Below are positions 1-64,000 of a DNA stretch of 64,000 nucleotides, in pieces. Source of the stretch: a virus; the IMG/VR virus record IMGVR_UViG_3300047157_000073, positions 1-64,000 of that record; one strand, written 5' to 3'. Position numbers and translations under genes: made by a program. The notes under the pieces are model-generated. The model saw only the letters and a list, made by a program, of their open reading frames with translations. It ran no database searches and had not been told where the DNA came from. Positions within the stretch are counted from its first letter, which is position 1. Every line of letters begins with the position of its first letter.

Positions 1-2
1 CA

Positions 3-449
3 TCAACAGTTGCTACTGCATCTACACGAAGACAAACTTTTGTAGTTAAGGCTTCATCTGTAAGTGGTACATTTGAAGTAGATGAAAAAATTACTCAAGC
101 AACAACAGGTGCTGTAGGTAAAGTAGTAGAGTATGATTCTACATTAAGTTTACTATATTTCCAACAAGAAAGATTTGGTGACTTTGGTACTAATAGTACA
201 ACAGGTGACCATAGTGTATTTGAGGGTACGAATGTAATTACAGGTGCAACATCATCTGCAACATTTACACCATCAACTGATTCTGAAACAATTACTCTTG
301 CAAATAACAATACACTTGCTACAACATCAGGTTATGCTAACCCAGAGTTGCAACCAGATAGTGGTAACATTGTTTACTTAGAAAATAGAAAACCAATACA
401 AAGGGATTCTGACCAAACAGAAGATATTAAACTAATAATTGAGTTTTAA
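3..449 (+). CDS. gp8: baseplate wedge subunit, 3' end (T4 gp8-like)
   Basis: Open frame from the window edge ending LQPDSGNIVYLENRKPIQRDSDQTEDIKLIIEF*, the typical C-terminus of gp8 homologues in marine T4-like phages; lies directly upstream of the VrlC-like gene. Confidence 0.75.
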   Translation, partial: STVATASTRRQTFVVKASSVSGTFEVDEKITQATTGAVGKVVEYDSTLSLLYFQQERFGDFGTNSTTGDHSVFEGTNVITGATSSATFTPSTDSETITLANNNTLATTSGYANPELQPDSGNIVYLENRKPIQRDSDQTEDIKLIIEF

Positions 450-452
450 AAT

Positions 453-3400
453 ATGGCGCAAATAACAGACTTAAATGTTTCACCATATTATGATGATTTT
501 GATGAAGCAGATAACTTTCATAAGGTACTCTTTAGACCAGGGTATGCTATTCAAGCAAGAGAGTTAACACAACTACAATCTATTTTACAAAACCAAGTAG
601 AACGACATGGTAATCACATGTTCAAAGAAGGTAGTATTGTTATACCTGGTCAACTATCTTATTCAGATTCATTTCCAACATTACAACTTGCATCAAATTT
701 TGCTGATGAAGAAATAGACCCAAGTCAATTTTTTGATTCAACAAATCCTGTAACAATTACAGGAGTTACATCTGGTGTTAAGGCATATGTTATAGGATAT
801 CAAGCTGCGACTGCAACAACACAACCTATACTATATCTCAATTATTATAAAACAGGTTCAGATAATTCAACAATAACTTTTAGTGATGCTGAAAATATAA
901 CTGCAGATAAAGCAATTACACACACTACAGGTTATGCAAGTGGTGTGGCATCGGCAACTACATTTGCAACAGATGCAGCTGCAACAGGTTCAGCTGCAAC
1001 CATAGAAGATGGTGTCATTTATATAAGAGGTCAATTTGTAAAAGTAAATAGACAAACATTATTATTAAGTGTAAATTCTTCTACAGAAACAACAAGAGTA
1101 GGACTGACAATTACAGAAACATTAGTCACACCAGAGGAAGATTCTCAACTTACAGATAACTCTAGAGGTTCATCTAACTATGCTGCTAAAGGAGCACACA
1201 GATTAAAAATTAGTTTAACACTTGCTAAACTAGCAACAACATCTACTGAGGATTCTTCATTTATAGAAATGATGAGAATTGATAGTGGTACTTTAGTTTC
1301 TAAAGCAAGAGCAACAGAATATTCAGTATTAGGAGATATACTTGCAAGGAGAACACATGATGAATCAGGTGACTATACAGTTAAACCATTTACATTTAGT
1401 GTAAGAGAAAGTATTAATAATACAGTAGAGGGTAAAGATTTTACAGGCATATATACAAATGGTAATCCTACAGATGATGGTGGAACTGCTTCTGAAAGTT
1501 TACTTGCATTATCATGTTCTGCTGGTAAGGCATATGTTAGAGGATATGAATTTGAAAAAATAGGAACAACATTTAAAGATTTAAATAAGGCAAGAGATGT
1601 TTCAACAATTAATGCTGGAGTTACTAACTTAGAGTTAGGTAATTTTGTTAGAATTACAAACTTATATAACACACCAGATATTGGGAGTGTAAGTGGTGAA
1701 ACAACACCATACAAACAAGTTAAATTATTTTCTGGTGCAACAGTTACTAGAGGAACAGTATCTGCAGAAGAACCTGTAGGTGTTGCTCGTGTAAGAGCAT
1801 TAGAATATGATTCAGGTGTATCTGGTAATACAGATGCTGTTTACAAAGCACATTTATTTGATGTTCGTACATTTACAGTTTTAACTTTAAGTGATACACC
1901 AAGTCCATTATTAACTGCAACACATTCAACAGGTGTAAAAATAACAGGTAACACATCAGGTGCAACAGGTTTAGTTTTTGATACAGACACAAGTGCTGCC
2001 GATGGACATAGAGTTCGTTTAACAAATGTTGTTGGTACATTTAGTTCTGGTGAAAAATTAATTGCATCAGATTCAGCTGAAACAAGTGGACTTATAGAAA
2101 ATTCAGGTAACACAGATTTAACAGTTACTTTAGTCACTACAAAAGCATTTTCAGAAACAAGACAAATGTTTATGGATGATGCTGATAGTGGTCAAGACTT
2201 TACAGCAGATATTGAATTAACAAAAGTAAGAGATACAGATTTAATTGCATTGAATGCTACAGATGCTAGTCTTGCAAATGCAAACGATAACATTCTATTA
2301 GAAGAAGATGGTACTACTGAATTAGGTATTGAACCTATTAGAGAAGCAGTATTAGTATCACCAGAAAAAAATGTTGCAATATATAAACTACCTAAGGCTG
2401 TAGTTAAAACATTATTAACAGATTCAAATAATAATACTAGTGATACATCATACACAGTAAGAAGACAGTTTGTTGCTACATCAAACAGTTCTGGTGTAAT
2501 ATCATTAAGTGCTGGAAGTAATGAAGTCTTTGGTGGATTTGCTGAAGCAGATTATGTAATGTCTATATTAACTGCTGGAGATGGTAGTGGTGTACAAGGA
2601 GATTTAGTACCTATTTCTGGTAAGATATCTGGTACAGGTACAGCAAGTATTACAATTACAGATAATACAATATTAGGTAATGCAGCTAAAGTAAAAGTTA
2701 TAGCAACAATCGTTAAGTCAAGTGTTGCATCAAAAACTAAAACAACCAATTTATCTAAACAAGTTAAAGTAATAACAGATGATGCAGATGGTGCATATGG
2801 ATGTAGAGCAACAGACAAAGAAATATCTTTAGGTCGTGCAGATGCATTTAGATTACAAGCAGTATTTGATTCAGAGAGTACAAGTTCAGATGCAACTGCT
2901 CCAACATTAACATTAGGAACAGTTACAGGAACATTCGTAAGAGGTGAAAAAATTACAGGTTCATCATCAGGTGCAACTGCAAGAATTATTACAACAACAA
3001 GTCCAATACAATATGTATTAACAAATGGATTTGGTGCAACAGACTTTACAACCTCTGATACAATTACAGGTGAATCATCAAGTGCAACATCTACAGTATC
3101 TACTGTAACTGCTGGAAGTAAAGTGATTACATCTAACTTTACATTAGACACAGGACAAAGAGATAACTTCTATGACATTGCAAGAATCGTAAGAAAGTCT
3201 AGTGTAGAAAAACCATTAGGTAGATTACTAGTAGTATTTGATTTCTTTTCACATGGTACAGGAGATTTCTTTAGTGTAGATTCTTATAGTGCTGTTGCAG
3301 GACAAATGAATTATGATGATATACCAACATACAGTGCTACAAAGATTGACCCAGATGACCCTAAACCATCAGGACTATTTCCTTTAAGAGATTGTTTAGA

Positions 3401-6400
3401 CTTTAGACCAACAGCAGAAAATATTGCTGGGGCAACAGATACACTAACAGCAGTAGATACAATTACTGCAACTGCAAGTTCGTTTGATTTTACAAACAGA
3501 CAGTTTGATGGTACAGGTGCTGTTGCAATAGATACACCAAAAATTAATAATGCATTAACTTGTGACTTTGAACATTACTTACCTAGAAAATCTGTATTGT
3601 ATATTGGAGTAGATGGTGAATTTAAAATAGTAGATGGTGTTCCTGCTGAAGACCCACAATTTCCAGCAGTATTAGATAATGCAATGAAACTTGCAACAAT
3701 AGATGTTCCTGCTTTCACATTTACACCAGCTGATGTAACAGTTACAAGAGAACAAACACAAAGATTTACCATGAGAGATATTGGTAAACTACAAAACAGA
3801 ATTGAAAACTTAGAGTATTACACTTCATTAAATTTATTAGAAAGAGATGCAGAGAGTTTACAAATATCAGATGTCAATGGATTAAACAGATTTAAATCTG
3901 GTTTTATAGTAGATAACTTTGCAGGACATAAAGTTGGTGATGTATTACACCCAGATTATAAAATTGCTATTGATATGGAAAATAGAGAGTTAAGACCTAA
4001 GTGTGTAATGAAGGCTGCTAAGTTAGTAGAAAAAGTTACAACAGATGCTGCAAGAACAATAGCAGGATATCAGAAGACTGGTGACTTACTAACATTACCA
4101 TATACAGAAAAAGATTTTATAACACAACCATATGCAACAAGACCAGAAAATATTCAGTCAGCATTAATCTATGAGTATCTTGGAAAAATTACTTTAACAC
4201 CTAGTGGTGATGAGTGGTTTGAAACAGAACAGGCTCCAGATTTAATTATAAATGTTGATGGTAACTTTGATGCAGTAACAGCTGCAGTTGTAAACCAAAT
4301 AGGAACAGTTTGGAATGCATGGGAAACACAATGGTCAGGTACAACAGTTGTAGATCAAGATTATAGCTAGAGGTGCAGATAAACAATCAAAATGGATGTG
4401 CACAAAGAACAATTGTCAAACACAAGGTCAGACCAATTAAGAACAGGAACAAGAACAAGAGTTGTTGAACAAGTAGATAATATATCTATGGGTACTAAAA
4501 CAATATCACAAGCAATAATTCCTTTTGTTAGACCTAGAACAATTACTGGTACAGGTGAATGTTTCAGACCAAATACAAGACTATATGCTTTCTTTGATGG
4601 TACAGATGTTAGTTCATTTATTACACCAGCATCTGCAAGTTATACAAACTTAACTACAAATATTGTAGAGGGTAATGCTCTAATAACAGACATACAGGGT
4701 AAAGTAGAATTTTCATTTAGAATACCAGAATATAGATTTGCTGGACAACAAAGTATTCCAAAATTTAGAACAGGTGATGTAGAATTTAGATTAACATCAG
4801 ATGATGAAAATAAAAAAGCACCAGCACCTTCAACAGTAGGTCAAGTACTCTATGTTGCAAAAGGTATAACAAATACTGACCAACAAACAATTCATGCAAC
4901 AAGAAATGCTACAGTAGTTCAAGAAACTGTTACTCAAACACAAACAATAAACAAAGAATCAACACAGTTGACTAGAGATTGACCCACTAGCACAAACATT
5001 CTTAATATCAGAGGATGGTGGATGTTTTGTATCATCTGTAGATTTATTCTTCTCAGAAAAAGATACTAACTTACCTGTATGGGTTGAGTTAAGAGAAGTA
5101 ATTAATGGATACCCAGGCCCAACATTAGTTCCATTTGGAAGAAAAGTTTTAAATCCAAATGATATTAATGTAGATGCTACTACAGGTAATACTGCAACTA
5201 ACTTTAAATTTGATTCACCTGTATATTTAAAAGAGGGAATTGAATATTGTTTAGTTGTTATGACTAACAGTTTAAATTACAAAGTATGGATTGCTGGTTT
5301 AGGTGAAGCTGATGTATCTGGTTCAAATAGAATTATTTCTACACAACCACATCTAGGTTCATTATTTAAATCACAAAATAACACTACATGGAATGCAGTA
5401 CAATCAGAAGACTTGAAGTTTACTATGAAAAAATGTAACTTCACATCTGGTTCTGGTACAGTCACTTTACAAAATGATAATCTAGGTGATGAAGTCACTG
5501 CAGAAGATGGTAGTACAACAGTTTATGGACAAAGACTAGGAAGTAATCCAATCGTATTAACAAATGGTTCAACAGTTGTAAGAGTTAAACATGCTGACCA
5601 TGGTATGTATAGTACATCAAACAATGTCACAATCACAGGAGTTTCTTCTGGTGTATCAACAACATTGAATGGTGCAATTACAGCATCTGGTACAAGTGTT
5701 ACATTAACATCTGCTACAGGATTCCCTTCAAGTGGTACAGTTCATATTAAGATAGACAATGAGATTATGTCTGGTACAATTTCTGGTACAACAATTTCTA
5801 GTATTACTAGAGGACAAGGAAGTACAACAGCTGCTGCTCATTCAAATCTTGCAACAGTAGAATTATACATGATTAGTTCAGTACCATTAACAGAGATTAA
5901 TAAAACACATACTGCAATTGCAAACATAGGAATAGATTCTTATACAGTTGCTTCTACTACAAGTGCATCAATTAGTGGAGCATCCACAACAGCACAAGTT
6001 GGTGGAATATCTGTTTATGCTACAGAAAACTATAGATACGAAACAGTTAAAACATTAATAGGTACTATGGAATTACCTGATACTTCATTGACTGCAACAA
6101 TTAAAACAACGAATGCTACAAGCCCAGATGGTACAGAAACATCATTTGGTCAATCAACATCAAATACAACAATACCATTAAATGAAAACTTTGATATGAC
6201 AACATCATCTATGATTGCTTCAGGTATTAATGAAACAAACGAAATGTCTGGTAGTAAATCATTAGAGATGCCAATAGTTATGACTTCTCAAAATTCTAAT
6301 TTATCACCAGTGATAGATTTAGATAGAAGGTCATTTATTGCTGTAGGAAATAGAATTAATAATGTAGATAGTTCTAGTGATGTATTCCCAACAACAGACT

Positions 6401-6813
6401 TTGTTGCTTCAACAGAACCTGATGGTGACCAAAACTCTGCTATCTATTTAACTAAGGCAGTCACATTAGAACAAGCTGCATCGGCAATCAGAATTGTATT
6501 CTCTGCACACAAACAAAATACATCAGAGATTAAAGTATTGTTTAAAACATTAAGAACATCTGATAGTTCAGACTTTGATGACATAGGATATGAGTTCTTT
6601 AATACAGATGGTTCACCAGATAATACAGTTCCAAACTCTCTTGTAAAAACAGATTTTCAAGAGTATGTTTATACTGCTGGCGTAAATGATGATGGTGTTG
6701 GATTACCATTAGATGAGTTTATACAATTTCAAATAAAAATAATTATGCAAGGAACAGATGCTTCTAAACCTGTAAGAATAAAAGACTTACGAGCAATAGC
6801 ACTGGCAACATAA
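453..6813 (+). CDS. large structural protein, VrlC/DUF4815-like (split by frameshifts near 4370 and 4980)
   Basis: N-term LNVSPYYDDFD..FHKVLFRPGYAIQARELTQLQSILQNQ; NRFKSGFIVDNF; conserved DPLAQTF resumes at 4981 in the frame of ORF 5260..6813; ends IKDLRAIALAT. Pieces are 453..4370, 4392..4982 and 4981..6813. Confidence 0.75.
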
Positions 6814-6814
6814 A

Positions 6815-7036
6815 ATGAATAGAGTAAAAGTAGAAGAAAGAAAAGATTTAGAAAGAGATATGAAATCTAATGCAATAGTGAATACTAACAAGTCTGCATA
6901 TGAGATGGCAAAGAAAAGAGCAAAAGAAGCTCAAAAAGAAAGAGATAATCTTAGAGATGTTACTAGAGAGGTAAACGAAATAAAATGCGAGATGCATGAT
7001 ATTAAAAACATGTTAACTCAATTATTGGAGAAGTAA
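6815..7036 (+). CDS. small conserved coiled-coil phage protein
   Basis: 73 aa ORF coupled to the upstream gene; L.RD..S.AIVN motif as in small genes following VrlC-like genes. Confidence 0.6.
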   Translation: MNRVKVEERKDLERDMKSNAIVNTNKSAYEMAKKRAKEAQKERDNLRDVTREVNEIKCEMHDIKNMLTQLLEK

Positions 7037-7037
7037 C

Positions 7038-7682
7038 ATGAGTGAGTTATCAAGTCTTTTTGGTATAATCTCAGAAGGCAAAAAACAGGCAGAGTTTGAA
7101 AAGTCTGAAAGAATTAGAATAGAAGAAGATAGAAAACAAAGATTAGAACCACAAGTGGATGTGGGGTTAAATGATTTAAGTGAGTTTTTTAGTGTAATGT
7201 CTACAAAGAAAAAAGTAGATGCATTACCAAAAGAAACAAAACAGGAAGTTCAACAGTTAGAAGTATTGTCTTCTTTCTTTGAACAAATGTCTAACTTTGA
7301 AAATAGTTTAGATACTGCAATACAAGCTTCTGATAAACAACCAGAAGTTATAGAAAGAATTGTAGAAGTTGAAAAAATTGTAGAGGTAGAAAAAGAACCT
7401 AGTGTACCAGAAAGATTAGCAGAGGCTATGAGTTTAGTTCACAAAGGACAAATGTTACCTGAAGAAAAATCTGAATTAGCAAAACTCAAAGAGGAGTTTG
7501 GACAATTTAGAAAACTAGTAAATCTACAATTAGCATCACTCGGTGGTGGTGGTAGTACTAGAATACTAGATAATGATGATGTAGATATTAGTTCTTTAGG
7601 AAATGGTAAGTTCTTAAAGTATAATGCTACAACAAAGAAATTAGAATTTACTGATGAAGTAGGTACATACTCTTTCAGTTAA
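7038..7682 (+). CDS. hypothetical protein with C-terminal fibre-like GGGG..LD.DDVD segment
   Basis: 214 aa ORF; charged helical N-part, then LGGGGSTRILDNDDVD..GKFLKYN. Confidence 0.55.
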   Translation: MSELSSLFGIISEGKKQAEFEKSERIRIEEDRKQRLEPQVDVGLNDLSEFFSVMSTKKKVDALPKETKQEVQQLEVLSSFFEQMSNFENSLDTAIQASDKQPEVIERIVEVEKIVEVEKEPSVPERLAEAMSLVHKGQMLPEEKSELAKLKEEFGQFRKLVNLQLASLGGGGSTRILDNDDVDISSLGNGKFLKYNATTKKLEFTDEVGTYSFS

Positions 7683-7685
7683 GAT

Positions 7686-7693
7686 TATAAATA
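7686..7693 (+). promoter_or_regulatory. T4-type late promoter TATAAATA
   Basis: Exact gp55 consensus in the intergenic gap upstream of 7717. Confidence 0.75.
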
Positions 7694-7716
7694 AAGGAAA
7701 AGATAGGAAAATTTAA

Positions 7717-10311
7717 ATGGCAATATCGGCATCAAGTATAGCAAGTTCAAGTACTCTAAATGAGTTAAGAACACAGTTTAATAATTTAGTTACAGATGTG
7801 ACTGCTATTGAAGGCGGTAGTATTTCCTATACAACCCTTAATACTACAACAACAAATGCTACAACATTAAATGTAAAAGAAGATGGTACTATCGTATTCG
7901 AAGGTGCCACAGATGATGGTTTTGAAACCACATTAACAGTTGTAGACCCTACTGCTGATAGAACAATTACATTCCCAAATGAAACAGGAACAGTACATAC
8001 TACAGGTGGAACAACAACACACACTAATATAATAATTGGTGATGGTGGAAATATTGGTTCTGCTTCAGATACAAATGCAATCGGAATATCTTCTGGTGGT
8101 GTCGTATCTGTCACTGCAACTACAGCCAACACAAGTGCATCTGATGGTGCCCTAACTGTTGCTGGTGGATTAGGTGTTGCTGCTGATGTATCTATTGGAG
8201 ATGATTTAAGACTTATTTCAGATAGTTCTGTATTAAGTTTTGGTGCTGATTCTGATACAACATTAACACATACAGATGGTAGTGGACTAACACTTAACTC
8301 AACAAACAAATTGATGTTCAATGATGCTAGTCAATTTATACAAGGTGCTAGTGCAACAGTATTAGATATAGCTGCAACAGATGAAATAGAATTAACTGCA
8401 ACACTTATTGACATAGTAGGTAGAGCAGAAGTATCTGGTAACTTATCAGTAGGTGGTAACTTAGATGTTACAGGAACACTTGACCTAAGTGATTCAAACT
8501 TTACTAATGTTGGTAGTTTACAATTAGATAGTATTGCTGGAGATGGTGATACAGATAGTTCAATCACATTCTCAGGTTCAGATGTAATTACGATTGCAAC
8601 TGGTGGAAGTACAGCTGCTACATTTAATGCATCACAGGTTACTACTCTAAGTGGTAATTTAATCATACCAGATGCTGGTAATATAGGTTCTGCTTCAGAT
8701 ACAGATGCCATTGCAATAGGTTCAGATGGTGACATTACTTTAACACAAGATTTAGAATTACAACATGATGGTGCCATATTATCGTTTGGTGCTAATGATG
8801 AGATTGCATTAACACATGTACATGACACAGGATTATTATTAACAGATTCAGGTGGAACACCAACATTACAATTACATGATTCAGCAGAATCAGTATCTTC
8901 TGATGGTAGTAAATTAATATTAACATCTAATAGTGTTGCATTTAATCTTCCAACAGCAGATGGTACTGCTGGTCAAGTTTTAAAAACAGATGGTAGTGGA
9001 ACATTATCATTCGTAACTGCTAGTGCAAATACCCCAACAAGTGCAGATGGACAAGCATTAGGTTCTGCATCTCTAGAATGGTCTGATTTATTCTTGGCAG
9101 ATGGTGGAACAATACAACTTGGTAATGACCAAGATGTAACTATCACTCATATTGCTGATACTGGTGTTCGTATGAACAGTTCAAGTAAAATACAATTTAC
9201 TGATGCTAACGAAAGTATTCATTCTGATGGCACTAACTTAATACTAACATCTGGTGGTACTACTTTTAAAGTTCCAACATCTGATGGTTCAAATGGACAA
9301 GCACTAGCAACAAATGGTAGTGGAACATTATCTTTTATTAATGTATCAAGTGCAGCTGATGATTTAACTGCTGGTGATGCTGCAATTAACTTAACAACAA
9401 CATCTGGTAATATTACAATAGATGCTCAAGCAAATGATTCAGATGTTATCATCAAAGGAACAGATGCAACAGCAGATATTACAATGGCAACATTTGATGG
9501 TAGTGATGCTGGTACACTTATATTAAATCATGATTTAGAATTAGGAACAGACGCAGCATTAATTAAGTTTGGTGCTGATAACGAAATCACACTTACTCAT
9601 GTTGCAGACACAGGATTATTATTAGAAGATAGTGGTGGAAGTCCAACATTACAATTCCATAATTCAAGTGAGGCAGTATCTTCTGATGGTAGTAAATTAA
9701 TATTAACATCTAATGGTGTTGCATTTAGTTTACCAACAGCAGATGGTTCAAATGGACAGGCATTAGTTACAAATGCTAGTGGTGTATTATCTTTTGCTGA
9801 TGCTGGGTCTAGTGTGGCATTTAATAATTTTGAATATACAGCAACTGCAGCTCAAACATCTTTTAGTGGAAATGATGATAACAGTAATTCACTAGCATAT
9901 ACTGCTGGAGTAAATACTGTACAAGTATTGGTCAATGGTGTTATGTTAGATAGTTCAGATTATACTGCAACCAATGGTACTGCTGTTGTATTATCTGCGG
10001 CCGCAGCTGCAAATGATATGATTAAAGTAGTTGCAGTTCAATCTACAAGTGTGACGTCAGCTGACTTAGATGGTGCTGAATTTGTACTTGACGCTGATGG
10101 TGATACTACTATACACGCAGATACAGATGACCAGATAGATATTAAAATTGCTGGAGCAGATGACTTTAGATTCACTGCCAATAATTTTAATGTCTTATCA
10201 GGTTCGACACTAACAATAGATTCAGGTGCGACTATTACGAATAGTGGTACTTCAAGCGGATTCGGATTATCCACAGGTAAAGCAATTGTTTTATCAATGA
10301 TATTTGGATAA
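7717..10311 (+). CDS. tail fibre-like protein with internal repeats
   Basis: Thr/Ser/Gly/Asp rich; VFEGATDDGFETTL..DPTADRTITFP; repeated LPTADG..GQ.L.T.GSG.LSF and FGAD.EI.LTH modules. Confidence 0.75.
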   Translation: MAISASSIASSSTLNELRTQFNNLVTDVTAIEGGSISYTTLNTTTTNATTLNVKEDGTIVFEGATDDGFETTLTVVDPTADRTITFPNETGTVHTTGGTTTHTNIIIGDGGNIGSASDTNAIGISSGGVVSVTATTANTSASDGALTVAGGLGVAADVSIGDDLRLISDSSVLSFGADSDTTLTHTDGSGLTLNSTNKLMFNDASQFIQGASATVLDIAATDEIELTATLIDIVGRAEVSGNLSVGGNLDVTGTLDLSDSNFTNVGSLQLDSIAGDGDTDSSITFSGSDVITIATGGSTAATFNASQVTTLSGNLIIPDAGNIGSASDTDAIAIGSDGDITLTQDLELQHDGAILSFGANDEIALTHVHDTGLLLTDSGGTPTLQLHDSAESVSSDGSKLILTSNSVAFNLPTADGTAGQVLKTDGSGTLSFVTASANTPTSADGQALGSASLEWSDLFLADGGTIQLGNDQDVTITHIADTGVRMNSSSKIQFTDANESIHSDGTNLILTSGGTTFKVPTSDGSNGQALATNGSGTLSFINVSSAADDLTAGDAAINLTTTSGNITIDAQANDSDVIIKGTDATADITMATFDGSDAGTLILNHDLELGTDAALIKFGADNEITLTHVADTGLLLEDSGGSPTLQFHNSSEAVSSDGSKLILTSNGVAFSLPTADGSNGQALVTNASGVLSFADAGSSVAFNNFEYTATAAQTSFSGNDDNSNSLAYTAGVNTVQVLVNGVMLDSSDYTATNGTAVVLSAAAAANDMIKVVAVQSTSVTSADLDGAEFVLDADGDTTIHADTDDQIDIKIAGADDFRFTANNFNVLSGSTLTIDSGATITNSGTSSGFGLSTGKAIVLSMIFG
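8891..9714 (+). repeat. 41-bp exact direct repeat within the fibre gene (8891-8931 and 9674-9714)
   Basis: cagtatcttctgatggtagtaaattaatattaacatctaat occurs at both positions, within longer imperfect repeats. Confidence 0.85.
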
Positions 10312-10315
10312 ACGA

Positions 10316-10323
10316 TATAAATA
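10316..10323 (+). promoter_or_regulatory. late promoter TATAAATA
   Basis: Exact consensus in the intergenic gap upstream of 10351. Confidence 0.7.
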
Positions 10324-10350
10324 AAAGAAAACTTATAGAGGAAATATAAA

Positions 10351-10743
10351 ATGGCAAATCCAAATTTAATAAATGTATCTTCTGTACTTGGTGCAAATGC
10401 TGGATTTAATTTGACAAATACAGCAACTGCCACACTAATTACAGTTGCTTCAGATAAACTCGTAAAAATTAATAGAATTACTGTTGCCAATGTTGATGGT
10501 ACTAACTCAGCTACATTCGATTTATTCGTAGATGGTATGGGTTCAGGTTCAACAGGAGTAACAACAACAGGTGCAGATGCAACTGTTTATCTTGCAAAAA
10601 CTGTTGCTGTTCCAGCTGATACATCATTAGTGGTATTAGATACACCTATCTATTTAATGGAAGGTGATATACTCAAAGGTGGTGCAAGTGCAGCTAGTGA
10701 TTTAGATATGTTTGTATCATTTGAAATATTAGATGACGCTTAA
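10351..10743 (+). CDS. small virion structural protein (tail-associated)
   Basis: MANPNLINVSSV...ITVANVDGTN...IYLMEGD motif typical of marine phage fibre-region proteins; SD gagg. Confidence 0.6.
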   Translation: MANPNLINVSSVLGANAGFNLTNTATATLITVASDKLVKINRITVANVDGTNSATFDLFVDGMGSGSTGVTTTGADATVYLAKTVAVPADTSLVVLDTPIYLMEGDILKGGASAASDLDMFVSFEILDDA

Positions 10744-10761
10744 TAATTAGGAGAATATAGA

Positions 10762-11775
10762 ATGCCCATAACAGGTGCAAATGGCGGATTAATTGGAGCA
10801 GATAATACACCAAGTGCTGCTCCCTCTGCTGGTTGTGTTACTCAAATAAATTCCACAGGATGTTTCTGTGCCTCATCAACACATGCAACAGTTGTTGTTG
10901 TTGCTGGTGGTGGCGGTGCTGGTCGTGGTGGAGGCGGCGGCGGTGGAGGCACTGTCATAGTAGCTTGTCATCCATTACCAACAAGTACAATTCCTGTAAC
11001 TATTGGAGCAGGTGGAGCTGGAGCTCAGGGTCGTGCCACTGCTGGTTCTGATTCTGTATTTGGTTCTACAACACCTATCACAGCCAAAGGTGGAGGAGCT
11101 GGTGGTGGACTTAATAGTGCGCCCAACTCAGGAACTTCTGGTGGCTCTGGAGGCGGTGGTGGTGATGATGGTTCAGCTGATAACGGCGGTGCTGTTGCTA
11201 CTAATCATGGTTGTACTAGAGCAGGATTTTCAGGTGGTAGAGGTGACCACGCCACAGGTGGTGGCGGTGGAGGAGCTGGAAGCTCTGGTGGAAAAAGAGG
11301 AGTAGCTGGATATGGTGCATGTTTACTGCCATTAGGTGTTCCTAAATGTATGGGTGAAAAAGGATTCGTTGGTGGTGGAGGAGCTGGTTTTAATAATAAT
11401 GTGGCCTCTGGTAATGGAGAAAATGATGTATTAACAGGCCCTACTGCACGAGGTGTTACTGACCATAGGACTGCTCCTGTTGCTATTAATAATGCTCAAG
11501 CCTCAGGTGGAATGGGGGGTGGTGGTGATGCTTCAATACCACAAACACCTAGTCCAACAACACCGAGTGATAATCAATCTGATTCTACTGCTGGTGTTGC
11601 TAATACAGGCGGCGGCGGTGGTTCTAATAACTTGCCTTGCTCGCCCAACGATGCTGGAAAGGCTGGTGGGTCAGGTACAATCTTTGTAATAAAATCTGGT
11701 ACTGCTACACTTAATAGTGGAGTGTATAATCTTAAAGAACAATATGCAGCTGTTCGTGGTTCAAGGTGGATATAA
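10762..11775 (+). CDS. glycine-rich tail-associated protein
   Basis: VVVAGGGG, TIGAGGAG, GGSGGGG and ANTGGGGG..GGSG repeats; SD aggag. Confidence 0.7.
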   Translation: MPITGANGGLIGADNTPSAAPSAGCVTQINSTGCFCASSTHATVVVVAGGGGAGRGGGGGGGGTVIVACHPLPTSTIPVTIGAGGAGAQGRATAGSDSVFGSTTPITAKGGGAGGGLNSAPNSGTSGGSGGGGGDDGSADNGGAVATNHGCTRAGFSGGRGDHATGGGGGGAGSSGGKRGVAGYGACLLPLGVPKCMGEKGFVGGGGAGFNNNVASGNGENDVLTGPTARGVTDHRTAPVAINNAQASGGMGGGGDASIPQTPSPTTPSDNQSDSTAGVANTGGGGGSNNLPCSPNDAGKAGGSGTIFVIKSGTATLNSGVYNLKEQYAAVRGSRWI

Positions 11776-11776
11776 A

Positions 11777-12259
11777 ATGGCACACTTTGCTGAACTAAAT
11801 GATAGTAATGTAGTACAAAGAATTATAGTTGTTAGTAATAGTGATGTAAGTTCTAATGGTGGTGATTATTCTGCCCAAGCAGAAACTATGATTGAAAATA
11901 GACATAGTGGTTCATGGAAACAATGTTCTTACAATGCTAATCAAAGAGGTAAATTTCCTGGCATTGGCTGGACATGGAATGAAAGTAAAGACCTTTTTCA
12001 AGCACCTAAACCATATAGCAATTGGACTTGGAGTGATTCAGAAAAAGATTGGATATCACCTGTCACAAGACCAACAGCTTCACAATGCACTTATACCATA
12101 GGTTCATGGACTGCCATAGTTATGCCTTATTGGGATGTAAGTAATACAAGGTGGAAGGCACTTTTTTCTGACAATGAGGATGGTGCTGAGGATTCTGTTA
12201 ATCACTCTGTTACCGATAAGTATTGGGACCCCTCTGATACTTCTTGGAAAAATGTTTAA
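11777..12259 (+). CDS. conserved partner protein of Gly-rich fibre genes
   Basis: MAHFAELND.N.V.RIIVV; WKQCSYN..RGKFPGIG..P.PY..W; ATG at 11777 coupled to the upstream stop. Confidence 0.65.
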   Translation: MAHFAELNDSNVVQRIIVVSNSDVSSNGGDYSAQAETMIENRHSGSWKQCSYNANQRGKFPGIGWTWNESKDLFQAPKPYSNWTWSDSEKDWISPVTRPTASQCTYTIGSWTAIVMPYWDVSNTRWKALFSDNEDGAEDSVNHSVTDKYWDPSDTSWKNV

Positions 12260-12268
12260 ATAAAAACA

Positions 12269-12276
12269 TATAAATA
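12269..12276 (+). promoter_or_regulatory. late promoter TATAAATA for the oxygenase/halogenase cassette
   Basis: Exact consensus upstream of 12304; SD aggtg. Confidence 0.7.
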
Positions 12277-12303
12277 CTTTATATTATTTACAGGTGATAA
12301 ATC

Positions 12304-12888
12304 ATGTACAAAGCTATTGATATAATAGATGACTTCTATACACAAGAACAATTAGATATACTTTTTGATTATACTTCTAAATTATATTTTAGACCATCAC
12401 TACAACCTCACTTATTTGAAAAAGATTATGCTACTAGATTTCAAGCATATCCTTGTTATGAATCTACTGAAATAATGAATGGTGATTATAATAATCTACC
12501 TGTTTATAAAATTTTAAAAGATAATTTAAAAAGTATAGGTTTTAATTTTGATTACTTACATACTTTTTTTCGTAAAATATATAAAAGTGAAATTGAAAAA
12601 TCTGTTTGTTCTGATGGTTCTGGTATCAGACATAAGGATGGTCCTGAATATGACTTAGGTGGTGTAATATATCTTGATGAATTATCATCATTTAAATCTG
12701 GTACTAGATTTTTTACAGATGAAAGATTTAAAGGGGGAACCCAACAAGAGCAAGATATACAAATAGGTTCAAAATTTAATAGAGCAATAATATTTGATTG
12801 TCAAACAAGTCATCAAGCACTATATGATTTGGATATTGATTCTCGTTTTGTTCAACCATTTTTTATAAAAAATTATGCAGAAGATTAA
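12304..12888 (+). CDS. Fe(II)/2-oxoglutarate oxygenase family protein
   Basis: IIDDFY; H-K-D; GVIYL..SGTRF; KFNRAIIFD..SH; R..Q.FF. Confidence 0.7.
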   Translation: MYKAIDIIDDFYTQEQLDILFDYTSKLYFRPSLQPHLFEKDYATRFQAYPCYESTEIMNGDYNNLPVYKILKDNLKSIGFNFDYLHTFFRKIYKSEIEKSVCSDGSGIRHKDGPEYDLGGVIYLDELSSFKSGTRFFTDERFKGGTQQEQDIQIGSKFNRAIIFDCQTSHQALYDLDIDSRFVQPFFIKNYAED

Positions 12889-14350
12889 AAAAATAATTAT
12901 TGTTGGTGGTGGAACAGCAGGTTGGATTACTGCTCTTAATTTATTACAAAAAACTTTTTGTGATATAACTGTTATATCATCAAAAGAAATACCAATCATA
13001 GGTGTTGGAGAAAGTACAACAGGTAAACTTGCTGAATTAATTAATCTTAAAGGTGGATTTATAGATATAGATGAAAAAAATTTATTACAATCAACAGGCT
13101 CAACATATAAAATAGGAATTAAACATAGTAATTGGCATACTAAAGGAAAAAGTTTTTATTCACCATTAGGAACTACTGTTGTCAATGGTAATAATTATCC
13201 AAATGAAAATTATGACTTATATAGAATATATCATATTGCTAATGAAATAGGTTTAGAAAATGAATTCATATCTAAGTGTATGAGTAATTCTAAAATGCCA
13301 TTCTTTGAATACTCTAATAATTTTCATATTGCATATCACATAGACACTTATAAATTTGGAAATTATATAAAAGAACAAGTATTAAAACATGATAGGGTTT
13401 CACACATAGAGGGTATTGTAGATGAAGTAAATAAAGATGATAAAGGTGTAAAATATTTAAAAGTAAATGATAAAAATATTACTGGTGACTTGTATATAGA
13501 TTGCTCTGGTTTTAAAAGACTTTTAATAGGTGATGAACAATTTAAAAGTTATGAAGATGAATTATTAGTAAACAGAGCTATAACTTTTAATATTAAAGAT
13601 AAAGTTATAAACAATTATACTCATGCAAGAGCCATGAACAATGGTTGGATGTGGGAGATACCTTTACAAGAAAGAAAGGGGTGTGGTTATGTTTTTAGTG
13701 ATAATCATATAACACCAGATGATGCAAAAGTAGAAATAGAAAATGAGATAGGTCGTGAAGTAGAAATACAAAAAGATATAAAATTTAACTCTGGTAAAAT
13801 AAAAAATGTTTGGAATAAAAATGTTTTATCAACAGGTCTTGCTACAGGATTTGTAGAACCACTAGAGGCAACATCTATTCACATGACAGTAATTCAAATA
13901 AATCATTTTATAGAAAACTACTTTACACATGAAATGAATTTTGATACTCAACAAAAACAATACAATGAAGACATAAATGTAATCTGGGATGATATAAAAG
14001 ATTTTATTAGATTACATTACATATCACCTAGACAGGATACTAATTTTTGGAAAGATGTATCAAACACAAAAATATCAGATACACTAAAAAATAAATTGAA
14101 TATTTGGAAAACTCGTATGCCAAGATATGCAGATTATGGAAGAAATAATTTTTATGAGTTGGGTAATACTCTTTGGTATCAAATATTAATTGGTATGAAA
14201 ATTTTAAATAAAGATGTTGCATTAAAAGAATTAGAAAGTTTTAAGTTATTAAATTATGCAGAAGAACTTTATACAAACACTATGGATTTAAACAATCAAT
14301 ATTTTAAAAACTTAATTAGTAATCAACAATATTATGTATCCAAAAAGTAA
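12875..14350 (+). CDS. flavin-dependent (tryptophan-type) halogenase family protein
   Basis: IIIVGGGTAGW (FAD), IGVGEST, catalytic-Lys region TYKIGIKH, GWMWEIPLQ (WxWxIP), GFVEPLEATSI. Confidence 0.9.
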   Translation: MQKIKKIIIVGGGTAGWITALNLLQKTFCDITVISSKEIPIIGVGESTTGKLAELINLKGGFIDIDEKNLLQSTGSTYKIGIKHSNWHTKGKSFYSPLGTTVVNGNNYPNENYDLYRIYHIANEIGLENEFISKCMSNSKMPFFEYSNNFHIAYHIDTYKFGNYIKEQVLKHDRVSHIEGIVDEVNKDDKGVKYLKVNDKNITGDLYIDCSGFKRLLIGDEQFKSYEDELLVNRAITFNIKDKVINNYTHARAMNNGWMWEIPLQERKGCGYVFSDNHITPDDAKVEIENEIGREVEIQKDIKFNSGKIKNVWNKNVLSTGLATGFVEPLEATSIHMTVIQINHFIENYFTHEMNFDTQQKQYNEDINVIWDDIKDFIRLHYISPRQDTNFWKDVSNTKISDTLKNKLNIWKTRMPRYADYGRNNFYELGNTLWYQILIGMKILNKDVALKELESFKLLNYAEELYTNTMDLNNQYFKNLISNQQYYVSKK

Positions 14351-14966
14351 AGAAGAAAAATTTATAAAGTATTTTGATGAAAGAGTTAGATGGCCAGTAG
14401 AGGGTTGTCCACTTTTAGAAATAAAAATGCCTGATGAAATTCATAATGAATGGTTACAATGGGCAGATAAATACAGAGAATACAAAGACCACGAATTAGC
14501 ATTTCTAAAAGAACATCTTAATAAAGGTGATAATTCTTATCAAATTTCTGTGTTTGGTAGTGACTTAGAAAAATCTTGGAACTATTCTTTTATGATAAAA
14601 CTAGGTGAATATTATATTCATAAATTAAAAGGTTATAGTTTTAGAAAATTAAGAAGATGTATTAATGTTAGAAGTAATATGGGTGAAAATGACACTTATG
14701 ACTTTTGGATTAACTATGCATACAAAGGTGATTCAAATCCTGCTCACGAACATGCTGGAAATATAGCGTCAGTACAATACATAAAAAATGTACAAGATAA
14801 TCCAACATATTTATTGTGGGAAGAAAAACAAATTAATTATGAACCTGAAGATGGTTATATAATTATGTTTCCAAATACTATGACACATTGGGTTGATGAA
14901 AAAATTACAGAAGAAGAAAGAATAACTGGTTCAGTTAATTTAGTCTTTGAAGATTTTAACACATGA
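14334..14966 (+). CDS. Fe(II)/2OG oxygenase-like protein (HxH type)
   Basis: WIN..GDSNPAHEH..SVQY; PEDG.IIMFP..H.V; ERIT.S.N. Confidence 0.7.
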   Translation: MYPKSKEEKFIKYFDERVRWPVEGCPLLEIKMPDEIHNEWLQWADKYREYKDHELAFLKEHLNKGDNSYQISVFGSDLEKSWNYSFMIKLGEYYIHKLKGYSFRKLRRCINVRSNMGENDTYDFWINYAYKGDSNPAHEHAGNIASVQYIKNVQDNPTYLLWEEKQINYEPEDGYIIMFPNTMTHWVDEKITEEERITGSVNLVFEDFNT

Positions 14967-15574
14967 AATATCAAAAAAATTATTATTATTTTAAATCTGC
15001 ATTATCAAATGTATTGTGTGATAAGATTATAAAAGAGGGAATGTCAAATAATCAAAAGTTAGCAGGTGTAGGACACATAGACCCCAAAACTAAATTTGAA
15101 TTTGAAGAAGTAAAAAAGAAAAGAGATTCTAATATATCATGGATTGGAGATATTTGGTTAAAAAGATTAATAGAGCCTTATGTAAAAAGAGCAAACATAA
15201 AGGCAGGTTGGAATTTTGATTTAACAATGTCAGAGGATTTTCAATTTACAATTTATAATCAAGGTCAATATTATGGATGGCATACTGATACTGATGGTAA
15301 ATTATATCATAATAATGAGTGGGATAATTTAATGAGAAAATTATCTGTAACAATTTCTCTATCAGACCCAGAAGATTATGAAGGTGGAGTTTTAGAATTT
15401 GATTTAAGAAATACAGGTGAAATAAATACTAGTGAAATAATAAAATGTAAAGAAATATTACCAAAAGGTTCTATTGTAATTTTTCCTAGTTATACTTGGC
15501 ATAGAGTTTCACCAGTAACAAAAGGAACAAGATTATCATTGGTACAATGGAACTTAGGGCCAGGATTTAAATAG
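14963..15574 (+). CDS. PKHD/prolyl-hydroxylase-type Fe(II)/2OG oxygenase
   Basis: QFTIY..GQYYGWHTD; RKLSVTISLSDPEDYEGG; KGSIVIFPS..HRVSPVTKGTR.SLV.W. Confidence 0.85.
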   Translation: MKYQKNYYYFKSALSNVLCDKIIKEGMSNNQKLAGVGHIDPKTKFEFEEVKKKRDSNISWIGDIWLKRLIEPYVKRANIKAGWNFDLTMSEDFQFTIYNQGQYYGWHTDTDGKLYHNNEWDNLMRKLSVTISLSDPEDYEGGVLEFDLRNTGEINTSEIIKCKEILPKGSIVIFPSYTWHRVSPVTKGTRLSLVQWNLGPGFK

Positions 15575-15583
15575 GAGTATATA

Positions 15584-16234
15584 ATGAAAGATAATAAAGA
15601 AATACATGAATCTTTTTTTGCAACACCATTCTTTGCAACAGAAGTTCCAGAGTGGATTGATAAAACAAATAAATTTTGTAAACCACATTTAGATGAAGCA
15701 CATGAACGAGTTGAAAAAACTTTAAAAAAATCTGGCACTGATTTTGGTCATGTCTATCATTCTAGTAATATTCAAGATGACCCTAAGTTAAAATATCTAG
15801 TAGACTTTGTAGGTGAAACTGCTTGGAATTTGTTAGATAGGTGGGGAGCAGATTTAAGTAATCATACTTTAGTTTATGAAAGTATGTGGGTTCAAGAGTT
15901 TGCTAAAGATGGTGGTGGACATCATAGAATTCATATACACGAAAACTCTCACATATCAGGTTTTTACTTTTTAGAAAATGATAAAGCTTCTTATCCTTTA
16001 TTTCATGACCCAAGACAAGGTGCAGCTATGACATCTTTACCAGAAAAAAATATTAATGATATTTCATTTCAAAATAAAATGGTAAATTATCAACCAGAGC
16101 CAGGCCATCTCTATATGTTCCCATCTTATTTTCCACATGAATATATTTTATCTAAAAGTGGTAAATTTAAATTTATACATTTTAATATACAAGCAATTCC
16201 TAATTATATGATAAGTAATGAGGGTAGTGTATGA
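15584..16234 (+). CDS. Fe(II)/2OG oxygenase-like protein (TIGR02466-like)
   Basis: FATP; MW..HRIHIH..HISGFYFL; FHDPR; PEPG.LYMFPSY.PH; FIHFN. Confidence 0.75.
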   Translation: MKDNKEIHESFFATPFFATEVPEWIDKTNKFCKPHLDEAHERVEKTLKKSGTDFGHVYHSSNIQDDPKLKYLVDFVGETAWNLLDRWGADLSNHTLVYESMWVQEFAKDGGGHHRIHIHENSHISGFYFLENDKASYPLFHDPRQGAAMTSLPEKNINDISFQNKMVNYQPEPGHLYMFPSYFPHEYILSKSGKFKFIHFNIQAIPNYMISNEGSV

Positions 16235-16851
16235 GTTACAAAAAGAACAAATATAAAATCGTAAAAAATGCAATACCTTTGGATGTTGCTTTATTTTTAT
16301 TTGATTACTTTCAAATGAAAAGAAATGTTTATCACACTTTTAAAAATACTACTTACATATCTAAACATGATGAGGATTGGGGTAAGTCTGGTGATGAACA
16401 ATGTCCAAAGTCATATAGTCATTATTCAGATATAGCAATGGATACTGTATTAGATTTACTAACTCAAAAAATGAATAAACAAACAGGATTGAAATTATCA
16501 CCCACATATTCATATGCAAGATTATATGAGAAAGGAGAAAAATTAGAAAAACATACTGATAGATATTCTTGTGAAGTATCTACTACTTTAAATTTAGGTG
16601 GAGATGTATGGCCTATTTGGTTAACAGATACTAAAGGAAAAGACATAGAAGTTAAATTAAATCCTAGTGATATGTTAATATACTCTGGGTGTGAATTATC
16701 TCATTGGCGTAATAAATTTGAGGGTAATATGTGTATTCAAGTATTTCTACATTATAATGATATGTCTAATTTAGAGTGGGAGAATAATAAATATGATGAT
16801 AGACCACATTTAGGTTTACCTAGTTGGTTTAAAGGGAAAAAACTCTTATAA
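16231..16851 (+). CDS. Fe(II)/2OG oxygenase family protein
   Basis: PTYSYARLY..GE.L.KHTDR.SCEVS.TLNL; LIYSGC.L.HWR; QVFLHY. Confidence 0.8.
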   Translation: MSYKKNKYKIVKNAIPLDVALFLFDYFQMKRNVYHTFKNTTYISKHDEDWGKSGDEQCPKSYSHYSDIAMDTVLDLLTQKMNKQTGLKLSPTYSYARLYEKGEKLEKHTDRYSCEVSTTLNLGGDVWPIWLTDTKGKDIEVKLNPSDMLIYSGCELSHWRNKFEGNMCIQVFLHYNDMSNLEWENNKYDDRPHLGLPSWFKGKKLL

Positions 16852-16854
16852 ATA
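16847..16854 (+). promoter_or_regulatory. late promoter TATAAATA
   Basis: Exact consensus overlapping the upstream stop codon, before 16890. Confidence 0.65.
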
Positions 16855-16889
16855 ATAAGTAAATATAAGAAACAATAGGATTTAATCAT

Positions 16890-17213
16890 ATGACAAGGGC
16901 AAGAGAAAATGCATCTGTTAAATTTGCAACAGCAGTTATAACAGGAAATACTACAATGGTTGCTGGAAAATCTTATGCAGTCAATACTACAAGTGGTGCG
17001 ATTACTATGACATTACCATCTAGTGCTGATGCTGGAGATTATATACAGATTATAGATTATGCCGCAACAGCAGATACTAATGCAATAACAGTAGGTAGAA
17101 ACTCACATAAAATTCAAGGAGCATCAGCAGACCTAACAGTAGGAACAGAAAGAGCTGCATTTGGATTAGTGTATGTTGATTCTACTCAAGGCTGGTTACT
17201 TACAGAAAAATAA
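16890..17213 (+). CDS. small tail-fibre-associated protein
   Basis: Y.VNTTSGAIT.TLP.S...GD.I.IIDY; LVYVD.TQGW. Confidence 0.7.
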   Translation: MTRARENASVKFATAVITGNTTMVAGKSYAVNTTSGAITMTLPSSADAGDYIQIIDYAATADTNAITVGRNSHKIQGASADLTVGTERAAFGLVYVDSTQGWLLTEK

Positions 17214-17223
17214 GGAGTGACCC

Positions 17224-17859
17224 ATGGCAGATTATAAAGACATTAAATATAATGTAGATTATGGTGATACAGCAGGCGCAGGTGGATTAATAAAAATAAC
17301 ATCAATACATCAAGCAATGACTGATTCTGATGATGGTGTATCTTCATTTGATTTTACTACTGGTATTGATGATACTTATGATGTTTACTATTTTGAAGTA
17401 GCTGGAGTGATTCCTCATGGTACTAATCAGTTTCAATTTCAAGTGGACACAGGTACTAATACAAATTATAATATAACAAATACATCTATGGTACTCAGTT
17501 GGTATCATGGTCATGATGGTGCAGCAGGACCTGGTGGACATGGTGGTCCTAATGAAAATACTACTAATTTTTGCACATTTACCCCACCACAAAAAGGTTC
17601 TGGTAGCCCTGGCGATTTCCAAACTAGAGGTACTCAAGGTGGATATTTATATTTGTTTAATCCTAGTTCAACAACATTTGAAAAACATTGGTTATCTAAA
17701 ATGAGTGGAACAGGAGCTGCAGGTGCTACTCAATATGTAGAAGTTTATGAAAGTGCTGGTTATTTTCAAACAACCACACCATTAACTCGTGTAAGGTTTA
17801 AATATAATACAGGTGAAATAGATGGTGGTAGAATTACTATGTTTGGACTAGCAAAATAA
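17224..17859 (+). CDS. tail-associated protein, paralogue 1
   Basis: MADYKDIK; GIDDTYDVY.F; LFNPSSTTF.KH; RFKYNTGEIDGGRITMFG. Confidence 0.65.
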   Translation: MADYKDIKYNVDYGDTAGAGGLIKITSIHQAMTDSDDGVSSFDFTTGIDDTYDVYYFEVAGVIPHGTNQFQFQVDTGTNTNYNITNTSMVLSWYHGHDGAAGPGGHGGPNENTTNFCTFTPPQKGSGSPGDFQTRGTQGGYLYLFNPSSTTFEKHWLSKMSGTGAAGATQYVEVYESAGYFQTTTPLTRVRFKYNTGEIDGGRITMFGLAK

Positions 17860-18473
17860 TGGCAAATTATAAAGATATAAAATTTAATTTCACTACAAGT
17901 ACTAGCGCAACAGGTCTTGGTGGTGCTTGGAAACTTATTAAAACACAAACAGTTTCTAGTTCTGTTGCAGCTTTAGATTTTATTCATGGTACTAGTGATG
18001 TTGTTCTTGATGATACATATGAAACATATTTAATTGTATGTTGTAATATGCATCCAGCAAATTCAAAACCCGAATTACGATTTCACCCTGGTGATGGTGA
18101 TTTTACAGATAGTAAAACTAGTTGCCAATGGATTCAAAGAATGAGTTATGGCGATGGTAGTGTCACAGTTGGAATAGATGATACTAATGATTTACAACAA
18201 GGAACAGGTGGACAACCTGTTGCTATAAATGTAAGTAATAGTAATGCAACCGATTCGGCTTCTGGTCATATTTATTTTCATAACCCTGGTGAAACTGACC
18301 AATATAAAAGTTTTATATATGATTTTGTTAGTGTCACACCTGATGAAATGGAAGCCTGTCATGGCGGTTCAAATATACAAATAACAGGAGCCATAGATAG
18401 ATTTAGAATTGATTTTTCATCTGGTAATATAGATGCTGGAAGTGTAACTCTTTATGGATTTAGTGAAGCATAA
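17859..18473 (+). CDS. tail-associated protein, paralogue 2
   Basis: MANYKDIK; LIKTQTVSSS..LDF; FSSGNIDAGSVTLYG. Confidence 0.65.
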   Translation: MANYKDIKFNFTTSTSATGLGGAWKLIKTQTVSSSVAALDFIHGTSDVVLDDTYETYLIVCCNMHPANSKPELRFHPGDGDFTDSKTSCQWIQRMSYGDGSVTVGIDDTNDLQQGTGGQPVAINVSNSNATDSASGHIYFHNPGETDQYKSFIYDFVSVTPDEMEACHGGSNIQITGAIDRFRIDFSSGNIDAGSVTLYGFSEA

Positions 18474-19000
18474 TGGCAACTTATAAATCAATATCAAAAA
18501 ACTTTGGTTGGGGCTCTGGATTTTCTGGTGGGGATTCTTTAGCTAAAATATCTACAAATACAGCATCATCTGATTCAGTTGTTAATATTACTTCTGGTAT
18601 AGATTCTAGTTACAATGCTTACATAATATTTTATAATAATGTTCACCCATCTGCTGGCTCTATCTTAACATGTCAATTTACAACAAATGGGTCAGACTTT
18701 GATTTATCATTGTGTACTGCTCAAACTAATGGTTCAAATACAGAAGCTGGAAGTGCAAGTAATAATAATGCAGATGCAAGTGAAGACCAAAATAGTGGTA
18801 CAGCATATCAATCAATAGGATATGCAGATACTATTGAAACTAATGCTGAATCATGTTGTAATGGATATATTTGGATGTATGGACTATCGAGTACAACATT
18901 TCATAAACATTTTTATAGTAGGACTGTTGCAAAAGATGATGCACCAGGTGGAGCACAGACATTTACAACAGGACAAAACAATAGGATTAATTTAAAATGA
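18473..19000 (+). CDS. tail-associated protein, paralogue 3 (C-terminally truncated)
   Basis: MATYKSI; GIDSSYNAY; LSSTTFHKHF; lacks the terminal G.ID.G.I.LYG strand present in paralogues 1 and 2. Confidence 0.55.
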   Translation: MATYKSISKNFGWGSGFSGGDSLAKISTNTASSDSVVNITSGIDSSYNAYIIFYNNVHPSAGSILTCQFTTNGSDFDLSLCTAQTNGSNTEAGSASNNNADASEDQNSGTAYQSIGYADTIETNAESCCNGYIWMYGLSSTTFHKHFYSRTVAKDDAPGGAQTFTTGQNNRINLK

Positions 19001-20730
19001 CTAGAAGTAGAGAAGTATCGAAAGGTGCAACACGAAACGAATTTATATACACAGCAACAGCAACTCAAACAACCTTTAGTGGTAATGATGATAGTAGTAA
19101 TTCACTATCATATACTGCTGGTCAAATAGATGTATTCCTTAATGGTGTTAGATTAGCACCTGCCGATTTTACAGCAACTAATGGAACATCAGTAGTTTTA
19201 GGTTCAGGTGCAGAAGCAAGATGACATTTACAAATAAATGCATTTGGAACATTTAGTGTTGCAGATGTTATAGTCGCATAGATTAGAATTTGATTACACT
19301 GCCACTGCTGGTCAAACAACCTTTACAGGTTCAGTGATAACGATTCACAAACAATGGCATATACTGCTGGTCGTATAGATGTATATCTAAACGGCTCTAG
19401 ATTAAATGTAACAGATGACTATGTTGCAACCAATGGAACATCAGTCGTATTAGAAGCTGGTGCTCAGGCAGGAGATTCACTTGTTGTTGTTTCACATGGA
19501 ACAGTAAACTTAGCTTCAAATATATTATCTGGTGATTTAGATTTAAATGGAAATGAATTAATATTAGATGTTGATGGTGATACAAGTATTACTGCTGACA
19601 CAGATGACCAAATAGATTTCAGATTAGGTGGAGCAGATGTAGCAAAATTGGCAGATAGTCAATTAACTCTTACAAGTGCTAGTGCTAGTAGACCTGGTAT
19701 ACTTTTAGAAAGTACAAATGCAGACGCTAATCCATCATTTTTAAGATTTCAAAAAAATGGTGCATCACCTGCTGACAATGATGAAGTAGGTATTATTCAA
19801 TTTTACGCAGATGATGATGGTGGTAATGTTTTCATACCTGCTGATATAGTTACAACTACACCTGATGTTTCTGATAGTTCAGAAGATGGTAAAATTGCAT
19901 TTAGAGTATCTTCAGCTGGAACAAAAGCTGAAAGACTGGCTGTAGAATCTAATCAAGTTAAAGTTGCTGATGGTTCAGTAGTTTTGATTGGTGGACAAGC
20001 ATCTGATAATATTGGTGGGGCAACTTGTACTACACAAATTGAGGGTACTGCAGTAGGTGATTCATCTTTAAGTTTAAAATGTAATGCAAACGGCACAACT
20101 GCTCCAACAATTAGATTTGGTAAATCAAGAGGAACATCATTAGGTTCTGATACTGTCGTTCAAGATGGTGATGAATTAGGAGTGCTTGTATTTTCTGCTG
20201 CTGATGGCACTGATACACAAAGTCAAGCAGGTGTTCTTTTATATGGTGTTGCTGGAAGCCCTGGCGCTAATGATACGCCTGGTAAAATAAGAATTGGTGT
20301 AACTGCTGATGGTTCTAATTCAGCTACAATAAGATTTCAAATAGACCAAAATGGTGATATAACTGCTACTGATACATCTATTGGTTCTATATCAGATTCA
20401 AGATTAAAAGAAAATATATCAGATTATACATATCCAATAGATACATTTAAACAATTTGCTCCTAAAACTTTTACATGGAAAAATCCAGAAATGCACAAGT
20501 CAGGCACACAAAGAGGATTTTTAGGACAAGATATAGCAAGTACAGATAGTTATTGGGCTAAAGAGGAAGCAATAACACCTAAAAAGGGAACAGCAGATAG
20601 TGAAGATAACCCAGACTATGATATCATATCAGATAACATAGCTAAAATAAGTAAACTAACAGAAAAAGACGCTATGTATATTTCAGTAATCAAACAATTA
20701 ATTGCAAGAATAGAAGCATTGGAGAGTTAG
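18997..20730 (+). CDS. tail fibre with C-terminal intramolecular chaperone (peptidase S74-like), frameshifted around 19220-19335
   Basis: Two F.YTAT..QT.F.G..YTAG.IDV.LNG repeats; ISDSRLKENI; RGFLGQD; terminal coiled coil IKQLIARIEALES. Confidence 0.75.
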
Positions 20731-21852
20731 ATGGCATTATCAAGAGCATTTAAAAACGCAGTACATCAAAGAAGAAGTAAAACACCACTCGTTGTTAATG
20801 GTGACATGGCTGTTGCTCAAAGAGGAACTGATGCTGTTACAGGTTTAGGTGATGGTGATGAGGGTTATGTTATACAAGATAGAATGAGGCATACAATAAC
20901 TGCTGGTGCTGGTCGATACACATGTAAACAAACAGCTGACGCTCCTAGTGATAGTGGGTTTGATAAATGTTTAGAATTAGATTGTACTACGGCTGACACT
21001 TCTATTGCAGCAACAGAAGAATTTAATTTAGATTATAGAATAGAAGGTCATGATGTACAACATTTAAAATATGGAACATCTGACGCTGAATATTTAACTC
21101 TTGGATTTTGGATGAAGGCAGACGCTGCTGTTGTATACTCTGTTGGATTTATTGAAGTTGATAATAGTAGAAGTATTAGACAAGTATTTACAACAGGTAC
21201 AGATTGGACATATCATTGTATACCTTTTATTGGTGATACTGTTAGTGGTCCTAATGATGACATTGGTGAGGGTATGAGATTAAGATTTTGTTTTCATGCA
21301 GGTTCAAATTTAACAAGTGGTACACTTGCAACTTCATGGCAAAGTACAACTGCTGCTAATACTCATGTTGGTGGTGGTTCATTCTTTGCAAGTACAAGTA
21401 GAAGTATAAAAATGACAGGACTACAATTAGAAAGAGGTTACTTTACATCTGAAACAATGCCACCATTTCAACATGAAAGATGCTGCCAAAATCTTAGTCA
21501 AGATGTCAGAGGTATTTTATTAGTCACTACAGTGGCAGATGGAACAAGATTAGGTGATGGTATATTTAGAAGTACAACAAGAGCATTAGGTTGTGTAGAT
21601 TGTACAGGGTTGGTGCCTAATATGAGAGCAACACCTTCTGTAGCAACGACCATTACAGGTCATTTGCAAATGTATCATGGTACAGATACAACTACAAATG
21701 CTTCAGCCTCATCAGGTGATGGGTTAGCTATGAATGGTCACACAGAGTGCAGAACAGATTTTACATTAGCGTCAGGTTCAACAACAGCAGGATACCCAGG
21801 TAAGTTAAGAGCAAACTCAGCTGGTGCTATGGAATTTGAAGCAGAATTATAG
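20731..21852 (+). CDS. tail-fibre-associated protein (carbohydrate-binding-like)
   Basis: NGDMAVAQRG; DR; IEG..QHLKYG; TGLQLERG..PFQH; conserved RCQRYF appears in another frame at 21501-21518 (compensating indels). Confidence 0.65.
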   Translation: MALSRAFKNAVHQRRSKTPLVVNGDMAVAQRGTDAVTGLGDGDEGYVIQDRMRHTITAGAGRYTCKQTADAPSDSGFDKCLELDCTTADTSIAATEEFNLDYRIEGHDVQHLKYGTSDAEYLTLGFWMKADAAVVYSVGFIEVDNSRSIRQVFTTGTDWTYHCIPFIGDTVSGPNDDIGEGMRLRFCFHAGSNLTSGTLATSWQSTTAANTHVGGGSFFASTSRSIKMTGLQLERGYFTSETMPPFQHERCCQNLSQDVRGILLVTTVADGTRLGDGIFRSTTRALGCVDCTGLVPNMRATPSVATTITGHLQMYHGTDTTTNASASSGDGLAMNGHTECRTDFTLASGSTTAGYPGKLRANSAGAMEFEAEL

Positions 21853-21862
21853 GAGATAGATT

Positions 21863-22030
21863 ATGTTAATAACATCAGCAAAATATTATAAACATGATGG
21901 TGAAAATGCTGGAGTACATGCTGTGATAGATGGCAAAAAATGGGCAGTTCCTATGGATAATAACAATAGACATTATCAGGCCATATTAGAGTGGGTTACC
22001 GCTGGAAACAGTATAACAGCTGCAGATTAG
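21863..22030 (+). CDS. small tail-fibre partner protein (55 aa, not in ORF track)
   Basis: MLITSAKYYKHDGENAGVHAVIDGKKWAVPMDNNNRHYQAILEWVTAGNSITAAD*; SD aggag; VP.D..NRHY..I.EW..GN.I motif. Confidence 0.7.
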   Translation: MLITSAKYYKHDGENAGVHAVIDGKKWAVPMDNNNRHYQAILEWVTAGNSITAAD

Positions 22031-22208
22031 TACTGAAATACTAGTATATGTTCCTATATACCTTTAAGAGTGTCTAGCATCCAATATTTTAAGTTTTATA
22101 TCTTTTTGATATGATGATATCACTTGATATTCAAAACAGTCAAAATGACATGCTCTAGGACTTCGTTTTTTCGTAATATTCTTATTTTCTCTTACTATTT
22201 ACTATTAT

Positions 22209-22216
22209 TATAAATA
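22209..22216 (+). promoter_or_regulatory. late promoter TATAAATA
   Basis: Exact consensus upstream of gp13. Confidence 0.75.
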
Positions 22217-22238
22217 CTAGTAAAATAGGATAATTAGT

Positions 22239-23051
22239 ATGGCAGTACCAACAAGTAAATCAACATTTGCATCATATTGTAAAAGAGCTCTAGGATTCGG
22301 TGTCATTGATATTAATGTATCAGATGACCAAGTGGATGATAGAGTAGATGAGGCACTACAATATTTTGCTCAATATCATTATGATGGTGTTGAAAAAATG
22401 TATCTAAAATATCAGATTACTGAAGCAGATATTACAAGAGCTCGTGCAAACACTACAACAACATCTGCTGATTCAGTAGACAGTTCTATTACTGGTAGTT
22501 TTAAAGAAGGTAATAATTTTATACCTATGCCATCCTCTGTTGTATCTGTAGTTCAAATATTTAATTTTGATGAGGCTCAAACAAATAGTATGTTTGATAT
22601 TCGTTATCAATTAAGATTAAATGACTTATATGATTTTTCATCAACATCAATTATACATTATGAAATGACTATGCAACAATTAGATATGTTATCACATATA
22701 CTTACTGGTGAAGTTCCAATTCGTTTTAATCAACATCAAAATAGATTATACTTAGATATGAATTGGGAAGAAGTGACTGCAGATGAACATTTAATTATAG
22801 AATGTTATCGTAAAATAGACCCAGCAACATTTACAGATATCTTTGATGATATCTATTTAAAAAGATATGCAACAGCATTAATTAAAAAACAATGGGGAGC
22901 AAACCTCTCTAAATTTAACGGAGTAGCAACTTTAGGTGGGGTAACAATGAATGGTGAACAAATTTATTCTCAAGCAATCGAAGAAATACAAAGACTAGAG
23001 GAACAAATTCAATTATCTTTCGAAACACCTATAGACTACATGATAGGATAA
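22239..23051 (+). CDS. gp13: neck protein
   Basis: YCKRALG..VIDINV..DQV.DR.DEA; LIKKQWGANLSKF.G..GGVT.NG. Confidence 0.9.
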   Translation: MAVPTSKSTFASYCKRALGFGVIDINVSDDQVDDRVDEALQYFAQYHYDGVEKMYLKYQITEADITRARANTTTTSADSVDSSITGSFKEGNNFIPMPSSVVSVVQIFNFDEAQTNSMFDIRYQLRLNDLYDFSSTSIIHYEMTMQQLDMLSHILTGEVPIRFNQHQNRLYLDMNWEEVTADEHLIIECYRKIDPATFTDIFDDIYLKRYATALIKKQWGANLSKFNGVATLGGVTMNGEQIYSQAIEEIQRLEEQIQLSFETPIDYMIG

Positions 23052-23055
23052 GGTT

Positions 23056-24071
23056 ATGGCAGTCAATAAGGCTTTTCATACAAGTAATAGTACGGCTATT
23101 ACATCAGAAAAAAATCTGTATAGTGATTTAGTAAAAGAGGCTATACAAATTTTTGGTCATGATGTTTATTACATAGACAGAACAACTGTTGCTATTGATA
23201 ATGTTTTAGGTGAAGATTCACTTAGTAAATTTACTACACAAGTTCCTATTGAAATGTATGTTGAAAATGCTGAAGGTGGATACGAAGGTGAAAAAGAATT
23301 GATGACACAATTCGGATTAGAAAATAGAAACGAATTAACCTTAGTAGTACACAAAGATAGATTTCAAGATTTAACAAAACAAATACAAATAGAAAGTGAT
23401 ACAGATACTACAGGTGGTTCTATATTATTAGAATCTGGTACAATCGACCAATCATCAGACCATCTGTTTTAGAAACTGTAACAACAGGTAGTGATTTTTA
23501 TTTACTTACAGAAACAGATGCAGCAAGTACAGATAGACCATACGAGGGTGATTTAGTTTATCATCCCATACTAGGTAAAATATTTGAAGTTAGTTTTGTA
23601 GACCATGATGAACCATTTCATCAATTAGATAATAATCCAATTTATAAATTAAATTGTAAACAGTTTGAATATTCATCTGAAGCACTTGATACAGGTATTA
23701 CAACTATTGATAGTATAGAAGATACTGAAAGTAGAAACACAAGAGATTTCGAATTTACATTAGAACAATCAACTGCTCAGAACGAAGAAATAAATATACA
23801 ACATGCTAGAAGTAATTTTGGTTTACTACTTGAAGAAACTTCTGGTGATAATATAATTGGTGAAGATGATGAAACATCAGTAGGTACAAGTATACTATTA
23901 GAGAATGATGCTGATTCAGGTGATGATTCATACCTATTAACAGAAGACTATATAGTAGGAGATTATGTGCAAGATAAAACTGCACAGAATGAATTATTTG
24001 ATTCACTAGATGATAATGTATTAGACTTCTCAGAATCTAATCCATTTGGTGATGCAGGAGTATTTGCATAA
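23056..24071 (+). CDS. gp14: neck / head-closure protein (frameshift near 23460)
   Basis: LVKEAIQIFGHDVYY; RPYEGDLVY; FHQL..Y.L.C..FEYS; ends LDFSESNPFGDAGVFA*. Confidence 0.85.
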
Positions 24072-24880
24072 TGTTAGGAAATAGACAATTTTATCACGAA
24101 ACAGTTAGAAGTATTATTGTAGGGTTTGGTACTCTATTTAATGATATACATGTGGTTCGTAAAAACAATAGTGGTGTAGTTACACAATCTATGAAAGTAC
24201 CTTTGGCATATGGGCCAAAACAAAAATGGTTAACAAGACTTGACCAAGATGCAGGATTAGATAGTAAGGTTGCAATCACATTACCTAGATTAGGTTTTGA
24301 AATACAAAACTTAACATATGACCCTGCAAGAAAATTAAATCGTGTACAAAAATTTAAAAAAGTAAAATCAAGTGCAAGTAATGCTGATAAAATGGATTCA
24401 CAATATATGCCTGTTCCTTATAATTTAAATATACAATTATATGCAATGGCAAAAAATTCTGATGATGCTTTACAAATGGTAGAACAAATACTTCCATATT
24501 TTCAACCAGACTATACTTTAACAATTAAAGACATGGAAGCCATGGGTATTGCAAGAGATATTCCTATTGTATTAAATAGTATTAATTACGAAGATAATTA
24601 TCGTGGTGATTATACAGAAAGAAGAGCAATCATGTACACTTTAGATTTTACTACTAAGTTTTATCTATACGGCCCTGTCACATCTAGTAAAGTTATTAAG
24701 ACTGTACAGGTTGACCAATATACAGATATGCCAAGTGCAGCTCCTAAGAGAGAACAAAGATATACTGCTACACCAAACCCAACATCTGCTGATGCTGATG
24801 ATGATTTCGGATTTAATGAAACAACATCTTTTTATCAAGATGCTAAAAACTTTGACCCAGAAACAGGTGAAGATAAGTAA
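24071..24880 (+). CDS. gp15: tail sheath stabiliser / terminator
   Basis: FYHETVR..FGTLFNDI; KVPLAYGPKQK; EQILPYFQP. Confidence 0.9.
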   Translation: MLGNRQFYHETVRSIIVGFGTLFNDIHVVRKNNSGVVTQSMKVPLAYGPKQKWLTRLDQDAGLDSKVAITLPRLGFEIQNLTYDPARKLNRVQKFKKVKSSASNADKMDSQYMPVPYNLNIQLYAMAKNSDDALQMVEQILPYFQPDYTLTIKDMEAMGIARDIPIVLNSINYEDNYRGDYTERRAIMYTLDFTTKFYLYGPVTSSKVIKTVQVDQYTDMPSAAPKREQRYTATPNPTSADADDDFGFNETTSFYQDAKNFDPETGEDK

Positions 24881-25128
24881 TGAAAACTTTTAAAAAATTA
24901 AAAGAAGATATAGAAATTACCGATAAAACAGGTAAAGCTTTAGATGTTGCTCAAAGATATTATAAAACATATAAAAATACAAGAAGAAGTGCTCCAGAAA
25001 TAATTAAAAAAGGTATAGGTAAATTTATACTAAAAGGAACAGATGAAGATTTAGTTGCTGATATATTAACTGATAAGTCTATAGACAGTTTAAAAAAAGT
25101 TAATGTCAAAGCTAAAAAGGTGAAATAG
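24880..25128 (+). CDS. small basic hypothetical protein, possibly an internal head protein
   Basis: 82 aa, coupled by TAATG; N-terminus MKTFKKLKE. Confidence 0.55.
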   Translation: MKTFKKLKEDIEITDKTGKALDVAQRYYKTYKNTRRSAPEIIKKGIGKFILKGTDEDLVADILTDKSIDSLKKVNVKAKKVK

Positions 25129-25130
25129 TT

Positions 25131-25553
25131 ATGAGTAATAAAACAAAAGACATTCTAGATGAAATTCTAGATGTCGAAGAATCAACTGCAGAGCTTGTTG
25201 AAAAAAAACCAAATACTCTTACAGTTAAAAGAGATGATACCCTTGAAGATGTTGATACTGATTATAAATATCAGAGAGAGAACTTTTATAATCTAATTGA
25301 AAGGGGTCAAGATGCAATAGATGGTATACTAGATGTTGCCAAAAATTCAGACCACCCCAGAGCATTTGAAGTCGCAGGTAATCTTATTTCACAAGTTGCT
25401 GATGTAACAGAAAAACTTGGAAAGTTACAGTCGGCTATGAAAAGGTTAAAAGAAGTTCCAAACAATGCACCAAAAAATGTAACGAATGCATTGTATGTAG
25501 GTTCTACTGCTGAACTACAGAAGTTACTAAAAAAAGATAAGGAGAAAAAATAA
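25131..25553 (+). CDS. gp16: terminase small subunit
   Basis: DYKYQRENFYNLIERG; HPRAFEVAG; NALYVGSTAELQKLL. Confidence 0.9.
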   Translation: MSNKTKDILDEILDVEESTAELVEKKPNTLTVKRDDTLEDVDTDYKYQRENFYNLIERGQDAIDGILDVAKNSDHPRAFEVAGNLISQVADVTEKLGKLQSAMKRLKEVPNNAPKNVTNALYVGSTAELQKLLKKDKEKK

Positions 25554-25675
25554 TGGATTTATCTTTTATAACAGCAGACTTATTAAATGATATAAGTTGG
25601 TTTGATGGTATAATTTATATTATACTAGGTCTTGTAGTATATGCTGCAATAAGGTACATCAATAAAAAAATCTAA
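25553..25675 (+). CDS. 40-aa single-pass membrane protein (not in ORF track)
   Basis: MDLSFITADLLNDISWFDGIIYIILGLVVYAAIRYINKKI*; TAATG overlaps at both ends; SD aggag. Confidence 0.6.
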   Translation: MDLSFITADLLNDISWFDGIIYIILGLVVYAAIRYINKKI

Positions 25676-27318
25676 TGGCTACCGATGTCAATCAATATCT
25701 AGGTAATCCGCTCCTAAAGAAAGCTAATGTTCCTGTAGAGTTTACAAAAGAACAGATACAAGAATATCAGAAATGTATGGATGACCCTATTTACTTTATA
25801 CAAGAGCATATGAAAATTGTATCTCTTGATGAAGGTCTTGTGCCATTTAATATGTATGACTTTCAAAAGAACATGGTACAAACATTCCATGATAATCGTT
25901 TTACAATCTGTAAACTTCCTAGACAGTCTGGTAAGTCAACAACAATTATTGCATATCTTTTACATTATGTTTTATTTAATCCAAATGTAAATGTTGCTAT
26001 ACTTGCAAACAAATCATCTACTGCTAGAGATATACTAGGTAGATTACAATTAGGATATGAGAATCTTCCTAAGTGGTTACAACAAGGTGTTGTGTCATGG
26101 AACAAAGGAAGTTTAGATTTAGAGAATGGTTCAAGTATACTTGCAGCATCCACATCGGCAAGTGCAATTCGTGGTGGTTCTTATAACATCATATTCCTTG
26201 ATGAGTTTGCATATGTACCAGCAACTTTGGCTGAAGAATTTTTTAGTTCTGTATATCCTACAATATCATCTGGTAAATCTACAAAGGTAATGATAGTATC
26301 TACCCCACATGGTATGAATATGTTTTATAAACTATGGACAGATGCACAAAGTAAAAAGAATGATTACATACCAGTAGAAGTACATTGGTCAGAAGTACCA
26401 GGTCGTGATGAAGTATGGAAAGAAGAAACAATACGAAATACATCACAGTCACAATTTAACTCAGAGTTTGAATGTGAGTTCTTAGGTTCTATTGATACAC
26501 TAATTGCTCCACACAAATTAAAACAGATGCCTTACATTGACCCAATACAAAGTAATGCAGACTTAGATATATTTGAAAGACCAGACCCAAAGAAAACTTA
26601 TTTTCTTACTGCAGATGTTTCACGAGGAACATCACAGGATTATTCAGCATTTTTAGTTTTAGATGTAACAGAAATGCCATATAAGGTAGTTGCCAAATAT
26701 AGAAACAATGAAATCAAACCTTTAATATTTCCACAAAAAATATTAGAAGTTGCAAAGGCATATAATGAATGTTTTGTATTAGTTGAAGTAAATGATATAG
26801 GAGAACAGGTTGCAAATGCTTTACAATATGATTTAGAATATGACAATCTAGTCATGGCATCTATGCGAGGTCGTGCTGGACAGATACTAGGAGCAGGATT
26901 CTCTGGTGGTAAGGCACAGTTAGGAGTAAGGACTACTAAGGCAGTCAAAAGAATAGGATGTTCTAATTTAAAACAATTAATAGAATCAGATAAACTCTTA
27001 ATACCAGACTATGATATCATGAGTGAATTATCTACATTTATTGTAAAAGGTTCTTCTCATCAAGCAGATGATGGTTGTACAGATGATTTAGTTGCATGTC
27101 TATTCATATTTGCATGGGCAGTTGACCAAACATATTTTAAAGAATTAACTGATAATGATATCCGAGAAAGAATGTATGCTGAACAGAAAGAACAATTAGA
27201 ACAAGATATGGCTCCATTTGGATTTATAGATAATGGAATAGATGAACCAGAGGTTGAAATAGATGAATATGGAACTAGGTGGACTACAGTAGTTAGAGAC
27301 CATAATTCAGATTGGTAG
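25675..27318 (+). CDS. gp17: terminase large subunit
   Basis: YLGNPLLK; Walker A PRQSGKST; IFLDEFA; VSTPHG; nuclease domain ADVSRG..DYS; DDLV. Confidence 0.95.
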   Translation: MATDVNQYLGNPLLKKANVPVEFTKEQIQEYQKCMDDPIYFIQEHMKIVSLDEGLVPFNMYDFQKNMVQTFHDNRFTICKLPRQSGKSTTIIAYLLHYVLFNPNVNVAILANKSSTARDILGRLQLGYENLPKWLQQGVVSWNKGSLDLENGSSILAASTSASAIRGGSYNIIFLDEFAYVPATLAEEFFSSVYPTISSGKSTKVMIVSTPHGMNMFYKLWTDAQSKKNDYIPVEVHWSEVPGRDEVWKEETIRNTSQSQFNSEFECEFLGSIDTLIAPHKLKQMPYIDPIQSNADLDIFERPDPKKTYFLTADVSRGTSQDYSAFLVLDVTEMPYKVVAKYRNNEIKPLIFPQKILEVAKAYNECFVLVEVNDIGEQVANALQYDLEYDNLVMASMRGRAGQILGAGFSGGKAQLGVRTTKAVKRIGCSNLKQLIESDKLLIPDYDIMSELSTFIVKGSSHQADDGCTDDLVACLFIFAWAVDQTYFKELTDNDIRERMYAEQKEQLEQDMAPFGFIDNGIDEPEVEIDEYGTRWTTVVRDHNSDW

Positions 27319-27627
27319 TTACAAAAAGGTTGGGTCTAGTAAATCGTTTTCAATCTTAATCATACAATTAGAACATACTATCTTAGATGAATCTATTAGT
27401 CTTTTCACAGTTTTTCTACTAGTATCATTCATACCTACTCTTTTAATAGTCTTTCTTATCTCTTTATCATGAGGATAGAATCTTAAACAAGCTATTTCAG
27501 GTTCACCACAATGTACACATTTTGTATTTTCTAAATACTGATTTAAAGAAGAAACTCTTTTACGATAATTTCTTTTTGTTACTTCTTTAATAGTTTTTTT
27601 GTATTTTTTATAATGTTCACTAGACAT
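27319..27627 (-). CDS. small Zn-finger / degenerate HNH-like protein
   Basis: CVHCG..C...CSNC; own late promoter on the minus strand. Confidence 0.6.
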   Translation of the reverse strand: MSSEHYKKYKKTIKEVTKRNYRKRVSSLNQYLENTKCVHCGEPEIACLRFYPHDKEIRKTIKRVGMNDTSRKTVKRLIDSSKIVCSNCMIKIENDLLDPTFL

Positions 27628-27632
27628 AATTC

Positions 27633-27640
27633 TATTTATA
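27633..27640 (-). promoter_or_regulatory. late promoter TATAAATA (minus strand)
   Basis: tatttata on the + strand immediately upstream of the 27627 start. Confidence 0.6.
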
Positions 27641-27683
27641 TGTTTAGTAACATATAAAACTTAATTCTAGAATATGATTTTTT

Positions 27684-27691
27684 TATAAATA
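27684..27691 (+). promoter_or_regulatory. late promoter TATAAATA
   Basis: Exact consensus upstream of gp18. Confidence 0.75.
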
Positions 27692-27740
27692 TAATCAAAG
27701 AACATAAAGAATAAACTTTATAATTAATAGGAGTAAGTCA

Positions 27741-29747
27741 ATGGCGTTTTTAGTGTCACCAGGCGTACAAGTAAATGAAGTCGATTTAACCAATGTTGTA
27801 CCTGCCGTTGCAACTAGTATTGGTGCAATTGCTGGAGCTTTTGAAAAAGGACCAGTATCATCAATCGTTAATATTTCTAGTGAGGAAGAACTAGTAGAAA
27901 TATTCGGTAAACCAAAAACAACTGGTAATCAATTCGAAACATTTTTTAGTGCCGCAAACTTTTTAAAATATACAGATTCACTTAAAGTGGTTAGAGCAGA
28001 GAGTGCTATAGTAAATGCTGGAGCAAACTCTGGTATACTAATCAGAGATTTAGACCACTATGATGCAAGTTTCTCAACAGGTCAAGGTTCTCATGGAGAA
28101 TGGGCTGCAAGAACTGCTGGAACATGGGGTAACTCATTAAGAGTAGAAATATGTCCAAGTGCAACTGCATACGAACAGGATTTAAGTACAAATAACTTAG
28201 TAAACCAAGCAGATGTTGCTGTAGGAGATACAACTATTGTAGTAGATGATGCTGATGGTTCAGGTTATGCATTTAATGTAGGTGATTTAATATCATTCTA
28301 TTCAGATACAGCAAACACAGTATCAGTAGATGACTTTAATGAATATCAAGTAACTGCAATCAATACATCAACAAATGCACTAACAGTCAGATTAAAAGAT
28401 GACCCAAGTGGTGCTGGTTTACAAACTGCAATTCCAAACGATTCTAAAATCAAAAGACGCTGGAAATATGCTGATTTATTTCAAGGTGCTCCTGGCACAT
28501 CAGACTATAATACAAACAATGGTCGTGGTACAGGTGATGAACTACATGTAGTCGTTGCTGATGCTGATGGTTTAATAACAGGATTCGATACAGATACAGC
28601 TGGAAATAGAACAAAAGCTGTTATCGAAACATTTGGTAATATGTCTAAGAACTCATCTGCTAAATCACCACAAGGTGATAGTATTTACTACCCAGATGTA
28701 ATTAGAGCTAAATCAAATTTCATTTATTGGACAGACCATATAAGTGCTGGTAGTAATTGGGGAACTGATACTACAGCCGCTTATACAGCTGTCACAACAA
28801 CAACAATAGATACTCTAACAGGTGGAACAGATGACTATTCTACTACTGCTGGAGAAATCGAACTTGCATATGATAAGTTTAAAGATACAGAATCAGAAGA
28901 TATTAATTTAGTTATCGGTGGTTCATCAAGTATCGTTGCTGATACATCTACAGGTCATGATACTCATGTTACAATGATTACTCAACTAGTAGAAGGTAGA
29001 AAAGATTGTGTTGGATTTGTTTCACCATATCGTTCTGCTACAGTCGGTGTCACAACATCTTCTAAACAAGCAAGTAATGTAAGAGTTGCTGCTGACTTAT
29101 GTCCAAGCTCATCTTACATGGTATTCGATAGTGGATATATGTACATGTATGACAAATACAATGATGCTTATAGACATGTACCTCTAAATGGTTCAACTGC
29201 TGGATTATGTGCCAATACAGATAATGTTGCTGACGCATGGTTCTCACCAGCTGGATTTACAAGAGGAACAGTTAGAGGAGCAATCAAATTATCATTTAAC
29301 CCAGACAAGGCTGATAGAGATGTTCTTTATCAAGCAAGAGTTAACCCTGTTGTTAACTTCCCTGGTCAAGGTGTGACTTTATTCGGTGATAAAACTGCTC
29401 AAACTAAACCAAGTGCTTTTGACAGAATTAATGTTAGAAGACTATTCTTAGTATTAGAAAAAGCAATTGCTACAGCTGCTAAGTTTCAACTCTTTGAATT
29501 CAATGATGAATTTACAAGAGCACAATTTAGAAGTTTAATTGAACCTTTCCTAAGAGATGTTCAAGGCCGTAGAGGTATTACAGACTTCTTAGTCAAGTGT
29601 GATGCTTCAAATAACACAGGTAGTGTAATTGATAGAAACGAATTTGTTGCAGACATATTTGTTAAACCTGCTCGTTCTATTAACTTCATTACATTAAACT
29701 TTATTGCTACTCGTACAGGTGTTGCGTTTAGTGAGGTGGGAGGTTAA
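27741..29747 (+). CDS. gp18: tail sheath protein
   Basis: SPGVQVNEVDLT; WFSPAG..RG; LFGDKT..SAFDRINVRRLF; KPARSINFITLNF. Confidence 0.95.
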   Translation: MAFLVSPGVQVNEVDLTNVVPAVATSIGAIAGAFEKGPVSSIVNISSEEELVEIFGKPKTTGNQFETFFSAANFLKYTDSLKVVRAESAIVNAGANSGILIRDLDHYDASFSTGQGSHGEWAARTAGTWGNSLRVEICPSATAYEQDLSTNNLVNQADVAVGDTTIVVDDADGSGYAFNVGDLISFYSDTANTVSVDDFNEYQVTAINTSTNALTVRLKDDPSGAGLQTAIPNDSKIKRRWKYADLFQGAPGTSDYNTNNGRGTGDELHVVVADADGLITGFDTDTAGNRTKAVIETFGNMSKNSSAKSPQGDSIYYPDVIRAKSNFIYWTDHISAGSNWGTDTTAAYTAVTTTTIDTLTGGTDDYSTTAGEIELAYDKFKDTESEDINLVIGGSSSIVADTSTGHDTHVTMITQLVEGRKDCVGFVSPYRSATVGVTTSSKQASNVRVAADLCPSSSYMVFDSGYMYMYDKYNDAYRHVPLNGSTAGLCANTDNVADAWFSPAGFTRGTVRGAIKLSFNPDKADRDVLYQARVNPVVNFPGQGVTLFGDKTAQTKPSAFDRINVRRLFLVLEKAIATAAKFQLFEFNDEFTRAQFRSLIEPFLRDVQGRRGITDFLVKCDASNNTGSVIDRNEFVADIFVKPARSINFITLNFIATRTGVAFSEVGG

Positions 29748-29749
29748 TC

Positions 29750-30286
29750 ATGGCACAGATAGATGACTTTAAGGCAAATTTAATTGGTGGCGGATATCGT
29801 ACCAATCAGTTTCGTGTAACAATTACACCACCACCAGGTATTTCAATAGGACTAGATGTTAGAAGAACTTCTTTTCTATGTAAAGGTACTACATTACCTG
29901 CTATTACCATAGCACCATTACCAATAAGTTATAGAGGTAGACAAATCCAAATTGCTGGAGATAGAGATACTTCAGGTACTTGGGATACAGAATTTTACAT
30001 GGACACAGACTTCATGATTATGAACGCACTACAAAGATGGTCAAATGGTATCAATGACTTTGATACTAATACAGGTGTTAACTCATTAGCAGATTATGCT
30101 ACAGACTTAACTGCTGAAATGTTAGATAGAGATGATACAGTATTAAAGACATACATCTTTAAGAATGCATGGCCTACTACTGTTGGTGCTCCACCTGCAT
30201 TAGATTCTTCAGCTGGAACAGCAATTGGAGAATTTTCATGTACTTGGCAGTATCAAAACTACTCACTTAGTGGTGTGAACTTCTAA
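29750..30286 (+). CDS. gp19: tail tube protein
   Basis: GG.R.NQFRV; YRGRQ..AGDR; NAWP; follows the sheath gene. Confidence 0.9.
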   Translation: MAQIDDFKANLIGGGYRTNQFRVTITPPPGISIGLDVRRTSFLCKGTTLPAITIAPLPISYRGRQIQIAGDRDTSGTWDTEFYMDTDFMIMNALQRWSNGINDFDTNTGVNSLADYATDLTAEMLDRDDTVLKTYIFKNAWPTTVGAPPALDSSAGTAIGEFSCTWQYQNYSLSGVNF

Positions 30287-30304
30287 AACAGTCTTTTTTT
30301 ATCT

Positions 30305-30312
30305 TATAAATA
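30305..30312 (+). promoter_or_regulatory. late promoter TATAAATA
   Basis: Exact consensus upstream of gp20. Confidence 0.75.
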
Positions 30313-30336
30313 AAAGACAATAAAGGAGATTTTATT

Positions 30337-31890
30337 ATGGCAGAACTATTTGGTTTTAAATTTGAGAAAATCAAAGACACCAAAAGTCAAGAAAAATTTA
30401 CAGTACCCCCAGCAGATGACGGCACAGTCGAAATAGCAGGGGGTGGATTTTTTGGTCAAGTATTAGATACAGACGGCAGAGAAAGAAATGAGGTTGACTT
30501 AATCCGTAGATATCGTGAGATTTCACAACAACCAGAGTGTGATTCGGCGATTGAGGATATAGTTAATGAAGGCATTGTATCCAATGAAAGAGACCAGGCA
30601 GTATCTATTGTTCTTGATAGATTAGAATATACCGAATCAATTAAAAGAAAAATTCGTGGAGAGTTTGATACTGTATTGTCACTTTTAGATTTTGATGTAA
30701 AAGGACATGACATTTTTAGAAGATGGTATATTGATGGTAGAATTTTTTATCATAAAGTAATTGATAAAAAAAATCCAAAAAAAGGTGTCGTTGAAGTACG
30801 ATACATAGACCCTAGAAAAATTAGAAAAGTAAGACAGGTTAATAAAGATAAAAAACCTGGTACATCTTTAGATATCGATAAAAGGTGTAGAAGACTTTTA
30901 CTTATATAATGATAAAGGATTAAGTGCAGGACAACTAAACGAAGGTATTAAAATTGCAGATGATTCTATTACATATGTACCATCTGGTTTAATTGACCAA
31001 AACAAAGGTCATGTACTTTCACACTTACACAAAGCAATCAAACCTGTAAATCAATTAAGAATGATTGAAGATTCTGTAGTTATATACAGAATATCTAGAG
31101 CCCCTGAAAGAAGAATATTTTATATTGATGTAGGTAATCTTCCAAAGATAAAAGCAGAACAATATCTAAAAGATGTTATGAATCGTTATCGTAACAAACT
31201 AGTTTATGATTCTTCTTCTGGTGAGATTCGTGATGACAGAAATCATATGTCAATGTTAGAAGACTTTTGGTTACCTCGTAGAGAAGGTGGTCGTGGTACA
31301 GAAATTACTACACTACAAGGTGGACAAAACTTAGGTGAGATAGAAGATATAAAATATTTCCAAAACAAATTATATCGTTCATTAAATGTACCTATCTCTA
31401 GAATGGAAGCTGAAAGTGGTTTCAGTCTTGGTCGTTCAACAGAGATTACAAGAGATGAATTAAAATTTACTAAGTTTGTACAAAGACTAAGAAAAAGATT
31501 TACACCTATATTTACTGATATGTTAAAAGCTCAATTAATTCTAAAAGGTATTGTTACCTTAGAAGATTGGGATAAAATGAAAGAACACATTCAGTATAAC
31601 TTTTTACAAGATGGTCATTTTGCTGAATTGAAAAAAGCAGAATTGATGCAAGATAGATAAATAACTTAGGTTCTATTGAATCATATATTGGAACATTCTA
31701 TAGTAAAGAATGGGTACAAAAAAATGTATTGAATATGACAGATGCTGAAATTGATGAAATGAAGAATCAAATTAATAAAGAAGCTGGAACTGATGTTGAT
31801 GATGGTGGAATAGATATGCCAGATGCTACTGATGGTATTACAAGATACCCACAAGATGCGACAGGTGGATTTATATCACCAGAAGATTAG
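30337..31890 (+). CDS. gp20: portal protein (frameshifts near 30875 and 31657; 3' end uncertain)
   Basis: PECDSAIEDIVNE; FRRWYIDGR; YIDPRKI; YRISRAPERRIFYIDVGNLPK; EDFWLPRREGGRGTEI. Confidence 0.9.
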
Positions 31891-31929
31891 AAGGTGAATC
31901 TGATGGTGTAAATAATAAAGGAGATAACA

Positions 31930-32115
31930 ATGGCGGAAACTAAAGATATAATAGATGCTTTATCCGATGGTGATAACTTAGGTGCTGAAACAGCTTTTAA
32001 AGATACAATTTCTTCAAAGGTAGCAGATGCACTAGAAACAAAAAGAAAAGAAGTAGCAAATACATTTGTTAAGTCTTCTGTCACACAGGATGAGGGAGAT
32101 GGCGATAAAGTTTGA
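31930..32115 (+). CDS. prohead core protein-like (gp67 position)
   Basis: 61 aa acidic helical ORF after the portal; SD aggag. Confidence 0.55.
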   Translation: MAETKDIIDALSDGDNLGAETAFKDTISSKVADALETKRKEVANTFVKSSVTQDEGDGDKV

Positions 32116-32347
32116 TTCTTTTTATAAACCTTTTTTAGAAAAAGATGAACATAAGAAGTCTAAAGAATATAGGAAATTATCCCCTAAGATGAAATCTGCG
32201 GTGGATGATATCTTTAAGGTTATGGATGCGAAACCTAATGATTTCCTAAATACTTTCGATAAAACAATAAAAACAGTAAGTAAGAAGAATAGGGTTCGTG
32301 AAAAGGACTTAATTTCGTACTTTGAAAAAGAAGTACTGTCGATTTAA
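32099..32347 (+). CDS. hypothetical head-region protein
   Basis: ATG at 32099 with SD gaggga; MAIKFDSFYKPFLEK. Confidence 0.55.
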   Translation: MAIKFDSFYKPFLEKDEHKKSKEYRKLSPKMKSAVDDIFKVMDAKPNDFLNTFDKTIKTVSKKNRVREKDLISYFEKEVLSI

Positions 32348-32361
32348 TAGGAGTTTAATTA

Positions 32362-32781
32362 ATGTCATTCGTAACAACAACATTAAGAGATACAATAGTA
32401 AATGCTGCTGGAGCTGGTGGAACTGTCACAGTTAAAGCAATATTTGACAATGATACTGCGGATAACTTAATTCTTGATGCACATACTTTAAGTGGTTTTG
32501 CAAATGGAGCAAAATTAGATTTATCTAGAGCATGGTGGGGATTAACACAAGGAACTGCCGCAGCCAATACAGGTGATTGTATCATTAAATTTATTGGAGC
32601 ATCTGCTAATGTAGTTGCATTACAACTTGCTGGAAGTGGCCACTATGATGGTTCTGCAGGTTTGATTTTAGGAAGTGCTACAAATACAACAGCAACATCA
32701 TCTGATATAAATGCACAAACAAGAGGAACATCTGGTTTCGTTATATTAGAATTTAAAAAGGATGCTAACTACACAACATAG
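32362..32781 (+). CDS. conserved head-region protein
   Basis: 139 aa, SD aggag; ends VILEFKK. Confidence 0.55.
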   Translation: MSFVTTTLRDTIVNAAGAGGTVTVKAIFDNDTADNLILDAHTLSGFANGAKLDLSRAWWGLTQGTAAANTGDCIIKFIGASANVVALQLAGSGHYDGSAGLILGSATNTTATSSDINAQTRGTSGFVILEFKKDANYTT

Positions 32782-32789
32782 AGAGAATT

Positions 32790-33455
32790 ATGAGTAATAA
32801 AGTAAAATTAATATCCGAAGAATTTGCAAGTGATGTAGAATACATTACCGAAGAAAAAGAAAACGGAAAGAAAGAATATAAAATTAAAGGTATCTTTATG
32901 CAGGCTGATATTAAAAACAAGAACGGCCGTGTGTATCCAATGGAAATACTTCAAAAAGAAGTTAACAGATATAATAAAGAATTCATCAAAGAGAAGCGTG
33001 CCTATGGTGAATTAGGACACCCAGAAGGTCCAACAATAAATTTAGAAAGAGCTTCTCACATGATAACTGCACTTTACCCTGACGGTAAAAACTTTATAGG
33101 AGAAGCTAAGATACTTGCAACACCTATGGGTGAAATCGTTAAGACCCTTATGGATGAGGGAGCTAAACTTGGTGTTTCTTCAAGAGGAATGGGAAGTTTA
33201 GAACAAAAGAAAGATGGTAGTAATTATGTGAGAAATGATTTTTATCTAGCTACAGCTGCTGATATCGTTTCAGACCCCTCTGCTCCTAGTGCTTTCGTTG
33301 AAGGTATCATGGAAGGTAAAGAATGGGTATGGAATCATGGAGCACTTGTGGAATCTGAGTTAATGGAAGCGAAAGAAAGAATCAACTCTAGAATTCGGAA
33401 AAAACAAGCATTAGAACAAAATTTGGAGTTTGCTAAATTCCTCAAATTGTTATAA
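32790..33455 (+). CDS. gp21: prohead protease
   Basis: GIFMQ..KNKNGRVYP; GELGHP; GVSSRGMGS; ADIVSDPSAP.AFV. Confidence 0.95.
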   Translation: MSNKVKLISEEFASDVEYITEEKENGKKEYKIKGIFMQADIKNKNGRVYPMEILQKEVNRYNKEFIKEKRAYGELGHPEGPTINLERASHMITALYPDGKNFIGEAKILATPMGEIVKTLMDEGAKLGVSSRGMGSLEQKKDGSNYVRNDFYLATAADIVSDPSAPSAFVEGIMEGKEWVWNHGALVESELMEAKERINSRIRKKQALEQNLEFAKFLKLL

Positions 33456-33457
33456 TG

Positions 33458-33465
33458 TATAAATA
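33458..33465 (+). promoter_or_regulatory. late promoter TATAAATA
   Basis: Exact consensus upstream of gp22. Confidence 0.75.
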
Positions 33466-33526
33466 AGTGTTAATATAACGAAAAAGATATTAATTAATAA
33501 CAATAGATTTAACTAGGAGATATCCA

Positions 33527-34840
33527 ATGAGCGAAATCGAAAAAACTATTGAAGAATTAGAGGCAGAAGTCCTTAGTGAGCTTGAAGAACAATCGGATGC
33601 TCCTAAGAAAGGTGCAGCTCCCGCTGAACCTCAGTTAAAAGCTTCTGATGCTTCAAGTGTTACACCTGGGGGCGAAGTACAAGATATGGGCCCTGCAGTG
33701 ACACACCCCTCTGATAAGTCTGGCCCTGGTACTCAAGCTGGTAAAAAAGCTGATGAGAAAAAAGGCGATGCTGCTCAGAAAAGTGAAGGTAAACCTGATT
33801 CTGGTGATACACCAAATGACGGCAAAAAGAAAGTTGCTAAACCTTTGGCAGCTGGAGATACTGTTGAAGTAGAAGACGGACAAGAAATAATTGCTGAGAA
33901 AGAAGAAGTTGAAGAAATGTCTAAAATGGAAATGATTAAAGCAATGAAAGATATGGAAACAGAAATGAAAGACATGTCTATGGAAATGGTCAAAGCTACT
34001 TATGACAAAATGAAAGAAATGATGGCTAAAACTGAGGAAGCTTCAGAAGAAGATAAAGAAAAAGAAGCTCTACAGAAAGAAGCTGTTGAACAAAGAATTA
34101 AAACTATAGATGTTACAGAACATGTTGAAGCTCTTATGAGTGGAGAAGGTGACTTAACAGATGAGTTTAAAAAGAAAGCAGCTACTGTTTTCGAATCTGC
34201 AGTTAAATCTAAAGTTCGTGATGAAGTCACAAGACTTCAAGAAAACTATGACAACGAAATAGCAGAAGGTATTAAGTCTAACAAATCTGAACTTACAGAA
34301 AAAGTAGACACATACATGAACTATGTTGTAGAAGAATGGATGAAAGAAAATGAACTAGCAGTCGAAAGAGGTCTAAAAGGAGAAATCGCTGAAGACTTCA
34401 TAGCTGGTTTGAAACAGTTGTTTGAAGACCATTATGTTGACATCCCAGATGACAAGTATGATGTACTACAAGCACAATCAGACAAAATTGCAGAGTTAGA
34501 AGAAAAAGTTAATAAGACTTTAGATGAATCAATAGAATATAAAAAGTCTAATGATGACCTAACTCGTAATAAAGTTATTTCAGAAATGTCTTCTGATTTA
34601 GCTGATACCGAAATTGAAAAGTTCAAAGGTCTTACTGAAGATGTAGACTTCGGAAACGAAGAAGACTTCAAAGGTAAACTTGAAACTTTAAAAGAAAGTT
34701 ATTTCCCTAAAGTTAAAAAGGAAACAACCGAAAATATAGATAATGTAGAAACTGGCCCTGCACAGGACATTGACATAACAGATTCGATGGCTGCTTATAG
34801 TAAAGCAATCGGAACTGCTGTTAAGGGTGCAACTAAGTAA
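33527..34840 (+). CDS. gp22: prohead scaffold (core) protein
   Basis: EFKKKAATVFESAV; YVVEEWMKENELA.E.G..EIAE.F..LK.LF; LKESYF. Confidence 0.9.
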   Translation: MSEIEKTIEELEAEVLSELEEQSDAPKKGAAPAEPQLKASDASSVTPGGEVQDMGPAVTHPSDKSGPGTQAGKKADEKKGDAAQKSEGKPDSGDTPNDGKKKVAKPLAAGDTVEVEDGQEIIAEKEEVEEMSKMEMIKAMKDMETEMKDMSMEMVKATYDKMKEMMAKTEEASEEDKEKEALQKEAVEQRIKTIDVTEHVEALMSGEGDLTDEFKKKAATVFESAVKSKVRDEVTRLQENYDNEIAEGIKSNKSELTEKVDTYMNYVVEEWMKENELAVERGLKGEIAEDFIAGLKQLFEDHYVDIPDDKYDVLQAQSDKIAELEEKVNKTLDESIEYKKSNDDLTRNKVISEMSSDLADTEIEKFKGLTEDVDFGNEEDFKGKLETLKESYFPKVKKETTENIDNVETGPAQDIDITDSMAAYSKAIGTAVKGATK

Positions 34841-34843
34841 TAA

Positions 34844-34851
34844 TATAAATA
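34844..34851 (+). promoter_or_regulatory. late promoter TATAAATA
   Basis: Exact consensus upstream of gp23. Confidence 0.8.
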
Positions 34852-34875
34852 GTAGAAATATAGGAGATAATAACA

Positions 34876-36198
34876 ATGTTTCAAACAGAAAATCTACAAG
34901 AAAAGTGGTCGCCAGTCCTTGCACATCCCGATTTGCCAAAGATTGAGGATTCGTATAAAAGGGCAGTAACTACTGTAATTCTTGAAAACCAAGAAAAAGC
35001 TATCAAAGAAGATAGAAGTTTCTTAAAAGAAGCAGCTCCAACAAACAGCACTGGTGCTGATGTTGAGAACTGGGACCCAATTTTAATATCGTTAGTTAGA
35101 CGTTCAATGCCTAACTTAATTGCATATGATATCTGCGGTGTACAACCAATGACAGGTCCAACTGGCTTAATCTTTGCTATGAGAGCAAGATTTGCATCTA
35201 TGGACGGGGGCGAGGCTCTCGGAGATGAAGCAGATTCTGGTTTCTCTAATGATGACGCAGCTGGTAACCTAACTTCATCTGCAATGACAGGTTCAAACCC
35301 TGCAACTCTAAACGATAGCCCAAGTGCTGGTACATACTTGTCACCAACAGGTATGACATTGGCTCAAGGTGAAGCTTTAGGTGATACAAACACTAATGCT
35401 TTCGCTGAAATGGCTTTCAGTATAGAAAAAACAACAGTAACTGCTGTAACTCGTGCGTTAAAAGCTGAGTATACAATGGAACTTGCGCAAGACTTAAAAG
35501 CAATTCATGGTCTAGATGCAGAAACAGAACTAGCAAATATCTTGTCTGGTGAAATTCTTGCTGAGATAAACCGTGAAGTAGTTAGAAGTATTTATATTTC
35601 GGCTGTTGCTGGTGCTCAAGTAAACACAACAACTGCTGGAATCTTTGACTTAGACACAGATTCAAATGGTCGTTGGTCTGTTGAGAAATTCAAAGGTTTA
35701 ATGTTCGCTCTGGAAAGAGATGCTAACGCTATCGGACAACAAACTCGTAGAGGAAAAGGTAACATAATCATCTGTTCTGCTGATGTAGCTTCGGCTCTTC
35801 AAATGGCTGGAGTATTAGATTATACACCTGCTCTAAACAACAACTTAAATGTTGATGACACATCTGCTACATTCGCTGGTGTTATGAACGGTAGATTTAA
35901 AGTGTATGTTGACCCATATGCTGCTAATGTCGCTGCTTCACAATACTATGTTGTAGGATATAAAGGTACTTCACCTTACGATGCTGGTGTCTTCTACTGT
36001 CCATATGTACCACTACAAATGGTTCGTGCGGTAGGTGAAAACACTTTCCAACCAAAAATTGGATTTAAAACTCGTTATGGTATAGCATCTAACCCATTCC
36101 ACACAGGAGTGATAGCTGCTGGTACTGCAGAATCAACTGCGATTACTGCAAATACTAACAAGTACTACAGACGCGTAAAAGTAACAAACTTAATGTAA
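34876..36198 (+). CDS. gp23: major capsid protein
   Basis: LQEKWSPVL; GVQPMTGPTGLIFAMR; RALKAEYTMELAQDLKAIHGLDAE; FYCPYVPL; FQPKIGFKTRYG. Confidence 0.97.
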   Translation: MFQTENLQEKWSPVLAHPDLPKIEDSYKRAVTTVILENQEKAIKEDRSFLKEAAPTNSTGADVENWDPILISLVRRSMPNLIAYDICGVQPMTGPTGLIFAMRARFASMDGGEALGDEADSGFSNDDAAGNLTSSAMTGSNPATLNDSPSAGTYLSPTGMTLAQGEALGDTNTNAFAEMAFSIEKTTVTAVTRALKAEYTMELAQDLKAIHGLDAETELANILSGEILAEINREVVRSIYISAVAGAQVNTTTAGIFDLDTDSNGRWSVEKFKGLMFALERDANAIGQQTRRGKGNIIICSADVASALQMAGVLDYTPALNNNLNVDDTSATFAGVMNGRFKVYVDPYAANVAASQYYVVGYKGTSPYDAGVFYCPYVPLQMVRAVGENTFQPKIGFKTRYGIASNPFHTGVIAAGTAESTAITANTNKYYRRVKVTNLM

Positions 36199-36223
36199 GA
36201 TTGTTTCTTTCAACAAATGAATT

Positions 36224-36244
36224 GGGGGCTTCGGCCCCCTTTTT
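36224..36244 (+). terminator. Rho-independent terminator with cUUCGg tetraloop
   Basis: gggggc-ttcg-gccccc followed by a T run; classic T4 gp23 terminator form. Confidence 0.9.
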
Positions 36245-36276
36245 ATTTCCCCACCATAAAATAAATGGACAAACCC

Positions 36277-36306
36277 TTGACAAAAGATGTTTTAGTATGT
36301 TAGTCT
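36277..36306 (+). promoter_or_regulatory. sigma70-type early promoter upstream of the alkB-like gene
   Basis: TTGACA-aaagatgt.. 18-nt spacer ending TGt, then TAGTCT; shares the TTGACAAAA..TGT pattern with other promoters in the window. Confidence 0.55.
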
Positions 36307-36406
36307 AGCATCATGAAGTTATATTCTATAAGGAATTATTAGTATATTAACAAATACTAATCTAGACAAATAATGGACAAAAGTTAAATACTAGGTTTTT
36401 TTTCTT

Positions 36407-36414
36407 TATAAATA
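36407..36414 (+). promoter_or_regulatory. late promoter TATAAATA upstream of the alkB leader
   Basis: Exact consensus about 10 nt before the structured leader. Confidence 0.65.
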
Positions 36415-36423
36415 TAATCAGAT

Positions 36424-36556
36424 ATGTGTTGGAATAGACATCCCTCACTTTCATTCCAAATTGAAAGTGTTCCTTATGTCACATGACTAACACATGGATA
36501 AGTCATTCACAAGGCTGTGAGTGATATAACTATTTCGTGGGAGGAAATACGAAATG
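36424..36556 (+). ncRNA. putative structured 5' leader (cis-regulatory RNA)
   Basis: Nested complementary arms atgtgttgg/ctaacacat, gacat/atgtc and cactttca/tgaaagtg; hairpin tcattcaca/tgtgagtga; atttcgt/acgaaat enclosing the SD. Confidence 0.5.
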
Positions 36557-37784
36557 GGAAATATTTTATTAAACCTTAGATACCTATTAGCACCTGTGTT
36601 AATCATAGTTGCTGGTGCAGGTGTCTTAATTGGTGGCATAATGGCATGGCTAGGAGTAGTTTTACTATTCGTAGGTTTACTTGTCGATATTGCTACTAAA
36701 TTCGAAACATCAGGCGTAGGATATGATGAAAATGGAGATAGTTTAGGTTGGGCAAGTTTCCAAAACTTAACTATGTACTTCATGTTACCAATCTTTGTAC
36801 TGTTTCAACTAGTCATGGCGTGGAGAGTATCTACATACATGTCACTAGGTGGAATGGAAGGCGAAGTCGTAATGTCAATCATACCTGGTCTATTAGTCAT
36901 GCACGAAGGCATAACAGGTCTTAACTTAATCGGTGCAACATTATCATCTGGTATCTTTATTGGAATCGGAATCATCTATGGTCATGAGTTATCTCATACT
37001 AAAGGATTTGGATTCGTAATATCAAGAACTATGATGGCGTTATCTGGTTCAGCACATTTCTGTTACGCTCATGTATACAACCATCATCTAGAACTTGCAA
37101 GTGAAGATGACCCTGCTACTGCTCCTAGAGGGCGTACAATATATGGTCACTATCCACTATCATATCTAGGTCAGTCTAAATTCTTATTCAATATGGAAAA
37201 AGAAAGACTAGCTCGTATGGGTGTATCACTTTATCTCTTGGCAAAATCGTTGGATAAGAGGATATCTAATGGCAGTGCCAACAGTTGCATTATTCTTTGC
37301 AGCTGGTGGTTGGATAGGAATGGCAGTACTAGCAACAATTTGGGGAATCTCAAACTTTGAGCTAGAAGCACTTAACTATCTAGAACACTACGGATTAATT
37401 CGTGTGAAAGACCAACCAATTGATTACAGACATAATTGGGATAATTCAACAGCTTTTACTGCATGGTTCTTTATTGAAATCGGCAGACAAGCAGACCACC
37501 ATGACAGAGGTGAAACTCATTTCTGGGAATTGGAAAATGTTGGTTGCCCAAATACAGGTTGGGGATACTTTGTAGTATTCTTTATCGCTCTCGTACCGCC
37601 AATCTGGCATTGGTACATGCGTAAAAGACTAGCTGCTTGGGATACACATTTTGCAACAGATGAAGAACAAGCAATTGCTAGAAGAATCAACAAAGAAGTT
37701 GGTTATGAAGGCACACCATTTGTTGGAGATGTATTACAAGACGCTGGTAATGTAGACTTAGGTCTTCGTTCAGCTAGAAAGTAA
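36554..37784 (+). CDS. alkB: AlkB/XylM-family membrane di-iron monooxygenase (one extra base near 37229; about 409 aa when joined)
   Basis: Multiple TM helices; His boxes HELSH, AHVYNHH, NYLEHYG, RQADHH; DPATAPRG; P..GY...ALVPP.W...M..RL..WD. Confidence 0.85.
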
Positions 37785-37807
37785 TTACTCTAAATACTTA
37801 CGGAATT

Positions 37808-37836
37808 GGGGTGTGATGAACACCCCTTTTCTTTTT
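37808..37836 (+). terminator. Rho-independent terminator after alkB
   Basis: ggggtgt-gatga-acacccc followed by ttttcttttt. Confidence 0.85.
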
Positions 37837-37842
37837 AAGTCT

Positions 37843-37850
37843 TATAAATA
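37843..37850 (+). promoter_or_regulatory. late promoter TATAAATA
   Basis: Exact consensus just upstream of gp3. Confidence 0.7.
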
Positions 37851-37855
37851 ACAGT

Positions 37856-38446
37856 ATGACAACAGAAACATCACCACTCAATAGACAACCTACTGCATTA
37901 GACTATACAAGTCCTACACAGTTTCGTTTTCTAATTAATCAATTACCTAAAGTACAATACTTTACTACTGAAGCAAATCTACCTGGTATTACATTAGATG
38001 AATTAGAACTTGGTTCACCACTTAAAGATTTACCACTATTAGGTTCTAAATTAACTTATGATGATTTAACAATAACATTTATTGTTGATGAAAATCTAGA
38101 AAACTATATTGAAATGCATACATGGTTAACAGCAATTGGATTTCCAAAAGATAGAAAACAATTTAGAGATTTTAGAAGTACAACATCAAATGTTGCAACA
38201 GCTACAAGAGGTGAAAGTAAAGACATAGGTGATGTAAAGGCACCAACACCTGAAATATCTATGAGTAGTGATGCTGTATTAACTATACTAACAAACAAAA
38301 ACAATCCTGTAGTAGAGTGTAGATTTGCAGATGTTTTTCCTACAAGTTTAAGTGGATTAACTTATTCTCAAAATCAAACTGATGTTGAATATCTTACAGC
38401 AACAGTAAACTTTAAATATAAATTATACGAAATAATAACACTATAA
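37856..38446 (+). CDS. gp3: tail tube terminator / tail completion protein
   Basis: SPTQFRFLI..LPKVQYF..ANLPGI; FIVDENLENY.E.H.W; FPTSLSG; conserved position downstream of gp23. Confidence 0.8.
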   Translation: MTTETSPLNRQPTALDYTSPTQFRFLINQLPKVQYFTTEANLPGITLDELELGSPLKDLPLLGSKLTYDDLTITFIVDENLENYIEMHTWLTAIGFPKDRKQFRDFRSTTSNVATATRGESKDIGDVKAPTPEISMSSDAVLTILTNKNNPVVECRFADVFPTSLSGLTYSQNQTDVEYLTATVNFKYKLYEIITL

Positions 38447-38477
38447 ATAGTTATAGATTTATTATTGTGGAGTGAAC

Positions 38478-38905
38478 ATGACCTTAGATGAATTAAAAAT
38501 TCAAGTCGCAATGACTTGAAAGTAAATGATGAAAGACTTGATACCGAATCTTTAAAAAATCAAGAACTATATTCAAAGTACTTAGAAATAAAAAGTAACT
38601 TTGAGTTATTGATGTATAAAGCAAAAGGTGATTACAAAATACTTTATCGTGATAAGTGGGAATACTATGGCGGTAAAGCAGACGCAAAGATTTACGAAAC
38701 AAAACCTTTCGATTTAAAAGTACTTAAATCAGACTTATCTATCTACATTGAATCAGATGAAGATATAATTAAAATGGAAAATAAAATAGTATACTTAGAA
38801 ACAGTTATCAAGTATGTTGATGGTGTACTTAAATCTATAAGTGCTAGAGGTTGGGATATCAAAAATGCTATACAATGGAAAAACTTTGAAGCAGGATTGA
38901 TGTAA
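38478..38905 (+). CDS. uvsY: recombination mediator (frameshift near 38510)
   Basis: MTLDELK at 38478; LDTESL; WEYY.GKA; FDLKVLK; RGWDIKNAIQW.F.AG. Confidence 0.85.
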
Positions 38906-39423
38906 TGTTTGCAGTATCATATGATAATTTTTTAGAGGAACATATTGCACAACTCATAGACTTTGAAATGAGAGAAGTAAAGTGGCAATATGATTATGAT
39001 AGTAAACCAAATGGAACTCAAAAACATTGGCATGTATTTTGTGGACACAATATTGAAGAATGTAAATTAAATGGATTTGATTTTATTGAACCCATTTGGA
39101 ATTGTATACAAAATCAAGGTTATAAAATAGAATTAGAAAGAGCATATTTAAATGCTCATACTTATGGAATAGAACCACATATTCATAGAGATGATGGTGA
39201 TGTCACTATGATATATTATCCTAGATTAGATTGGAAAATAGATTGGGGTGGTGGAACTGCAATTTATAATAATGAAGTAACAGAGATTGGAAAACATTTT
39301 GTTAACAAAGGTAATAGATTAATTATGTTTGATGCTGACTTACCACATCAAGCACAACCGATTAGTAGATTATGTTTTCAATTAAGAACATGTATAGTAT
39401 TCAAAACAAACAGAGTGACTTAG
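38905..39423 (+). CDS. Fe(II)/2OG oxygenase family protein
   Basis: RAYLNAHT..HIHRD; W..DWGGGT; NRLIMFD..PH; R..IVFK. Confidence 0.8.
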   Translation: MFAVSYDNFLEEHIAQLIDFEMREVKWQYDYDSKPNGTQKHWHVFCGHNIEECKLNGFDFIEPIWNCIQNQGYKIELERAYLNAHTYGIEPHIHRDDGDVTMIYYPRLDWKIDWGGGTAIYNNEVTEIGKHFVNKGNRLIMFDADLPHQAQPISRLCFQLRTCIVFKTNRVT

Positions 39424-39425
39424 CA

Positions 39426-39989
39426 ATGTTAAACTACTATAAATTTATTGGACATTATAAAAATATAGTTAGTCAAGAATTATGTAATGCTATAATTGAA
39501 GAAGATTTTAATTATAATGAATCTACTTACTCTACTCATGAAGGCCAGTCACCAGATTGGAAAAAAAATAAAAGAGTTAAAATGGATGAGATATGGATTC
39601 GTAAAGACCATGTTTTTTATGAGGCATTAAATCATGCTGTTTCTGATGTGGCAGAAAGATACTCAGAAGAAATTAAGAAGACTAAAAGAGATTTTGTAGT
39701 ACAAAAGACAACAGACTTTAGATTAAACAAATATGAAAAAGGTGGATACATGAGTTTACATTGTGATAATATACATCATAGTCATGGTCAACAATATGGA
39801 TTTCCACAAGCCTCAGTTTTATTATTTTTAAATGATGATTTTGAGGGTGGTGAATTTGTTGTATCTGAATTACAATTAAATATTAAGAAAGGTGATGCTA
39901 TTATTTTTCCGTCTAATTTTATGTTTCCACATGAAGTTAAAAAAGTTACACAAGGAACACGCTGGAGTATTGTATCATGGTTGATGTAA
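39426..39989 (+). CDS. prolyl-4-hydroxylase-like Fe(II)/2OG oxygenase
   Basis: KYEKGG...HCD; LFLNDDFEGGEF; IIFPSNFMFPHEV..VTQGTRWSIVSW. Confidence 0.85.
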   Translation: MLNYYKFIGHYKNIVSQELCNAIIEEDFNYNESTYSTHEGQSPDWKKNKRVKMDEIWIRKDHVFYEALNHAVSDVAERYSEEIKKTKRDFVVQKTTDFRLNKYEKGGYMSLHCDNIHHSHGQQYGFPQASVLLFLNDDFEGGEFVVSELQLNIKKGDAIIFPSNFMFPHEVKKVTQGTRWSIVSWLM

Positions 39990-40570
39990 CTCAACACAAA
40001 GTATTTCCTACTATCATAAATGAATTTCAATTTGGTATGGATAAACAAGAACATGATTTAGTTATTGATGAGCTTAATGACATGGAAAAGTATAAAGAAA
40101 ATAATCTTATTACTCAAACCACAGATGACTTGTCTAAACATATACCAAAGTTTACAAAAAAAATTTATAATATTACAGAACATATATGTGAAAAATATTC
40201 ATACCTATATGATAGATTAGAATTTACAGGTATGTGGGCAAACAAATTAATAAAGGGTGAAGTACATCCACCACATACACATTCCAATAATATTTTTTCT
40301 GGTGTGTACTATCTAGAAGGTGGTTCACAAATACAATTTTTTGACCCAAGACCACAGGCAACTGTTTTACATCCTAACTTAAAATATACTAACTTTGAGA
40401 ACTCTGGTATGATAGGATTTAATTCATCAAAGGGATATGGTTTAATTTTTCCTAGTTGGTTACAACATTGGGTATCTACAACAGACACAACCAGAATTAG
40501 TATATCATGGAATATATTATTAAGAGGTGACTATGGACAACCAAACACATTACAAAATTCACATATCTAA
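39977..40570 (+). CDS. Fe(II)/2OG oxygenase-like protein (TIGR02466-like)
   Basis: FPT; MWAN..HPPHTH.N..SGVYY; FFDPR; IFPSWLQHWV; RISISWN. Confidence 0.8.
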   Translation: MVDVTQHKVFPTIINEFQFGMDKQEHDLVIDELNDMEKYKENNLITQTTDDLSKHIPKFTKKIYNITEHICEKYSYLYDRLEFTGMWANKLIKGEVHPPHTHSNNIFSGVYYLEGGSQIQFFDPRPQATVLHPNLKYTNFENSGMIGFNSSKGYGLIFPSWLQHWVSTTDTTRISISWNILLRGDYGQPNTLQNSHI

Positions 40571-42021
40571 ACTCAACGAAGTTTATTTAAAAGTAGAATG
40601 TGATAACTCTGGTATATGTTATGAGTTAGTACAGTACTTTACATTTGAAGTGCCTGGTCATAAATTTATGCCTGCATACAGAAATAAAGTTTGGGATGGT
40701 AAGATAAGATTATTCTCAGATAAAACAGGTAAAATATATGTGGGTTTATTATCTTACATAAAAGAGTTTTGTGATAGAAACGAAATAGAATATGTTATTG
40801 CTGATGATGTAGATGATACAGATAATTTAGATATAGAAAAAGTAAAAGACTTTGTTAAATCTTTAAAACCACAATCAAAAGGTAAATTATTAGAAATTAG
40901 AGATTATCAGCTTGATGCTATACAATGCGCACTGAGTAATCATAGAGGAATGTTAGTTTCGCCGACTGCTAGCGGGAAGTCATTAATCATATATGCACTC
41001 ATAAGATTCTATAACTACTTACTTAAAGATAAAAAGATATTAATACTTGTACCAACTACATCATTAGTAGAACAGATGTATTCTGATTTTATTGACTATG
41101 GTTGGAATGATAAATACTTACATAGAATATATCAAGGTCATGAAAAGGTAACAGACAAACCTATAATTATTTCAACATGGCAGTCTACTCTATAAGTTAG
41201 ATAAAAAATATTTTGAAAATTTTGGATGTGTTGTTGGAGATGAAGCACATCTATTTAAATCTAAGTCATTGACTACAATCATGACTAAACTGATAAATTG
41301 TAAATATCGTTTTGGAATGACAGGTACTTTAGATGGTACACAAACACATAGATTAGTTTTAGAAGGTCTGTTTGGTAAAGTAGAAAAAGTAACAACCACA
41401 AAAGAGTTAATGGATAAAGATACTTTGGCTAATCTTAAAATTAAGTGTCTAGTATTAAAACATAAAGAAAGTGAGTGTAAAGAAGTAAAAGATTTAAAGT
41501 ATAGTGAGGAGTTACAGTACATAGTGGCTCACAAGACACGAAATGACTTTATTTCAAGACTTTGTGATAAATTGAGTGGTAATACACTATGTTTATATCA
41601 GCTAGTCGAAAAACACGGGCTAGTGTTGTATAATCTAATGAAAGACTTTGATAGAAAAGTATTCTTTATACATGGTGGAACAGACACAGAAACAAGAGAA
41701 AAAATTAGAGCAATAACGGAGAAAGAAACAAATGCAATCATTGTCGCGTCGTATGGTACATTTAGTACTGGTATTAATATTAGGAACTTGCATAATATCG
41801 TGTTCGCATCTCCGTCTAAGTCTAGAATACGAGTGCTCCAATCCATCGGCCGTGGGTTGCGTAAATCAGATAAAGGCGATATACGAACAACCCTTTTAGA
41901 TATTGCTGATGACTTTACATATAAGGATAGGAAGAATTTTACACTAAATCACTTTTTAGAAAGAATAAATATATACAACGAAGAAGAATTTGATTACGAA
42001 ATAGATAGGATAAGGATATGA
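40533..42021 (+). CDS. uvsW: DNA helicase (frameshift near 41190)
   Basis: WDGKIRLF; RDYQ; SPTASGKS; VPTTSLVEQM; GDEAH; GTFSTGINI; LQSIGRGLR. Confidence 0.9.
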
Positions 42022-42530
42022 CAGATAACACTACTAGAGTAATAAAATTAGCAAATGGTGAGAGTATCGTTTGTACTTGTATACCTACAAGGACAGATGA
42101 AGCTTCTACTAAACTACATGTACTACATCCATTAAAAATGGAATTAAAAAATAGAATCACTAAGAAAGGTGTTGTTGAGGCATTATCTTTATCTCGTTGG
42201 TTACAACCATTTACAGAATCAGATGAATTTGATATTGAAAAATCAACAATCATAACAGTTACACCAGCATCATATGCTTTAAATAATTACTATCAAACAA
42301 TGTTAAACTCATATAGTGCTGCAGATGCTGAGGCAAATGAACCCATTGTACAAAGAACTAGAGAAGAAGATGAAGAAGATGAATTTGAAGACACAGAAAC
42401 AGTAAGAGAAATGTTTAATGAATATGTATCTACATTAAGTGGTCAAAATAAAGAAAAAGAATTAGTACAAGAAGAAATATCAGAAGAAGATTTAGATAAT
42501 ATGATAACATCTAATGATACCAAACATTAA
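42018..42530 (+). CDS. conserved hypothetical protein (Sm-like fold candidate)
   Basis: VIKLANGE.I; P..W.PF; acidic tail; typical uvsW-gp55 position. Confidence 0.55.
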   Translation: MTDNTTRVIKLANGESIVCTCIPTRTDEASTKLHVLHPLKMELKNRITKKGVVEALSLSRWLQPFTESDEFDIEKSTIITVTPASYALNNYYQTMLNSYSAADAEANEPIVQRTREEDEEDEFEDTETVREMFNEYVSTLSGQNKEKELVQEEISEEDLDNMITSNDTKH

Positions 42531-42573
42531 CCATCTCTTTAGAGTATATATTATTCTCCGCTGGAACACAGCG

Positions 42574-42602
42574 ATTATAAACTTTCAAACAAGGTTTGTC
42601 AA
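42574..42602 (-). promoter_or_regulatory. consensus sigma70 promoter, antisense orientation
   Basis: Minus strand TTGACA (42602-42597), 17-nt spacer, TATAAT (42579-42574). Confidence 0.65.
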
Positions 42603-42656
42603 GGTTTATTTGCAAATAAATGCAAAAAAGTTTTTTATATAATTACCTATTATTTC

Positions 42657-42685
42657 TTGACATATTATGCTCAACCTAGTACTAT
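42657..42685 (+). promoter_or_regulatory. sigma70-type promoter for gp55
   Basis: TTGACA, 17-nt spacer, TACTAT. Confidence 0.65.
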
Positions 42686-42716
42686 GGCTACATAACAATT
42701 CATCAAGGAAAGAAAG

Positions 42717-43280
42717 ATGGCAACAACAAAGAAAAAAGGTGTTCATTACATAGACAATAAAGAGTTTCATGCAGCAATGATTGCGTGGAAAGAATTATGT
42801 AAAGAGGCTGAAGAAGCAGGAGAAGAAAAACCCCAAGTAACAAATTACATTGGAGAGTGTTTTTTAAAGATAGCAAATGGATTATCATACAGACCTAACT
42901 TTATTAATTATACTTATCGTTCTGAAATGGTTTCTGATGGTATAGAAAACTGTTTACAATACATACATAACTTTGACCCAGAGAAGTCAAAGAATCCTTT
43001 TGCATATTTTACACAAATAATATACTATGCATTTTTAAGAAGAATTCAAAAAGAGAAAAAACAAACTCATATCAAAAACAAAATGATTGAGAAACAACAG
43101 TATGAAACTTATACTACAAATGAAGGTGATGATACAGTTTATGATGTAAGAGGTTTTGACCCAGACATTATGTTGCCTGATGAAGATGTATATAAAGTTA
43201 AAAAGAAAGAGAAGTCTACACTACCTGAAGGCCTTGAAGAATTCATGGATGAAAATTCTAAAACAGAAGATAATACTTAA
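42717..43280 (+). CDS. gp55: late-transcription sigma factor
   Basis: HYIDNKEF; YIGECFLKIANGLS.RPNF..Y; NPFAYFTQIIYYAFLRRI.KEKKQ. Confidence 0.95.
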   Translation: MATTKKKGVHYIDNKEFHAAMIAWKELCKEAEEAGEEKPQVTNYIGECFLKIANGLSYRPNFINYTYRSEMVSDGIENCLQYIHNFDPEKSKNPFAYFTQIIYYAFLRRIQKEKKQTHIKNKMIEKQQYETYTTNEGDDTVYDVRGFDPDIMLPDEDVYKVKKKEKSTLPEGLEEFMDENSKTEDNT

Positions 43281-44347
43281 TGAAAATAGCAATAATTACT
43301 GATACTCATTTCGGTGCAAGAAATGATAATGTGAATTTTAATGAATACTTCTATCAATTTTATGAGGGAGTATTTTTTCCATATCTACAACAAAACAATA
43401 TTAAAACATGTATTCATTTAGGTGATTGTTTTGATAGGCGTAAGTATGTATCATATAGAACAGCAAAAGATTTTAGAGAAAGATTTGTATTACCATTTAA
43501 TGTATTAGGAATTGACTTACATATGTTAGTTGGTAATCATGATATCTATTATAAGAATACAAGTCAAGTGAATTCACTTACAGAGTTACTAGGTGATAAA
43601 CATAAAAACATTCACATTTATGATGAAGCAACAGAAGTAGACTTTGATGGTTTACCAATATTACTTATGCCATGGATTAATCAAACAAATGAAATCTATG
43701 CAGAAGGTATGATTGATGAAACTAAAGCTGATGTATGTATGGGTCATCTAGAAATAAATGGTTTTCAAATGAACAAGAATGTTATAGTATCACAAGGTGG
43801 TCGTGAAAAAGAATTTTTTAGAAAGTTTGATACAGTTATGAGTGGACATTTTCATCACAAGTCAGATGATGGTCAAATCTATTATCTAGGTACACCATAT
43901 GAAATATATTGGAATGATTGGGAAGATAAAAAAGGATTCCATATCTATGATACAGAAACAAAGGAATTAGAAAGAATAGTTAATCCATATACAATATATG
44001 AAAAGATATATTATGATGATACAAAAGAAAACTATAAAGAACATGACACTACAAAGTATGCAAACAAATATGTTAAATTAATTGTAGTAGTTAAAAAAGA
44101 TTTATATCAGTTTGACCAATTCTTAGATAAGTTATATGCAGCAGATGCATTTGATATAAAAATTGTAGAGGATTTTTCAGACTTAGATGCAAGTTCAGTA
44201 TCAGATGATATTGTAGAGAACACAGAAGACACAGTAACATTATTAAACAAATACATTGATGACCTATCTATTGACTTAGAAAAAGATAGATTAAAGAATC
44301 AAATGAAATCTTTATATACAGAGGCTCAAGACTTAGACTTAGAATGA
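43280..44347 (+). CDS. gp47: recombination endonuclease subunit (Mre11/SbcD-like)
   Basis: ITDTHFG; HLGD.FD; GNHD; GHLE; SGHFH. Confidence 0.93.
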   Translation: MKIAIITDTHFGARNDNVNFNEYFYQFYEGVFFPYLQQNNIKTCIHLGDCFDRRKYVSYRTAKDFRERFVLPFNVLGIDLHMLVGNHDIYYKNTSQVNSLTELLGDKHKNIHIYDEATEVDFDGLPILLMPWINQTNEIYAEGMIDETKADVCMGHLEINGFQMNKNVIVSQGGREKEFFRKFDTVMSGHFHHKSDDGQIYYLGTPYEIYWNDWEDKKGFHIYDTETKELERIVNPYTIYEKIYYDDTKENYKEHDTTKYANKYVKLIVVVKKDLYQFDQFLDKLYAADAFDIKIVEDFSDLDASSVSDDIVENTEDTVTLLNKYIDDLSIDLEKDRLKNQMKSLYTEAQDLDLE

Positions 44348-46055
44348 TAATATTTGAAAAGGTTCGTTGGAAAAACTTTCTTTCCACAGGAAACCAATTT
44401 ACAGAAATAGATTTGAATCGTAATGAAACTACACTTATCATAGGTGAGAATGGTGCTGGTAAATCAACAGTGCTTGATGCATTATGTTTTGCATTGTTTG
44501 GAAAACCATTTCGTACAATTAGTAAATCTCAATTAGTCAATACAGTTAATGCAATGGAAACTGTAGTAGAGATTGAATTTAGTATTGCAAGTCGTAGATA
44601 TAAAGTCATTCGTGGTATCAAACCAAATAAGTTTGAGATATGGCAAAACGATAAGATGTTAAATCAAGAAGCCAATAATCGTGACTATCAAAAAATACTA
44701 GAACAACAAATACTAAAACTAAACTATCGTTCATTTACACAAGTTGTTATCTTAGGTAGTTCAACCTTTGTACCATTTATGCAATTAAAAGCAAAATTTA
44801 GGAGAGAGGTTGTTGAAGACTTATTAGATATTAAAATATTCTCAATGATGAATATGATACTTAAACAAAGACTAAAAGATTTAGTTATAGAATTACAAGA
44901 AGTAGAATATAATTATAAGTTATCTGGTGAAAAAATAAATATGCAAGAATCTTATATTGAAAACATTAAAAATAATGCAGGGATTATTATAAAAGAAAAA
45001 CAAAGTAATTATGATAATAACTTTATAGAATTAAATAAAAAGATAAACAATAAAAAAGAATTAGAAAAACTCAAAAAACATTATTTGAATCAGTCACAGA
45101 CCAAATCAATGTAGAATCTAAAGATGTCAAATTAAAAGACTTACGCTCTACACTTGTAGAAAAACAAAAAGAAAAAGATAAAATGATAGCATTTTTTGAA
45201 AAGCATGATGACTGTCCTGTATGTACACAAGACATACCTAAAGATTTTAAATCTGAAATGATAACTACAAAAGAAAAAGAGAAAAAAGAAATTGTGAATG
45301 GTCTTACAAAAATGGAAGAAGAATTAGATAAGACACAAAGTAGACTATCTGAAATAGTAAAAGTTACAAATGAGATACAAGATAACTCAATACAGATAGC
45401 ACAATTAAATACATCTATAAAAGAATTAGAAAAATTTCAAGAAAGATTGTCTAATGAAATTACAGAATTAGAAAAGAGTACAATTAATAATTCTGATGAA
45501 GAAAAACTAAAAACACTTCAAGAAGAATTTAGTGGTATAGAAAAAAATAGAAAAGATTTAAAAGAAGAAAAAATTTATAAAGAAGCAACAAGAGCCATGT
45601 TGCAAGATACAGGTATTAAGACTAAAATTATTAAACAATATTTACCTATCATGAATCAGCTGATTAATAAGTATCTAGCATCTATGGAATTTTATGTAAA
45701 CTTTACATTAAATGAAAACTTTGATGAAACAATCAAGTCAAGATTTCGTGATAATTTTAACTATGCTTCATTTAGTGAAGGTGAGAAAATGAGAATAGAT
45801 TTAGCATTACTCTTTACATGGAGAGCCATAGCAAAAATGAAAAATAGTACAAATACTAATCTATTAATACTAGATGAGATATTTGATAGTTCATTAGATA
45901 GTGCTGGAACAGATGAGTTTCTAAAAATACTAAACACACTAGAGGGTGAGAATGTATTTGTGATAAGTCATAAACAAGATGTATTAGTGGACAAGTTTAA
46001 ACATACACTTAAATTTGAGAAGAATAAAAACTTTAGTAAAATGGTGGTAGCATGA
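44344..46055 (+). CDS. gp46: recombination ATPase subunit (Rad50/SbcC-like; frameshift in the A-run near 45068)
   Basis: KNFLSTGN; GENGAGKST; Zn hook CPVC; FSEGEKMRIDLA; LDEIFD; VISH. Confidence 0.93.
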
Positions 46056-46264
46056 CAAATTCAAAACATTTAATACATAGAAGTTTAGACATAGGAAGTG
46101 GACTAATCATTTCGATTATAATACAGTTAACCATATTTCCCCTTTATGGCATATACATTGAGGTGTGGGCAATGTTTCATCTTGCAATTATATTTACAAT
46201 CGTAGGTATCATAAGAAGTTATCTCTGGTCAAAATATGTATTTAAATATGGAGAATCTAAATGA
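46052..46264 (+). CDS. small two-TM membrane protein
   Basis: 70 aa hydrophobic ORF; ATGA overlap with gp46. Confidence 0.55.
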   Translation: MTNSKHLIHRSLDIGSGLIISIIIQLTIFPLYGIYIEVWAMFHLAIIFTIVGIIRSYLWSKYVFKYGESK

Positions 46265-46278
46265 GAATCATTCTCATT
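46260..46278. promoter_or_regulatory. Fur-box-like palindrome, copy 1
   Basis: aatgagaat-c-attctcatt, a perfect 9-1-9 inverted repeat. Confidence 0.6.
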
Positions 46279-46369
46279 AACTAGTGATTTTACTGATATC
46301 GTACAATATTTGCACAATCTTATTTTAAAATAATTCATTAATCCTATATAAATCAATAACATACAACCC

Positions 46370-46398
46370 TTGACAAAACCTGTTAGACCTGTCATACT
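46370..46398 (+). promoter_or_regulatory. early sigma70-type promoter
   Basis: TTGACA-aaacctgttagacctgt (17)-CATACT. Confidence 0.7.
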
Positions 46399-46430
46399 GG
46401 CTGTGTAAATTAAATTGAGAGAGTAGATTT

Positions 46431-48881
46431 ATGAGAAGACAACAAAACCCCCAAAAAATCAAGTTAGAATCTGTAAAAGATAAATCGACTTTAGTCAAAT
46501 TATTGGCTGAGGAAGATGTTACTGTATCTTATCAGAAAGTTCCTACTGCTAGTTTCAATCCGAATACTAGAGAAGTAGTTCTACCTATATGGAAAGATAA
46601 ATCAGAATCAGTTATGGATATGATGTCACTTCATGAAGTGGGTCATGCTTTATACACACCATTATCTTTATTAGAAGATGGTCAAAATAAAAAAGTTAAA
46701 CATTCTTTTCTGAATGTATTAGAAGATGTTAGAATTGAAAAGATGATTCAAGATAAGTATCTTGGGTCAGTTAGAGTATTCAAAAAAGCATATACAGAAT
46801 TATTAGAAAAAGACTTTTTCAATATTAATGGAAAAGACTTATCAAAACTTAATCTGATTGACAGAATCAACATGCATTATAAGAATGTACCAGATGTACC
46901 TTTTGATAATGATGAATTAGAATGGGTTGATAAAGCCAATCAAACAAAAACATCTGATGATGTTTTAAATCTTGCAATCGAATTACAAGAGTGGATGAAA
47001 GCAAATCAAAAAGATATTGATTCAGATAGTTTATTTGAATCAGATATTACAATACCAGATATGGATAAATCAGAAGATGAATCTGATGGTGGAAATTCTG
47101 AATCAGATGATTCTAATAGTTCCGAAGATGGTGACCAAGAATCAGAAGATACTGATGGTGATGGCAATTCAATTCAGATTCAGATTCAGATGATGAAAAA
47201 GATTCAGATGATAAATCAGATGATGGTAAATCTTCTGAGAATGTAGAATCAGATGATAAACAAGAACAAAAAATTAAAGGTTTTTCTAAAGGTTCTGGTG
47301 GTGAAGATTTTGATGGTATCGAAGCAATGACTGATACTAACTATCAGAAAAAACAATATGATTCAGTTGACCAGAATGCTACTGAGATTGAATACTTAAA
47401 TATACCTAAAATAAATCTTAAAGAAGTAATTATAGATTATAAAGATGTTAATAAAGAATTATCAGAACATTATTCAAGTAAAACTCAAGGTAGAGAATAT
47501 AATCAAAAATATATGGACTTTATTAATAAAGATATTGTTAAATTTAAGAATGAACAGAAATCTACAATATCATATATGGTTAAAGAATTTGAAATGAAAA
47601 AGGCTGCTGACTTATATAAAAGAAGTACCGTGTCAAAAACAGGTAGTTTAAATATGGATAAGTTACATAGTTATTCTTACAATGAAGATATATTCTTAAA
47701 AATGAATGTTGAACCAGGTGCTACGAATCATGGACTAGTTATGTTCGTGGATTGGTCAGGTTCTATGCATGATAACTTTTACAATACAATTAAACAGACT
47801 TTAAATTTAGTTTGGTTTTGTGAGAGAGTAAATATTCCTTTTGAAGTTTATGGATTTACAAATGGTTATTCTAACAGAGATGATACTATCAAAAATACTA
47901 ACATTCAAAAAAGAAAACAAAATGATATCATAATTAATGAATTAAGATTATTAAACATGTTATCAAGTAGAGCAAGTAAAGATGAAATGAATGAGGGTAT
48001 GAAAAACATATGGGCAGTTGCTAATTATTATGGAATGCAATGTAGTCAAGTTAAATCTCATGATGAAGATGATAGATATATGTATCCAATTTATGTACAT
48101 ACTGATTATCAATTACACAGTACACCATTGAATCATTCAATAGTTGCTGCTATGGACTTGGTACCTAAATTCAAAAAAGATTATGGATTACAAAAAGTAC
48201 ATACTGTATTCTTAACAGATGGTTCTAGTAATAATATTGATTACAAGTATGAGTGGTCTACACAAGACATAAGACCATACTCTGAAAGAGTTGATAGAGT
48301 TACAGGTAAAGCTATTCCTTTACCAGATGATTATGAAGGTGGATTTCAACCATCAAGTATAAGAGGTTCTTACCATTCTACAGACAAGATAGTAGTTATT
48401 AAAGACCCAATCACTAATAAAAAATGGACTTCTAGTAAAGATGAAAAAAATTCATATAGTCATGATAGTGGATTTTCATATGGAGGTCAAACTAAAATTC
48501 TATTATCATTCTTAAAATCAAGAGTACCAGGTATGAGTGTCACAAACTTCTTTATTGCTGGTAGAAATAGAAAAGGCACAATTTCAAAATATGATATTGG
48601 ACAAATCTTTCGGATTGAATAGTTGGGATGATGAAGAACAAATTAAAAAGATTCAAAAAGAAATTCTAAAAAACAATGTTGCAGTTTGTACTACTCAGGC
48701 TTGGGATGAATTGTATGTCTTACCAGGTGGTCAAAGATTAGATGTATCAAATGATGATTTATCAGATATAAAACCAGGTGAGTTTAAGAAATCAGATTTG
48801 AAAAAGGCCTTTGGAAAAATGTCTTCAGGTAGAAAGAATTCTAGACCATTATTAAATAAGTTTATAGGAATGATTGCTTAA
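46431..48881 (+). CDS. HExxH-peptidase-like plus vWA-domain protein (phage CobT-like; frameshifts near 47170 and 48610)
   Basis: LHEVGHALYTP; NVLEDVRIE; acidic linker; KEFEMKKAA; MIDAS VDWSGSM; STPLN; FLTDG. Confidence 0.8.
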
Positions 48882-48898
48882 TGAGAATCATTCTCAAT
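48880..48898. promoter_or_regulatory. Fur-box-like palindrome, copy 2
   Basis: aatgagaatcattctcaat. Confidence 0.6.
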
Positions 48899-48940
48899 AA
48901 CTATTTTGCAAAGTCTAGTATATATAGGGGTGATAGGCCC

Positions 48941-48970
48941 TTGACAAAACCTGTCTTAACCTGTCATAAT
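48941..48970 (+). promoter_or_regulatory. early sigma70-type promoter
   Basis: TTGACA-aaacctgtcttaacctgt (18)-CATAAT; near copy of the 46370 promoter. Confidence 0.7.
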
Positions 48971-49009
48971 AGCTACATGATGAGAAAATTAATAAATGAG
49001 ATAATTCCA

Positions 49010-49028
49010 AATGAGAATCATTCTCAAT
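49010..49028. promoter_or_regulatory. Fur-box-like palindrome, copy 3
   Basis: aatgagaatcattctcaat, downstream of the -10 element. Confidence 0.6.
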
Positions 49029-49074
49029 TAGATTTCAAGTCAAAATTAAATAATGAGATATGTGAGGTATCAAT

Positions 49075-50301
49075 ATGAAAACACTAATAAACGAAATGTC
49101 ACCAAAACTAAAAGACTTTTTAATTCTTGTGAATGAAAAGTTAGGTGAAGGTTCAGAAGTTACTAGACAAGAGTTGAATGACATTGCTCTTGGTAATGGG
49201 TTACCAAAACCTAGAACCTTTATTAAATGGTTAACTAAAAATGGATTAAAAACAGGTCATGGTAAATATCAATTACCAACAGATGATACAGAATCATCTA
49301 GTCAACCTAATTTAGTTTCAGTACCGAAAGTTGCTGTGACTAATAATGAACCACAGGCAACTGTGAATCTAATGATGAATACAGAAACTCAAAATCTGAT
49401 TCCAAGCCCATTCGAAGGTTTTGTACCTTGGGGTCATTGTGCTACTATTAAAAAAGTGATTCAATCTAAAATGTTCTATCCTGTTTTTATCACAGGTCTA
49501 TCAGGTAATGGTAAGACATTGATGGTTGAGGAATTACATAGTAAATTGAAAAGAGAATTAATCAGAGTAAACATTACTATTGAAACTGATGAAGATGATT
49601 TACTCGGTGGATTCAGATTAATAGATGGTGAAACTAAGTTTGTACCAGGCCCTGTTATTCAGGCAATGGAAAGAGGTTGTACTTTACTTCTTGATGAGTG
49701 CGACTTGGGTAGTAACAAGTTACTTGCATTACAACCAGTTCTTGAAGGCAAGGGTGTCTTCCTTAAAAAGATTAACAAATGGGTTACACCAAAACCTGGT
49801 TTCAATGTGATTGCTACTGCAAACACTAAAGGTAAAGGTTCAGATGATGGTAGATTCGTTGGAACGAATATTCTTAATGAGGCGTTCCTTGAAAGATTTG
49901 CTGTTACAATCGAACAACCATATCCTAGTTCAAAAGTTGAAAAGAAAATCATACTTGGTTCTATGGAAAAGTATAATAAGATAGATGAGAAGTTTGCTGA
50001 GAATCTAACTGTTTGGGCAGAGGTTATCAGAAAGACTTTTTATGATGGTGGAGTTGATGAGATTATATCTACTAGAAGACTTGACCACATAGTTAAAGCA
50101 TTCTCAATCTTCAATGACAAGATGAAATCAATCGAGTTATGTGTATCAAGATTTGATGATGATACAAAGGAATCATTCATGGATTTATACACTAAAATAG
50201 ATGCTGGAGAGGATGTACAGGGTATATCTGATTCAGATGAAGACTTAGATGACCCTGTTGATGAAACTGTTAATGAAGACGGAGGAGCTGTAAACTACTA
50301 A
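49075..50301 (+). CDS. MoxR-type AAA+ ATPase (phage CobS-like)
   Basis: GLSGNGKT; NITIETDEDDLLGG; LLLDE; ATANTKGKG; AFLERF; ISTRRL. Confidence 0.9.
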   Translation: MKTLINEMSPKLKDFLILVNEKLGEGSEVTRQELNDIALGNGLPKPRTFIKWLTKNGLKTGHGKYQLPTDDTESSSQPNLVSVPKVAVTNNEPQATVNLMMNTETQNLIPSPFEGFVPWGHCATIKKVIQSKMFYPVFITGLSGNGKTLMVEELHSKLKRELIRVNITIETDEDDLLGGFRLIDGETKFVPGPVIQAMERGCTLLLDECDLGSNKLLALQPVLEGKGVFLKKINKWVTPKPGFNVIATANTKGKGSDDGRFVGTNILNEAFLERFAVTIEQPYPSSKVEKKIILGSMEKYNKIDEKFAENLTVWAEVIRKTFYDGGVDEIISTRRLDHIVKAFSIFNDKMKSIELCVSRFDDDTKESFMDLYTKIDAGEDVQGISDSDEDLDDPVDETVNEDGGAVNY

Positions 50302-50330
50302 GATTTCAAACTTCATGTTTGATACCTCAG

Positions 50331-50363
50331 GCTGAGGGAATGAAAGTTCCCTCAGTTTTTTTT
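50331..50363 (+). terminator. Rho-independent terminator
   Basis: ctgagggaa-tgaaag-ttccctcag followed by T8. Confidence 0.85.
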
Positions 50364-50375
50364 ACAAAATATATT

Positions 50376-51020
50376 ATGTTTAAATATCCATTAAAAAAAT
50401 ACGAAGATATAAAAATTAGAGCATTGATACATTGGAATTCTCTAAGAGTAAACCAACACTATTGGACACCAGAAATTTCAGTTTCTAAACCTTACAAAAA
50501 AGGTTATCAATTAAAATTACAATTATCTAGAATACCATATGATAAAACTCATATACAAACTGATTATGCATCAAAAGAATATTTAAATATTTCTGGTGGG
50601 TTAAATTTATCACCTGGTGCAATACAAGGTAGATTTAAAAAGTTGAATAAACCAATACCAAAAATTACTGCAGACCATATATTAGGTTCATCAAATGTTG
50701 GTGAATGCACATTAGACAATCCTCACTTAATTGAAGATAATGGATTTGGTGAATTTTTTCAATTATTTTTACACAGTTTATTAGTAACGCGTGTAACTAG
50801 AAAAGAAAATGATGACCTTGCATTATTGAGAGGTAAATTTTTAACTAAGGATAAGTATAATGAATTAGGTATTAAACTTTATGATAAAGATAATAATGAA
50901 GTTGAATTACCTGCACCACCAAAAATACTAACAGAGTGGGAGATAAAAAAATTCGGTTTGAAAGATACAGGATACAAACCTGTTTATACTAAACCAAAAA
51001 AACTTATACAATTTGTTTAG
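50376..51020 (+). CDS. hypothetical protein (possible His-Me finger remnant)
   Basis: ATG at 50376 after the terminator; TADHI...VTRKEN pattern. Confidence 0.45.
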   Translation: MFKYPLKKYEDIKIRALIHWNSLRVNQHYWTPEISVSKPYKKGYQLKLQLSRIPYDKTHIQTDYASKEYLNISGGLNLSPGAIQGRFKKLNKPIPKITADHILGSSNVGECTLDNPHLIEDNGFGEFFQLFLHSLLVTRVTRKENDDLALLRGKFLTKDKYNELGIKLYDKDNNEVELPAPPKILTEWEIKKFGLKDTGYKPVYTKPKKLIQFV

Positions 51021-51026
51021 AAGTTG

Positions 51027-51034
51027 TATAAATA
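51027..51034 (+). promoter_or_regulatory. late promoter TATAAATA for hsp20
   Basis: Exact consensus, followed by a hairpin-containing leader. Confidence 0.65.
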
Positions 51035-51096
51035 CTTTTGTGAATGCCTAATGGGTTCACACTATAAACTTTGCTTAACTAAGGAGGTTAACTATT

Positions 51097-51642
51097 ATGG
51101 TAAAACTAACACACTTTGATATAAATCAATTCGCACCTTTTACAGTCGGATTCGATAGAGTTTTTGATAGACTCGTAGATTATGGAAACACAAACTATGA
51201 AACTGGTGGATTCCCGCCATACAATATCAGAAAGACTGGTGACTTTAAACATGTTATTGAAATTGCATTAGCAGGTTTCAGTAAGGATGAAATAGAAGTT
51301 GTCTTAACTGATGGCGTTTTAGAGATTAAATCCTCTAATTTGCCAACATCTGATAAACCTAAAAAACTTAAAGATGAAGATATGCAGTATAGTACTGACA
51401 GAAACCAATGGAGTTTAAAAACATACCCAGATGGCGAAACATCATTTGGTCAAAAAACTTCACAGTATGACAATGATGTTTTAATTCATAAAGGTATTGC
51501 AAAAAGAGCTTTCACTAGAAAGTTCACACTTGCAGATGATATTGAAATCAAAGATGCAAAACTAGAAAATGGTTTACTTTTAATAGATTTGGAACAGATT
51601 GTGCCAGAACACAAAAAACCAAAAATTATTAAAGTAAAATAA
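51097..51642 (+). CDS. small heat-shock protein (Hsp20/IbpA family)
   Basis: VGFDRVFD; FPPYNI; IEIALAGF; HKGIA.R.F.R.FTLAD; A.LENGLL.I.L..PE..KP..I. Confidence 0.93.
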   Translation: MVKLTHFDINQFAPFTVGFDRVFDRLVDYGNTNYETGGFPPYNIRKTGDFKHVIEIALAGFSKDEIEVVLTDGVLEIKSSNLPTSDKPKKLKDEDMQYSTDRNQWSLKTYPDGETSFGQKTSQYDNDVLIHKGIAKRAFTRKFTLADDIEIKDAKLENGLLLIDLEQIVPEHKKPKIIKVK

Positions 51643-51666
51643 ATTGAAATAAGTGTTAGGAATGCC

Positions 51667-51696
51667 TTGACAAAAGGTGTTCCTATCATGTATAAT
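51667..51696 (+). promoter_or_regulatory. early sigma70-type promoter
   Basis: TTGACA-aaaggtgt.. (18)-TATAAT. Confidence 0.7.
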
Positions 51697-51707
51697 GGTA
51701 TGTAATT

Positions 51708-52694
51708 ATGAAAATACTAGGTGATGATGATATTGGTAAAGGAGGTATTGATGTACTCAATACTGAAACTGGTGAATCTAAAACAGTAAGAAAAAGAGAA
51801 ACCGACAAACCTTTTACAATAGATGACTACAATAAAGTCTTAGAAGACGCACAAAAACAGCAGGAAAATATTATGAGTGAAGAAACACAACAAGTGAAAA
51901 GAGCAGACATGATAAATGCTCAAAACAAAGCATCAGAAGAACAACAAATAGATACAGGTGAAGAAGTTCCAAAAAACCCTGGCGGTATTGAAATTGCAAT
52001 GCGACCAAAAACTGCTGTTAATATAATGAGATGTCAATTTCCAAATGAAGTCACAACAGAAATAAATGAACATATAGAAAAAGTTATTATTCCAAATAAT
52101 GTAGACCATTCAAAAGGTTTAGTTGGACAGATATCACAACACGAAAGGTCAGCACAATTAACTTTTCCACATGAAGGCGATGAAGTTGGTGAAATGTTTA
52201 GTGGTGTATTACAAAGACTAGCAAAAGAATTTGTAAATAAGACAGTAGGAATGGAATGTGAAACCTCTATGGAATCAATGTGGACAGTACATAGTTATAG
52301 TGGTGATTACAATCCTGTACATGACCATGGCACAAGAACACCAATGGGTGTATCATGTATTATGTATTTACAAGTTCCTAGATGTATTGCAACCTTAGGA
52401 AACCCATCAGAAAATTTTGATGGTCTAAATGAATCATCAGGTGCAGTAGATGGTTTTACATATTTAACTTGGGGTACTAATGGTATGCGTGATGTTAATA
52501 TGTTAAGACCTATTACAGAAGAATATGTTAAACCAGAAGTTGGTACATTGATTATGTTTCCTAGTTGGTTAAGACATGGAGTTATGCCTTTCTTTGGTAA
52601 AGAAGATGATGAGAGAAGAACATTCTCAGCAAACATTAATATTACTTTAAAAGAAAAACTAACTGGTGACCATTATAGGAAAGATAGAACATGA
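51708..52694 (+). CDS. Fe(II)/2OG oxygenase-like protein with N-terminal extension
   Basis: WTVHSYSGDYNPVHDH; SCIMYL.VP; PEVG.LIMFPSWLRH.V.PF; ERRTFSAN. Confidence 0.75.
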   Translation: MKILGDDDIGKGGIDVLNTETGESKTVRKRETDKPFTIDDYNKVLEDAQKQQENIMSEETQQVKRADMINAQNKASEEQQIDTGEEVPKNPGGIEIAMRPKTAVNIMRCQFPNEVTTEINEHIEKVIIPNNVDHSKGLVGQISQHERSAQLTFPHEGDEVGEMFSGVLQRLAKEFVNKTVGMECETSMESMWTVHSYSGDYNPVHDHGTRTPMGVSCIMYLQVPRCIATLGNPSENFDGLNESSGAVDGFTYLTWGTNGMRDVNMLRPITEEYVKPEVGTLIMFPSWLRHGVMPFFGKEDDERRTFSANINITLKEKLTGDHYRKDRT

Positions 52695-53458
52695 GTTTAA
52701 AAAATCTTTCAGATTCTTTAGGTAAAAAACAAAAACCTAAAAAAGGTAAATCTTTTGATACACAAGCACAAATAAAAACTATACCATCATATAAATTGAT
52801 GGCAGTACAGTTCCCAGATTTTTTTATTGATGATATTAATAAACATATTGATGAAGTTATTATACCAGCAAAAGTATCTCATAAAGGTCAATTAGTAGGA
52901 CAGATTAATAAAAATGAAAAATCTGAACAATGGGCTTTTCCTTTAGATAGTGAAATGGGAAAAGATTTTAAAACTATTGTAGATAGATGTGCTACTAGTT
53001 TACTAAATGATAAACTTGGTTATCAGCGTGACAGTATTGCAGAGGCTTTTGAAGCATGGACTGTACACAGTTATGCTGGAGATTACAATCCTCTACATGC
53101 ACATGGGTGTGAAACACCTGCAGGACTATCTTGTATACTTTATTTAAAAGTACCAAAGTGTATTGAGGAAAAACCAAGAATACCTTTATTACATAATGCA
53201 GCTGGTGGTATTGATGGGTTTACAGGTTTAATCACATCAACAAATACTATTCATGATGTTTACAGATTAAAATTAGATGCACAAGAATATGTAAAACCTA
53301 AAAAAGGATTTATGATGATATTTCCTAATTGGTTGCAACATTGTGTAATGCCATTTTTCGGAGAAGGTGAACGAAGAACAATGTCTGCTAATTTTAATAT
53401 CAGAGATAGTAAAGAAACTGTTAAACAATTTCAATCACCAACATTACATAACGAATAA
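52691..53458 (+). CDS. Fe(II)/2OG oxygenase-like protein (paralogue of 51708)
   Basis: WTVHSYAGDYNPLHAH; IFPNWLQH.V.PF; ERRTMSAN. Confidence 0.75.
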   Translation: MSLKNLSDSLGKKQKPKKGKSFDTQAQIKTIPSYKLMAVQFPDFFIDDINKHIDEVIIPAKVSHKGQLVGQINKNEKSEQWAFPLDSEMGKDFKTIVDRCATSLLNDKLGYQRDSIAEAFEAWTVHSYAGDYNPLHAHGCETPAGLSCILYLKVPKCIEEKPRIPLLHNAAGGIDGFTGLITSTNTIHDVYRLKLDAQEYVKPKKGFMMIFPNWLQHCVMPFFGEGERRTMSANFNIRDSKETVKQFQSPTLHNE

Positions 53459-53485
53459 AAAATTTAAACACAAACGGAGTATATT

Positions 53486-54160
53486 ATGAAACTAAGTGAA
53501 CACACAGTAGATGTATTAAAAAACTTTGCATCTATAAATCAAAACCTTGTAATAAAAGAAGGTAGTACATTGACAACAATGTCTGCCATGAAAAATATTG
53601 TTGCAAAGGCTGAAGTAGAAGAATCATTTGATAAGGAAGTAGCAATCTATGACTTAAATGAATTTCTTGCTTCTATATCGTTATTTACAAATCCTGTTCT
53701 AGAATTTAACGAAGGGTTTGTGACTATTAAAGAAGAAAATAATCCAAAGAATTCTTTGAAGTATTTTTATTCAGACCCATCGGTTGTTACTTCACCAAAT
53801 AAAACAATTACTATGCCTAGTAAAGAAGTATCATTTAAACTGAATGGTGAAAACTTAAATAAACTTAAAAGAGCTGCTGGTGTTATACAGGCACCAGATT
53901 TAGTATTAGAGAAAAATAATACTGATGTATTCTTAACAGTAAAAGATAAAAAGAATGATACTGCAAATACATTCTCTATTGATGTTGATACTGTTGCAGA
54001 TGGTAGTGATTTTAAATTCTTTTTCAAAGTAGAAAATCTAAAACTTATGGATGGTGATTATGATGTTGATATTTCATCTAAGAATATTAGTCATCTAGCA
54101 TCTTCTAATAAAGATGTAGAGTATTGGGTAGCACTTGAACCTGAATCAAGTTATGAATAA
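53486..54160 (+). CDS. gp45: sliding clamp
   Basis: MKLS..T..VLKNFASINQ; IYDLNEFL; KVENLK; YWVALE. Confidence 0.93.
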   Translation: MKLSEHTVDVLKNFASINQNLVIKEGSTLTTMSAMKNIVAKAEVEESFDKEVAIYDLNEFLASISLFTNPVLEFNEGFVTIKEENNPKNSLKYFYSDPSVVTSPNKTITMPSKEVSFKLNGENLNKLKRAAGVIQAPDLVLEKNNTDVFLTVKDKKNDTANTFSIDVDTVADGSDFKFFFKVENLKLMDGDYDVDISSKNISHLASSNKDVEYWVALEPESSYE

Positions 54161-54178
54161 CAAATTGGATTATATATT

Positions 54179-55114
54179 ATGGAAACTTTTTTATGGGTTG
54201 AGAAACATCGCCCAAGCACAATCAATGATTGTATTTTACCAGAGAACTTAAAAAAGACTTTTAAGGAATTTGTAGAAGACAAACATATACCAAACTTAAT
54301 TTTATCAGGTGGGCCTGGTGTCGGTAAGACTACTGTTGCCAAAGCAATGCTTGATGAGATTGGTGCAACATCATTACTAATAAATGGTTCAGAAGAATCT
54401 GGTATTGATGTACTCAGAAATAAAATTAAAAACTTTGCCTCTACTGTATCACTTGAAGGTGGTCGTAAGTATGTCATACTTGATGAGGCAGATTATTTAA
54501 ATCCCCAATCAACACAACCAGCACTTCGTGGATTCATGGAAGAATTTCATAAGAATTGTGGATTCATTCTTACTTGTAATTATAAGAATAGATTAATTGA
54601 CCCTCTACATTCAAGATGTAGTGTAATTGATTTTATTATTGCAAAAGATGATAAACCAAAACTTGCAAAAGACTTTTTTGGTCGTGTTAAGAATATTCTA
54701 GAAACAGAAAATGTAAAATATGAACCTAGAGTTATAATGGAAGTATTAACTAAATATTTCCCAGATTGGCGTAGAACAATAAACGAATTACAAAGATACT
54801 CTACATCAGGTCAGATAGATGCTGGTATTCTTGTAAATATATCAGAGGTAAATATAAATGAACTTATTACCGCACTCAAGGCTCAGGAATTCACTAATGT
54901 ACGAAAGTGGATTGTACATAATCTTGATAATGACCCTGTCCGTATTTATCGCAGGATTTATGACAATTTGTATAACCATGCTACTGCTGGTACAATACCT
55001 CATGCAGTTCTTATCTTATCTAAGTACCAGTATCAGTCAGCTTTTGTGGCAGACCAAGAAATAAACTTGTTGGCTTGTCTAACAGAAATTATGGTTGATG
55101 TGAAATGGAAATAA
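54179..55114 (+). CDS. gp44: clamp loader large subunit
   Basis: LWVEKHRP; GPGVGKTT; ILDEADY; PLHSRC; FPDWRRTINELQ. Confidence 0.95.
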   Translation: METFLWVEKHRPSTINDCILPENLKKTFKEFVEDKHIPNLILSGGPGVGKTTVAKAMLDEIGATSLLINGSEESGIDVLRNKIKNFASTVSLEGGRKYVILDEADYLNPQSTQPALRGFMEEFHKNCGFILTCNYKNRLIDPLHSRCSVIDFIIAKDDKPKLAKDFFGRVKNILETENVKYEPRVIMEVLTKYFPDWRRTINELQRYSTSGQIDAGILVNISEVNINELITALKAQEFTNVRKWIVHNLDNDPVRIYRRIYDNLYNHATAGTIPHAVLILSKYQYQSAFVADQEINLLACLTEIMVDVKWK

Positions 55115-55830
55115 AAAATGTACAAGTAGTAAAACCTTTTGGGCCATTAATTTTAGTGGCACAATTACCAGAGGGGTTTATTAAAAAACTTAATGACATT
55201 GTTGATGTAATTAAAGATAAAAAAGACATGGGCTCTAGACTTGCTGGTGTAATTGAAACTGAAAGTGAAATACCACATTCTATGTTGGAAGAAAAAAAAT
55301 GTATGGATGTTTTTCATGCACTATGTAGAAGTTACATAGAACAAGCTTATTTAAATTCTCATCAACAAGATTTATTTAATGCAATGGATATTAAAACTCA
55401 AATGCAATCTATATGGTCTGTATCACAATATGAGAATGAATATAATCCACAACACAATCATTCACATTGTCAAATAAGTTCTGTATTATATTTAAAAATA
55501 CCATCTATGAAACCTAGAAATATACCTAACAAACCAAAAGAAAAAGATGGCCAAATAGAATTTACTTTTTGTCAAACTGATAGTGTCTTTACAGTAGGTT
55601 CTTTTGTGACTAAACCAAAACCAGGCATGTGTTTATTATTTCCAAATACTTTATATCATCAAGTGTATCCATTTCAAGGTTCAGGTGAAAGAAGAAGTAT
55701 TGCATTTAACATGACATACAAAGGATTTAAAAAAGATAGTGGAATACAAATTGCTGGTGATAGTGTGAATTTATATAATGAAACAAACCATGCAGACACA
55801 TTACCATGGCGGAGATTAGATAATGTATGA
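55105..55830 (+). CDS. Fe(II)/2OG oxygenase-like protein inserted between gp44 and gp62
   Basis: PFGP; WSVSQYENEYNPQHNH; SSVLYLKIP; LFP..L.H.VYPF..GERRSIAFN. Confidence 0.75.
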   Translation: MEIKNVQVVKPFGPLILVAQLPEGFIKKLNDIVDVIKDKKDMGSRLAGVIETESEIPHSMLEEKKCMDVFHALCRSYIEQAYLNSHQQDLFNAMDIKTQMQSIWSVSQYENEYNPQHNHSHCQISSVLYLKIPSMKPRNIPNKPKEKDGQIEFTFCQTDSVFTVGSFVTKPKPGMCLLFPNTLYHQVYPFQGSGERRSIAFNMTYKGFKKDSGIQIAGDSVNLYNETNHADTLPWRRLDNV

Positions 55831-56215
55831 GTTAAAAGAATATTTAAAAGCAATTAATACTTCCAAAGAAAAACTTATGGATAGTGAAGATGAGCAATGG
55901 GAAAAGAAATATCCACCCTACATTGTAAATAAATGTCTTGCTCCATTTCAAGATACTATATTTCTAGTCAATGAAATGAACATGAATCATCAGACAGATA
56001 AGAAATTACAGTTTGACTTTTTACTAAATACTCTAAGAACAAGGCAAAGGTATACACCTTGGCTAAAGGCGAAGAAAGAAAAACATTTAGAATGTGTTAA
56101 AGAGTATTATGGATATGGTAATGAAAAAGCAAAATCAGCTCTCAGTATACTAAATGATGAACAAATAAAAACTATTATGAATAGTTTAAATAAAGGCGGT
56201 AAACATGGAAAATAA
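55823..56215 (+). CDS. gp62: clamp loader small subunit
   Basis: YPPYIVNKCL; NEMN; LQFDFLLN; VKEYYGY..EKA. Confidence 0.9.
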   Translation: MYELKEYLKAINTSKEKLMDSEDEQWEKKYPPYIVNKCLAPFQDTIFLVNEMNMNHQTDKKLQFDFLLNTLRTRQRYTPWLKAKKEKHLECVKEYYGYGNEKAKSALSILNDEQIKTIMNSLNKGGKHGK

Positions 56216-56616
56216 TATACAATGGAAGCAGGAGCAGATGTTTGAAGTTCTTTTAAAAGAACCAGATGACTTCCTAAAGATTAGAGAAACTTTATCTCGC
56301 ATAGGAGTTGCTTCTAGAAAAGAAAGGAAACTATATCAGTCTTGCCATATACTTCATAAACAAGGTAAGTATTACATAGTACACTTTAAAGAATTATTTG
56401 CACTTGATGGTAAGGATACAAACTCTATCAGAAAATGATATTGCTAGAAGAAATACAATAGTTAAACTTCTAAGTGATTGGGGTTTAGTTGCAATGAAAG
56501 GTACACCAGAACCGATTGCACCATTAAGTCAAATTAAAATTATTTCATTCAAAGAAAAAGATGAGTGGATGTTAGAAACTAAATATAACATAGGAAAAAA
56601 GAAAGAGGTAGAGTAG
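56205..56616 (+). CDS. regA: translational repressor (frameshift near 56423)
   Basis: PDDFLKIRETLSRIGVAS; LYQSCHILHKQGKYYIVHFKELF; RRNTI..LL.DWGL; KYNIG. Confidence 0.93.
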
Positions 56617-57026
56617 TGGCATATTCAGATAAAGTTTTAGACCATTATGAGAATCCTAGAAATGTGGGAACACTTGATAAGGATGATTCATCAGTTGGTA
56701 CAGGTATGGTCGGAGCACCTGCTTGTGGCGATGTAATGAAACTTCAAATCAAAGTAAATGATGATGGTATCATAGAAGATGCTAAATTTAAAACTTATGG
56801 ATGTGGTTCAGCAATCGCATCATCAAGTCTATTAACCGAATGGGTTAAAGGACAAAGTGTAGATGAAGCTTTAAAAATTAAAAATAGTGACATCGCAGAA
56901 GAACTTGCACTACCACCTGTAAAAATTCATTGTTCAGTCTTGGCAGAAGATGCTATCAAAGCTGCACTTGCAGACTATAAAGGAAAACAAGAATCAATAG
57001 GTAAATGGCAACCCAACTCAGAGTAA
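56616..57026 (+). CDS. iscU: Fe-S cluster scaffold protein
   Basis: YSDKVLDHYENPRNVG; GAPACGDVM; GCGSAIASSS; LPPVKIHCSVLAEDAIKAA. Confidence 0.95.
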   Translation: MAYSDKVLDHYENPRNVGTLDKDDSSVGTGMVGAPACGDVMKLQIKVNDDGIIEDAKFKTYGCGSAIASSSLLTEWVKGQSVDEALKIKNSDIAEELALPPVKIHCSVLAEDAIKAALADYKGKQESIGKWQPNSE

Positions 57027-57033
57027 ATACATT

Positions 57034-58449
57034 ATGAAGAACTTTCAATCGTTCATCACAGAAGAAAATGTGAATGATGGTGATATACAAATTGCTGTCT
57101 TAACTAAAACATCTTCAAATAAAGAAGAAGTGGTTGCAAACCAACTTAAAAAATATTCAGATAAAAATAAAATTCCATGTCATATTGTTAACACAAGAGA
57201 GGCATGGGTATCAGATAACGATTTAGAAAAAGGTACTTTAACTATATCAAATGTAGAGGGAGAAAGACTAGACTTTGATATACACAAAACAATAGTGTTT
57301 GTTCGTGCTGGAGTATTAGAGGATGAAGTAGGACTTGCATTACTTTCTACTTTTGAAAAGGCAGGTGCATTCATGATTAACAATCGTGATGGTATGTTAA
57401 CTTGTGATAACAAAATGACATCTTATATAACATTTAATCAAAATGGAATACAAACACCAAAAACATCATTAATTAATAATGAAGATTCGGTTGAAGATGC
57501 ACATAAAAGAATCGGTGGTAAGTTTCCTGTTATCATAAAAACAATTACAGGTACACAAGGTATTGGTGTATCAATAGTAAATGATTTTAAAAGTATGATA
57601 TCTGTTGTTCAATCATTATGGAAGTTTGGTGCTGAACTTTTAGTACAAGAATATTTAGAAATGCCATTTGATGTTAGAACTATTGTAGTGGATGGTGTAA
57701 TTATTGCCTCTACTAAAAGAGTAAGACCAAAAGAAGATTTTCGTTCTAATAGACATAGAGGAGCAGAAACATTTCCTTACAAACTTTCTGATGATGAAAA
57801 GGAATCAATATTAAATGCATATCGTTCTACAGGTGCATACATGGTTGGAGTAGACCATTCAATCGTAAATGGTAAAACATATATCTTAGAATGTAATGGT
57901 TCACCTGGTATCGGTTCTAATTTTGGAAATGGTGATGGTAAATTAACAACCAATGAAAGACTAATTGAAAAAGTAGTAACTCATATTTCAAAAGTTAAAA
58001 GTAGATTTGTAGGTTCAACACAAGTTGCTGGATATGTAGAGAGATTAGAGATAGTAGGACTTGGGCCATTTCGTGCTAAGTTTGATACAGGTAATGGAAC
58101 TAAAGCATCCATGTTTCATGTAGACAAATTAGAAATAAAAGGTAAGATGGCTAAATGGGAAAGAGGTGGTAAAAAATTTACTAACAATATTGTTGGTGTA
58201 TCTAAACCTATGCATGTAGACCAAATAGATAAAAGACCAATAGTATTAGTAGATATAAAATTTAATAACAAATTATATAAAGATGTTCCAATAGGATTAA
58301 CCACAAGAGATTCTAAAAGTACATTTTTAATTAATAGGGAATTACTCACTAGATTAAAAGTTGCAGTAAACCCCGACAGGAAATTCGTTCTATCTAGTTA
58401 TATAGAGCGAGGTGATAACAATGATGAAGACTATAGGGACCCAAGATGA
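57034..58449 (+). CDS. RimK-like ATP-grasp ligase fused to a retropepsin-like (RimK-associated) protease domain
   Basis: DNK; TPKT; FPVIIK..GTQGIGV; LVQEY; DVR; FRSN.HRG; GVD; LECNGSPG; C-terminal AKFDTGN...FLINRE. Confidence 0.85.
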   Translation: MKNFQSFITEENVNDGDIQIAVLTKTSSNKEEVVANQLKKYSDKNKIPCHIVNTREAWVSDNDLEKGTLTISNVEGERLDFDIHKTIVFVRAGVLEDEVGLALLSTFEKAGAFMINNRDGMLTCDNKMTSYITFNQNGIQTPKTSLINNEDSVEDAHKRIGGKFPVIIKTITGTQGIGVSIVNDFKSMISVVQSLWKFGAELLVQEYLEMPFDVRTIVVDGVIIASTKRVRPKEDFRSNRHRGAETFPYKLSDDEKESILNAYRSTGAYMVGVDHSIVNGKTYILECNGSPGIGSNFGNGDGKLTTNERLIEKVVTHISKVKSRFVGSTQVAGYVERLEIVGLGPFRAKFDTGNGTKASMFHVDKLEIKGKMAKWERGGKKFTNNIVGVSKPMHVDQIDKRPIVLVDIKFNNKLYKDVPIGLTTRDSKSTFLINRELLTRLKVAVNPDRKFVLSSYIERGDNNDEDYRDPR

Positions 58450-58670
58450 TAAATGCACTTAGAAAAAAATATGAAGCAGAAGTTGCTGCTGCCAAAGCTA
58501 ACATTGATGTTTATATAAACAATCCTGTTGGTATAGGTGAACACCCAGATTTAGTTGGAGCAATGGATTTAGAAATGACCAAGTTGGCAGATGCGTCTGA
58601 TAAACTTGCAACATTGAATTCATTCTACCCAGAAACCGCAGAAGAATTTTTAAAAGAAGAAAACAAATAA
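58446..58670 (+). CDS. small conserved phage protein
   Basis: A.ANI.VY..NPVGIGEHPD motif. Confidence 0.65.
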   Translation: MINALRKKYEAEVAAAKANIDVYINNPVGIGEHPDLVGAMDLEMTKLADASDKLATLNSFYPETAEEFLKEENK

Positions 58671-58673
58671 ACA

Positions 58674-58702
58674 TTGACAAAACTTGTTGAGCCAGATATA
58701 CT
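58674..58702 (+). promoter_or_regulatory. early sigma70-type promoter for gp43
   Basis: TTGACA-aaacttgttgagccaga (17)-TATACT. Confidence 0.7.
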
Positions 58703-58714
58703 GGCACATATATT

Positions 58715-61210
58715 ATGAACTTTTATACAAATGTAACACCATGGGGTAATACCCTGCTTGTCAGAGAGTATGTAAATGGAGAAAGGATTAATCGAAAGGT
58801 TAAGTATTCCCCTACACTATTCTGTAAAGTAATCAAAGAAACTAAACATAAAACTTTAGATGGTCAATATGTTACACCTGTAAAACATAATACAATCAAA
58901 GAAGCAAAAGAATGGTTAAAGTCTTATGAAGACCAACCACATCTTATTTTTGGTAATACTACATTTCAATATAACTATATTGCTGATGAATATCCTAATC
59001 ATGTAAAGTGGGATGTTGATAAAATTCTTATTGTAACGATTGATATAGAAGTTGCATGTGAAAATGGTTTTCCAAACCCAGAAGATGCAATTGAACCTTT
59101 ACTATCAATCACAATTAAGAATCATCAAAACAAACAAATATTAGTTTGGGGTACAGGTGAATATAAAAACACAAGAGAAGATGTCACTTATGTTAAATGT
59201 AAAAATGAAAAAGAATTGATACAAGAGTTTTTATCTTTTTGGCAAAAGAATCAACCAGATATTATTACAGGCTGGAACACAGAATTTTTTGATATACCAT
59301 ATGTTTGTAATCGTATTAAAAATTTATATGATGAAAATGAAGTGAATAGATTATCACCATGGGGTAATGTATCAGGTAGAGAAATTTATCAAATGGGTAG
59401 AAAACATCAAGTCTATGATATACAAGGTGTATCACATTTAGATTATTATGATTTGTATAGGAAGTTTACATATACCAATCGTGAGAGTTATAGACTTGAC
59501 CATATTGCCCATGTTGAACTCGGTGAGAGTAAAGATGATAATCCATACGAAACATTCCGAGAATGGTACTTAAAGGACTTCCAATCGTTTATTGACTACA
59601 ATATACAAGATGTAGAAATCGTTGATAGACTAGAAGATAAAATGAGATTGATTGAACTATGTCTAACTATGGCTTATGATGCCAAGGTTAATTATATGGA
59701 TGTACTTGGTTCAGTTAAATATTGGGATATATTAATTTACAACGAACTTCGAAAGAAAGGTATTGTTATACCACAAAAAATTCAAAGAAACAAAACTGAA
59801 AAGTTTGAAGGTGCATATGTAAAAGAGCCACAAGTTGGTTTACATAATTGGGTTATGTCTTTTGATTTAAATTCACTATACCCACATCTGATTATGCAAT
59901 ATAATATTTCACCAGAAACATTAGTTGCAAATGAAAAAGTTAAAAACATGTCTGTTGAGAAAATGCTAAATAAAAGTGTAGATACATCTGTTTTAAAAGA
60001 TGCGACTATGACACCAAATGGTGCTTTGTTTAAAACAACTCAAAAAGGATTTCTACCTGAACTCATGCAAAAGATGTATGATGACAGAGTAAAATTCAAA
60101 CAGTTAATGTTGGAGGCAAAGAAAGATTATGAAAGAACTAAAGACCCAAAACTTAAAAAAACGATTGCAAAATTTAACAACATCCAAATGGCTAAAAAGA
60201 TTTCTCTTAATAGTGCGTATGGTGCTATTGGTAATAACTGGTTTAGGTATTATAATATTTTGGTTGCTGAAGCAATTACTACCAGTGGTCAATTTGCTAT
60301 TAGATATATTGAACATTCTCTTAACGGGTATCTTAATAAAATACTTGAAACCAATGGAGAGGATTACATTATTGCATCAGATACGGACTCGGTGTATATT
60401 TGTTTTGACAAACTTGTCAGCAAAGTATTCAAAGGAGAACAAGATAAAAGAAAAATCGTTGACTTCTTGGACAAGGTCGCTACAGATAAAATCGAACCTT
60501 TTATTGATAAGTCTTATCAAGAACTTGCTGAATATGTAAATGCCTATGAACAAAAGATGCAGATGAAAAGAGAAGTGATTGCAGACAAAGGTATTTGGGT
60601 TGCAAAGAAAAGATATATTTTAAATACACATGATGTTGAAGGTGTTCGTTATAAAGAACCTAAATTAAAAATTATGGGTGTTGAAGCTGTGAAGTCATCA
60701 ACCCCTGCACCTTGTCGTGAAAAAATTAAACAAGCATTAACAATTATAATGAATGAAGATTCAAAAGTGCTAAATAGTTTTATACAAGATTTTAGAAAAG
60801 AATTTATGACATTAAAACCAGAACTAGTTGCGTATCCACGCTCTGTAAATGGATTAAACAAATGGACTGAATCACATAATCTATTTAAGAAAGGAGCACC
60901 GATACATTGTAAAGGTGCAATATTATATAATCATCTTTTAAAGGAGAAAAAATTACAAGGTAAGTATCCTTTTATACAAGAAGGTGATAAGATTAAATTT
61001 TTACATATGAAAATACCAAACACATATCAATCAACATCTATATCATTTATGACTAAGTTACCAAAAGAATTAAACTTACATAGTATAGTAGATTATGATA
61101 TGCAATTTGAAAAGTCATTTATAGAACCATTAAAATTTATTACAGGTATTATACAATGGCAGATAGATGGTAGTTATGGAACACAAGGAACATTAGAGGA
61201 GTTTTTCTAA
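58715..61210 (+). CDS. gp43: DNA polymerase, family B
   Basis: Exo DIE, GWNTEFFDIPY, YNIQDV; SFDLNSLYP; KISLNSAYG; ASDTDS; KKRY. Confidence 0.97.
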   Translation: MNFYTNVTPWGNTLLVREYVNGERINRKVKYSPTLFCKVIKETKHKTLDGQYVTPVKHNTIKEAKEWLKSYEDQPHLIFGNTTFQYNYIADEYPNHVKWDVDKILIVTIDIEVACENGFPNPEDAIEPLLSITIKNHQNKQILVWGTGEYKNTREDVTYVKCKNEKELIQEFLSFWQKNQPDIITGWNTEFFDIPYVCNRIKNLYDENEVNRLSPWGNVSGREIYQMGRKHQVYDIQGVSHLDYYDLYRKFTYTNRESYRLDHIAHVELGESKDDNPYETFREWYLKDFQSFIDYNIQDVEIVDRLEDKMRLIELCLTMAYDAKVNYMDVLGSVKYWDILIYNELRKKGIVIPQKIQRNKTEKFEGAYVKEPQVGLHNWVMSFDLNSLYPHLIMQYNISPETLVANEKVKNMSVEKMLNKSVDTSVLKDATMTPNGALFKTTQKGFLPELMQKMYDDRVKFKQLMLEAKKDYERTKDPKLKKTIAKFNNIQMAKKISLNSAYGAIGNNWFRYYNILVAEAITTSGQFAIRYIEHSLNGYLNKILETNGEDYIIASDTDSVYICFDKLVSKVFKGEQDKRKIVDFLDKVATDKIEPFIDKSYQELAEYVNAYEQKMQMKREVIADKGIWVAKKRYILNTHDVEGVRYKEPKLKIMGVEAVKSSTPAPCREKIKQALTIIMNEDSKVLNSFIQDFRKEFMTLKPELVAYPRSVNGLNKWTESHNLFKKGAPIHCKGAILYNHLLKEKKLQGKYPFIQEGDKIKFLHMKIPNTYQSTSISFMTKLPKELNLHSIVDYDMQFEKSFIEPLKFITGIIQWQIDGSYGTQGTLEEFF

Positions 61211-61314
61211 TGGCAGGTAAAGGAGATAAAAGAAGACCAATGAAAGTACCACAAGATGATTATGAAAAAAATTGGAATAGAATATTTGAAAAGAAAAAGA
61301 AAGAAAAAAAATGA
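61210..61314 (+). CDS. 34-aa basic phage peptide (not in ORF track)
   Basis: MAGKGDKRRPMKVPQDDYEKNWNRIFEKKKKEKK*; overlaps both neighbours; SD gagg. Confidence 0.55.
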   Translation: MAGKGDKRRPMKVPQDDYEKNWNRIFEKKKKEKK

Positions 61315-62501
61315 AATATAAACCATATAATTTAAAAGATGTTGTTAAGGCTTCTGAACAAGAAAAGTTTACAGTAGTATCTACCTTTGCTGGTGGCGGT
61401 GGTAGTTCCACAGGTTATCGTTTGGCTGGTGGTAAGATATTATGTGTGAATGAATTCGTTGAACAAGCCATAAACACATATAAAGAAAACTACCCAGACA
61501 CACCTGTACTACCAGATGATATAAAAAAACTTACTGCAGAAGATTTTAACAAGTATGGTGACATAGATATCTTTGATGGTTCACCACCATGTTCAGCATT
61601 CTCTGTATCTGGTGCAATGGTACAAGGCGGACACTCTAAAGGTTGGGGTCAAACTAAGAACTATTCTGATGGTAAGAAGATTGAGAATATAGAAGATTTA
61701 TTTTTTGAGTTTTTAAGAGTTGCAAAAGATTTAAGACCTAAAGTTATTGTTGCTGAAAATGTAAAAGGATTAACTGTAGGAGAGGCAAAGAAATATTATT
61801 ATAAAATTACAAATACATTTGAAGAAATAGGATATGATGTATCATCTAAAGTTTTAAATTCTGTTCACTATGGTGTTCCACAAACTAGACAAAGAACTAT
61901 CTTTATTGCTGTTCGTGAAGATGTAACACAAGAGATAGGACTAACATTTATGAATATTGCTAGTATCTTCCCAGATGAAAGTAAAGATGTTGTCACACTA
62001 GAAGATTGTTTAAGTGATGTAGAAGTAGATAGAAAAGAAGCAGATGAACTAACAGAAAAATTTAAAAATAAATCTCATTATGAAACTTGGTTGAAAATGC
62101 CAGATGACCCAGACAAGGTTGAAACAGGTTGTGATTATCATCCTAAAGGTCATCACTTTAATATGAAAAAAACATCTAGACATAAACCTGCTCCAACAAT
62201 TACAGCAACAGGTGGGGCTATGCATTGGACTGAACCTAGACCATTTACAATTAAAGAAACAAAAAGAATAATGTCATTACCTGATGATTTTAAATTAACA
62301 GGTAGTCATAGTCAACAGTCAGAAAGATGTGGCAGAATGGTACCACCTCTAATGATGAAAGCAATTGCAGAATCAATTTATGAAAAAGTATTGAAACCAT
62401 ACTATAAAAAAAAACCTAAAGAAATAGGTGGAAGAAAAGATGGTTTAGAACCCACTCGATATAATGATTGGGAATCGAAAGGAAGATGTATAGATTTTTA
62501 A
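61311..62501 (+). CDS. C5-cytosine DNA methyltransferase homologue (motif X GRMV) with DUF1674/SDHAF4-like C-terminal tail
   Basis: FAGGGG (I), DGSPPC (IV), ENV (VI), PQTRQR (VIII), RIMSLPDDF (IX), GRMVPP (X); tail KEIGG...EPTRYNDWESKGRCIDF. Confidence 0.9.
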   Translation: MKYKPYNLKDVVKASEQEKFTVVSTFAGGGGSSTGYRLAGGKILCVNEFVEQAINTYKENYPDTPVLPDDIKKLTAEDFNKYGDIDIFDGSPPCSAFSVSGAMVQGGHSKGWGQTKNYSDGKKIENIEDLFFEFLRVAKDLRPKVIVAENVKGLTVGEAKKYYYKITNTFEEIGYDVSSKVLNSVHYGVPQTRQRTIFIAVREDVTQEIGLTFMNIASIFPDESKDVVTLEDCLSDVEVDRKEADELTEKFKNKSHYETWLKMPDDPDKVETGCDYHPKGHHFNMKKTSRHKPAPTITATGGAMHWTEPRPFTIKETKRIMSLPDDFKLTGSHSQQSERCGRMVPPLMMKAIAESIYEKVLKPYYKKKPKEIGGRKDGLEPTRYNDWESKGRCIDF

Positions 62502-62502
62502 T

Positions 62503-63642
62503 ATGAAATATTCAAAGTATAATTTAAAAGATGTAAAAGAAGCATCGGCACAAAATAAGTTTAGTGTCATATCTACCTTTGCAGGTGGTGGTGGTTCATC
62601 TACAGGTTATAGACTTGCAGGTGGAAATATACTTTGTGTAAATGAGTTTGTAGAACAAGCAAGAATTACATATAAAGAAAATTACCCAGATACAAAAATA
62701 CTACCTGATGATATAAAACAACTAACAGGTAAAGACTTTTTAAAAACTGCTGGAATACAAAAAGGTGAACTAGATATATTAGATGGCTCACCACCATGTT
62801 CTGCTTTTTCAATGTGTGGAACACTAGGACAGTCTGGTTCTAAACATTCTGATGGTTGGGGTAAAACTAAAAAGTATTCAGACAATAAAATAGTAGAAAA
62901 TATAGAAGACTTATTTTTTGAGTATCTTAGAGTTGCAGAAGAAATAAAACCAAAAGTAATCATAGGAGAAAATGTTGCAGGTCTTCTCGCAGGCGAAGCA
63001 AAATTAAAGCTAAATGAGATTGTAAACACATTTGAAAAAATTGGTTATGATGTATCATATAAGATTTTGAATGCATCACATTTTGGAGTACCACAGTCTA
63101 GAAGGCGAGTTATCTTTATAGCAGTCCGTGAGGATGTCACAGAGGCCATAGGATTGACATTTATGAACATTGCTAGTATCTTTCCACAAGAGAATAAAGA
63201 AGTAGTAACAGCAGGAGAGGCACTAGAGGATTTAGAATTAGATAAAGAAGAAGTTAAATGGTGTACAGATACATGGTTAAGTTCCGCACATTACAAGGAT
63301 ACAGCATCTTTAATGCCAGATGACCCAGATAAAGTATTAGGTGGAAATGACTTTCATCCTAAAGGATGGCATTTCAATGTTAAGAAAATGTCTAGACATC
63401 ATCCAGCCCCAACAATTACGACAAATGCAGATGTTTGTCACTTTATTGAAAAAAGGCGGTTGACAATTCGTGAAATAAAGCGTATAATGGCTTTACCAGA
63501 TGATTTTATAGTGACTGGTTCTATGTCACAGAAAATAGAAAGATGTGGTAGAATGGTACCCTCATTAATGATGAAGGCCATTGCTGAATCTGTCTATAAA
63601 AATGTAATACAACCTTATAATTGGGTTTGTGGAATGGAGTAA
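62503..63642 (+). CDS. second C5-cytosine DNA methyltransferase homologue (motif X GRMV)
   Basis: FAGGGG, DGSPPC, ENV, PQSRRR, RRLTIRE..RIMALPDDF, GRMVPS. Confidence 0.9.
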   Translation: MKYSKYNLKDVKEASAQNKFSVISTFAGGGGSSTGYRLAGGNILCVNEFVEQARITYKENYPDTKILPDDIKQLTGKDFLKTAGIQKGELDILDGSPPCSAFSMCGTLGQSGSKHSDGWGKTKKYSDNKIVENIEDLFFEYLRVAEEIKPKVIIGENVAGLLAGEAKLKLNEIVNTFEKIGYDVSYKILNASHFGVPQSRRRVIFIAVREDVTEAIGLTFMNIASIFPQENKEVVTAGEALEDLELDKEEVKWCTDTWLSSAHYKDTASLMPDDPDKVLGGNDFHPKGWHFNVKKMSRHHPAPTITTNADVCHFIEKRRLTIREIKRIMALPDDFIVTGSMSQKIERCGRMVPSLMMKAIAESVYKNVIQPYNWVCGME

Positions 63643-63647
63643 AAATT

Positions 63648-64000
63648 ATGTCTAAAAATTATGACTTTACCTTTGCCCAACGGGAAGAAGGTTTTGATGA
63701 CCATATAGAACATTCGATTCGTGGATATACAAACTTACTAGAAGATGTAATTAGTCTATCTAGAAACTTTGTAGAAGATGAAACAAATGTTGTTGATATT
63801 GGTTGTTCAACAGGAAAATTAACAGAGGCCTTTGTAAAAGGTAATCAATCATTTTGTAAGTATGCTAATTATGTTGGTATAGAACTTGCTCCTAGTTTCT
63901 TCACAGAACTTGACGCAAGACATGAAAGAATGAAAAATGAATACTATTGGGCAAATGTTAATTTTGAAAAGAAAGATGTTCGTAATTACAAATTTGAAAA
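63648..64000 (+). CDS. cmoA: CmoA-like carboxy-SAM synthase, 5' part (runs off the window; not in ORF track)
   Basis: MSKNYDFTFAQREEGFDDHIEHSIRGYTNLLEDVISLSRNFVEDETNVVDIGCSTG, matching by eye the CmoA N-terminus D.TF...F.D.I..S.PGY..FV...T.V.DLGCS.G. Confidence 0.75.
   Translation, partial: MSKNYDFTFAQREEGFDDHIEHSIRGYTNLLEDVISLSRNFVEDETNVVDIGCSTGKLTEAFVKGNQSFCKYANYVGIELAPSFFTELDARHERMKNEYYWANVNFEKKDVRNYKFE

Follow-up and report, generated by a model that had tools for sequence, protein, structure and literature searches.

How phages control the metabolic genes that they have captured is a matter on which, to our knowledge, almost nothing is known. The question is raised here by a gene for an alkB-like membrane di-iron monooxygenase in a 123.7-kb record of an uncultured virus (71% complete by the collection's estimate), and by the leader that stands in front of this gene. 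From the DNA letters alone, the leader had been predicted to be a structured cis-regulatory RNA. We asked what the leader is and what it may do to its gene, using the window (the whole stretch of 64,000 nucleotides that was analysed), related phage loci, and the closest cellular loci.

Results

A late promoter and a leader precede the alkB-like gene

The source phage is a T4-type myovirus, and the carriers of the alkB-like gene are uncultured marine T4-type phages. The gene upstream of the leader encodes the major capsid protein gp23 (Pfam Gp23, E 1e-144), whose closest cultured relatives, at 75% identity, are found in Pelagibacter phage Mosig and Methylophilales phage Melnitz. The T4-type late promoter box TATAAATA has 17 copies in the window, 14 of them on the + strand, and by our reading of the box and ORF lists most copies lie 13–74 nt upstream of an ORF start. 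The box ahead of the alkB-like gene is the exception: it stands 147 nt ahead of the ATG at 36554, and the interval is the structured leader, whose first paired base is 9 nt past the box. Following the T4 rule, late transcription presumably starts at about 36420. The features of the locus are collected in Table 1.

Both halves of the alkB-like gene were matched by Pfam FA_desaturase, and the intact relative matched the alkane 1-monooxygenase structures 8sbb (E 7e-29) and 8f6t (E 6e-26); no NCBIfam or PHROG family matched the protein. In the window, the gene is split into two frames (36554–37360 and 37221–37784) because of one extra base at 37229. This base is missing from every covering contig in four runs, and the ORF is intact, with 408–409 aa, in the 17 close-clade relatives examined. 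A regA homologue encoding a RegA-type translational repressor (56238–56595) is also split over two frames, so indel errors in the record are likely. When the alkB-like protein was compared with cultured phages (50,697 phage records), only two matches were obtained, at 34% each, and blastn of 36200–36600 against the 50,697 phage records gave no match.

Table 1 Features of the leader and its gene in the window (+ strand positions of the 64,000-nt stretch)
Feature	Position	Strand	Basis
T4-type late promoter box TATAAATA	36407..36414	+	Sequence match
P1	36423–36432 paired with 36487–36496	+	MFE; covariation
P2	36437–36441 (GACAU) paired with 36476–36480	+	MFE; covariation
Internal loop, 5' strand CCCU	36442–36445	+	Mean P(unpaired) 0.99
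P3 hairpin	36446–36453 paired with 36462–36469; loop 36454–36461	+	MFE; covariation
Internal loop, 3' strand UUCCUU (proposed anti-SD)	36470–36475	+	Mean P(unpaired) 0.96
P2 3' strand (36476–36480), 6-nt bulge, P1 3' strand (36487–36496)	36476..36496	+	MFE; covariation
Middle hairpin (optional)	36502–36511 paired with 36516–36525	+	MFE
Start-site hairpin	36530–36539 paired with 36548–36557; loop 36540–36547; ATG 36554–36556 in 3' strand	+	MFE
alkB-like membrane di-iron monooxygenase gene, downstream of leader	36554..37784	+	Pfam and structure matches

The leader folds into a rod and a start-site hairpin

The MFE fold of 36420–36560 reproduced, at the same positions, all of the stems that the original prediction had listed. 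Its energy was −46.7 kcal/mol versus −29.3 ± 3.6 kcal/mol for 200 dinucleotide shuffles (z −4.87), none of which was as stable; the folding part of the prediction thus withstood comparison with shuffled controls. The helices P1, P2, and P3 form a rod with an all-pyrimidine 4 × 6 internal loop, in which CCCU lies opposite UUCCUU, and these are the only conserved unpaired bases of the rod. The loop of the start-site hairpin is GGAGGAAA (36540–47), the SD core, within which GAGGAA at 36541–46 is complementary to UUCCUU. In the nested ensemble, the probability of being unpaired was high for both strands of the internal loop (Table 1) and for the SD (0.91) and low for the AUG (0.09), with an overall value of 0.45. 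The calculated energy of the start-site hairpin averages −13.2 kcal/mol at 15 °C and −7.9 kcal/mol at 37 °C.

The leader had also been proposed to act as a switch through a competing helix between ATGACT (36483–88) and AGTCAT (36501–06). This helix can be drawn in the window and is not conserved among relatives: the AUGACU partner is present in 7 of the 20 distinct leaders that have AGUCAU and missing from the other 13, and 33 of 53 leaders hold neither word. Such poor retention makes the helix look like chance, and all conserved helices of the leader are mutually compatible. A leader peptide, encoded by a 20-codon ATG frame at 36425–36487, was considered and rejected; the frame has no SD ahead of it, and it stops after four codons in the L001 type and after one in L012.

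One architecture is shared by leaders of unrelated sequence

Searching IMG/VR with the N-terminal half of the protein yielded 205 relatives, and the analysis used the 80 best. Among these 80, 57 are 82–100% identical, and together with the window they gave 56 leaders with a promoter box, 40 of which are distinct. Two further IMG/VR scans, started from other queries, led back to these contigs, with a close clade of about 57 contigs, and a metagenome scan contributed 44 more phage-type copies, raising the number of distinct leaders to 53.

By sequence, these leaders can be sorted into about six types, between which the helices have almost no sequence in common; at least eight unrelated sequences occur for P1. 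When folded singly, all 40 distinct IMG/VR leaders, and 52 of 53 when metagenome contigs are included, take up one architecture, namely the late box, P1, P2, a 4-nt YCCY strand, P3, a 6-nt UUYCUU strand, an optional hairpin, and a hairpin with the SD in its loop. The distance from the end of a TATAAATA or CTAAATA box to P1 is 7–10 nt in 53 of 53 distinct leaders, and it is 8 nt in 43 of them. The 5' strand of the internal loop is CCCU, UCCC, or CCCC, and UUCCUU is invariant except for its third base, which changes from C to U always together with a G-to-A change in the SD. The sequence of the P3 loop differs between leader types, and the middle hairpin is confined to the type of the window and one other, being missing from four shorter types (represented, for example, by L007, L019, L025, and L056).

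At the start site, all 40 distinct IMG/VR leaders have the SD in the hairpin loop and the AUG in the hairpin's 3' strand, and in each of them the AUG starts 4–7 nt past the loop closure. The UUCCUU strand sits 31–68 nt upstream of GGAG among distinct leaders. Of 50 loci, 32 have the cassette downstream of gp23 and the other 18 have it elsewhere, and the leader accompanies the gene in both settings.

Compensatory changes keep every helix

Covariation was scored on MAFFT alignments, which are blind to structure, with helix columns taken from MFE folds of the same sequences. On the rod alignment, 96.1% of the cells are paired, a percentage inflated because the columns come from folds of the same sequences and the sequences are related, versus 69.1% in column shuffles (0 of 500 reach it) and 29–50% with partners slid; the slid-partner controls and the many unrelated helix sequences are unaffected by that inflation. 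Compensatory changes on both sides were found in 20 of the 22 pairs of the rod. In P1, 95.3% of the cells are paired and eight of nine pairs have changed on both sides. P2 is 100% paired at all five pairs in 40 of 40 sequences, with compensatory changes at four of the five (for instance A-U in 20 and G-C in 20). In P3, all eight pairs are compensatory, with 94.2% pairing on the rod alignment and 90.8% on the full-leader alignment. The start hairpin is 94.1% paired on the full-leader alignment with four of seven compensatory pairs, and this alignment as a whole has 17 of 26. Covariation, which had been named as a check on the prediction, thus found every helix to be kept by compensatory change.

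In 50 of 52 leaders, the + strand gives the more stable fold (−35.4 versus −27.1 kcal/mol for the − strand), and G-U pairs make up 192 of 1990 MFE pairs, about a tenth. The advantage of the + strand and the G-U pairs indicate that the structure belongs to the transcript. Taken as a whole, it is close to certain that the leader element is a functional RNA structure.

The rod motif is specific to one gene clade

The search with Rfam and Infernal, likewise suggested along with the prediction, did not assign the leader to any Rfam family. With Rfam 15, no match at gathering scores was obtained in the whole 64-kb window. When E was raised to 10, eight matches appeared in 36150–36700, all at chance level (8–20 bits versus thresholds of 34–95) and none on the + strand within the leader, and on 11 related loci the only match was weak and unrelated. 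A descriptor consisting of P2, YCCY, P3, UUYCUU, and P2' found one site in the 123.7-kb record versus 0.04 expected, and in the flanks of other loci its only site was the one ahead of the alkB-like gene. A covariance model, R1, gave a single match (36423–36495, 79.6 bits) within 421,816 bases that include the window, 23 loci of the 54–58% identical phage clade, and 58 cellular loci.

In four phage records, R1 matched exactly once per record, and it had no match in a 119.9-kb record of a distant alkB clade. None of 37 genomes from the family of the closest cellular genes was matched, with 127 of 477–1194 candidates scored per genome. The rod motif occurs once per phage record, always ahead of this alkB-like clade. 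Literature on alkB in connection with pelagiphages, auxiliary metabolic genes, and riboswitches did not describe the leader (supplements lay outside the search). With all helices covarying, one gene clade only, and no Rfam family, the structured RNA leader of the original prediction proved to be real.

Cellular orthologues carry a different leader

The closest cellular genes, with 83–92% identity, come from 19 loci in genome bins of marine gammaproteobacteria, and the five such bins checked comprise 0.9–1.1 Mb. Their leader combines a sigma-70 promoter, a GGGAA/UUCCC 5' hairpin, a purine run (UARGGAR), a variable branched stem, and a hairpin with the SD in its loop. It resembles the phage leader in having the SD in a hairpin loop, the AUG in the 3' strand, a UUCCC element, and an orthologous gene. 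In contrast to the phage leader, it starts from sigma-70, its UUCCC is paired to GGGAA, and R1 does not match it. Because their 5' hairpin varies in length, the cellular leaders yielded only a poor consensus there with RNAalifold. Since the SD-in-loop design is common to both leaders and their 5' domains differ, the 5' domain is the phages' own.

The pyrimidine loop changes together with the SD

Pairing of the pyrimidine segments with the SD, also put forward in the original prediction, gained one covarying pair without exception, which may reflect a single event. The third base of UUCCUU and the SD base facing it are C-G in 32 and U-A in 8 of 40 leaders, with no mixed state. The same coupling was seen in 71 leader-plus-gene haplotypes (C-G 54, U-A 17, mixed 0). 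Between UUCCUU and GAGGAA, 99.6% of the cells are complementary; one of the six pairs covaries and four never vary. Since UUCCUU will be complementary to a strong SD in any context, complementarity alone is weak evidence. In leaders with the SD GGAGGAU, one pair is lost with no compensating change. For the 6-mer contact, the calculated energy goes from −7.2 kcal/mol at 15 °C to −4.5 kcal/mol at 37 °C; the U-A variant has −5.0 kcal/mol at 15 °C.

On the gene tree, the U-A state needs two changes, or possibly one, so that the pseudoknot rests on one or two events, and the covariation between UUCCUU and the SD may be one double change that was later inherited. Two haplotypes of the middle hairpin, which lies between UUCCUU and the SD, each occur with both the C-G and the U-A state; this mix hints at exchange between the UUCCUU and SD sites with the coupling kept.

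Two partners were considered for the CCCU strand. A triple helix with CCCU parallel to GGGA of the SD is unsupported, since CCCU is unchanged where the SD starts AGGAGG. As for pairing of CCC with the GGG of AUGGGA, the sole ATGGCA variant (L354) has no compensation, which, as one sequence, decides nothing.

Contigs from RNA libraries cover the leader

Six RNA runs contain 44–64% of the words of the stretch, and contigs from RNA libraries of three studies, a kind of library that can contain DNA, cover both leader and gene. Record 25 of run X18 (36389–36592) bridges the leader into the start of the gene. A start at 36389 (break 36388/36389) is common to contigs of two RNA runs, X15 and X18, and of one DNA run, X1, which identifies it as a break in the assembly rather than a 5' end. 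No bin before about 36397 or past about 37745 is covered in runs X17 and X18, and such missing cover is no evidence.

Discussion

We propose that 36420–36557 is the 5' leader of a late mRNA and controls translation in cis by docking of UUCCUU on the SD loop, a statement to which, taken whole, we give a probability of about 0.5. UUCCUU would serve as a built-in anti-SD that the rod keeps open. It would dock on the SD loop (GGAGGAA) as a 6-bp long-range pseudoknot, a tertiary contact that involves no alternative secondary structure, and docking together with the buried AUG would throttle or gate 30S entry on every transcript that bears the rod. We infer repression only because pairing of the SD competes with 16S rRNA. 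Structure in the initiation region hinders ribosome entry, and the stable start hairpin is therefore predicted to hinder it in any case; the leader probably limits the ease with which ribosomes start on the alkB-like gene. Relief could come from temperature or from a protein, or there may be none, in which case the leader would be a fixed throttle for a membrane enzyme under a strong late promoter. In addition, the rod probably shields the message from 5'-end-dependent decay, because P1 starts 2–3 nt from the predicted 5' end.

The docking model has to face the conserved CCCU strand, which is without an established partner and counts against it. It is also odd for a late promoter to lie exactly ahead of a purely repressive element, and the sign of the effect could thus be the reverse. 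Among known RNAs, C/U-rich anti-SD loops such as those of Staphylococcus aureus RNAIII hold unpaired UCCC or UUCC and act in trans. The leader is like them in its helix-flanked, open UCCC/UUCC complementary to the SD, and unlike them in that its motif is in cis and the variable base covaries with its own SD.

A ligand-sensing riboswitch, in which a small molecule would switch translation by stabilising a pocket made of the pyrimidine loop and the purine SD loop, seems to us quite unlikely. It would suit a conserved structured leader that is tied to one metabolic gene, with covarying helices flanking conserved unpaired bases and a plausible contact between SD and pyrimidines, and there is no known family to which the leader could be assigned instead. 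Base-triple pseudoknot pockets of this kind are found in preQ1-II and in SAM-II or SAM-V, riboswitches which, as proposed here, control translation by pairing the purine SD with a pyrimidine-rich strand of the 5' leader in a pseudoknot. The leader differs from these riboswitches in having no Rfam match, in placing the anti-SD in the internal loop of a long rod and not in an H-type pseudoknot, in showing no conserved pocket bases beyond the pairing strands, and in its gene context. Its roughly ten conserved unpaired bases are all pyrimidines and are largely explained by SD complementarity, which leaves few bases for a ligand pocket. Moreover, no alternative secondary structure offers an expression platform, the motif goes with a single gene clade while the cellular orthologues use a different leader, and no obvious ligand is connected with an AlkB-like enzyme.

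Just as improbable, in our estimate, is an RNA thermosensor, whose A-U-rich start hairpin and weak 6-bp docking would melt across ocean temperatures so that translation follows temperature. The calculated weakening of both the start hairpin and the contact between 15 and 37 °C is in its favour, as is the weaker contact of the U-A variant, but all RNA helices weaken with temperature and these figures are hence not specific. Also in its favour, the substrates of the membrane desaturase and hydroxylase family would be lipids or alkanes, compounds whose physical state varies with temperature. Among known thermometers, fourU elements hold the SD in a stem opposite a UUUU run, and ROSE elements have a conserved bulged-G motif. 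With these the leader has in common a U/C-rich stretch complementary to the SD, A-U-rich helices at the start site, and a predicted stability that varies strongly with temperature. In contrast to known thermometers, which hold the SD within a stem, the SD here is in a loop in 40 of 40 leaders and the pyrimidine strand stands well upstream of it; nor was there a match from the Rfam thermometer models.

A protein-binding operator, with the rod offering its pyrimidine loop to a repressor or activator such as host ribosomal protein S1, a cold-shock protein, or a phage factor, is unlikely, though somewhat less so than either of these sensors. Com, which acts on Mu mom, is a parallel for a phage factor that controls translation. 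A conserved internal loop between freely varying helices is the usual look of a protein site, the phage encodes the RegA-type translational repressor mentioned above, and the CCCU strand has so far found no RNA partner. Thermosensor and protein operator fit the anatomy of the leader equally well. An operator alone, however, does not predict the coupled change of C to U in the loop and G to A in the SD, and an unsystematic look at the 3-kb flanks viewed showed no candidate protein that co-occurs with the cassette. T4 RegA sites are A/U-rich and unstructured and overlap the AUG (PMC3014915), unlike a pyrimidine loop in a rod.

In T4, long transcripts of the genes e, soc, 49, and I-TevI have their translation initiation regions occluded, and transcripts initiated within the structure leave these regions accessible (PMC3014915). 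This is the precedent for a transcript-length gate that would mirror gene e, the rod occluding late or read-through transcripts and early transcripts from inside the rod being open, a reading that we consider very unlikely. The gene e type resembles the leader in belonging to a T4-type phage and in holding the SD and/or the AUG in leader structure; here it is the AUG that is sequestered, in a stem in 40 of 40 leaders. The likeness goes further in two leader types, C and D, found away from gp23 (18 of 50 loci), which hold a consensus TTGACA-17-TATAAT/TACAAT inside the structure; the P3 loop contains the −35, the spacer contains UUCCUU, and the −10 comes after P2'. In these types, judged by sequence, a second promoter would produce early transcripts lacking the rod, and promoter choice would decide on the presence of the occluding part as it does in gene e. 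In the window type, on the other hand, there is no sigma-70-like site on the + strand of 36420–36553, and the same positions read TTGAAA-17-TGACTA; every transcript in this phage thus carries the rod, and the gate explains only part of the family. Whereas T4, in the described cases, has silent long early transcripts and late promoters inside the structure, the late promoter here is ahead of the whole structure, and a distal anti-SD in an internal loop together with a loop-displayed SD is proposed in place of one simple hairpin.

A role of the rod confined to protecting the 5' end from RNase E-type decay, with none in translation, is highly improbable, and so is conservation that arose at the DNA level or by chance. 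Protective 5' stem-loops sit close to the 5' end, and the constant short distance of P1 from the promoter box in 53 of 53 leaders would place the rod there. A stabiliser would need neither an invariant internal loop nor coupling with the SD; an origin at the DNA level is made unlikely by the strand asymmetry and the 192 G-U pairs, and chance is excluded by the shuffle z-score, the expectation for the descriptor, and covariation.

Two other elements of T4-type phages bear comparison. Arbiol et al. 2010 reportedly described the PeSL of T4-type phages, a strong sigma-70-like promoter joined to a terminating stem-loop. In the window, no U run follows the rod, and a scan for terminator-like patterns within the leader picked out only P3 and the start hairpin, both weak with three G-C pairs each; true terminator-like hairpins lie outside the leader at 36224–39 and 37808–26. 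T4 RegB cuts GGAG followed by an A-rich run (PMC3014915). A search for the RegB family was silent in the record, which is 71% complete, and silent in control genomes too, and so says nothing either way.

Extending the docking model, the leader might represent a new, phage-specific class of sensor RNA, a possibility that we regard as doubtful as a whole. A pyrimidine internal-loop receptor in a 5'-terminal rod would capture the message's own SD loop, and docking would answer a signal. This signal could be a metabolite or a late phage protein, or else temperature, Mg, or pH, the last by way of protonated C triples. In this way the phage could set the timing or the level of an enzyme gene acquired from a gammaproteobacterial host, the host leader having been swapped for one driven by a late promoter, and the design of a stem-displayed anti-SD, sometimes around an early promoter, is perhaps widespread among T4-type phages of aquatic habitats.

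Viral alkB genes reportedly abound in the ocean, and a preprint that counts 275 viruses encoding alkB makes no mention of their leaders; the terms promoter, riboswitch, and untranslated do not occur in its available text (10.64898/2025.12.08.692962). The viral alkB contigs of that preprint may overlap with the relatives used here. The leader is an RNA element backed by covariation, about 135 nt long, always found with one captured metabolic gene, and unlike the donor-like cellular leader, and its size suits direct probing, compensatory mutagenesis, and reporter tests. It would belong among the leaders that control access to the ribosome-binding site. If docking is true, it would be a new way for an mRNA to hide its own ribosome-binding site, by an anti-SD in an internal loop acting on a loop-displayed SD, and a new phage motif for RNA-family databases.

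Reading frames of the alkB-like gene and the RegA homologue

A single extra base at window position 37229 divided the alkB-like gene (36554-37784) between two reading frames. This base was absent from all contigs covering the site, which came from four public runs, and relatives had intact ORFs of 408-409 aa. The extra base probably stems from misassembly or from a private variant, rather than marking a pseudogene or a programmed shift. Elsewhere in the window, a homologue of the RegA-type translational repressor (56238-56595) was matched in two overlapping frames, covering model positions 1-61 and 49-122; a second indel in the record is the likely cause.

Leaders of related alkB-like genes

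Cellular orthologues of the alkB-like gene (83-92% identity), found in marine gammaproteobacterial bins of ~1 Mb, carried a conserved leader of their own of about 80-125 nt. This leader was compiled from loci L082-L098, L109 and L139 (about 1385-1506 in each) and from 36 further metagenome loci among L314-L393. It combined a sigma-70 promoter with a GGGAA/UUCCC hairpin and a UARGGAR run, together with a variable stem that covaried at its base; the hairpin displaying the SD in its loop and holding the AUG in its stem was nearly invariant. This leader had no Rfam match. We also found a second phage alkB-like clade (L058-L080; 54-58% identity, 354-394 aa), whose leaders were unrelated: most contained TATAAATA with one hairpin after it and, beyond that, a second, small hairpin that abutted AGGAGG, and in some loci the intergenic leader was wholly absent.

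Genomic surroundings of the cassette

The cassette, comprising the late promoter, the folded leader and the alkB-like gene, was bracketed in the window by two terminator-like hairpins; the shared sequence AATTGGGG has been noted ahead of both. In 18 of 50 loci (L007, L008, L011-L018, L025, L027, L042 and L047-L051) it did not lie downstream of gp23, the major capsid protein gene; in L007 it was preceded by a helicase-like ORF and a 403-aa ORF. A consensus TTGACA-17-TATAAT/TACAAT promoter was present within the RNA structure in exactly those sequence types of the phage leader that occur at the non-gp23 loci.

Features flanking the cassette in the window
Feature	Position	Remark
Terminator-like hairpin	36224-36239	G+C-rich, with T run
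TDGACAAA pair	36266/36277	spacing 11 nt
TDGACAAA pair	36363/36374	spacing 11 nt
Terminator-like hairpin	37808-37826	G+C-rich, with T run

In the stretch that separates the gp23 terminator from the late promoter, TDGACAAA occurred four times (36266-36381), so that 4 of the 19 copies in the window fell within 116 nt, and sigma-70-like sites at 36347-74 adjoined these boxes. In a group of cellular paralogues (L099-L114), the leaders were filled with similar, partly palindromic GGACAAA/AGACAA boxes. The TDGACAAA boxes may constitute an operator for a DNA-binding regulator.

Follow-up and report, generated by a model that had tools for sequence, protein, structure and literature searches.

The CmoA, CmoX and CmoY proteins of cytosine carboxymethylation were demonstrated in the Synechococcus phage S-B43 (Yang et al., Nat Commun 2025, PMC12783734; December 2025). 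CmoA of S-B43 (SpCmoA) was assayed biochemically as a synthase of carboxy-SAM (Cx-SAM). In PDB entry 8YF3, Arg350 of the transferase SpCmoX contacts the carboxylate of Cx-SAM; the wild-type enzyme takes Cx-SAM only, and its R350N variant takes neither cofactor. The target of SpCmoX is GC, and the SPPC motif, with its catalytic cysteine, was a criterion used to search for CmoX proteins, the specificities of other CmoX enzymes being still to be determined according to the Discussion (PMC12783734). An engineered precedent cited in the same article is the carboxymethyltransferase M.MpeI N374K, where a basic residue at the position of the motif-X asparagine lets a C5 methyltransferase use Cx-SAM.

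The locus analysed here lies in an uncultured marine phage. A preliminary description, made from the DNA letters alone, had mentioned a comparable natural system in a cyanophage, and the S-B43 system is indeed of that kind. Since the core CmoA-CmoX chemistry is already published, the module itself adds just one further member, which comes not from a cyanophage isolate but from an abundant group of marine phages, relatives of Melnitz and of the pelagimyophages. The resemblance to S-B43 lies in the identity of the proteins (57-63% for CmoX, 58% for CmoA), in the shared arginine and SPPC signature, and in a location that is, in both phages, among T4-like replication genes. S-B43 is, however, a cyanophage isolate, whereas we are dealing with a Melnitz-like marine myophage of 32% G+C, where the order is cmoX1-cmoX2-cmoA instead of cmoA-cmoY-cmoX, where two CmoX paralogues replace a single one, where CmoY is lacking and where CmoX1 carries a DUF1674 peptide. 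Particular to the locus are the pair of paralogues with different loops, the lineage-confined DUF1674 tail and the deletion of CmoY. The cmoA-cmoX pair of the Synechococcus phage S-CRM01 comes close in being ligase-less at the locus and located near gp43 and uvsX, but it has a single CmoX, without a tail and with a 7-residue insertion in the recognition loop; this pair is annotated just as methyltransferases. As for M.MpeI N374K, it is an engineered lysine variant of a CG-specific bacterial enzyme, while the enzymes found here are natural, carry an arginine and belong to the CmoX lineage.

The phage and its locus

The window is the whole stretch of 64,000 bases that was analysed, namely positions 1-64,000 of the IMG/VR record IMGVR_UViG_3300047157_000073, which has 123,703 bases and an estimated completeness of 71%. 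As uvsX and gp41 both display single-base frameshifts, the record is not error-free. The phage is an uncultured marine T4-like myophage, similar to Melnitz and the pelagimyophages: in tblastn comparisons its gp43-type polymerase shares 64% identity, along its full length (100%), with the enzyme of Methylophilales phage Melnitz, against 53-55% with the polymerases of cyanophages. Related loci, 80 in number, were collected from IMG/VR for comparison, among them 45 close relatives (clade A) and 30 loci of a clade B.

Two paralogous C5-methyltransferase genes and a CmoA-like gene had been announced downstream of gp43, and the open reading frames are found exactly so, both transferase genes being intact (Table 1). 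The transferase genes had been placed directly after gp43; they are the next transferases downstream, but strict adjacency does not hold, as an ORF of 34 codons intervenes. The genes of the module are closely spaced, with junctions that overlap or leave 1-5 nt, and a search for plus-strand terminators across them found none. The open frame that contains cmoA begins at 63621 and runs off the end of the window; its ATG at 63648, 6 nt past the stop of cmoX2, is preceded 8 nt upstream by a ribosome-binding site, GGAG. A sigma-70 consensus within cmoX2 (TTGACA-17-TATAAT, 12/12 consensus positions, with four such sites in the whole 123.7-kb record) is a possible internal promoter, to which we give low weight: the pattern TTGACA-N16-18-TAnnnT is kept at this place in only 15 of 32 relatives, and it overlaps a conserved coding motif.

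Table 1. Coordinates, in the window, of the genes and features of the locus.
Feature	Position	Strand	Basis or remark
gp43-type family B DNA polymerase	58715..61210	+	ORF; upstream neighbour, same direction of transcription
34-codon ORF	61210..61314	+	overlaps the stop codon of gp43 and the start codon of cmoX1
cmoX1, transferase 1, 396 aa	61311..62501	+	PF00145, PDB 8YF3; Cys94, Arg342
CmoX1 recognition-domain loop, residues 293-306	62187..62228	+	resembles the loop of GC-specific SpCmoX
Arg342 codon of CmoX1	62334..62336	+	aligns with SpCmoX Arg350; invariant column
DUF1674/SDHAF4-type C-terminal peptide, CmoX1 residues 366-396	62406..62498	+	in-frame fusion; PF07896
cmoX2, transferase 2, 379 aa	62503..63642	+	PF00145, PDB 8YF3; Cys99, Arg350
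CmoX2 recognition-domain loop, residues 301-314	63403..63444	+	alignment; differs from the CmoX1 loop
sigma-70 consensus TTGACA-17-TATAAT	63461..63489	+	within the 3' end of cmoX2, ~160 nt upstream of cmoA
Arg350 codon of CmoX2	63550..63552	+	aligns with SpCmoX Arg350; invariant column
cmoA, 234 aa	63648..64000, continuing to record base 64352	+	carboxy-SAM synthase homologue

Phage Melnitz displays the same order of slots, a RimK-like gene, a small ORF, the polymerase and then a cytosine-C5 enzyme. Its C5 transferase is 38-41% identical to CmoX1 and CmoX2, but the motif-X position is occupied by leucine, neither Arg nor Asn, and the next gene codes for a Tet_JBP oxygenase (PF12851, 3.6e-11), not for CmoA, which points to a different route of cytosine hypermodification. 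The locus that follows gp43 looks like a place where cytosine-C5 modification cassettes are exchanged, with CmoX/CmoA in the phage studied here and a methyltransferase with a Tet/JBP protein in Melnitz.

The transferases and the synthase homologue

Both transferases match PF00145 (E-values 1.5e-59 for CmoX1 and 2.8e-57 for CmoX2) as well as TIGR00675 (dcm). Against SpCmoX in PDB 8YF3, HMMER aligns them over nearly their full length with E-values of 1e-147 (CmoX1) and 4e-138 (CmoX2), the runner-up chain being M.HaeIII at 1.5e-23 and 5.2e-27 respectively. Identity to SpCmoX reaches 63% for CmoX1 and 57% for CmoX2, and the two are 66% identical to one another. The PC, ENV and QxRxR motifs that had been noticed, together with GRMVP, are present in both translations, the PC as part of an SPPC whose cysteine corresponds to the last residue of S95-C98 in SpCmoX. 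The arginine codons that had been singled out at motif X are placed by these alignments exactly at the equivalents of Arg350, and G-R-M-V is found in every CmoX ORF of the relatives that spans this motif. Furthermore, the cofactor contacts F25, E47, F48 and D69 of SpCmoX, along with its S95-P-P-C98, E156, R200, R202 and R350, are invariant in CmoX1 and CmoX2, a set which covers every residue that PMC12783734 names for Cx-SAM binding or catalysis and which includes the Glu and Arg in contact with the cytosine. CmoX1 and CmoX2 are predicted DNA cytosine C5-carboxymethyltransferases, homologues that belong to the CmoX lineage.

The identity of CmoA becomes visible only once the gene is completed from the 123,703-base record. 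The suggestion that the downstream gene is CmoA-like holds for this complete gene and could not have been upheld from the part within the window, where Pfam returns merely sub-threshold matches to generic methyltransferases. The best NCBIfam family of the complete protein is TIGR00740, CmoA (7.6e-36, positions 11-239 of 239), with scores that lie below the equivalog cut-offs (124 against 193.3 bits for TIGR00740; 96.9 against 285). It matches E. coli CmoA 4GEK at 3e-26 and 1IM8 at 1.2e-23; with the assayed SpCmoA it shares 58.3% identity across 98% of its length, and with the protein of S-CRM01, the closest isolate among the matches listed, 60.4%.

It had been proposed to look in this protein for the equivalent of Arg199, which in E. 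coli CmoA makes a salt bridge with the carboxylate (PMC3663124). By alignment this arginine is absent: Glu191 stands there, flanked by Lys190 and Lys192, and this K-E-K is common to our CmoA, to SpCmoA and to the S-CRM01 protein. Four residues further on, an arginine is found in all three phage proteins where E. coli has Glu. Because the active SpCmoA carries the same glutamate, Arg199 is not required in the active phage clade, and its substitution does not refute the assignment. Among the residues that the same source gives as binding SAM (Tyr39, Asp62, Gly64, Ser66, Asp117 and Phe137), Tyr39, Asp62, Gly64, Ser66 and Phe137 are invariant columns, and the Asp117 site holds Asp in the CmoA studied here and Asn in SpCmoA. 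Ile takes the place of Asn132, and Glu-Leu that of Asp89-Asn90; the Asn132 substitution, like that of Arg199, also occurs in the active SpCmoA.

We may therefore understand the locus, with considerable though not complete confidence, as a CmoA-CmoX module for carboxymethylation of DNA cytosine of the S-B43 kind, with two CmoX and without CmoY, and it is from the sequence that we infer its chemistry, its targets and its anti-restriction role. The preliminary description had predicted Cx-SAM synthesis and transfer of a carboxymethyl group to C5 by way of an Asn-to-Arg replacement, and this mechanism is well supported by the homology to SpCmoX, the conserved residues with Arg350 kept among them, and the 58% identity to SpCmoA. 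CmoA would turn host SAM and host prephenate into carboxy-SAM (no chorismate mutase is encoded in the record). CmoX1 and CmoX2 would flip cytosines out of double-stranded phage DNA, Cys94 in the former and Cys99 in the latter attacking C6, and the carboxymethyl of Cx-SAM would be moved to C5, its carboxylate being held by Arg342 or Arg350. The product, 5-carboxymethylcytosine, would shield the phage DNA from host restriction enzymes.

Loss of the ligase, and the targets of the paralogues

A cmoY gene is found in 39 of the 45 close relatives, immediately upstream of cmoX1, and in 30/30 clade-B loci as well; the other six close relatives are likewise ligase-less. In the 123.7-kb record, PF00733 (Asn_synthase-type) and GATase_7 have no match, although the PF00733 model does detect SpCmoY and the ligases of relatives, and a tblastn search with SpCmoY has 4.7 as its best E-value. 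The downstream ligase that it had been suggested to look for is thus not found in the record, nor is one found elsewhere in it. Homology to cmoY-bearing relatives extends, by blastn, up to 61287 and starts again from 61300-61311, with some 840 bp of cmoY missing. The first 26 codons of the 34-codon ORF are homologous to the peptide with which CmoY-like ligase ORFs begin in relatives, an N-terminal extension of the ligase, and we therefore read this ORF as the scar left when cmoY was deleted from the locus after gp43. With cmoY deleted, the base would probably remain free, and the end product is likely to be plain 5-carboxymethylcytosine. Close contigs with and without cmoY provide a natural comparison between free 5cxmC and its amide.

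Could the carboxymethyl group nonetheless be derivatised further, by a ligase that we did not recognise? It might be encoded in the 29% of the genome that the record, at 71% completeness, lacks, or be the RimK-type ATP-grasp protein encoded two genes upstream, at 57034-58449 (PF08443, 2.2e-31), and S-B43 virions, according to PMC12783734, contained only the glycine amide, free 5cxmdC not being found. We hold this to be quite unlikely, considering that it is the usual slot of the ligase that shows the scar, that S-CRM01 also manages without one at this place, and that the RimK-like gene does not track the system, being alike in cmoY-bearing and cmoY-less relatives and present in Melnitz, which has no CmoA among the matches listed. 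It is hardly credible, in turn, that the transferases are ordinary SAM-dependent 5mC methylases, with CmoA serving the cmo5U modification of host tRNA or depleting SAM against SAM-dependent defences. The PF00145 and dcm matches would suit such enzymes, members of the cluster are publicly named 'DNA (cytosine-5)-methyltransferase 1', and SAM depletion by CmoA is raised as a possible side effect in the Discussion of PMC12783734. Yet where the family has asparagine, both enzymes carry the arginine which in 8YF3 touches the carboxylate of Cx-SAM, and SAM is not used by SpCmoX (PMC12783734), to which they are 57-63% identical. Moreover, CmoB (PF08003) was sought in the record and is absent, so that a tRNA role would leave CmoA without its transferase, and cmoX and cmoA are linked in every readable locus of the 80.

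Taking the carboxymethylation module as the preferred reading, it remains to be seen why it comprises two transferases. The tandem pair had been put forward as an additional feature; it is one with respect to the single CmoX of S-B43, but it is not peculiar to one genome, for X1 is followed by an adjacent X2 in 43/43 readable close relatives. In a quick tree the split between them is as deep as that from cyanophage CmoX (branches of 0.37 and 0.40): they are seen as old paralogues, in a tandem fixed in the whole clade. The loop strings that had been contrasted, TITATGGAMHW and TITTNADVCHF, are present in CmoX1 and CmoX2 respectively. After a conserved P-x-P-T-I-T the two loops differ at most positions; that of CmoX1 varies between subclades, and that of CmoX2 is identical in 34 of the 35 X2 ORFs of relatives that cover it, the pattern being missed in locus L030. 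From these loops we would say that CmoX1 and CmoX2 probably mark two different short motifs, the target of CmoX1 being most likely GC, like that of SpCmoX. A k-mer test brought no significant signal, with GpC in 0/12 of the strongly avoided words (Fisher p = 0.23). That both share the same or an overlapping target, GC for example, and were kept as a pair for dosage, for timing or for hemi-modified as opposed to unmodified substrates, seems to us somewhat doubtful, while deserving more attention than the preceding alternatives. They are of one family, the GC motif is very short and leaves little room to vary, and their fixed differences, 53 as compared with 202 fixed positions that they share, occur throughout the protein, beyond the recognition domain. 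A redundant copy, however, is unlikely to persist long in a streamlined phage genome, whereas this pair has stayed intact and adjacent since a deep split, with loops that diverge between the paralogues and stay constant within X2. Should the two specificities be distinct, as we think probable, this conserved and diverged pair would be a natural source of both.

The C-terminal tail of CmoX1

In alphaproteobacteria and mitochondria, SDHAF4, or DUF1674 (PF07896), is a small assembly factor for the flavoprotein of succinate dehydrogenase. The fused tail that had been listed as a further feature is real: the last 31 residues of CmoX1 match the C-terminal 30 positions of this profile (21-50 of 50; 4.5e-14, 53 bits for a cut-off of 23.5), and a second PF07896 match reaches 9.1e-16 and 55.7 bits. 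In an alignment of 26 bacterial DUF1674 ends with three phage tails, it keeps all 10 invariant columns, and it ends with Asp-Phe as the bacterial proteins do. The latter are free small proteins, whereas the phage peptide is the tail of a DNA-modifying enzyme, an association for which the literature searched held no explanation. No fusion of DUF1674 with a CmoX-type protein was found outside one narrow lineage, nor any in 50,697 phage records.

It is tempting, though on balance unlikely, to see in this tail a working SdhA-binding module, which would tether CmoX1 to the flavoprotein of host complex II or block that flavoprotein. Were it so, DNA hypermodification would be linked to the takeover of host central metabolism, the host would be expected to rely on SDHAF4 itself, as an alphaproteobacterium of the SAR11 type might, and, together with the loss of CmoY, we would have a lineage whose DNA bears free carboxylates placed at two motifs. 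The tail itself, found in 20 of the 45 close relatives, is under purifying selection, with a pN/pS of 0.15 as compared with 0.135 for the body of the enzyme.

The predicted carboxymethylation genes and their setting

The two C5-cytosine transferases that follow gp43, CmoX1 (X1) and CmoX2 (X2), share the same best structure match, PDB 8YF3 (E 1e-147 over residues 5-362 of CmoX1, 4e-138 over residues 5-370 of CmoX2), with M.HaeIII next at 1.5e-23 and 5.2e-27, respectively. 8YF3 shows SpCmoX, the enzyme with which Synechococcus phage S-B43 carboxymethylates DNA cytosine at C5. As described in PMC12783734, SpCmoX makes 5-carboxymethyl-dC at GC motifs with carboxy-SAM (Cx-SAM) as the sole cofactor used; its Arg350, replacing Asn304 of HhaI, touches the carboxymethyl group, and the R350N variant is dead. 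In an alignment using the S-B43 record, CmoX1 is 63% and CmoX2 57% identical to SpCmoX, the two window proteins being 66% identical to one another, and F25, E47, F48, D69, S95-P-P-C98, E156, R200, R202 and R350 of SpCmoX are invariant in both. Modelling the CmoX1 structure on 21 aligned rows gave a result (mean pLDDT 64.1, recognition domain and tail below 50) too poor to add to the 63%-identical crystal structure.

The gene after cmoX2 encodes a full-length CmoA homologue, matched by TIGR00740 at 7.6e-36 (124 bits, below the equivalog cut-off of 193.3) and by E. coli CmoA (4GEK) at 3e-26; among 50,697 phage records its closest counterparts are cmoA of cyanophages S-CRM01 (60.4%) and S-B43 (58.3%). 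The S-B43 enzyme, SpCmoA, converts SAM and prephenate to Cx-SAM (PMC12783734). In E. coli CmoA, Arg199 is reported to form a salt bridge with the carboxylate (PMC3663124), and the counterpart of this residue, which the preliminary description had proposed to check, is missing: Glu191 aligns there, with a lysine on each side, and the Asn132 position is Ile. The assayed SpCmoA shares this K-E-K, and we therefore read the loss of Arg199 as a trait of a clade of active enzymes, not as a defect. All three phage CmoA proteins have an Arg four residues past the Arg199 position, where E. coli has Glu.

It had been proposed from the sequence that two transferases with Arg in place of Asn, together with a CmoA-like gene, write 5-carboxymethylcytosine. 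The positions, motifs, Arg codons and loop strings of that proposal all agree with the ORF calls and alignments, and its mechanism is supported by homology to SpCmoX and SpCmoA and by the retained key residues of SpCmoX: as far as chemistry can be deduced from homology, the window genes would synthesize Cx-SAM and carboxymethylate cytosine with it. The CmoA-CmoX-CmoY system of S-B43 was published in December 2025, in a paper that surveyed 5,615 CmoX candidates with IMG/VR among its sources, so that the window contig may well be one of them; the main text, supplements aside, holds no relevant passage on paired or duplicated CmoX or on Pelagibacter (PMC12783734). Other literature found on CmoX or 5-carboxymethylcytosine consists of method papers only. 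While the core system is thus already published, particular to this locus are a fixed, diverged CmoX pair, the fusion of an SDHAF4-type peptide and what appears to be a natural deletion of CmoY.

Features of the locus and its surroundings (positions of the parent record; the last two lie beyond the window)
Feature	Position	Strand	Source
471-aa protein with RimK-type ATP-grasp domain	57034-58449		
gp43-type DNA polymerase	58715-61210	+	ORF call
34-codon ORF, overlapping both neighbours	61210-61314	+	ORF call
C5-cytosine transferase cmoX1, 396 aa	61311-62501	+	ORF call
cmoX2, 379 aa, paralogue of cmoX1	62503-63642	+	ORF call
Promoter-like site within cmoX2	63461-63489		
CmoA-like gene, 234 aa, extends past window end	63648-64352	+	full record
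uvsX, two ORFs (L003:3363-4381)	64362-65381		
gp41, two ORFs (L003:5166-6555)	66165-67555		

The window opens its parent IMG/VR record, taking up bases 1-64,000 of 123,703; the record is rated 71% complete. Megablast of the locus against the 50,697 phage records gave no match, and searches of the 123.7-kb record for CmoB, chorismate mutase, ParB_N and GATase_7 (glutamine amidotransferase) found none. On the plus strand, no terminator-like site lies within this gene block; GGAG precedes the ATG of cmoA, 8 nt upstream, and uvsX, a 2OG-Fe(II) oxygenase gene and gp41 follow cmoA in the full record. The promoter-like site in cmoX2 is a perfect TTGACA-17-TATAAT consensus, one of only four in the record; as the coding motif that contains this site is conserved and only 15 of 32 relatives retain the site, we give low weight to an internal cmoA promoter. 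Both uvsX and gp41 are broken into two ORFs. Compared with a relative that is 95-96% identical (L012), the record has a 1-nt deletion in uvsX and 1-nt insertions in gp41; these splits in essential genes are probably assembly errors, hence the ORF ends that this record gives should be treated with caution. The lengths of cmoX and cmoA agree with those in relatives.

An old tandem pair

Scanning IMG/VR with CmoX1 yielded 138 related stretches, the best 80 of which were analysed, their ORFs being labelled by blastp against the window proteins and SpCmoY, the amide ligase of S-B43. Within these 80, clade A comprises 49 loci with an X1 at least 80% identical to that of the window, and clade B 31 loci with a CmoX 69-73% identical to it. 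The typical clade-A order is gp43, CmoY-like ligase, cmoX1, cmoX2, cmoA, uvsX, and X2 directly follows X1 in all 43 readable clade-A loci of the set; its clade-B loci have a single CmoX followed by cmoA (30/30 readable). Motif X reads G-R-M-V in every CmoX ORF of the 80 stretches that covers it.

Five clade-B loci in the same set (L077:3530-4681, L083, L085:712-1890, L086 and L087) carry a different second CmoX in front of the main one; it shares 51-55% identity with X2, reads G-R-M-V-A and has a recognition loop that is long and distinct. Given this placement, CmoX doubling arose, or was kept, in at least two arrangements.

A quick maximum-likelihood tree of 81 rows was made from window X1 and X2, the S-B43, S-CRM01 and Melnitz enzymes plus every unique, complete CmoX ORF of 360 aa or more in the best 80 stretches, leaving out truncated ORFs and exact duplicates. 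X1 (24 rows), X2 (24), clade B (26) and the two cyanophage enzymes form four well-supported groups, the order of which the tree leaves open; a warning of long-branch attraction applies between Melnitz and the four rows of the alternative second CmoX. These separate groups argue that X1 and X2 are an old paralogy retained in tandem, not a recent duplication. The loop that comes after the conserved P-x-P-T-I-T is identical in 34 of the 35 X2 ORFs covering it in the best 80 stretches, that of X1 being SpCmoX-like and variable among subclades. X1 and X2 share 202 fixed positions and differ at 53 others, densest at residues 61-120, 181-210 and 241-330 and extending outside the recognition domain. 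On the whole, it is the likelier reading that the two enzymes would address two target motifs.

Probable loss of the ligase and the slot after gp43

SpCmoY joins glycine to the carboxyl group of 5-carboxymethyl-dC (PMC12783734). The preliminary description had proposed looking for ligases among the downstream genes; PF00733 has no match in the whole 123.7-kb record, and tblastn with SpCmoY returned nothing there (best E 4.7). The PF00733 model is able to find such proteins: SpCmoY scores 54.7 bits and the ligase of relatives 44.4 bits. Among the best 80 stretches, a CmoY-like ORF with an Asn_synthase domain precedes X1 in 39 of 45 readable clade-A loci, gp43 standing directly before X1 in the other six, as in the window, and clade B has a ligase before CmoX in all 30 readable loci. 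Homology to cmoY-bearing relatives runs up to window position 61287 and resumes from 61300-61311, some 840 bp being missing. The 34-codon ORF seems to mark the place: the ligase ORFs of relatives have an N-terminal extension with which it shares its first 26 codons. This leader peptide, short and basic, starts with G-K-G-x-K-R-R-P and ends in N-W-D-x-I-F. Clade-A relatives have it as an in-frame fusion with their CmoY-like ligase, and in the window it stands alone; clade-B and S-B43 ligases do not have it.

In the tree, the closest X1 relatives comprise one ligase-bearing locus (L012) and several without. With ligases present in clade B, in S-B43 and in L012, we read the absence of cmoY as a recent deletion, from which free 5-carboxymethylcytosine would be expected as the end product in this phage. 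The locus of S-CRM01 consists of cmoA-cmoX only, implying that free 5-carboxymethylcytosine may be made there too. A ligase could be encoded elsewhere, in the 29% of the genome that the record lacks, where the searches of the 123.7 kb would not meet it; the ligases of relatives are found in front of CmoX, at the very place where the window homology is interrupted. Another possible stand-in, the RimK-type ATP-grasp gene before gp43, was rejected, as it is found equally with and without cmoY, and also in Melnitz. Its product has the PF08443 domain (2.2e-31) at residues 125-293 and about 175 more C-terminal residues without Pfam match; the gene is kept before gp43 in relatives and Melnitz.

Where present, the ligase itself varies. 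Among the best 80 stretches, 37 of the 39 clade-A CmoY-like ORFs are 44-48% identical to SpCmoY; in L049:1613-2485 and L057:4022-4897 the slot holds a form of 291 aa with just 22% identity to it. In L081:2-1324 the slot is occupied by a protein that resembles asparagine synthetase and has a GATase_7 (glutamine amidotransferase) domain (1.5e-23). From these other ligases, the amide products may differ between close relatives.

Methylophilales phage Melnitz has the polymerase nearest to that of the window (64%), followed by cyanophages (53-55%). Melnitz, like the window, has a RimK-like gene, a small ORF and the polymerase; after gp43, however, it continues (MZ577097.1, L090:4010-6191) with a C5 methyltransferase having Leu at the motif-X Asn/Arg position and 38-41% identical to X1 and X2; next come a Tet_JBP oxygenase (PF12851, 3.6e-11) and a protein of 427 aa assigned to no family. 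With so different a cassette at the same locus, the slot after gp43 seems to exchange cytosine-C5 modification cassettes.

The tail of CmoX1 and the avoidance of short words

The CmoX1 tail, residues 366-396, fits positions 21-50 of the 50-position Pfam profile DUF1674 (PF07896), scoring 53 bits (cut-off 23.5) and, in a second search, 55.7. We take this family, found in Caulobacter only among 14 control genomes, to be SDHAF4, an SdhA-binding assembly factor. In an alignment with the C-termini of 26 bacterial DUF1674 proteins and with three phage tails, the window tail keeps 10 of 10 invariant columns and, like every other sequence there, ends in Asp-Phe. Over 19 sequences that carry the tail, 15 of them unique, pN/pS is 0.15 for the tail and 0.135 for the body of the enzyme, which argues that the tail is translated and under selection. 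Of 45 clade-A X1 genes in the best 80 stretches, 20 carry the tail, with a patchy spread on the tree; none of the INPHARED phage records has it. In a collection of 5.8 billion proteins, PF00145 and PF07896 are combined in 12 clusters (625 member sequences), all 88-98% identical to the window over the tail region, hence in one narrow marine lineage. No paper was found on a fusion of DUF1674/SDHAF4 to such an enzyme. A complex prediction of SDHA_PARDE (Swiss-Prot) with the last 47 CmoX1 residues gave no answer (score 0.00) and speaks neither way on binding. Rhodospirillales and unclassified Gammaproteobacteria MAGs hold the closest free-standing DUF1674 genes (67-86% over 27-39 residues); no host was obtained from the tail, the pattern-based scan being biased towards the exact peptides used.

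Word statistics gave no usable signal of GC protection: GpC occurs in 0 of 12 strongly depleted words and in 270 of 1,679 other testable ones (Fisher p = 0.23). In the 123.7-kb record, CpG has an observed/expected ratio of 0.31, GATC, ACGT and CCGG occur once, twice and once against about 419, 81 and 20 expected, and strong depletion is seen as well for GACTC, GAGAC, GACGA, CTCTTC, GATGGA, GGAACC and CTTAAG. From this extreme depletion of short restriction-type words, the phage would appear to combine site avoidance with DNA modification.
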